Shown here piece after piece: positions 1-32,000 of a DNA stretch of 32,000 bases. A model generated the notes under the pieces. It was not told the origin of the DNA. It was given only the letters and a program-made list of their open reading frames with translations, and ran no database searches. Each line of letters opens with the position of its first letter. Position 1 is the stretch's first letter. The position numbers and the translations under genes were made by a program. Where the stretch lies: the NCBI GenBank assembly GCA_027492035.1, contig JAOZFT010000004.1, forward strand, positions 317,249 through 349,248. The letters are read 5' to 3'. The DNA comes from Thermoproteota archaeon. GTDB lineage: Archaea; Korarchaeota; JAOZGF01; JAOZFZ01.

Positions 1-64
1 CCTCTATTTTCCTGGATTCCTTAAGAATGTAATCTTCCCTTCCAGGTTCAACCTCTAAAAGCAT
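1..64 (-). CDS. 5' end of an unidentified protein-coding gene (partial, runs off the window)
   Basis: Minus-strand ATG at 64-62 opens a frame reading MLLEVEPGREDYILKESRKIE to the window edge. Too short to identify. Confidence 0.25.
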   Translation of the reverse strand, partial: MLLEVEPGREDYILKESRKIE

Positions 65-121
65 GAAAGCCTTATACATTTTTGTTCTTCTCCCTCCTCC
101 CCTTTTCTGTATCTTCTCTAT

Positions 122-420
122 TTCGCCAAGTTGGCTGTAATCCGCCTTCTATTTATAGTTGGCATTCAACTGAGCGGATTGTTCCCTTCGCTGCAAGTCC
201 TCATAAGGGCCTCCAATCCTTAGGCTTCAAGCACAGCCGTTTCACTAAATCTTACGGGGTCTTCTGGAAGTCCACTTCCTTCATCACCACCTCCCGTAAG
301 GTATATCGTTTCTGTGCTGGAGGAGGTTTCTCAACCTGTGCCTTTCGGCACCTTGAACTTGCAGACGCCGGCGGATTTCTTCAGTGCATAGACCGTAAGC
401 CAACCGCCAACTTGGCTTCC
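122..420 (-). ncRNA. rnpB: RNase P RNA (type-A-like), immediately downstream of 23S rRNA
   Basis: Read on the minus strand. Terminal helix: 406-416 pairs with 125-135 (GCCAAGUUGGC/GCCAACUUGGC). GAAGAAAUCCGCC (370-382) resembles CR-I GAGGAAAGUCC. AUAGAAGGCGGAUUAC (135-150) resembles CR-V ACAGAA..GGCUUA. AAUCCGCC and GGCGGAUU can form P4. S-domain-like GCACAGAAACGAUAUACC (300-317), then a hairpin, then UAGUGAAACGG (237-247). GC-rich in an AT-rich genome. Confidence 0.65.
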
Positions 421-441
421 AAGCAAATGCTCCTTTACGCT

Positions 442-454
<13 letters not shown>
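421..454 (-). other. 3' strand of the 23S processing helix (pairs with 3521-3553)
   Basis: agcaaatgctcc (422-433) is the exact reverse complement of ggagcatttgct (3542-3553). aggtttatgctgc (442-454) is the exact reverse complement of gcagcataaacct (3521-3533). The two segments are separated by 8-nt internal bulges on each strand, a layout typical of archaeal bulge-helix-bulge rRNA processing sites. Confidence 0.8.
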
Positions 455-3520
<3,066 letters not shown>

Positions 3521-3533
<13 letters not shown>

Positions 3534-3553
3534 ATTAACGTGGAGCATTTGCT
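3521..3553 (-). other. 5' strand of the 23S processing helix (pairs with 421-454)
   Basis: See the partner feature: 12-bp and 13-bp perfect complementary segments. Confidence 0.8.
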
Positions 3554-3682
3554 CGGCATCACAGGTTACTTTCAACCTTCGCCCTTCGCCTTAAAGAAGA
3601 GACTCTTTAAGGCTGCATCAAGGAGTAATAACAAAGAATAAACTAAAACAACTTTAATACGTGTTGTATAAGGAGAGATAGA

Positions 3683-3699
3683 ATGGAGGTTCTTAGTGC
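3683..3699 (-). other. 3' strand of the 16S processing helix (pairs with 5221-5237)
   Basis: atggaggttcttagtgc is the exact 17-nt reverse complement of gcactaagaacctccat at 5221-5237. The two segments bracket the 16S gene. Confidence 0.8.
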
Positions 3700-3711
3700 A
3701 AAGTGGCTTAT

Positions 3712-5201
<1,490 letters not shown>

Positions 5202-5220
5202 CCGCAAGGCTTTAAAAGAA

Positions 5221-5237
5221 GCACTAAGAACCTCCAT
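5221..5237 (-). other. 5' strand of the 16S processing helix
   Basis: Exact 17-nt complement of 3683-3699. Confidence 0.8.
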
Positions 5238-5358
5238 CAGATTTAAACCGCATGGTTTAAATCCTCCTTTTCTTGTGTCCATGCGTGGATTAAGTCTTTC
5301 ATTAATCAGGTTTTCTCCTTCATTTTTCCGACTTTAACGCCACATGGACCGCCAAGCT

Positions 5359-5373
5359 TATATAAAGCCTTTT
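5359..5373 (-). promoter_or_regulatory. Candidate rRNA operon promoter (BRE/TATA)
   Basis: Minus strand reads AAAAGGC-TTTATATA (TATA = reverse complement of 5359-5366), a perfect match to the archaeal TTTAWATA box. It lies about 120 nt upstream of the 16S processing helix. Confidence 0.5.
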
Positions 5374-5399
5374 GTCATTTAAAAATTTTACTATAAAAG

Positions 5400-6600
5400 G
5401 GTTTTATTAATTTATTGTGAGTTAAACGAAAAATAAAAAAGCGTTGCTTCTATACCTTCGTTTCGTTGAAAACAAGCCCTGTCAGCTTAGTTTGACAATA
5501 TATCCCTTCCTTTATCAAATCCCCCAGCCTTTTTCTATTTCCAAATTAATTCCATAGCGTAAGCAGAGATTCCACCTCTAAACTGAAGTGAGGTTTCAAG
5601 AAGTTATATAGTAAAACAAATCAACCGTTTTAACCAAATTTTAGCTTAAATAAATGAACTTTGCAATTTTCTTGTAAGTATGGAAACCAATACTGTAAAA
5701 AAGAGGAGAGAAATGGTGAAGGAGTCCAATAACCCAAAAATTCCTTTTATAAGTGTATACCCCAGGCTTCTCTGAACATTTTAATCGCTTAAAAGTAAAT
5801 TAGCAAAATTTTTTGATATCTTTACTTGCAATCTGTATCCTTAAGTTGTTCTCAGCTTTTACATCCAAGCAACTACTAAATGCACCTTATACAGGCACTA
5901 GTTTCAAGTAAATGAGTTGCAAGGCTATGTTTTAACCATGAGGAGTAACCTCCTTATTTGCAGCTTTTTCAACTGTTTGTTAAATTCCTCCTTTACCGTA
6001 TTCTCAAAAATAAAACCAGTATCTGTGGATGAATGGAATGCTTACCTTCCCTCGGGTATGCAGTGATTTATTAAGGATTTAACAGCGTAGCAGTCGCCCT
6101 TACGAAACTGTTAAATTTGATAGATAAATATAATACTTGGTAAGTAAAGATGGAAAGAGAACATATTAAAGGAGGAAAATAATATGATGGCTTAGTTACT
6201 CTTCAGTTCTTCACACTTTGTTCTTCAGGTTACTTAAATGGTGGACATACAACTTCTCTAAGTTTATAACTGTTCAGGTATTTAACGATCCAATGAACAA
6301 AAGTGCTTTAGATATCTCAACCATTACAAAGGCAATCTACACCTCGTTTCGATTTTTTCTCGAGTTTTCAGGTTCCACTGGAACTCGTCATAACCGCTAT
6401 TTATTGTCTAGCAAGAAGGTAACAGAACCTACAAAGTATTTTTCAGGGAAGGTTAAAGAGTTTTAGTTTTAATTTCTGTCCTTTGTTTTCAAACGTGTCA
6501 TGTGTTATTTTTTAGGTTTATCTTTTTCAAGTCCTCCTGTTTAAAGGAGAGAAGTAAAATTTTAAAAGGTATATACATTTGTTAGGTAGTAGTTCTTAAA
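5400..6600. other. Candidate replication origin region (oriC) adjacent to orc1/cdc6
   Basis: About 1.2 kb of AT-rich DNA with no convincing ORF, between the rRNA promoter and the tRNA-Thr/tRNA-Pro/orc1 block. Contains an ORB-like dyad (6372-6384) and repeated short motifs (5450-5466 / 6337-6352; 5521-5530 / 5759-5770). Confidence 0.4.
6372..6384. repeat. ORB-like dyad GTTCCACTGGAAC
   Basis: Perfect 13-nt palindrome. The reverse strand reads GAGTTCCAGTGGAACCTGAAAACTCGAG, close to the TTCCAGTGGAAAC..GAAACTC core of origin recognition boxes described for Pyrococcus and Sulfolobus origins (recalled from memory). Confidence 0.45.
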
Positions 6601-6607
6601 AAAGGTT

Positions 6608-6706
6608 GCCGCCGTAGCTCAGCCGGTAGAGCGAGGGACTTGTAATCCCTTGGTCGAGGGTTCAAAAACCTGTGTGTTTCCCAGGTTGGGAATCCCTCCG
6701 GCGGCT
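6608..6706 (+). tRNA. tRNA-Thr(UGU) with a ~25-nt intron in the T-loop (about position 59/60)
   Basis: GCCGCCG-TA-GCTC..GAGC-G-AGGGA-CTTGTAA-TCCCT-TGGTC-GAGGG-TTCAAA[aacctgtgtgtttcccaggttggga]AT-CCCTC-CGGCGGC-T. The intron holds a 6-bp hairpin AACCTG/CAGGTT. Confidence 0.85.
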
Positions 6707-6721
6707 GTCCCTATCTCTCCA

Positions 6722-6812
6722 GGGGCCGTGGGGTAGCTAGGTCTAGCCTTCGAGACTTGGGCTCTCGAGAGTGTTCATCCGAGAAACCCCGGTTCAAATC
6801 CGGGCGGCCCCA
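6722..6812 (+). tRNA. tRNA-Pro(UGG) with ~15 extra nt between the anticodon stem and the T-stem
   Basis: GGGGCCG-TG-GGGT..GCCT-T-CGAGA-CTTGGGC-TCTCG-[AGAGTGTTCATCCGAGAAAC]-CCCGG-TTCAAAT-CCGGG-CGGCCCC-A. There are 20 nt where a 5-nt variable loop is expected. Confidence 0.8.
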
Positions 6813-6940
6813 CCTATCTTCTTTTTGTAACTCCTTTGTACTTATTAATGTATTACCGCGCTTTCCTATGGATTTTTAAACTCTACAACACCCTTTTTTA
6901 TTGTCTCCTTGAACCTTGTAACTTTTTAAAGGGGTTTTTG

Positions 6941-8125
6941 ATGTCTCTGGAAGAAGGTGTAGAGAACGTTTTTGACAGGATTCCTTTGCAATCAAGCATT
7001 TTTAAAAGAAGAGAAGTAGTTAGGTTTGACTATGTTCCTTCACAGCTTCCTTACAGGGATGCTGAGATAATGAAAATGGCACTTATCCTTTCATCTATTT
7101 TTAGAGAAGCTGTTCCCTCAAATATATTTATTTACGGAAAAACTGGGACAGGCAAAACCGCCGTTTCCATGTTTGTTAAAGATCAGTTGATAAAGAAAGC
7201 TAACCAACTTAAAAAACCTGTAATAGTGAATTACATAAATTGTAGGATAAGCGATACAAGCTATAGAATACTTACTCAGTTGACGCGTTTCTTGGACCCA
7301 AAAGTCCCCTTTATAGGTTTACCTTACGATGAAATTTATGAGAGGTTTATTTCAAAACTTGCTGAACATAACCTTTTCTTTGTTGTTTTTTTGGATGAAA
7401 TTGATCAGCTGGCTGGGAAAGGGGACGATAAAATACTGTACTCCTTAATCAGGATAAACTCTGAGCTTTCAAATGGAGGCTTAAGCATAGTTGGAATAAC
7501 TAATGATTTGAAATTTAAAGAAACTCTTGACCCAAGGATAGTAAGTGCTTTAAGTGATGAAGAAATCTTTTTTGAACCATATAATGCTGAGCAGCTCCTC
7601 CGCATCTTAAAAGACAGGGCTGAGGAAGCTTTCGTGGACGGGGCAATTGATGATTCAATTTTACAGGTAATTGCTGCATATGCTGCTAGAGAAGGAGGTG
7701 ATGCAAGAACTGCCATTGACTTGTTAAGGTTAGCTGGCGAATTAGCTGAAAGAGAAGGGGATGTTAAAGTCAAAATGAGACACGTTGAAAGGGCAAGAGT
7801 GAAAATGAAAGACGATCTGTTCTACAGAGCAATAACAACTCTTTCTCTGCAAAGTAAACTTGTTCTTTACTCTATAGCTCTGTTAACGAAAATAAATGAA
7901 GAAGTAATTACAACAGGGAAAGTTTACTCTACTTACTCCAGAATTTGTGAGAAAATCAATGTTGACAAGCTCTCCAAAAGAAGAGTTAGTGACATAATCA
8001 GGGAACTGGACATGATAGGATTAATTAGTTACAGAATCGGTCATGTGGCGCGTGGAAGAACAAAGAAAATTCATCTTGAATACAACCACAAAAAGATCTT
8101 AGAGCTGCTTAATGAGACAATTTAG
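6941..8125 (+). CDS. cdc6: Orc1/Cdc6 replication initiator (AAA+ ATPase plus winged helix)
   Basis: Walker A GKTGTGKT, Walker B FLDEID, GITND, and a C-terminal winged-helix-like region. Start moved from the TTG at 6836 to the ATG at 6941 (MSLEEGVENVFDRIPL...), which is preceded by aaagggg. The 35-aa extension has no Orc1-like character. Confidence 0.9.
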   Translation: MSLEEGVENVFDRIPLQSSIFKRREVVRFDYVPSQLPYRDAEIMKMALILSSIFREAVPSNIFIYGKTGTGKTAVSMFVKDQLIKKANQLKKPVIVNYINCRISDTSYRILTQLTRFLDPKVPFIGLPYDEIYERFISKLAEHNLFFVVFLDEIDQLAGKGDDKILYSLIRINSELSNGGLSIVGITNDLKFKETLDPRIVSALSDEEIFFEPYNAEQLLRILKDRAEEAFVDGAIDDSILQVIAAYAAREGGDARTAIDLLRLAGELAEREGDVKVKMRHVERARVKMKDDLFYRAITTLSLQSKLVLYSIALLTKINEEVITTGKVYSTYSRICEKINVDKLSKRRVSDIIRELDMIGLISYRIGHVARGRTKKIHLEYNHKKILELLNETI

Positions 8126-8157
8126 TTTCTCCCTCCCATAAAGAAGTTTATTTGAAG

Positions 8158-9690
8158 CTACAGGAACCTCTTCCTAAAAATTTGTTGATTACCCATGTTA
8201 ACTAGTTGCACTATTCCAGGGGTAGGGTTAATGTTCATTTCAGCTTGGTAAATTGTTTTACGTTGCCATGTTCCGGAGGCTATACATGTTATCCCATTCA
8301 CTCTCTTCTCTCCATTTATGTGTAGATGTCCCGTTTGCACAATGTCAGGAGGGTCCTCTATCAAATGAAAATCAAAACTTTCAGGAGCTAATGGTACATT
8401 AGAGCCGTAAAGAGGAGATAAGTGCCGGCTTATTAACATTTCATGAATAGCTTCCTCCGGCTTATTCCTTTTTCTTCTGGGTAAAACTGTGTTCCAATCC
8501 TCCAAACTCTTTCCGTGGTAAATAAGTACTTTATAACCGTCAATTACTACTCTTGAAGGGTTACCTAAAGAATATATTCGTCTCTCCTCCTTTAAAGGTT
8601 CGATGTAGTGGTGAATAATTGATGGTTGAGGTTCAGAAAGCCTAGTAGCGTCGTGGTTCCCAGGAACAAAAATTATATCCAAGTAATTAGGCACTTTCTT
8701 CATATATTTTATGAAAAGGTCATACTGCTTACCTATATCCCTCTCCATTAATTCATTTTCTTGCCCAGGGTAAACACCCACTCCATCCACTAAATCCCCA
8801 GCAATTATTAAATATTTGATTTTAGAAACAATCCTTTTCTCTTTTTCGTTTCCCCTTTTCAGATTTAACCATTCTAAAAATTTTTGAAATTCTTTCTGAA
8901 GAAACGCTTTGCTTCCTATGTGTAGATCAGAAATAAAGGCCATATAAATTTCCCTCTCAAAAGTTTTCGGTTTGGTTCTAGGAGGCCCTGGAAAATAAAT
9001 TACTTCAGCATTCAACACCCCCTTCTTCCATACCCTACCCTTAACCCCTATCACTTGGTCAGGTATAATATGTGCTGCCTCAGCCATGTTCTTGTTTACT
9101 ATGACTTTAATTGAACCAGTTAAATCTTCAAGTTCCAAGATATAGTTCCCTTTTAGGCTCTTCCTTTTTGAAAAAACCATTCCCACAATGGTTACTTGTT
9201 TTCTCTCCTGTGAGCTGTATTTCTGTATGTCTTCTATGTCTTCAACTTCTCTCCCTTCAATTTTAGACTCAATTATTTTTCTTAACCTAATGTATCTGTT
9301 AATAAATAACCGAATAAAATCTGTTATTTTCTCTCCTCGGTTTATGTACCTACTTGGGTCAAGCTCAACCTCTATTTTCCCATCCCAATCCTTAGCAGTC
9401 TCTTCTTGCAAAAAACCTTCAGGTAAAAATGTTTCAATTTCCTCTCTACCCTTTTCTTTCCTTTCTTCTCTGTTTTCCTTCTTCAAAAGGTTTAGAATCT
9501 TTTCCACCAGTTCTATCTTAACCACTACACCCCTACTCTGCGACTCCTGCAGTTTTTCTATGAAGAAATCAATTATAGACTTTAGGTTCATTTCGGAAAA
9601 ATTTTTTAGGAGAGGTAATGCTTCAGAAGGGAGTAAGTACCCTTTTTCAGCAGTTTTAGCAAGTAATTCCTTGATCTCTTTGTTTTGCAT
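8158..9690 (-). CDS. DNA polymerase D (PolD) small subunit DP1
   Basis: Calcineurin-like phosphoesterase motifs DLHIGS, GDLVDG, GNHD, GHLH. An OB-like region precedes them (VTIVGMV...VKGRV). Start set to the ATG at 9690 (MQNKEIKELL) because the longer ORF overlaps tRNA-Leu. Confidence 0.9.
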   Translation of the reverse strand: MQNKEIKELLAKTAEKGYLLPSEALPLLKNFSEMNLKSIIDFFIEKLQESQSRGVVVKIELVEKILNLLKKENREERKEKGREEIETFLPEGFLQEETAKDWDGKIEVELDPSRYINRGEKITDFIRLFINRYIRLRKIIESKIEGREVEDIEDIQKYSSQERKQVTIVGMVFSKRKSLKGNYILELEDLTGSIKVIVNKNMAEAAHIIPDQVIGVKGRVWKKGVLNAEVIYFPGPPRTKPKTFEREIYMAFISDLHIGSKAFLQKEFQKFLEWLNLKRGNEKEKRIVSKIKYLIIAGDLVDGVGVYPGQENELMERDIGKQYDLFIKYMKKVPNYLDIIFVPGNHDATRLSEPQPSIIHHYIEPLKEERRIYSLGNPSRVVIDGYKVLIYHGKSLEDWNTVLPRRKRNKPEEAIHEMLISRHLSPLYGSNVPLAPESFDFHLIEDPPDIVQTGHLHINGEKRVNGITCIASGTWQRKTIYQAEMNINPTPGIVQLVNMGNQQIFRKRFL

Positions 9691-9725
9691 TTCTTTTTCC
9701 GCTTTCCTCTGTTTAAAAGAGCTTA

Positions 9726-9818
9726 TGCGGGGGGAGGGATTTGAACCCTCGCAGGACTGAACCACCAGATCTCTAATCCTTGAGTCTGGCGCCTTTAACC
9801 TGGCTCGGCAACCCCCGC
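9726..9818 (-). tRNA. tRNA-Leu(CAA), class II, with an 8-nt insertion after the anticodon loop
   Basis: Reverse complement: GCGGGGG-TT-GCC..GGC-G-CCAGA-CTCAAGG-[ATTAGAGA]-TCTGG-TGGTTCAGTCCTGC-GAGGG-TTCAAAT-CCCTC-CCCCCGC-A. Long variable arm and A73. Confidence 0.75.
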
Positions 9819-9820
9819 TT

Positions 9821-10303
9821 TCACTTCAAAATATCTAATAAAGCCACTTTTTCAATTAAAAATTTTAGGGTTTTATCCTTTAAAGTTTTACCCGAGAAGC
9901 CACTTCTTTCTAACTCCCCCTTCTTCACTTTAAACTCATTAAAGATTTCCTTTAAATCCCCTTTAAACTTTCTTTCAATTTTTGCTCCCTCATTTTCCAG
10001 AATCCTCTTGATTGTTTTGTTTTCCTTATTAGATAACGCCTCTTCCTTTGTCAGAAACACTATTCCAAGTGTTTCATTAAAGATTTTATTCTTCATTTTC
10101 GCTTCTTTTATTTGTCTCTCGCCGAATAAGTAACAAATAAACTCTATTTCCATGTTTCTAGAAACGTTTGTTCCATCCTTAAAAGCTCTTAAGGTATGTA
10201 AAATTGAAGTTTCCACTTGTTTTTGGGACAAAACTATTTTAGGGTTTAAAAAAACTACTTTGCAATCAGTCCTCTTCTCTATTTCCTCTTTAACTTTAAA
10301 CAT
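9821..10303 (-). CDS. Probable KEOPS subunit Cgi121
   Basis: 160 aa. The segment IVLSQKQVETSILHTLRAFKDGTNVSRNMEIEFICYLFGERQIKEA follows the pattern I recall for archaeal Cgi121 (A..af..g.n.s....E.l.y.sG.RQI..A). Assignment rests on pattern memory only. Confidence 0.5.
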   Translation of the reverse strand: MFKVKEEIEKRTDCKVVFLNPKIVLSQKQVETSILHTLRAFKDGTNVSRNMEIEFICYLFGERQIKEAKMKNKIFNETLGIVFLTKEEALSNKENKTIKRILENEGAKIERKFKGDLKEIFNEFKVKKGELERSGFSGKTLKDKTLKFLIEKVALLDILK

Positions 10304-10405
10304 TCTTTTCTCTAATTCTTCTTGTTGTTTTTCTAAGCTGAAAACAATATATTCAGGTGCATTAGAGAAGGGTATTCTTACCTCCTCCTTTCAAATATAA
10401 TTAAA

Positions 10406-10499
10406 CGGGCCCGGCGGGATTTTCATCCATTATAGAATTTTGAACCCGCAATCTTCGGCTCCGGAGGCCGAAATGTTGTCCTTTTTACACCACGGGCCC
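10406..10499 (-). tRNA. tRNA-Arg(CCG) with a 19-nt T-loop intron (59/60; plus-strand 10420-10438)
   Basis: Reverse complement: GGGCCCG-TG-GTGT..ACAT-T-TCGGC-CTCCGGA-GCCGA-AGATT-GCGGG-TTCAAA[attctataatggatgaaaa]T-CCCGC-CGGGCCC-G. Confidence 0.85.
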
Positions 10500-10522
10500 A
10501 TAGGAAAAAGAGGAAATGGACG

Positions 10523-11296
10523 CTAAGTCACTTCAGTACCTACCTCCTTCTTCTCTAAAAGAATTTTTAAAATGTTTGTGGGGAAAGAACCGTTACAAAT
10601 ATGCAGCTTTATGGTTGATCTTTCCAGTACTTTTAAGGCTACCGGATCTAGAAGTTCATAACTTCCCGGTTGGAACTTTAGTTTTTCAAGAAGCAGTTTC
10701 AGGTCTTTATAAGTTATCTTACTTATTTTTTCAGCATTTTTCACTCTTCTAGGATCAGCTGTATAAACTCCATCGACGCTTGTACACTTTACAACGATAT
10801 CAGCACCTAAAGCTTCCGCTAAAATAGCTGCTACAGCGTCTGTAGATTGTCCAGGGAACATTCCACCTGCAAAGCATATTTCGAAGCTTTTAAGTGCTAA
10901 TTTCGCCTCCTCTATACTTTCAATATATTTCGGGTATACGTGATGCTTCAAGGCTGCTATGAAAACCATTGAATTCAATTTTGCTGCCTCCATACCTATT
11001 AAATCACAAAAAAAATTGTTTGCACCCAGTTTTTCAGCCATTTCTATTCTTTCACGTGCCAAACGTCCTCCACCCACTACAACAGCTATTTTCCATTTCT
11101 TTTTAATTAATTCATAAAATACCTCCACGTACCCTCTCAGAATTTCTGAGGCATCTCTTTCTGAAAAAATGAAACCTCCAATCTTGACTACAGCTTTCAA
11201 ATAGGGCCTCCTCTTCAAAACCTTTTTATAAAGGAAGTACTTTTTAATTTCTTTTTTTCTTATTTCACTATATCTCATAAATTTTTTAAAAGGCAC
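10523..11296 (-). CDS. pyrH: Uridylate (UMP) kinase, archaeal type
   Basis: Amino-acid-kinase fold motifs VVKIGG, VVVGGGRLARE, GGMFPGQSTDAVAAILAE, TSVDGVYTADP. The basic ~35-aa N-terminal extension is unusual, so the start is uncertain. Confidence 0.8.
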   Translation of the reverse strand: MPFKKFMRYSEIRKKEIKKYFLYKKVLKRRPYLKAVVKIGGFIFSERDASEILRGYVEVFYELIKKKWKIAVVVGGGRLARERIEMAEKLGANNFFCDLIGMEAAKLNSMVFIAALKHHVYPKYIESIEEAKLALKSFEICFAGGMFPGQSTDAVAAILAEALGADIVVKCTSVDGVYTADPRRVKNAEKISKITYKDLKLLLEKLKFQPGSYELLDPVALKVLERSTIKLHICNGSFPTNILKILLEKKEVGTEVT

Positions 11297-11352
11297 CCTT
11301 TAGGGGGAATGTAAAGATTTCCTCCCTGAGAAACTTTATAAGAGGTTTTGCA

Positions 11353-12600
11353 ATGAACAATTCCAAAGCAGAGAATGAGAGGTTGTTCAAGAAAAGAATA
11401 AAGGAGCTTTCAAAAATTAAGGGGTGGGGTACTGAATTAATTTCTCTCTATATCCCTCCAGAAAAAAATTTAGCTGAAGTAACAAATTACTTAAAAAGGG
11501 AGTATAGTCAAGCTAGCAATATAAAGGACAAAATTACAAACAAAAACGTAAGAGCTTGCATAAAAACGATAATGCAAAGATTGAAAACCATCAATAAACC
11601 CCCTAAAAACGGTTTAGCTATATTTTGTGGAGCAATTCCAACTTCCAACTCCAGGGGAACGGAAAAAATAGAAATTTTTCTTATTGAACCCATAATGCCT
11701 ATTAAAGCCTTCATTTATAGATGTGGAGGTTCATTTTTCCTTGAACCACTGGAAAAAATGGTTTTACCTAAAGAAATTTACGGCTTCATCGTCATAGACA
11801 GGGAAAAAGCTGTTATAGGATTAATTAAAGATGTTTATGTCCAGTTGCTTGGCAAATACACGTCAGGTGCTCCAGGGAAGCATAGTAAGGGAGGGCAATC
11901 CCAGCAAAGATTCAACAGGTTAAGGGAAAAAATAATTCTTGAATACTTTAGAAGAGTAGGGGAACATGCCACTTCCTTCTTTAGAGGAACCCCTAACTTG
12001 AAAGGGATCATAATAGGAGGACCTGGTTTTGCAAAACAGGACTTTCTTAGAGCAGATGCCTTACCTTCAGATTTAGAAAATAAAGTGGTTGGATTAATAG
12101 ATATAGGTTACGGTGGTGAGGAAGGAGTTCGTGAACTGGTTTCAAAAGTTGGTGAAGTATTATCTGGCCTAGTAATTGTCAAGGAAAAGAAGTTAGTTCA
12201 AGATTTCTTCAAAAAAGTTGTTGAAGAACCAAATTTGGTAACTTACGGATTTAATAACGTGTTTGAGGCGTTGAGGAGAGAAGCAGTTGCCACTTTACTT
12301 CTTTCAGAAAATTTAAGCCTGCATAGAGTTAAGCTTACCTGTAGAACCTGTGGATACATAGATGAAAAAATATTAAATGGGAAAGAAATTAATGAAATCG
12401 TTACGAAGGGTGTACCCTGTCCAAAATGCAACAGTCCTCTCTATATAGAAGAAGAAAAGGACTTATTTGAAGAATTAATTGAAGAAGCTGGTAAACATAA
12501 CGCTGAAGTGTTTATTGTATCTGCAGAAACAGAAGAAGGGAAACAATTTGCTTCAGCCTTCAATGGGGTTGGTGCTCTACTTAAATACCCCCTAACCTAA
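11353..12600 (+). CDS. prf1: Peptide chain release factor aRF1
   Basis: GGQ motif (HSKGGQSQQRF), YxCxxxF-type motif (YRCGGSFF), and a NIKS-position motif that reads NIKD. C-terminal domain has a CxxC...CxxC insertion (CRTCGY...CPKCNS). Confidence 0.92.
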   Translation: MNNSKAENERLFKKRIKELSKIKGWGTELISLYIPPEKNLAEVTNYLKREYSQASNIKDKITNKNVRACIKTIMQRLKTINKPPKNGLAIFCGAIPTSNSRGTEKIEIFLIEPIMPIKAFIYRCGGSFFLEPLEKMVLPKEIYGFIVIDREKAVIGLIKDVYVQLLGKYTSGAPGKHSKGGQSQQRFNRLREKIILEYFRRVGEHATSFFRGTPNLKGIIIGGPGFAKQDFLRADALPSDLENKVVGLIDIGYGGEEGVRELVSKVGEVLSGLVIVKEKKLVQDFFKKVVEEPNLVTYGFNNVFEALRREAVATLLLSENLSLHRVKLTCRTCGYIDEKILNGKEINEIVTKGVPCPKCNSPLYIEEEKDLFEELIEEAGKHNAEVFIVSAETEEGKQFASAFNGVGALLKYPLT

Positions 12601-12721
12601 AAACTCCTTATTGAGTTAAAGTAAGCCTACAAAATCTAGCTGGAAAAAGTACAGGAACCGTAAAATTTAACTTTCCACAACAAAACCTCTCGCAACCGAA
12701 ATACGGTTTTAAGACTCTATG

Positions 12722-12804
12722 TGGACCGGGCGGGATTCGAACCCGCGTTCACTGCCTCTTTCTTCTATGCGAAGGCAGCGTGTTTCCACCTGCACCACCG
12801 GCCC
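12722..12804 (-). tRNA. tRNA-Ala(CGC) with a 10-nt insertion after the anticodon loop
   Basis: Reverse complement: GGGCCGG-TG-GTG..CAC-G-CTGCC-TTCGCAT-[AGAAGAAAGA]-GGCAG-TGAAC-GCGGG-TTCGAAT-CCCGC-CCGGTCC-A. The G3:U70 pair is present, which is the Ala identity element. Confidence 0.8.
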
Positions 12805-12957
12805 AACGAAAACATGCTAAAATAATGAATAACAAATTACGTTTTTAAACTTTGTCGCAAGGTTTTTAAAGCTAAAGCCTTTAATAAAAGAATGTATCTT
12901 CATCCTTATTAGGTACCTTTTACTTGCTACGTCAGTTCTAAAGATTCTTTTTTTCAT

Positions 12958-13051
<94 letters not shown>

Positions 13052-13214
13052 TTTTTCATTTTCATTTTTTTCAACGTTTTCAAACTTCTCCTTTACATCT
13101 CCATTTTTATATTTTTCTTTCTCTTTTAGAAAGTTCGGGGAAGGCAATAGTTTACCTTTCGTGATTTTCAGCCTTTCCTTTACAAAGGAGAGAACATGTA
13201 GGGAAAATGAAGCC

Positions 13215-14381
13215 ATGAACAGGGAAAACTTTACCGTTTGGTTTGATGTGGTGAATGCCCCTCATGCTTTACTTTTCTACCCCTTAATAAAGCTATTTTC
13301 TGAAACAGGGTTTAAAGTGCTTGTTACTACCAGGGAATATGGTTACTTAACGGGTTTACTTGATAACCTCGGTTTAGAGTATCACGTATTCTCCTGTCAT
13401 GGTGGAAAGCAAAGGGGAAGGAAACTAGTTTTAAGTATGGAAAGAACGAGGGCATTGGGGAACTTCATAAAGAGTTACATGAGGGAAAGCGGTGAAATAA
13501 AGGTTTTGGTTTCAAAATCTTCACCGGAAGCAGTAGTCGCCGCTTCTGTTTTTAAAACCCCAATTGTGACAGCTTACGAGAACGAACATAACAGATACCA
13601 GTGTAAATTAACTTTCCCCCTTTCCAACTGTTTAGTTATTCCCTCCGTATTTCCTGTTGAAAAACTAATGGAGTTCGGGGCTGACGGCTACCAGGAAATC
13701 CATAAATTCTATGGAACATTTGAAGTTTCCCATGTGAAGTATTTCACTCCCTCTACTGAAGTTTTGCAGAGACTTAATCTTTCAGGGAAAGAAAAAATCG
13801 TGGTTGTGAGACCTGAACCGTACCAAAGCTCTTACTTCTCCATCGAAAAGAGGCCTCTCCTCGTTCCTCTTCTGAAAAAAATCCTTCCGATCCTGAAGGA
13901 ATATGAAGCGGAGGTTTTTGTGTTTCCAAGGTCTCCCTCACAAGCTAAGCAAGTTAAAAACCTTTTTAAGGAAAGCGTTAAAGTGTTGAACAAACCTGTT
14001 GATTCATTAAGCTTAATGAATTATTCCAGTTTATTCTTGGGTGGAGGGGGAACGATGACTCGTGAAGCTGCCTTATTAGGGGTCCCCACTCTCTCCTTTT
14101 ACCCAGGCCCTCTCTTATCTGTGGACAAGTTGTTAATCAATGAAAAATTGGTATTTCATTCAACTGAACCGAAGCAAATAATTTCCTTTACAAGAAGAGC
14201 TTTAGATGAAGGGAAGAAACGTAAACCTAACTTAGCTAAATTCACGGATCCTCTACAAATAATTAAAGATAAAATTTTGCAATATCTTTCACTTGGAGGA
14301 ATTGAAGTAATGTTTGAAAAGAATTTACCTTCGTTTCCTTTTCTTCTCAAAAAACCTCTTCGTAACGTAATACCAAGTTGA
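13215..14381 (+). CDS. DUF354-family protein (predicted glycosyltransferase/epimerase-like fold)
   Basis: The N-terminus VWFDVVNAPHALLFYPLIKLFSETGFKVLVTTREYGY...GGKQRGRKLVLSMERTRAL matches my recollection of DUF354 (IWFDI.tP....F..ii..L...G......R.y...). Start set to the first ATG (13215) in the GTG-initiated ORF. Confidence 0.6.
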   Translation: MNRENFTVWFDVVNAPHALLFYPLIKLFSETGFKVLVTTREYGYLTGLLDNLGLEYHVFSCHGGKQRGRKLVLSMERTRALGNFIKSYMRESGEIKVLVSKSSPEAVVAASVFKTPIVTAYENEHNRYQCKLTFPLSNCLVIPSVFPVEKLMEFGADGYQEIHKFYGTFEVSHVKYFTPSTEVLQRLNLSGKEKIVVVRPEPYQSSYFSIEKRPLLVPLLKKILPILKEYEAEVFVFPRSPSQAKQVKNLFKESVKVLNKPVDSLSLMNYSSLFLGGGGTMTREAALLGVPTLSFYPGPLLSVDKLLINEKLVFHSTEPKQIISFTRRALDEGKKRKPNLAKFTDPLQIIKDKILQYLSLGGIEVMFEKNLPSFPFLLKKPLRNVIPS

Positions 14382-14564
14382 AAGCCAAAGAACAAACACT
14401 CCTCCCGCCATTAAAAGTTTAATTAAGCTATAAATTAAGAGAGGAAAGTAACCCTTTGCATTACTCCCTAAGGGCACAATATACATATAAAGGAAGTAAA
14501 CTCCCAAAAGCAAACTCAACCACACATACAACACAATAAAGAAAAGACTTACCCAAGCCTTCAA
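14325..14564 (-). CDS. Small membrane protein (2-3 TM helices, basic C-terminus), hypothetical
   Basis: 79-aa ORF with a TTG start preceded by aaggggaaaacaa. It begins 14 nt downstream of the GT4 gene on the same strand. Strongly hydrophobic with a KKRKRR tail. Its 3' end overlaps the convergent DUF354 gene by 57 nt. Confidence 0.4.
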   Translation of the reverse strand: MKAWVSLFFIVLYVWLSLLLGVYFLYMYIVPLGSNAKGYFPLLIYSLIKLLMAGGVFVLWLSTWYYVTKRFFEKKRKRR

Positions 14565-14578
14565 TTGTTTTCCCCTTT

Positions 14579-15562
14579 TTAAAGAAAAATAGATAGTACC
14601 CCTAAAGCAGAAGAGAACAAAATCAAGGAATCAATTCTTTTCACAATTTGTGGTTCAAATAAGGGAGTGTCGCTCACCACCAAACTAACAAGAGTCATAG
14701 GTATATCCCTATCTTTTGAAACAGAAATTTTGCCTTCATTAGTTAGAAAAGTAGGCCTTCTAACCTTGCTTTTCTCTTTAAAGCCTGAACTGCTTATTAT
14801 ATAGAAACCGTTCATTATAAAGGGAATGAATGCTATTAAGAACTGGAACTCAACTTTATTTATTACGGCTAAACCGGTTAAGATTGCCCCTGTGGCCAAT
14901 GAACCGGTGTCTCCGCCAAAAATCTTCGACGGAAACCAGTTGTACCTTAGGTACACCAATAAAGCCACAATAATTGGTAGAAACAACAAAGAATCTGCAA
15001 CCCCTCCCAAAATGAGTTTGGAAACCATTAAAGAAAAAAGGATTATTAGCGAGGCAGATGGCATTAAACCGTTTAAAACATCTAACTGATTAACGGCGTT
15101 TGCACCTACACTAAAAATTGGGAGAAGCAGTAGGGGGTAAACAATAAACAGTCGTGTGTAGCCAATAAAAGGTAATCTTACTCGAGGAACAAAAACAGGT
15201 GAGAAAAGTAAGGGTAAGGCGCATAATGTCGCAAGTAAAGGCTTCTCTCTTCCCCCTAAAACCGATAAATCATCTATTAAACCTATTACTGCAGCAGTGA
15301 TCGCTACAGCTATTAACGTAAAAGATTTAGGTATTTCCGAAGGGTAAATGGCGCAAAGGAAAATTAAACCCAGGATGTAACTAATGATAAGTGGAACCCC
15401 CCCTACTTCAGCTACCTCAGGCTTACCTGTTTTATGCACATCTAAACCTACGATTTTCCTTCTTTTAACTCTTTCAATATACCTTTGAAACAGTTTGTTA
15501 GAGAGAAAGAACTGTAAAATTAAGAGAAAACAGAAAAATAAAACATGTAGAATTTCCAGCAT
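14579..15562 (-). CDS. Polyprenyl-phosphate GlcNAc-1-phosphate transferase family (MraY/WecA/AglH-like, GT4) paralog 1
   Basis: Multi-TM protein with VHKTGKPEVAEVGG, IGLIDDL, NAVNQLDVLNGL, FPSKIFGGDTGSLATG, the characteristic motifs of the family. Confidence 0.85.
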   Translation of the reverse strand: MLEILHVLFFCFLLILQFFLSNKLFQRYIERVKRRKIVGLDVHKTGKPEVAEVGGVPLIISYILGLIFLCAIYPSEIPKSFTLIAVAITAAVIGLIDDLSVLGGREKPLLATLCALPLLFSPVFVPRVRLPFIGYTRLFIVYPLLLLPIFSVGANAVNQLDVLNGLMPSASLIILFSLMVSKLILGGVADSLLFLPIIVALLVYLRYNWFPSKIFGGDTGSLATGAILTGLAVINKVEFQFLIAFIPFIMNGFYIISSSGFKEKSKVRRPTFLTNEGKISVSKDRDIPMTLVSLVVSDTPLFEPQIVKRIDSLILFSSALGVLSIFL

Positions 15563-15647
15563 AAAAAGGAACCCCCACCATCTTCCTTTTTTAAAAAGCG
15601 ATTAATCTTTAAAAATTTTAAAAACTTTGTATTCAAAGGAATCCCTT

Positions 15648-15663
15648 GCTGAAATTTTTCAGC
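15648..15663. promoter_or_regulatory. Palindrome GCTGAAA-TT-TTTCAGC in the divergent GT4/GT4 intergenic region
   Basis: Perfect 7-bp arms around a 2-nt centre, located in the middle of the 156-bp divergent promoter region. Confidence 0.3.
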
Positions 15664-15718
15664 TTCTTTGGTTCCTAAATAATTTAAATAAAGGTTTGAA
15701 AAGGAACAGCTGACACTT

Positions 15719-16726
15719 ATGTCTCTACTGAATTTGGTTTTGATTCCTGAAGAAGTCTTCTATGTTTTAATAAATGTCCTCCTTTTCCTTTGTTCCTTCA
15801 TTGCCTCCTTTCTTTTATCTATTTATTTGTCACGGAAGATTAAGAAATTCGGCTTTTTAAAACCGGATCTACATAAAAAAGGAAAACCTTTGATTCCTAC
15901 TTTAGGCGGCCTTTCCCCTCTCCTATCTTTCCTCTTAACAAGTATTCTTTACATTAATTTATTCAAGTTAAAGCCTTCTAAACTTATTGCTGCAGTGTTT
16001 CCTGCATTTTTTGGTTTAACAGGTCTCTATGACGACTTCACCTCACTGAACAAATACGAAAAAGTATTGCTTGGTTTTTTAGCCACTGCAATCTTGTTGA
16101 CGTTTCAGATACTCAGAAACTCTAAAGTTCCTTTACAGAGCCTTATTCTCCCTTTCATTTTCACTTGTTTAAGCGGCAGCTTCATAGTCAATGCAACTAA
16201 CACCTTAGCCGGTTTTAACGGTTTAGAAGCAGGTTTATCGCTGATAGTTTCCTTGTATCTACTCCTCCTTTCTCTCATGAACAACAAACCAATTTTTTTG
16301 GTAGTTATTTTCATGGGGTGTTTACTAGGTTTCTTTCTCCTTAACTTTTACCCAGCTAAAATTTTTCCCGGAAACGTAGGCACCTTCTTTTTCGGGGGCT
16401 TCATTGTAACCTATGCAGTAACCACTAACGAAGTAATTTACGTTTTACCTTTGTTTATCCCTCATTTAATGGATTTCTTCCTGAAACTAAAAGTTAAACT
16501 TGAAAGCAAAACAGGGTCTCCTGCAAAAATAAGTGAGAAAGGGAAGCTGCAGCCTCCAAGTTACCCTTCCTTACTAGGCTTCCTTATTTCTAAAACGCAA
16601 CCCACTGAAAAGGAACTTGTGGCTTTCACCCTTTTCCTGGAAGCATTGATTGCTTCTGCGTTGTTACTAATTTTTAAAACAGTGCCTTTACCTTCCTTCC
16701 TGCAGCTTCTTTTCTTATCCCCTTAG
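15719..16726 (+). CDS. Polyprenyl-phosphate GlcNAc-1-phosphate transferase family (MraY/WecA/AglH-like, GT4) paralog 2
   Basis: LHKKGKPLIPTLGG, GLYDDF, NATNTLAGFNGLEAG, YPAKIFPGNVGTFFFG. Multi-TM. Transcribed divergently from paralog 1. Confidence 0.85.
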   Translation: MSLLNLVLIPEEVFYVLINVLLFLCSFIASFLLSIYLSRKIKKFGFLKPDLHKKGKPLIPTLGGLSPLLSFLLTSILYINLFKLKPSKLIAAVFPAFFGLTGLYDDFTSLNKYEKVLLGFLATAILLTFQILRNSKVPLQSLILPFIFTCLSGSFIVNATNTLAGFNGLEAGLSLIVSLYLLLLSLMNNKPIFLVVIFMGCLLGFFLLNFYPAKIFPGNVGTFFFGGFIVTYAVTTNEVIYVLPLFIPHLMDFFLKLKVKLESKTGSPAKISEKGKLQPPSYPSLLGFLISKTQPTEKELVAFTLFLEALIASALLLIFKTVPLPSFLQLLFLSP

Positions 16727-16830
16727 AACGGTAACTATTTAAGAAAAGAGAAACCTTTAAAAACCATTGACGAAACTTAATATCCTAACCTTTAAGACTT
16801 AAAAATGTGTTTTGTTATCTTTTCCTGTAT

Positions 16831-16963
16831 GCCGGGGTGGCTCAGGCGGTTAGTTTTTAAAAGAAACTAAAGCGCCAGACTCATAAACCTAGACGGAAAA
16901 AGTCGAGACATCTGGAGGTCGCGGGTTCGAACGGTCAGCTGCCTGAAAAACCCGCCCCCGGCA
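16831..16963 (+). tRNA. Elongator-type tRNA(CAU) (Met, or Ile2 if modified) with three introns
   Basis: GCCGGGG-TG-GCTC-AGGCGGTTAG[tttttaaaagaaactaa]AGC-G-CCAGA-CTCATAA[acctagacggaaaaagtcgagaca]TCTGG-AGGTC-GCGGG-TTCGAA[cggtcagctgcctgaaaa]A-CCCGC-CCCCGGC-A. Insert sizes of 17, 24 and 18 nt account exactly for 133 nt versus a 74-nt mature length. Confidence 0.85.
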
Positions 16964-17044
16964 CTTTTACTTCTTTACTTTCTGTTCGTTCCTTTTCTTT
17001 AAGCCTAAGCCTTAGCTTTTATCATAGGTTTTGGGAAGTTAATA

Positions 17045-17142
17045 AGCCCTGGGAGGGATTCGAACCCTCGGCCTGCTGCTTTCTAGTTCGTTACGAGGAT
17101 CGGCTTCTTGAATCAGCCGCTCTACCGCTAAGCTACCAGGGC
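17045..17142 (-). tRNA. tRNA-Thr(CGU) with two insertions flanking the anticodon loop (15 nt at ~30/31, 11 nt at 38/39)
   Basis: Reverse complement: GCCCTGG-TA-GCTT-AGCGGTA-GAGC-G-GCTG[attcaagaagccgat]C-CTCGTAA-[cgaactagaaa]GCAGC-AGGCC-GAGGG-TTCGAAT-CCCTC-CCAGGGC-T. This gives a perfect GCUGC/GCAGC stem. U73 and the T-arm match the tRNA-Thr(UGU) at 6608. Any single-intron parse gives only class-II anticodons on a class-I body. Confidence 0.65.
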
Positions 17143-17143
17143 T

Positions 17144-17347
17144 TTATTTCCAAATTTTTTCGTTAAAAAGTTTTAATAAATCCTTTTCATCCTGTTTCTC
17201 AATGAATAAAAGAATTTTTCTTTTTTCCTTTTCAAAACTAACTTTTGGAGGAATAGGGTTTATTGTCTCACTTTTACACTCTTTACATTCCTTTTCCTCT
17301 AAATAATACCTCCCACATCTTGGGCATTTTGTTAAAAAATTACGCAC
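17144..17347 (-). CDS. nop10: H/ACA RNP protein Nop10
   Basis: N-terminal zinc ribbon KCPRCGRYYLEEKECKECKSE followed by INPIPPKVS (compare Nop10 HPPRFSP). Sits in the conserved position downstream of aIF2-alpha. Confidence 0.8.
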   Translation of the reverse strand: MRNFLTKCPRCGRYYLEEKECKECKSETINPIPPKVSFEKEKRKILLFIEKQDEKDLLKLFNEKIWK

Positions 17348-18149
17348 CCTTCCTAGCCTCCTTCCTTTCTAAAACTTTAATTATCAACTTATTCTCTTTG
17401 CCGTATTTAATAATTGAATTTATAATTTTCTTCATTCTTTCTTCAGCTTTCTTGAAATCGCTTGTTGTTACAGAAATTCTGTACCTAGGTGACCCCACGT
17501 TAGTTATCTCTATCTTAGCTTCATCCACTGAATTCTCCTCTTTTGCAGCAATTAACGTTTGTTTAATCCTTTCAACCCCATTCGGAGCTATACTAACAAG
17601 TTCAACGTAATTTGTTAGGTTAACCACGGGAGACTCAATATTTGCTTCAGCAACCCGAATCAATTCTTCCTTTAAGTCTCTCTCCAGCTTCATTTTATCT
17701 AAGAAACTAGTTCCTTCAAAAACTATGTTTTCAAAACCTGCTAAAACGTCTCCGAATTCTCTTTCAAATGGGTTTCCAATTTTCCTATAAACCTCTTCCA
17801 AGGATTTGTTTGTTTTCCTAGCTACTAATTGAAGGAGATACTTCCCCTTCCTCCTTCTTTTCCATTCTTGCAGGGTTTTTTTTGTTTCTTCTTCTCTAAC
17901 AGCTTTTAATGAGAGATCAATTAACCCTTTACTTGGATTTACTCTAATTACTCTTGCTACAACCCTCTGTTTCTCTTTTATAAAATGTTTTATGTCTTTG
18001 ACCCATACACTTGAAACTTCGGTCCTAGGTATGAAGCCCTCCTTCTCATACTCTGAAATATCTATGTAGGCACCGTATTCATCGATTTTTTTTATTTCCC
18101 CAACAACCAGTTCTCCTCTTCTAGGGTACATTTTACTTTTGTCCAACAT
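17340..18149 (-). CDS. eif2a: Translation initiation factor aIF2 alpha subunit
   Basis: N-terminal S1 domain (YPRRGELVVGEIKKIDEYGAYIDISEYEKEGFIP), then helical and alpha-beta domains. 269 aa. Confidence 0.9.
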   Translation of the reverse strand: MLDKSKMYPRRGELVVGEIKKIDEYGAYIDISEYEKEGFIPRTEVSSVWVKDIKHFIKEKQRVVARVIRVNPSKGLIDLSLKAVREEETKKTLQEWKRRRKGKYLLQLVARKTNKSLEEVYRKIGNPFEREFGDVLAGFENIVFEGTSFLDKMKLERDLKEELIRVAEANIESPVVNLTNYVELVSIAPNGVERIKQTLIAAKEENSVDEAKIEITNVGSPRYRISVTTSDFKKAEERMKKIINSIIKYGKENKLIIKVLERKEARKGA

Positions 18150-18165
18150 GAATTTTCTCCTTTTT

Positions 18166-18354
18166 TCACCCCATCACTTGAAGGACTCTTCCATAAATTT
18201 TAGCTTTACCTCCTCCTGGCTTCACTAATAAAGTGTTACAGATTCTACACTCCACTTTCATTTTTGAGTGATTGTAAACTATTTGTTCAGCGCCGCATTT
18301 TGGACATTTTACAAGTAAAAATTTACTTCTGGGCTTAAGTATGATTTCCTTCAT
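18166..18354 (-). CDS. rps27e: 30S ribosomal protein S27e
   Basis: 62 aa with the C4 zinc ribbon CPKCGAEQIV...CRICNTLL. Confidence 0.9.
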   Translation of the reverse strand: MKEIILKPRSKFLLVKCPKCGAEQIVYNHSKMKVECRICNTLLVKPGGGKAKIYGRVLQVMG

Positions 18355-18626
18355 TTCTCCACCTCTATCTTTTTCAGCCTAACCCCTTTCCTAACCATCG
18401 TGTATCCACAATCTTTACATGTTAACATTAACACTTGTTTCTTTGTGGTTTTTACAGTTCTTTGTTTTCCTCTAGGGCTTCCACCATATCCTTTTAATAG
18501 TTTTTCGTGTTGTCTCTGTCCCCAAGATAATGCTCTACTTTTCCCCTTCTTATAGATCTTTATAGTGTGTTCTGTATGTGTTTTACATTTAGGGCAATAA
18601 ACACGTAGAGTTTTAGGCACCTTCAT
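18351..18626 (-). CDS. rpl44e: 50S ribosomal protein L44e (eL42)
   Basis: MKVPKTLRVYCPKCKTHTEHTIKIYKKGK...QRQHEKLLKGYGG...LTCKDCGY. 4-nt overlap with the S27e gene. Confidence 0.9.
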   Translation of the reverse strand: MKVPKTLRVYCPKCKTHTEHTIKIYKKGKSRALSWGQRQHEKLLKGYGGSPRGKQRTVKTTKKQVLMLTCKDCGYTMVRKGVRLKKIEVEK

Positions 18627-18639
18627 TTCTCTATCCCCT

Positions 18640-19146
18640 TTAAATGTTTACTATTTCAGCTTTTCTTTTGGAAACTAAAGGTTTTATGTTTCCGTATTTT
18701 GTGTAAACTAAATCTCCCCCTTTAAACGGACCATAAATTTTTAAATCTACAGGACCTATAAAGGAAGCAGTTTCTTCAAGTATTTTCACGGTAACTTTAT
18801 CTTCTCCTTTAAATTTTTCTTTTTCTATCCTTCCTTTGAAAATTCTTTCTTCAATACTTTGCAAAATTTCTTTCTCTTCCTTAACTAAAGAACTCCATTC
18901 CTCATTTAACCCCTTTTTAAGTCTTGTGATAAGTAAAGCCAGAACTAAATCATGACATATTCCTTTTATTTCTTCAAACATTTTTTTTTCCAGTACCTCT
19001 TCAGTTTTCTCAATTTCTTCATTCAACTTCTTAATTTTATTCCTTACTAATTCATAAAATTCTTCTTTTAAGGGTTGTAAATCAACGCTACTTAACTCTT
19101 TTTTCAGCTGTTCATAAATTTCCTCTAAACTAATTTCTTGGCTCAC
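18640..19146 (-). CDS. Probable GINS subunit (Gins51/Gins15-type, A-domain then B-domain)
   Basis: 168 aa. The helical N-terminal half (LEEIYEQLKKELSSVDLQPLKEEFYELV...LLITRLKK) is followed by a small beta-rich C-terminal part (VKILEETASFIGPVDLKIYGPFKGGDLVYTKYGNIKPLVSKRKAE). Overlaps the PriS stop by 17 nt, the conserved PriS-GINS context. Confidence 0.55.
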   Translation of the reverse strand: MSQEISLEEIYEQLKKELSSVDLQPLKEEFYELVRNKIKKLNEEIEKTEEVLEKKMFEEIKGICHDLVLALLITRLKKGLNEEWSSLVKEEKEILQSIEERIFKGRIEKEKFKGEDKVTVKILEETASFIGPVDLKIYGPFKGGDLVYTKYGNIKPLVSKRKAEIVNI

Positions 19147-20365
19147 TAAGCTTAGCCTCCCCTTTCAAAATAAACAACACAGCTGTTGAAAGAGGAACCT
19201 CTACTTCTTCAAACTTGTAAGGGCCTATTTTTTCCCCTTTCAAATCAATTTCAGGTATAATTCCAGTTTTAATTTTTACTGATTCATCTGTTTCCAGAAC
19301 CGCTTCTTTCAGGGGGTTAAACATGTCTAGATCCTCAATTTGGACAGTTTTTACTTGGAAACCTGTCTTTCCATGTAAAGTGTTGGGTATTCTTATCAGT
19401 TTTTTCAAGTCAAGTGCCACTGTTTCGTCTATGCTGCATCTGTTTTTCCTTAACAAGCTTTCCACTATCTTCCCTATTTCTTTCTTGGTTAATTTAAATG
19501 ATTCATTTGACCAGATGGCAGGTTTCTCTTGCAAATTGTTTTTAATCAGTGACGATTTTTCCCTCATTTCCTCAATTTTCCTCTTACTTATTTCCAATTC
19601 AGTTAATTTTTCTTTCCTTGAAAGTAGTTCGGAGTAACTTCTTGCTATAATCCCTTTCCAGCCTGGGTCAAACACGCCGGGTCCATATACTACCTCTCCT
19701 CTCTTTCTAAACCATAAATCATATTTCCAACCTACCCCTTTCAAGTAATCAAGTATTTCTCTTCTTTCTTTCTGCTTAAGTTTGTAGAAGCTTTTCTTCT
19801 TCAAATGAATGTGGTATCCTCTCTGACCTGAAAAATTAACCAGTAAATCCTTTTCATTTAAGCCAAAATCTTCCATTAAGAAATTAAATAACACTTTCTC
19901 AGCTTCTTTCTTTGCTTCCCTTAAGTTTTTTGTGTTGGGCCAAAAAACAAGGGAAGTTGAATATGATCCGCAGGAGCTGCATTTCTCCTTTCTGCCGAAT
20001 CCACTCTCTCCACATTTGTTGCATTTCCAGGTGAAAGAGAAGGCATCTTTAGGGATACTTAAATGGTCTGCATCAATGTCAAAGACTATCTCTGCACCAA
20101 TCCACCCCTTTTTCTCCATTTCTCTTTCAGCTGGATTTTTAAAGAAAGCAGAAGAGTAATGTGAATTTATCGGTGTATTCCATTCAAGAAATTCAGTTAG
20201 TTCCTTCAAGGAATTAAAGGATATGTGCCTGTACATTCCCGGCTTTTGATAAAAAGTGAAACCGAACTCTCTCCTCTCAATTTCATCCGGATACTTTATT
20301 AATTTCTTATTCTTCTTGAAGTATTCATGAAAAAATTTCTTAATTAATTTTTTCTCTCCATTCAT
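19130..20365 (-). CDS. priS: DNA primase small (catalytic) subunit PriS
   Basis: Catalytic IVFDIDADH, zinc knuckle CNKCGESGFGRKEKCSSCGS, SGQRGYHIH, and RIPNTLHGKTG. Confidence 0.9.
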   Translation of the reverse strand: MNGEKKLIKKFFHEYFKKNKKLIKYPDEIERREFGFTFYQKPGMYRHISFNSLKELTEFLEWNTPINSHYSSAFFKNPAEREMEKKGWIGAEIVFDIDADHLSIPKDAFSFTWKCNKCGESGFGRKEKCSSCGSYSTSLVFWPNTKNLREAKKEAEKVLFNFLMEDFGLNEKDLLVNFSGQRGYHIHLKKKSFYKLKQKERREILDYLKGVGWKYDLWFRKRGEVVYGPGVFDPGWKGIIARSYSELLSRKEKLTELEISKRKIEEMREKSSLIKNNLQEKPAIWSNESFKLTKKEIGKIVESLLRKNRCSIDETVALDLKKLIRIPNTLHGKTGFQVKTVQIEDLDMFNPLKEAVLETDESVKIKTGIIPEIDLKGEKIGPYKFEEVEVPLSTAVLFILKGEAKLSEPRN

Positions 20366-20440
20366 TCCTGTTCTTTTTCTCTTTTACTTTCCATTACCTT
20401 CCCATATCCCCGCATACCTACTTCTCTTTAGTTTGTAGTT

Positions 20441-21451
20441 TTACTTATACTGCAAAGGGTGTTTTACGTTCTTGCAGGATTCATCTTTTCTACAGATTCC
20501 GTAAGCCTTTAGTGTTTCACAGCTCGGAGGTGAATACTTCGTTTTTGACCCCTTTAATCCACTCAAATGTTCAACTTGGTACCTAGTTTTTTCTTCGCTG
20601 AAGTCTGGTAATTCAGAGAAAACTTTAACTGTTTCCTCTATGTCGTATCCTCTGTTCAAGAGGAAAGTAGCTATGACAAGCCTTTCTACATGGGACAGAT
20701 CAAACCCTTTCTTTGCTTTTTCTAGCAACTCCTGTATACAAGGCGGTAGAGACTTATCTCTCTTAATGAAATGCTTCGCTCCTTTCAAAAACTTTTCACG
20801 AGCGATTTTTTCTTTCAGTTCCGAGACCAGGGTTTCAAGTTCCTTTGGAACTTCAACGTTTCTCTCCCCTTCAATTATTTTAACTTTGTAGGCTTCACTT
20901 ATCAACCTTATAAGCTCCCTTTTATTTAATTCAACAAACCCTTTCATTAAGTTCCTGTTAATAAGTTTCCAAGAGGTATCCCTGAATTTTTTGCTATATG
21001 CCAAATATTTTTCCATTGGCACATAATACTTCTTGGCAATGAATTTTTCTCCCCAATTTGTTTCTTGATCCCTTAAAACAGGTAAATTAAAAGTTTCGTT
21101 CGCCATTTTAAGAACTATTTCCTCTCTTTCATTCATCAATTTCAAAAAAAGCCTTTTCGATTCCGCCACAGCAAACTTTAGAAGGAGGTTTTCGTCATTA
21201 ACTTTGTAAATCACAGCTAAAACTAAGGGATAACTCAAAAAATCAAGGTAATTCTTTTCTTCTTCCCGGAAGTAAGCTCTTCCTCCATGAAGTACACTAA
21301 ATATTTTCTCCCTTACCTTCCCAATTATTTCGGGGTAGTTAAGCAAAACTTCTTTTAAGGTTTTATTTTCATTTCTTAAAATTGCTTTTGCTTCTTTTGT
21401 GAAGGGATATTTCAACAAAAGCTCTGAAGTAACCTCCAATTTTGAAGTCAC
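20441..21451 (-). CDS. priL: DNA primase large subunit PriL
   Basis: 336 aa and helical. C-terminal domain has Fe-S-type cysteines (LPPCI..., PPSCETLKAYGICRKDESC). Adjacent to PriS. Confidence 0.8.
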   Translation of the reverse strand: MTSKLEVTSELLLKYPFTKEAKAILRNENKTLKEVLLNYPEIIGKVREKIFSVLHGGRAYFREEEKNYLDFLSYPLVLAVIYKVNDENLLLKFAVAESKRLFLKLMNEREEIVLKMANETFNLPVLRDQETNWGEKFIAKKYYVPMEKYLAYSKKFRDTSWKLINRNLMKGFVELNKRELIRLISEAYKVKIIEGERNVEVPKELETLVSELKEKIAREKFLKGAKHFIKRDKSLPPCIQELLEKAKKGFDLSHVERLVIATFLLNRGYDIEETVKVFSELPDFSEEKTRYQVEHLSGLKGSKTKYSPPSCETLKAYGICRKDESCKNVKHPLQYK

Positions 21452-21465
21452 TTTTCCTGTTTCCT

Positions 21466-22215
21466 TTACCCAATAAACGGGGCTAGATAGTATGTTAATT
21501 TTCCTCCTCCAGGGATTGTGAAATCAAGTTTTAAAGGCACATTGTTTCCAAGGTACATGTCTACAGTATCTGAAATTTTTGATGTTTTAGCTGCTATATC
21601 CTTCAATTTATCAAGTTTGTATTTAGAAGAAGCTTCGTTTTGGACATCAATATCTAGCAGCCCCCCTTGTTCGCTATCAATTTTAGTTATTACTTCACCT
21701 GATTCACTTGCCCCCTTGGCTATAACCGTATTATCTTTTAAAGTAAAAATTATCTCTGAAGAAACTATTTCTGCATCCAGAATCGTGTTGAGAAAAACTT
21801 TTGACAAAATTTTTGCTTTAGCTTCATATGGTGCAGTCGGGATTTTTTCAAAGTAGAATTCTTCCTCTAAAGGCCTAAACCTAAAAATTCTTTCTGAAAC
21901 ACCTTGGATAATAACTTCAACCATAGATAACTCTGTGTTATATCTGAGCGTTACGGTATCGCTTGAACTTGTCCTTTTTAACCTTGTCCGTAACTCATTT
22001 AAATCTACTGTTACAAGGTACTCCTTTTCACATTCAAATTTAGCGAAGAAGTCTCTCGGAAGCATCAAATCAACAAGAGCAACTTTAGCTAAATCTACAG
22101 CTCTTGTTGAAATTCCTTCTTGGTTAACCTTCAGACTAACTTCTTCCACAACAGCTTCTATACTTTCCAAAATACCTTTGAAAAGACCTATATCCTCTAT
22201 CATAAAACTAAACAT
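21466..22215 (-). CDS. pcn: DNA polymerase sliding clamp PCNA
   Basis: 249 aa. N-terminus FKGILESIEAVVEEVSLKVNQEGISTRAVDLAKVALVDLMLPRDFF and overall length are typical of archaeal PCNA. Confidence 0.88.
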   Translation of the reverse strand: MFSFMIEDIGLFKGILESIEAVVEEVSLKVNQEGISTRAVDLAKVALVDLMLPRDFFAKFECEKEYLVTVDLNELRTRLKRTSSSDTVTLRYNTELSMVEVIIQGVSERIFRFRPLEEEFYFEKIPTAPYEAKAKILSKVFLNTILDAEIVSSEIIFTLKDNTVIAKGASESGEVITKIDSEQGGLLDIDVQNEASSKYKLDKLKDIAAKTSKISDTVDMYLGNNVPLKLDFTIPGGGKLTYYLAPFIG

Positions 22216-22567
22216 TTACTTCTCTCTCCATTCTTCTCCAAAAAGTTTTTTCATACTTTAAAACAGTTTCATATATTTCTAACATGAAACCATTTAAATT
22301 TTTCACCAATTCAGCCTCTATTTCAAACTTTTCTTCCCCCACTTTTTTCAAAAACCCTATAACTAAAACCACTCTCCCCTCCCCTATTTCACCACCCTCT
22401 TTTCTTTCCCTCTCTTTACACTCAACTTTGACACAAGCTCCGTTGCTGTAAACAAGTAAATAGCCATGTTCCACTTCCTTAATTCTCCCGATCAACAAAA
22501 TCCTCTCCTTTTTCTTGACCTCTTCCCGGTTTAAAATAAACTCTGTTGCTCCTTTTGGAAAGCACAT
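22208..22567 (-). CDS. Small OB-fold-like protein (RPA3/RPA14-like pattern), hypothetical
   Basis: 119 aa, overlapping the PCNA start by 8 nt. ILLIGRIKEVEHGYLLVYSNGACVKVEC...GRVVLVIGFLKKVG...EIEAELVKNLNGFMLEIYETVLKY parallels the RPA14 layout (v.fvGrl..i...g..f.l.d..g..v.l......i.g.vevvGrv........fdl.lYneav). Confidence 0.45.
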   Translation of the reverse strand: MCFPKGATEFILNREEVKKKERILLIGRIKEVEHGYLLVYSNGACVKVECKERERKEGGEIGEGRVVLVIGFLKKVGEEKFEIEAELVKNLNGFMLEIYETVLKYEKTFWRRMEREVNV

Positions 22568-22788
22568 TTGCTAAACCCTTCAAACAAATTCTAAACTAAG
22601 GTATTTTTATTTCTATTTTTGAAAATCAGAGGTTTAACCTCCTGATTTTACAGAATGAAAAGTAAAGGAAAAATTCAAGGAGGTAATTGGAAAAGTAAAT
22701 TTTTTAAATAAATATCTTCAAAGGTAAGAAGTAGAGTTAAAGGGAAATTAAAAAAATTCTGTGGAGAAACAGAAAAACGTTGTAAAAT

Positions 22789-22921
22789 GGTGGGGTTAAC
22801 GGCCATAGAAGCTAAGGAAACACCTGATCCCATTCCGAACTCAGAAGTTAAGCTTAGCTTCGTTTACTTCGGTACTGCGCTCCGAGAGGGCGTGGGAAAA
22901 AGTAAAGCTGTTAACCCCACC
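22789..22921 (+). rRNA. 5S ribosomal RNA (unlinked to the 16S-23S operon)
   Basis: 12-bp terminal helix GGTGGGGTTAAC/GTTAACCCCACC. Conserved ACACCTGATCCCATTCCGAACTCAGAAGTTAAGC and GTACTGCGCTCCGAGAGGGCGTGGGAA. Confidence 0.9.
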
Positions 22922-22962
22922 TTTTCCCCTCCTGCTTCCTTCCAAGAAAGGCTGGTGGCTCA

Positions 22963-24060
22963 ATGTTTCAATTAAATATGGATCAAAACTTCATTTATAC
23001 AATGATATTCATAATTTTCATGATAATCATGACATTTTATGGCCAGAAAATTCAGTTACTTATCTGGATAGGTGAGATAGAGAAACAGCTTAGGAAACTT
23101 CAGAAACTATCTGAAGAAAGCAAGGAAAAACTTGCTGAGGCGCTTTCTAAATACGGAAGAACAAAAAAGGATTTACTGAAAGACATAGAAAAGTTCACAA
23201 AATTTTTCATAATCTCCCCCGTGGACTTAGACCCTGCAGGGGTGCTTAAAAGACTTGAACATTTACTGGATGTAAGTAAAACTAAAATGGAGGAATATGT
23301 CCATATATTAGCCCCGAAAGCAGATGAAGTCCACAGTGACAATTATGAGAACATGTTCGAAGCATGTGCTGCATTGGATTACATCTACAGAATTGTTAGG
23401 CATTACCTAATTCTTGGCAAAAAAACCCAAAGCACAATAGTTATAATGCAAATCCATATGCAACTTCCACAAATAATGGAAATAGCTAACTCCTACTTTA
23501 AAGCTTTAGATTCATTCTCTAAAGGGTTGCCTATAGGGGATGGGATAGGTCCCTTAGTGGCTTTCCACTTGGCACGTGGATACCCCTACAGAGAAATAGT
23601 TGAGGATACAGTAGTTTATGACGCTGCATTTAAGGATAGAAAGCTGTTTGTAATTAAGGCTAAAGGTCCAGGGGGGAATGTTGGTAAGCCTGGAGAAGCA
23701 GTGAAAAAATTAATTAATGAATTTAAGAAAAAGATAAGTAGAGTTGTTATAATTGATGCTGCAGCTAAACTGGAAGGCGAAACAACAGGAGAAATAGCTG
23801 AAGGGGTAGGAGCAGCTATAGGGGACCCAGGCCCTGAAAAATACAAAATAGAGGAATCAATTCGTAAATACAATATACCAATCGACGCTTTAATAATTAA
23901 ACAGTCTCTCCCTGACGCCATCACAACCATGAAGAAAGAAATAGCTGAAACAGCTAAAAAGGTCGTTGACAAAGTGAAAGACATAATTCTCTCCAGAACA
24001 AAGGAAGGAAATATAGTACTTGTGATAGGGGTAGGTAACACAATCGGAATTGGGCAATGA
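22963..24060 (+). CDS. Conserved archaeal membrane-anchored protein, DUF1512-like
   Basis: 365 aa. One N-terminal TM helix (FIYTMIFIIFMIIMTFYG), a coiled region, ISPVDLDPAGV, and a C-terminal alpha/beta region (PIGDGIGPLVA...KGPGGNVGKPGEA...IIDAAAKLEGETTGEIAEGVGAAIGDPGPEKY). The family name is from memory. Confidence 0.5.
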   Translation: MFQLNMDQNFIYTMIFIIFMIIMTFYGQKIQLLIWIGEIEKQLRKLQKLSEESKEKLAEALSKYGRTKKDLLKDIEKFTKFFIISPVDLDPAGVLKRLEHLLDVSKTKMEEYVHILAPKADEVHSDNYENMFEACAALDYIYRIVRHYLILGKKTQSTIVIMQIHMQLPQIMEIANSYFKALDSFSKGLPIGDGIGPLVAFHLARGYPYREIVEDTVVYDAAFKDRKLFVIKAKGPGGNVGKPGEAVKKLINEFKKKISRVVIIDAAAKLEGETTGEIAEGVGAAIGDPGPEKYKIEESIRKYNIPIDALIIKQSLPDAITTMKKEIAETAKKVVDKVKDIILSRTKEGNIVLVIGVGNTIGIGQ

Positions 24061-24082
24061 ACCCTTTTTAAAGCGCAAATAG

Positions 24083-24463
24083 GTGGTTGAAATTTCTAAA
24101 CAAAAACAAAAAATTATGAATTCATTGTTTATAATGTTAATTCTAATCTTTATTTTACTTCTCCTCATTCCCTTCCCTAAATTAGGGAATTTAGAGACCG
24201 GTCAGTTACAGTCCTTCCTTCTCCTATCAATTATGCTTCTTTTTTCATTTCTCTTTGTTTACCAAACCATGAATCCATTCAGGAGGAATAAAGAGAAAGA
24301 AAAAACAGTTTCCACCTTAAAATGCGTAAATTGCAAATACACTGAACAAACAGAGTTTGTTGAGGGGCAATACATAGGTGAAATCGTTAAAAAGTGCCCT
24401 AAATGCGGAGGCGACGTCATGGTTCAACTGATTTATGTCGAAACAGGAGAGAAAAAAAGGTAA
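24083..24463 (+). CDS. Membrane protein with a C-terminal zinc ribbon, hypothetical
   Basis: Two TM helices followed by CVNCKY...(18 aa)...CPKCGG. Start is either the GTG at 24083 or the ATG at 24116. Lies 22 nt downstream of the DUF1512-like gene. Confidence 0.5.
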   Translation: MVEISKQKQKIMNSLFIMLILIFILLLLIPFPKLGNLETGQLQSFLLLSIMLLFSFLFVYQTMNPFRRNKEKEKTVSTLKCVNCKYTEQTEFVEGQYIGEIVKKCPKCGGDVMVQLIYVETGEKKR

Positions 24464-24473
24464 CATAATTTCT

Positions 24474-25364
24474 TTAAATAAATCTTACACAGCCTTGTTT
24501 AGTAACCATTATTGTTGTTTCCCTTTGAGCCACCACCCCCTTCCCGGCTTCAACTAACACACCATATCTCTCAACAGCCCCCCTTTTAACAAGGTCCTTC
24601 AACACTAAATCAAGGAGCTGAGGCTCAAACTCTTTCTCTAACCAACGGAGAGCAAAAGGTAAAAAATTGTAACTTGAACGTATATAGTTCAAAACTTTTT
24701 CCTCCAATTTACTCCTTGGTTCCATCTTCTTCACCAATCTAAAAATTAAATATTTACGAGTTTCTTTCACATATCCTTTACCCACAGTGGCGAAGGGCTC
24801 AATCGCATAAACCTCGTTTTCCTTTAATCGGTGAGAAAAAAAGGTTTTAACATTAGGTATACTTTTTCCGCCATGAAGAGAGTATCTTTTCAGTAAATGG
24901 CCGCTCAAGTTCTGAACAGGCTTAAACCCTTTACTCTTAATTGTTTCTTCAATCACCTCCCCAATTTTTCCACTCCGAACTTTAGCCTTAACCGTATCAA
25001 CAGCTTTTTCAAGAGCTAAAGATGCAGCTTCGACAAGTTCCTTTAAATTGGAGTTAAAATTAAAGGTCCATGCTGAATCAATTATGTATCCATTAACGTG
25101 GGCTCCAATGTCTACTTTCACCACATCCCTTGGTTTAATAACGGTTTCGTCATTTAGTGAGGGGGAATAATGGGCAGCGACTTCGTTTATTGAAATATTT
25201 ACTGGAAAAGCAGGTTTCCCCCCTTCCTCAATGATCTTCTGTTCAATTCTTTCTGCAATGTCCAAAATCCTTGTGTTAGGCTTAATGTTTCTTTTTTCTT
25301 CTTCCAGAGAAACCTTAATTATCCTCGCAGCTTCTTTGTAATACCTTATCTTTTCAAGCATCAC
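24474..25364 (-). CDS. map: Methionine aminopeptidase, type 2 (archaeal)
   Basis: 296 aa. Pita-bread fold with metal-ligand contexts (VVKVDIGAHVNGYIIDSAWT, LSGHLL, YAIEPFAT, ETTIMVT) and the type-2 helical insert. Confidence 0.88.
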   Translation of the reverse strand: MMLEKIRYYKEAARIIKVSLEEEKRNIKPNTRILDIAERIEQKIIEEGGKPAFPVNISINEVAAHYSPSLNDETVIKPRDVVKVDIGAHVNGYIIDSAWTFNFNSNLKELVEAASLALEKAVDTVKAKVRSGKIGEVIEETIKSKGFKPVQNLSGHLLKRYSLHGGKSIPNVKTFFSHRLKENEVYAIEPFATVGKGYVKETRKYLIFRLVKKMEPRSKLEEKVLNYIRSSYNFLPFALRWLEKEFEPQLLDLVLKDLVKRGAVERYGVLVEAGKGVVAQRETTIMVTKQGCVRFI

Positions 25365-25466
25365 TTCCTCACCGGCTCCAAGGAATACTAAAAAAAGTTT
25401 TTTAAGGAGGAGAAACTAAAAATTTATTAAATAGAATTCATTTTCTCCCTAATAAAAGGAGTTTTT

Positions 25467-25526
25467 AAAAAGTTTGGAATCATGTAAAAACGTTTGGAAA
25501 TTCTTTAAAATGTTTTGGAAGGAGCA
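25467..25526 (+). repeat. Three phased ~20-bp direct repeats AAAANGTTT(T)GGAA
   Basis: GTTTGGAA at 25472-25479 and 25492-25499, GTTTTGGAA at 25512-25520, each preceded by an A-run with a spacing of exactly 20 bp. An inverted TTCCAAC lies at 25551-25557. Located in the divergent map / Toprim-dnaG intergenic region. Confidence 0.6.
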
Positions 25527-25602
25527 GAAATTTCTCTCCTTTACTAACTTTTCCAACTTTCCGTTTAAGTTGTTTTTACAGTGAACAGGATAGTGGCGTG
25601 CG

Positions 25603-26094
25603 TTGAAAAAAACTAAAAACGAAGAAATTGAGGAGTTGCTTGAGTTCCTTCAGGAACTAAGGGAAGAAATAGTTGGGAAACAAGTTGTAATGGTAGTGGA
25701 AGGTAAAAAGGATAAGTTGTCTTTTGAAGAGATAGGGTTTAAAGGAACCTATCTATTAACAAACGGCTCCTTCCACCGAACCAATTACCTCATGGAAAAG
25801 TACATAGAGAAGGGGTTCTCTTTCCTCATCCTTTCAGACTTTGATGAAGAGGGGGAGAAAATAAAAGAGGAAGTGATCAATTACATTGATTCCAGAGCTG
25901 AAGTAAGATTAGACCTGAGAAGAAAACTTAAGAAAGTAATTTTAAACGCAAAGGCTCCCTGTACAATAGAGTCCCTCTCCAACTGGTTAATTAAAAGAAG
26001 GGTTGGTGGAAGAAGCGAAGGAGGTAAAGGAACAAATAAAGGTGATGTTTATGAACGAGTCATTTTCTACGGTGAAGTATGTAGCCAAATTTAA
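25603..26094 (+). CDS. Small stand-alone Toprim-domain protein (RNase M5 / small primase-like)
   Basis: Toprim signature VMVVEGKKD ... LILSDFDEEGEKI. TTG is the first start-like codon after the in-frame stop at 25591-25593. The 3' end overlaps dnaG by about 44 nt. Confidence 0.6.
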   Translation: MKKTKNEEIEELLEFLQELREEIVGKQVVMVVEGKKDKLSFEEIGFKGTYLLTNGSFHRTNYLMEKYIEKGFSFLILSDFDEEGEKIKEEVINYIDSRAEVRLDLRRKLKKVILNAKAPCTIESLSNWLIKRRVGGRSEGGKGTNKGDVYERVIFYGEVCSQI

Positions 26095-27241
26095 CCTTAA
26101 CGTTAACGGTGTAGTTGAAAAACCAGACGTTGTAGGAGCTATTTTTGGACAGCTTGAAGGGTTCCTAGGTAGGGAATTAGACTTAAGAGAGCTTCAAAGA
26201 ACAGGAAGAATAGGCAGAATCGATGTTTTCCTACAGTCGAAAGGAGGAAAAACGAAAGGAACAATAGTTATACCCTCAAGTCTGGGAAAAACAGAAACAG
26301 CTATAATTGCAGCTGCAGTTGAAATGGTGGACAAAATAGGTCCATGTCTGGCTCAAATAAAACTTGAAGAAATAGTGGATGTGAGGCAAGAAAAGAAGAA
26401 CCTAATCAAAAAAAGAGCAATAGAAATTCTTGAACAATGGGAGAAAAAGGAAAAGGTGAAAATTGAAAATTTACTTCAAGAAATAGAGGACTCAATAAGG
26501 ACACGTGAAATAATTTCTTATGGACCTGAAAAACTCCCTGCAGGACCAGACATAGAAAACTCGAACGAAATAATAGTGGTTGAAGGAAGAGCAGACGTAA
26601 TAAACCTTCTTAAACACGGGATAAGGAACACTGTAGCAGTGGAAGGAACAAGTATACCGAAAACGGTTCAAGAAATCACTAAGAGGAAGAGAACAACTGC
26701 TTTTCTCGATGGAGATAGAGGAGGAGAACTTATACTGAAAGAACTTCTTCAAGTGGCAAGTGTAGACTACGTAGCTTTCGCTCCTCCAGGAAAAATGGTT
26801 GAAGAATTATCAGAGAAAGAAATAATTTCATGTTTGAAAAACAGGATCCCAATTGACCAGTACCTAAAACAAAAGGGGAAGACTCAGCTTAAAGCCTTAA
26901 CAGAGAAACGTTTTAAAGGAGGCAAACCTACACATTTAAATAAATTAATAGAGAAGACAGTGGGAACCTTTAAACTCTTCTGTTTAAATAAAAACTTCCA
27001 CATTTTAAAAGAAATCCCTATAGAACCTGATGAAATAGAGAAAGCTGTAAATGAAACAAAACCAGCAGCAATATTTATCGACGGAATAATTACCCAAAGA
27101 TTAGTTAATTTAGCGGCGCAAAACAGTGTAAAACTTGTTGCAGGGGTCAAGAAAGGGGACTTAACAAAAATCCCCTACCCCCTAAAAATATACACCTTTG
27201 ATGAAATAGTGTCAAGAAATTTAGACCTAAAACTTGAGTGA
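26051..27241 (+). CDS. dnaG: Archaeal DnaG-type primase / exosome-associated Toprim protein
   Basis: The N-terminus KYVAKFNLNVNGVVEKPDVVGAIFGQLEGFLGRELDLRELQRTGRIGRI is the hallmark archaeal DnaG N-domain. Toprim motifs IIVVEGRADV and FLDGDRGGELI. The ATG at 26051 sits 7 nt after AAGGTG. ATG 26045 is an alternative start. Confidence 0.9.
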   Translation: MNESFSTVKYVAKFNLNVNGVVEKPDVVGAIFGQLEGFLGRELDLRELQRTGRIGRIDVFLQSKGGKTKGTIVIPSSLGKTETAIIAAAVEMVDKIGPCLAQIKLEEIVDVRQEKKNLIKKRAIEILEQWEKKEKVKIENLLQEIEDSIRTREIISYGPEKLPAGPDIENSNEIIVVEGRADVINLLKHGIRNTVAVEGTSIPKTVQEITKRKRTTAFLDGDRGGELILKELLQVASVDYVAFAPPGKMVEELSEKEIISCLKNRIPIDQYLKQKGKTQLKALTEKRFKGGKPTHLNKLIEKTVGTFKLFCLNKNFHILKEIPIEPDEIEKAVNETKPAAIFIDGIITQRLVNLAAQNSVKLVAGVKKGDLTKIPYPLKIYTFDEIVSRNLDLKLE

Positions 27242-27265
27242 CAACCAAAAAAATGAAGTAAGCCA

Positions 27266-28348
27266 GTGTCCCACTTGAAAATAATCAGCTTCGACGAAAA
27301 AGGGGGAGAAGTCACACTTAAACCTGAAACTTTAGAAGATTTTTTTCACTTGTATTTCATAATAGAGAAAGAGGACTTAGTAAGAGCTGAAACAAAAAGG
27401 AAAATTTCCCTAAACAAGGAAATTCAAAGGAAACCACAAACAAAAATAGTATCCACAACTTTGTCGGTGAAAGTAGAAACAGTGGAATACCACGAATACA
27501 TGAAAAGTTTAAGAATTAAAGGAAGGGTTGTTGAGGACCCGCAAAACCTGGGAATCAAGGGAGCCTACCACACTTTAAACCTTAAACTACATAAACCCTT
27601 AACGCTGAAAAAGAAGAAATGGTTCAATTACCAAATTGAAAGACTTAGGAAAGCTGAAAAAGAAACATTGGAGCAACCAATAATTATTTCAGTTGCTGAC
27701 ATGGACCAGTGCAACATAGGAATCCTAACAGGGAAAGGAATAAACCGGGTTTCAACAATTTATTCCCATCTTTCTCACAACAAAATGAACAAAGAAAGAG
27801 TAAGTGAAAAAAGGAAATACTTTTCAGAAATAAAGAAGGAAATAATGAAATTAATAAGTTCACATGACACTGAAAAAGTAGTAGTAGCTGGCCCCGGATT
27901 CGTTAAAGAGGAGTTAGCCTTCTACCTCAAAAAAGAAATCAAGGAAGTAAAGGTTTGGGTTTACTCAACAACCTCAGCAACCACTGCAGCCTTCCAAGAA
28001 ATCCTTAAATCAAACTATTTACAAAAAATATTTAAAGAAATGAAAGTTTTTGAAGAAAACAAAGAAGTTCAGGAATTCCTGAAAGAACTGGTTAAAAGGG
28101 AAAAGAAAGTAACTTACGGGTTAAAACAAGTTAAAGAGGCAGCAAACCTGGGGGCAGTCAAGAAAATCCTTGTTTCAGAAACAATGTTTAGGAAGGGGGG
28201 GTTTGACTTCAGAGAAGAAATCGAAACATTAATTGAAAAAGTTGAGAAGAAAGGAGGTAAAGTTGTGATTATTAGTGAGGGACATGAAGCCTCAAACTAC
28301 CTTAAAAGCCTGGGAGGAATAGCTGCTTTTCTCAGGTTTCCCGTCTAA
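27266..28348 (+). CDS. pelA: Pelota (Dom34 homologue), mRNA surveillance / ribosome rescue
   Basis: KIISFDEKGGEVTLKPETLEDFFHLYFIIEKEDLV matches the Pelota N-terminus. The central domain contains VAGPGF. The C-terminal domain is eRF1-like. No ATG is available, so the start is GTG 27266 or more likely TTG 27275 (giving M-KIISFD). Confidence 0.88.
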   Translation: MSHLKIISFDEKGGEVTLKPETLEDFFHLYFIIEKEDLVRAETKRKISLNKEIQRKPQTKIVSTTLSVKVETVEYHEYMKSLRIKGRVVEDPQNLGIKGAYHTLNLKLHKPLTLKKKKWFNYQIERLRKAEKETLEQPIIISVADMDQCNIGILTGKGINRVSTIYSHLSHNKMNKERVSEKRKYFSEIKKEIMKLISSHDTEKVVVAGPGFVKEELAFYLKKEIKEVKVWVYSTTSATTAAFQEILKSNYLQKIFKEMKVFEENKEVQEFLKELVKREKKVTYGLKQVKEAANLGAVKKILVSETMFRKGGFDFREEIETLIEKVEKKGGKVVIISEGHEASNYLKSLGGIAAFLRFPV

Positions 28349-28354
28349 AATTCC

Positions 28355-29368
28355 CTAGAGAGGCTCAGCTAAGTAAATTCCATCCTTATTAGTTAAAACC
28401 CTAACCCTTATTTTCTCCCCTACCTCTGCTTCACAATTAACCACACTTACAACCCTACCTTTCCCGACAGCTATTACTTCCCCTCTAACCCAGCCAGGCC
28501 CTACAACTTCCACACTAACTTTTTCAAACCTTTTGAAAACAATAGGGACCCTCCATTTAGTTTTATGTATCCCAAAATCCTCTCTTCTCAAAACAAGTTT
28601 AGCCCCATATTTTTTTTCAAGAGTTCTTAAAACACGATAAAACTTAAACCAGCTCCAGGGTTTAACACCTTTAACTTTCCTCCCTAACTTATAAACCTCA
28701 TACTTCTGAATACCTAACCCTGGCCACTTCTTTCCAGCCCCAACCTTTAAAGCATACTCTATTACCCTTTCTATTTCTGGATCATTTAATCCAGGAACCC
28801 AAACTGGTGCAATCAATAAATCAATTCCACTTTTAACTACTTCTTCAGCTAAATCAAGAACTTTTCTTAAGTTGTAAACCTTGCTCCCCACCATCTTCTT
28901 GGCTAAATCCTCATTTAAGGAATCAATTGAAAGGTTCAGCCTGGACAAGCCACTTTTATCTAGTTCCTCTACCTCGTCAACTTTAATTAATGTTCCACGG
29001 GTCTGGGCTGAAATAACCTTTACACCATCTATTCTGCTTATGTCCTTGATAAGTTTCTTTATTTCAGAGTAAAGAAATGGTTCTCCTGCACCGTCAATAT
29101 GAACCTCTACATCCTCAACTCCTTTACACTTAACTACTTCCTCCACACCCTGAACCAAATACTCCCTATCAACCTCATAAATAGTTTGTCTAGTTTTTGA
29201 GAAGGGGCCTTCATCCACTGAACAAAATACACAGTTAAAAACACATCCAGATCTAGGCCTCACTTGAATAAGGTTAGTTCCCCTATCTATTACACCAAAA
29301 GCTATTGCCCCATACAGAGGCACTCCATCTTCTTCCCTCACTCTGAAAAAGAACCTTTTCTCCTTCAT
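28355..29368 (-). CDS. Radical SAM protein with a C-terminal OB/TRAM-like domain, function unknown
   Basis: CxxxCxxC cluster motif CVFNCVFCSV and glycine-rich SAM motif DGAGEPFLY. The C-terminal ~70 aa form a beta-rich module (VSVEVVGPGWVRGEVIAVGKGRVVSVVNCEAEVGEKIRVRVLT). Confidence 0.8.
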   Translation of the reverse strand: MKEKRFFFRVREEDGVPLYGAIAFGVIDRGTNLIQVRPRSGCVFNCVFCSVDEGPFSKTRQTIYEVDREYLVQGVEEVVKCKGVEDVEVHIDGAGEPFLYSEIKKLIKDISRIDGVKVISAQTRGTLIKVDEVEELDKSGLSRLNLSIDSLNEDLAKKMVGSKVYNLRKVLDLAEEVVKSGIDLLIAPVWVPGLNDPEIERVIEYALKVGAGKKWPGLGIQKYEVYKLGRKVKGVKPWSWFKFYRVLRTLEKKYGAKLVLRREDFGIHKTKWRVPIVFKRFEKVSVEVVGPGWVRGEVIAVGKGRVVSVVNCEAEVGEKIRVRVLTNKDGIYLAEPL

Positions 29369-29564
29369 CCCTCACCTTACCAACAAAACTTTCTACAAAG
29401 AAGGAAAAAAATGAAACAATTCCTTTCTGCAACACTAAACTTCCTTAAAAATTAAAAATAAACATAAAATTGAAAAATCATTTTTTTCTAAAATGTTAAA
29501 GAACTTCAAAAACTCTTTTTACGAACAGGTATTTTAACCTTTTCAAACGGTTGGCTGCAGAGAA

Positions 29565-30377
29565 ATGATGTGTTCAATCTGCAAAAGAAGAAAAGCTGAA
29601 ACAAAAATAAAATATTCAAACCTTCACTTATGTCCAGTTTGTTTCCGAAAACTTATCGAGAAAAGAGCTAGGGAAACAATCAATAAATCAGAAAAACTGG
29701 AAAGAACAGACAAAATAAAACTGCTTCTACACCCAACAAAAAAGGCGCAAGCCCTACTCCGCTTAATCACTCCAATAGAGAAAAGATACTATAGGCAGTT
29801 TCCTCAACAAAAAATAGGGCAGAAAATAAAAGTGGATTTCATTTTCTTCACCAACCTAAGAAAAACAGATGGTCTTACCCAGAAAAAGATTTTTAATGAA
29901 GTGAAAAATTTTTGTTTAAGTGAAGGGTTAGAAATAAATTTACATTACAAAAAGAAACCAGTAAACCGGAAGAGTTTAAGGAAAAAGGTTATGGAGGTAA
30001 GTGAAGAAATAACTAGGGGCCCTAAAGAAAAACTGATGCTTCCCATAAACTTAGACGATGTAATTACAGACTTCCTATACTCTGCCTTTACCAACTCGGA
30101 AGAACCCTTTAAAACAACACTTGAAACATTAAAAATGGAAAAAATCATTCATCCCATGTTGAAGATACCGGATGAAGAAATAGAGCAATACCTAAAAACA
30201 CTCAACATAGAAACAGGGAAAGAATTAGAAACAGACAAGTTAACACAGAAAATAAAGGACATAATAAATTATTTAGAGAAAGAAAAACCCGGAACAAAAT
30301 TTTTAACCCTGAAAACACTGCAAGAAACATTTCTAAACCAGGAAAAGGGAAGAAACAAGGGAAGTAACAAAGATTAA
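29565..30377 (+). CDS. TtuA/Ncs6-like (PP-loop ATPase family) protein with a degenerate active site
   Basis: N-terminal zinc finger CSICKRRKAE...YSNLHLCPVCF. Family-like blocks LPINLDDVITDFLYS, IHPMLKIPDEEIEQYL and LEKEKPGTKF. The PP-loop SGGxDS position reads LLLHPTKKAQ, and no central or C-terminal cysteines remain. Confidence 0.55.
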   Translation: MMCSICKRRKAETKIKYSNLHLCPVCFRKLIEKRARETINKSEKLERTDKIKLLLHPTKKAQALLRLITPIEKRYYRQFPQQKIGQKIKVDFIFFTNLRKTDGLTQKKIFNEVKNFCLSEGLEINLHYKKKPVNRKSLRKKVMEVSEEITRGPKEKLMLPINLDDVITDFLYSAFTNSEEPFKTTLETLKMEKIIHPMLKIPDEEIEQYLKTLNIETGKELETDKLTQKIKDIINYLEKEKPGTKFLTLKTLQETFLNQEKGRNKGSNKD

Positions 30378-30420
30378 ATGGAAAAAATTTATAAAAAGGG
30401 GAAGGAATGAATAGAAAAGG

Positions 30421-30746
30421 GTGGAGAGACAGGGGATAGGTAGGGGGCTCGGGGTCCCCTGAACCGTAAACCCTCGAAACGACGGGCCGAATGCTGCTGC
30501 GGTGAATCCTTCGCCTGTACAAAGCATCAGCTTAGGAGAAATGAAAACAGTCACCCTTGGGGGCAGCGGAGCTAACCCAGTTTCCGGAGGGAAACAAAAG
30601 GGTTAGTTGAGCTGAGGGGAAAAAGCCAGGCCTGGAAAGGAGCAACTTAAACCCTCTAACGCTGCCGCTCAAGGGAGAGGCTGCAGATCTCCAAGTTGAT
30701 GCCGAGTGCAGCTGAAGGTTTTGCTGCAGTAGAATCCCCTGCTCCA
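30421..30746 (+). ncRNA. Signal recognition particle RNA (archaeal 7S RNA)
   Basis: Helix-8 core CCAGGCCUGGAAAGGAGCAAC (30626-30646; compare AGGUCCGGAAGGAAGCAGC). Alu-domain-like GGGGGCUCGGGGUCCCCUGAACCGUAAACC (30443-30472). Closing helix: GGAG..CAGGGGAU (30423-30437) pairs with AUCCCCUG-CUCC (30734-30745). A GC-rich ~325-nt island. Confidence 0.8.
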
Positions 30747-30749
30747 AAA

Positions 30750-30834
30750 GCCGGGGTACTCCAGCCAGGTAGGAGGCGGGCCTGCTAAGCCCGTGGCTCT
30801 TGGAGCCTCGTGGGTTCAAATCCCACCCCCGGCG
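30750..30834 (+). tRNA. tRNA-Ser(GCU), class II, uninterrupted
   Basis: GCCGGGG-TA-CTCC..GGAG-G-CGGGC-CTGCTAA-GCCCG-TGGCTCTTGGAGCCTC-GTGGG-TTCAAAT-CCCAC-CCCCGGC-G. Confidence 0.9.
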
Positions 30835-31709
30835 TAAACTGCTTCTTAAAACCTAAACAATATGCATGTTCTATGAGACTTAACATTTCCTATTCTCTCC
30901 CCCTTTCTTTCTTCTGGTTTCGTTAGAATGTTTTCGGGAACATAACTTGGCTTTTGAAGTTCATTTATGGAAGCCCCATCTGTAAAGTCTTCCATTCATC
31001 CTTTTCAAGTATCTAATTTCCCTTCTAATTTTTTTTGAGATTTTCCAACATTATTATAGAACCTAGTTTCAAAGCTTCTTTAACACAAAAGCCACAACCT
31101 TACGGTAAATATACAAAATCCTATTTGTTTCCCTTCCACCATGCCTTAGACAGCAAATTTTTCCTCTTCTTTCCAACTTTAATTTCCCATTCCTTAATCC
31201 ACTTCCAAAGTGTTCTATCAATTGTTTCTCAAAATCAGACATAATACACATAAAGAGATAAACAATCTTATAAACTTAGTTATTTCAACATTCCAAAACT
31301 GCTGACTTACCCTGAAAAGACTGTTCTTAAAGGCAAAACCTTTCCTCCCCTAAAAAATGAAAAATTAACCTCTTTAAAGTTCCCTTTTTTCCTTTTGCTT
31401 TTCCTTTCGCAATTCATTAACTGACTTACCATGTTTCGTCAAAAAACTAATAATGAGCCTTTAAAACACAAAACCCCAGAAAGCCTCCACTTACTAAAAA
31501 AACATTTATTTTTCGCCGATTTAAACAATCCAAGTTTCTAAGGAACCAATCCACTTTAATCAGTAATTCTTTCTCCTTAAAAAACATTAAGAAACATTAA
31601 CAAACGACAAACTACTCCTTACCAAAAATATTACACAAAAAGAAATAATCGTTAAAAACAAAAAACAACAGCATAATTTAAAAAAGGAAAAGGGAAAAAC
31701 TACAGTCAA

Positions 31710-31741
31710 CTTTCCAAGGCCATAAATTTGGCTTTGGAAAG
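31710..31741 (+). promoter_or_regulatory. 13-bp stem / 6-nt loop hairpin in the probable 5' UTR of the S-layer gene
   Basis: CTTTCCAAGGCCA-TAAATT-TGGCTTTGGAAAG (12 Watson-Crick pairs plus 1 G-U). It ends 24 nt before the ATG. AAAGGTGG (SD-like) lies between the hairpin and the ATG. A TATA-like ATAATTTAAAAAA sits at ~31673-31686. Confidence 0.5.
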
Positions 31742-31765
31742 CCACTAAACAAAAAAGGTGGAAAC

Positions 31766-32000
31766 ATGAACAAAAAATTATTAGTTTTGATAAGTGCAGT
31801 AGTGTTGATGGTTTCAATTGCACCAGCAGCATTTGCACAGCCACCAATAAGTGAATTCCCGGCACCCTTCATCAAAAACGGTTCAATAGACTGGAACAAC
31901 GACGGAGTACCTGACATCTCCATAATAATTGGGGAAGGAGGAGACGCAGCAGACGTGATAGGAGCTTCAATGATAGCTGCAAAAATAGGAACCAACATGT
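31766..32000 (+). CDS. S-layer (surface layer) protein, N-terminal part (partial, runs off the window)
   Basis: ATG at 31766 gives MNKKLLVLISAVVLMVSIAPAAFA (signal peptide), then QPPISEFPAPFIKNGSIDWNNDGVPDISIIIGEGGDAADVIGASMIAAKIG. This resembles N-termini of Methanococcales-type S-layer proteins (..yP.PFv.dG.....ivvG..A...DvvgA..ia..l). Absent from the ORF track because no stop lies in the window. Confidence 0.6.
   Translation, partial: MNKKLLVLISAVVLMVSIAPAAFAQPPISEFPAPFIKNGSIDWNNDGVPDISIIIGEGGDAADVIGASMIAAKIGTNM

Follow-up and report, generated by a model that had tools for sequence, protein, structure and literature searches.

Our analysis leads us to regard the RNase P RNA of one korarchaeal lineage as the probable distal RNA cistron of the 16S-23S rRNA unit, co-transcribed with both rRNAs. 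Gene order, spacing, a bulge-helix-bulge (BHB) motif at the junction, the lack of promoter and terminator signals and conservation in three genomes all favour this reading of the sequence. Two features of the RNA are new here: the fusion of its helix P1 to the BHB stem of the 23S rRNA, and a P4 helix devoid of a bulge. The comparison covers three species-level genomes of a single lineage, namely that of the window (by which we mean the whole 32-kb stretch of DNA analysed), L029 (JAOZFZ) and L030 (JAOZFL). The names JAOZFZ01, JAOZFL01 and JAOZGF01, among others, denote deep-branching Korarchaeota lineages of marine hydrothermal vents (PMC12787533), and the accession series of the window together with its 90% 16S identity to JAOZFZ makes a marine korarchaeote its most likely source.

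The RNase P RNA gene and the adjoining rRNA operon

The features of the window that are needed below are the following:

1..79, minus strand: start of a 77-aa ORF consisting of an AsnC/Lrp ligand-binding domain only (ATG at 79-77, GGAGG before it), which extends beyond the window
125..416, minus strand: RNase P RNA, archaeal type A-like (Rfam match 415-126, with P1 extended by the invariant pair G416-C125)
139..146, minus strand: 3' strand of P4, GGCGGAUU, within CR-V (covariation, helix 5 of the alignment)
150..157, minus strand: TATAAATA, within the 3' part of the RNase P gene (identical in L029, TTAGAATA in L030)
370..377, minus strand: 5' strand of P4, AAUCCGCC, within CR-I, without a bulged uridine and pairing continuously with 146-139
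417..418, minus strand: 2-nt linker AA between the processing stem and P1
419..455, minus strand: 3' strand of the predicted 23S processing stem (inner 455-441, central 440-437, bulge AAA 436-434, outer 433-419; RNAcofold)
448..3530, minus strand: 23S rRNA (Rfam LSU_rRNA_archaea, 2821.9 bits, full model)
3520..3556, minus strand: 5' strand of the predicted 23S processing stem (outer 3556-3542, central 3541-3538, bulge UAA 3537-3535, inner 3534-3520; RNAcofold)
3713..5201, minus strand: 16S rRNA (Rfam SSU_rRNA_archaea, 1507.8 bits, full model)
5359..5366, minus strand: TTTATATA box, likely promoter of the entire rRNA unit, read from the sequence, about 160 nt upstream of 16S
22795-22916, plus strand: 5S rRNA, outside the operon and about 22 kb away

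A sequence-only reading of this DNA had proposed that a minus-strand RNA of about 300 nt is RNase P RNA, and had named a search with the archaeal Rfam model as a check. The model RNaseP_arch (RF00373) matches 415-126 on the minus strand over its full length (model positions 1-288) with 151.8 bits, well above the gathering score of 84 (E = 2.8e-43), and this is the sole RNase P match that the Rfam scan returned within the 32-kb window; the identity of the RNA is thereby confirmed. Most structural details of that reading agree with the fold as well. Helix P1 runs from G416-C125 through C406-G135, that is, along the segments 406-416 and 125-135 proposed for it; the CR-I-like GAAGAAAUCCGCC lies exactly where it was noted, at 382-370; and the S-domain-like motifs GCACAGAAACGAUAUACC and UAGUGAAACGG are both present in the sequence. 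The CR-V-like AUAGAAGGCGGAUUAC is present too, but it occupies 152-137 rather than 150-135, so its position was 2 nt off. The suggested pairing of CR-I and CR-V into P4 is formed by 377-370 with 146-139. In possessing P1-P4, CR-I to CR-V and the S-domain motifs ACAGAAACGA and GUGAAACGG at full length, the RNA of the window resembles the archaeal type A represented by RF00373.

Upstream of 16S the TTTATATA box is the only strong TATA element on the minus strand and, judging by the sequence, likely drives the whole rRNA transcription unit. The flanks of the 16S rRNA fold into a long processing stem, and no tRNA was found by Rfam in the 16S-23S spacer of the window. On the other side of the RNase P gene, the 77-aa ORF starts 45 nt downstream on the same strand; it is found in full in L027 at 9765-9998, where it matches Pfam AsnC_trans_reg. 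Elsewhere in the window the SRP RNA gene is followed 6 nt later by tRNA-Ser, and tRNA-Pro sits 48 nt after another tRNA-like gene.

According to the Rfam ends, the 23S rRNA terminates at 448 and the RNase P RNA begins 32 nt later, and the 3' strand of the 23S processing stem accounts for practically all of this interval. Folding of the 23S flanks with RNAcofold gives a stem of -66.6 kcal/mol with a canonical BHB: the outer helix (3556-3542/433-419) and the inner helix (3534-3520/455-441), of 15 bp each, enclose a central helix of 4 bp (ACGU/GCGU, 3541-3538/440-437), flanked by the 3-nt bulges UAA and AAA on opposite strands. The earlier observation that the 5' end of the RNase P RNA adjoins the 3' strand of this helix is borne out, as the stem ends at 419 and P1 starts at 416, with only the 2-nt linker between them.

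The closest other genomes are GCA_027491945.1 (JAOZFZ), GCA_027491455.1 (JAOZFL) and GCA_027492105.1 (JAOZFU). The loci of L029 and L030, reached via the PAC2 gene that lies beyond RNase P, are organised as follows:

L029 (JAOZFZ): 16S 16138-14659, 23S 14441-11381, RNase P RNA 11348-11070 (159 bits), AsnC-type ORF, convergent PAC2
L030 (JAOZFL): 3' part of 23S ending at 10894, RNase P RNA 10857-10548 (137.2 bits), AsnC-type ORF, PAC2

The comparison of synteny proposed in the sequence-only reading has thus recovered the same 23S-RNase P junction in two more korarchaeal genera whose rRNAs are 10-14% diverged (L029 is 90.1% identical to the window in 16S and 86.6% in 23S). The spacer between 23S and RNase P measures 32 nt in the window, 32 nt in L029 and 36 nt in L030, always on the same strand, and the RNase P RNA is 77% (L029) and 72% (L030) identical to that of the window. 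In each of the three genomes 25-45 nt separate RNase P from the AsnC-type ORF, and this interval contains no oligo-T run. The block of 16S, 23S, rnpB and the AsnC-type ORF beside the convergent PAC2 is kept in all three (in L030 with the 3' part of 23S). Upstream of 16S, in contrast, the gene content varies from genome to genome; the operon, with RNase P and the small ORF, therefore moves as one block. Among the relatives the BHB was checked in L029, the contig of L030 being without the 5' strand of the stem. In L029 it consists of a central GGCG/CGCC with the bulges AAA and ACU, the stem has -79.4 kcal/mol, and the linker between stem and P1 is a single nucleotide (C). The stem sequence of both relatives is unrelated to that of the window. 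The persistence of the junction despite the divergence of the rRNAs and the unrelated stems strengthens the case for co-transcription.

Other routes to relatives were less productive. On the side of orc1, the gene upstream of the operon, the 64-65% identical Orc1 homologues (L024, L025) have no adjacent rRNA and added no relatives, and the distant PAC2 homologues P0133 and P0131 lie in unrelated contexts of euryarchaeal type with no rRNA nearby. The proteins of the window are identical to those of GCA_027491775.1 (JAOZGG) and GCA_027491625.1 (JAOZGO). Three contigs carry one and the same ORF across the junction, and the two of them that were readable represent two separate assemblies of the species. 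This ORF itself is a spurious frame of 204 aa on the strand opposite to RNase P and the 23S 3' end, and as a query it matched the same species only.

Transcription and maturation of the unit

Promoters were sought as the best match to TTTAWATA between -55 and -15, together with the longest A/T run. Upstream of the window RNase P gene the best match is 4/8 and the longest A/T run 5, in agreement with the earlier statement that there is no TATA box between 23S and RNase P. The stand-alone RNA genes of the window (SRP RNA, 5S and several tRNAs) reach 6-7/8 with A/T runs of 8-16. Over the three genomes the region upstream of RNase P scores 3-4/8 with A/T runs of 3-5, and most stand-alone RNA genes score 6-8/8 (a few tRNAs of L029 score 5), mostly with much longer A/T runs. 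The RNase P genes score like the genes internal to transcripts, such as 23S, tRNA-Ser after the SRP RNA and tRNA-Pro after the tRNA-like gene. No TATA-like element was found at the right distance in L029 or L030 (3-4/8), and in L030 there is none within 55 nt. As to termination, no run of four or more T occurs between 23S and RNase P. On the minus strand no run of five or more is met from the 16S promoter until just past the stop codon of the 77-aa ORF, where the first run of five T is located.

Archaeal promoters can be weak or atypical, and a promoter inside the 3' end of 23S is conceivable from the sequence. The RNase P RNA might be transcribed separately from such a promoter of its own, lying over the 23S 3' end and the stem, the short spacing being a result of genome compaction. 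We consider this unlikely, although two observations agree with it. First, three DPANN loci with rnpB after 23S (see below) carry TATA-like elements in the spacer, so that adjacency by itself does not imply co-transcription. Second, the A/T patch CATAAACC at 450-443 lies about -34 to -27 from RNase P, which is roughly promoter distance. This patch, however, matches TTTAWATA at just 3-4 of 8 positions and is part of helix 1 of 23S, in which its partner is UUUAUG from the 5' end of 23S; CAUAAACC, the sole A/T patch before the RNase P gene, lies in this helix. Besides, the position of the weak A/T patches is not conserved among the three genomes: in L029 the corresponding patch has moved to about -19 to -15, and L030 lacks it. 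Finally, in the absence of an oligo-T stop after 23S, read-through would be expected even if RNase P had its own promoter.

A rather different possibility, to which we assign very little weight, is that the co-transcribed unit chiefly serves the mRNA of the AsnC-type ORF, or a regulatory link between this ORF and the rRNA, with RNase P RNA as a passenger. The constant location of the ORF 25-45 nt after RNase P in all three genomes and the position of the first five-T run past it are in line with this. Judging by the sequence, transcription of the ORF may indeed continue from RNase P, or else start from TATAAATA at 157-150. The latter element could serve the downstream ORF as an internal promoter, in which case the ORF would be expressed independently, or be plain RNase P sequence. 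RNase P RNA is itself essential, and the passenger role and the preferred reading are not mutually exclusive.

Under the preferred reading, that of a 16S-23S-RNase P unit, maturation could proceed as follows. The polymerase would start at the 16S promoter and read through 16S, 23S, the RNase P RNA and possibly the AsnC-type ORF. EndA would then cut two BHB motifs, thereby excising pre-16S and pre-23S; in the modelled 23S stem the expected cleavage site on the 3' side is the bulge AAA at 436-434. The sequence-only reading held that the same BHB cleavage that excises pre-23S also releases the RNase P RNA, and here it has to be corrected. The 3' bulge lies 18-20 nt upstream of P1, and the EndA cut would leave the 3' strand of the outer helix on RNase P, which makes a second maturation step necessary. 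The RNase P RNA should stay on the 3' trailer with a 5' extension of about 17-19 nt, made up of the 15-nt outer-helix strand, whatever remains of the bulge after cleavage, and the two nucleotides of the linker. If RtcB ligated the flanks, as it does in other archaea, the extension would be closed into a 15-bp hairpin with the spacer, and folding of the predicted ligated product does give a 15-bp hairpin 2 nt from P1. The second step would trim the RNA to the base of P1, with P1 acting as a stop, either through an endonucleolytic cut in the linker of 1-2 nt or by a 5'-3' exonuclease. We also looked for pairing between the flanks of RNase P itself, including another BHB; this candidate was rejected, as pairing of the spacer upstream of the stem with the RNase P trailer gains only about 2 kcal/mol and is not conserved.

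The removal of a base-paired 5' extension of 17-19 nt is a well-defined processing problem, which includes the question of whether RtcB ligates the RNase P RNA to the spacers first. Furthermore, such an arrangement would tie the supply of the ribozyme maturing tRNAs to rRNA transcription, and RNase P RNA dosage may be coupled to ribosome synthesis. On the other hand, equal output of RNase P RNA and rRNA looks wasteful, which argues for partial termination or rapid decay and raises the question of how the 1:1 output is lowered.

The fold of the RNA and its P4 helix

The secondary structure was assessed on an alignment of the three RNase P RNAs (window, L029 and L030), with the Rfam structure plus P4 amounting to 75 pairs. 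Standard pairs fill 93.7% of the cells, and compensatory double changes occur at 21 of the 75 pairs, a number that none of 500 shuffles reached; when the partners are slid by 1-3 columns, pairing falls to 27-42%. The motif cores of CR-II and CR-III, CACAGAAACGA and UGAAACGGC, are invariant in all three korarchaeal genomes. The CR-II and CR-III motifs of the specificity domain recognise the tRNA elbow. The extent of pairing, the 21 compensatory pairs and the invariant cores indicate, on the evidence of the alignment, that the RNase P RNA here is under structural selection and is a maintained RNA, not a relic.

The helix P4 is peculiar in this lineage. The canonical CR-I of RF00373 is GAGGAAAGUCC, while that of the window reads GAAGAAA-UCC. 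The canonical P4 begins with two A-U pairs and a G-C pair, which are followed by a bulged U and further pairs, while in the window a single pair stands in place of the G-C pair and the bulge, so that P4 becomes a continuous helix of 8 bp. All eight pairs are formed in each of the three genomes (24 of 24 cells), and two of them show compensatory changes: the position replacing the G-C pair and the bulge is U-A in the window and L029 and C-G in L030, and another P4 pair switches from C-G to U-A among the three. The bulged uridine of P4 (U69 in Escherichia coli, U52 in Thermotoga maritima) has been termed universally conserved and coordinates the catalytic metal M1; its mutation or deletion lowers RNase P activity about 10-fold or more (PMC3488217). 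It is absent from the RNase P RNAs of the window, L029 and L030. Compensatory changes at the replacing pairs are not expected from decay, and we conclude from these sequences that this korarchaeal lineage has truly lost the bulge and maintains that state. A bulge-less P4 under selection bears on the question of whether RNase P can do without its "universal" catalytic uridine.

The lack of the uridine that binds M1 (PMC3488217) could also be taken as a sign that there is no working RNase P gene here. The locus would then be a degenerating copy or the product of a chimeric assembly, and the true RNase P (an RNA or the protein-only HARP) would be encoded in another part of the genome; the search for a second copy covered 32 kb and a few contigs. 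This reading is highly improbable, since the junction occurs in two separate assemblies of the species and in two other genera, the fold is under selection and the loss of the bulge is itself compensated.

Taken together, the data allow a joint reading that we put forward only tentatively: the RNA of this locus would be the only RNase P RNA and the 3'-terminal cistron of the rRNA operon, its 5' end would arise via the BHB/EndA route of 23S (possibly with RtcB, and perhaps in a spacer-ligated form), and the ribozyme would work without the bulged uridine of P4. If true, this would be a naturally rewired active site of RNase P, and the production of the RNA carrying it would be tied firmly to that of ribosomes. 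A bolder version, according to which some other enzyme performs the 5' processing of tRNAs and the RNA has shifted to pre-rRNA processing, seems to us far-fetched, despite the example of eukaryotic RNase MRP, which represents a shift towards pre-rRNA processing.

RNase P RNA genes next to rRNA genes in other archaea

Species representatives in a genome collection were scanned with a pattern linking the 23S 3' end to CR-I. The scan was not exhaustive: L029 fits the pattern yet was not returned and is evidently outside that collection. Apart from mainly chance bacterial matches, it yielded two DPANN loci with rnpB directly after 23S: L007 from Woesearchaeota, with an RNase P RNA of 164.8 bits, and L009 from Pacearchaeota, whose RNase P RNA stays below the Rfam threshold at 61 bits (E = 5.6e-16). 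A third type of 23S-rnpB locus, L022/L023, came from a metagenome scan with a tighter pattern that excluded spacers above about 45 nt. The DPANN loci are similar to the korarchaeal ones in that rnpB shares the strand of 23S and follows it after 39-66 nt, and from these sequences the location of rnpB next to the 23S 3' end is a recurrent one in archaea. They differ in their A/T-rich spacers with TATA-like elements, TTTATAAA in L007 and TTTATATT in L009 (7/8 each) and the weaker TTTATTCA in L022 (6/8). In L007 and L009 the TATA box is located about 24-34 nt upstream of RNase P, and in L007 the 3' end of 23S shows seven T in a row. These boxes make separate transcription of the DPANN rnpB plausible. 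Unlike the RNA of the window, the DPANN RNase P RNAs have a normal P4 with GAGGAAAGUCC and the bulged U.

Linkage of a non-ribosomal structural RNA to rRNA operons is also found in Methanothermus and Methanobacteriales, where the genes of 7S (SRP) RNA and tRNASer are joined to these operons and the structural RNA is transcribed together with rRNA or tRNA genes; in that case it is another RNA, and it lies upstream of the operon. Within Korarchaeota, the rnpB gene of Korarchaeum cryptofilum is located at NC_010482.1 603218-603511 (PMC7191817).

The closest known parallel is rrnC of Methanococcus maripaludis, with the order 16S-tRNAAla-23S-5S-rnpB (RNA Biol 2023, PMC10515664). Its publication contradicts the earlier claim that no archaeal rRNA operon ending in RNase P RNA had been described. 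The rnpB of M. maripaludis is transcribed with the rRNAs from the rRNA promoter and cut out endonucleolytically, being freed within a 10-nt A/U-rich motif, where processing sites have been mapped 3 and 6 nt past 5S; terminal stems were proposed to act there as rulers or roadblocks, and EndA cuts the BHBs around 16S and 23S (PMC10515664). By analogy, rrnC could serve as a precedent for a co-transcribed rnpB in Korarchaeota. In both cases the RNase P RNA is the last RNA gene, and further processing must separate it from the rRNAs. The differences are as follows. In Methanococcus just one of the three rRNA operons carries rnpB (PMC10515664), and there it follows 5S, whereas the operon of the window contains neither 5S nor tRNA. 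M. maripaludis relies on the A/U motif after 5S, whereas the korarchaeal P1 starts 1-2 nt after the BHB stem; the motif HDNNW|HUDHH was absent from the 5' and 3' boundaries of RNase P in all three korarchaeal genomes, and hits in the region were fewer than in shuffled sequences. Thus, the operon arrangement itself has a precedent, and what is particular to the korarchaeal clade is the promoter-less fusion, with P1 at 1-2 nt from the BHB stem. Being found in a TACK-related lineage, Korarchaeota, and not in Methanococcales, and having a different junction, it would represent a second, independent case of rnpB ending an archaeal rRNA operon.

Helix P4 and the 23S rRNA

The bulged uridine of RNase P RNA helix P4, which binds catalytic metal, has been called "universally conserved". 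It is missing from P4 in the window and in two related korarchaeal genomes, L029 (JAOZFZ) and L030 (JAOZFL). In the window P4 is an unbroken 8-bp helix (377-370 with 146-139, minus strand), with equivalents in the other two, and comparison of the three genomes reveals a compensatory change from U-A to C-G at the site normally holding the bulged U.

The sarcin-ricin loop of the 23S rRNA, AGUACGAAAGGAAC (741-728, minus strand), has a GAAA tetraloop where GAGA is usual, which equals a change of the E. coli G2661 equivalent to A; this loop is common to all three korarchaeal genomes (L029 ~11673, L030 ~11185) and a Pacearchaeota locus, L009 (~5269). Relative to the Rfam archaeal model, the 23S also contains an insertion of ~50 nt in its 3' region (~610-561, minus strand) and 8 additional nucleotides near 500.

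The ORF following RNase P

A small AsnC/Lrp ORF occupies the same place in the three genomes:
window 79-1, minus strand, the rest at 9998-9765 of L027, a contig of the same species
L029 11033-10788
L030 ~10522-10273

Its product (77 aa) consists of the AsnC/Lrp ligand-binding domain alone. The gap separating it from RNase P is 25-45 nt in the window, L029 and L030; no terminator was found in this gap in the three korarchaeal genomes, and the earliest five-T run lies immediately 3' of the ORF stop codon. Judging from sequence, TATAAATA at window 157-150, within the RNase P gene, could be the promoter of this ORF.

Other features of the window

The following features were also recorded:
5255-5270, 5979-6005, 6157-6185, 6541-6560, both orientations: four copies of the TTAAAGGAGGAAAAT / TTTAAATCCTCCTTT element
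6615-6673 (plus), 12981-13043 (plus), 17045-17142 (minus): tRNA matches by Rfam, uncalled by ARAGORN
25603-26094 and 26003-27241, plus: two neighbouring, overlapping ORFs, each with a Toprim (DnaG-type) domain
30428-30743, plus: SRP RNA
30750-30834, plus: tRNA-Ser, 6 nt 3' of SRP RNA

The four repeat copies sit between the rRNA operon and orc1 (6836-8125), beside the PolD small subunit gene (8158-9765), and may represent origin-recognition boxes of a replication origin. The Toprim ORFs (163 aa and ~396 aa in L001) might together make up one DnaG primase gene that has been split or has suffered a frameshift.

No TATA box for tRNA-Ser was seen after SRP RNA, and the two are probably made as one transcript, in which case RNase P cleavage at the tRNA would help to set the SRP RNA 3' end. 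For tRNA-Pro at 6722, 48 nt past the 6615 match, there is no separate TATA box. Two of the Rfam-only matches are partial (model positions 8-63, ~31 bits); one long match probably holds an intron.

Comparison with DPANN-type loci

RNase P RNA also follows 23S in DPANN-type loci:
L007 (Woesearchaeota) 5381-5681
L009 5541-5838, only 61 bits, under the Rfam threshold
L022 (metagenome) 8063-8327
L023 (metagenome) 657-393

The 23S of L009 contains a group I intron. The distance from 23S to RNase P RNA is 39-66 nt in these three DPANN-type archaeal loci, L022 and L023 being of one type. The spacers are A/T-rich; those of L007 and L009 hold clear TATA-like boxes, that of L022 a weaker one.
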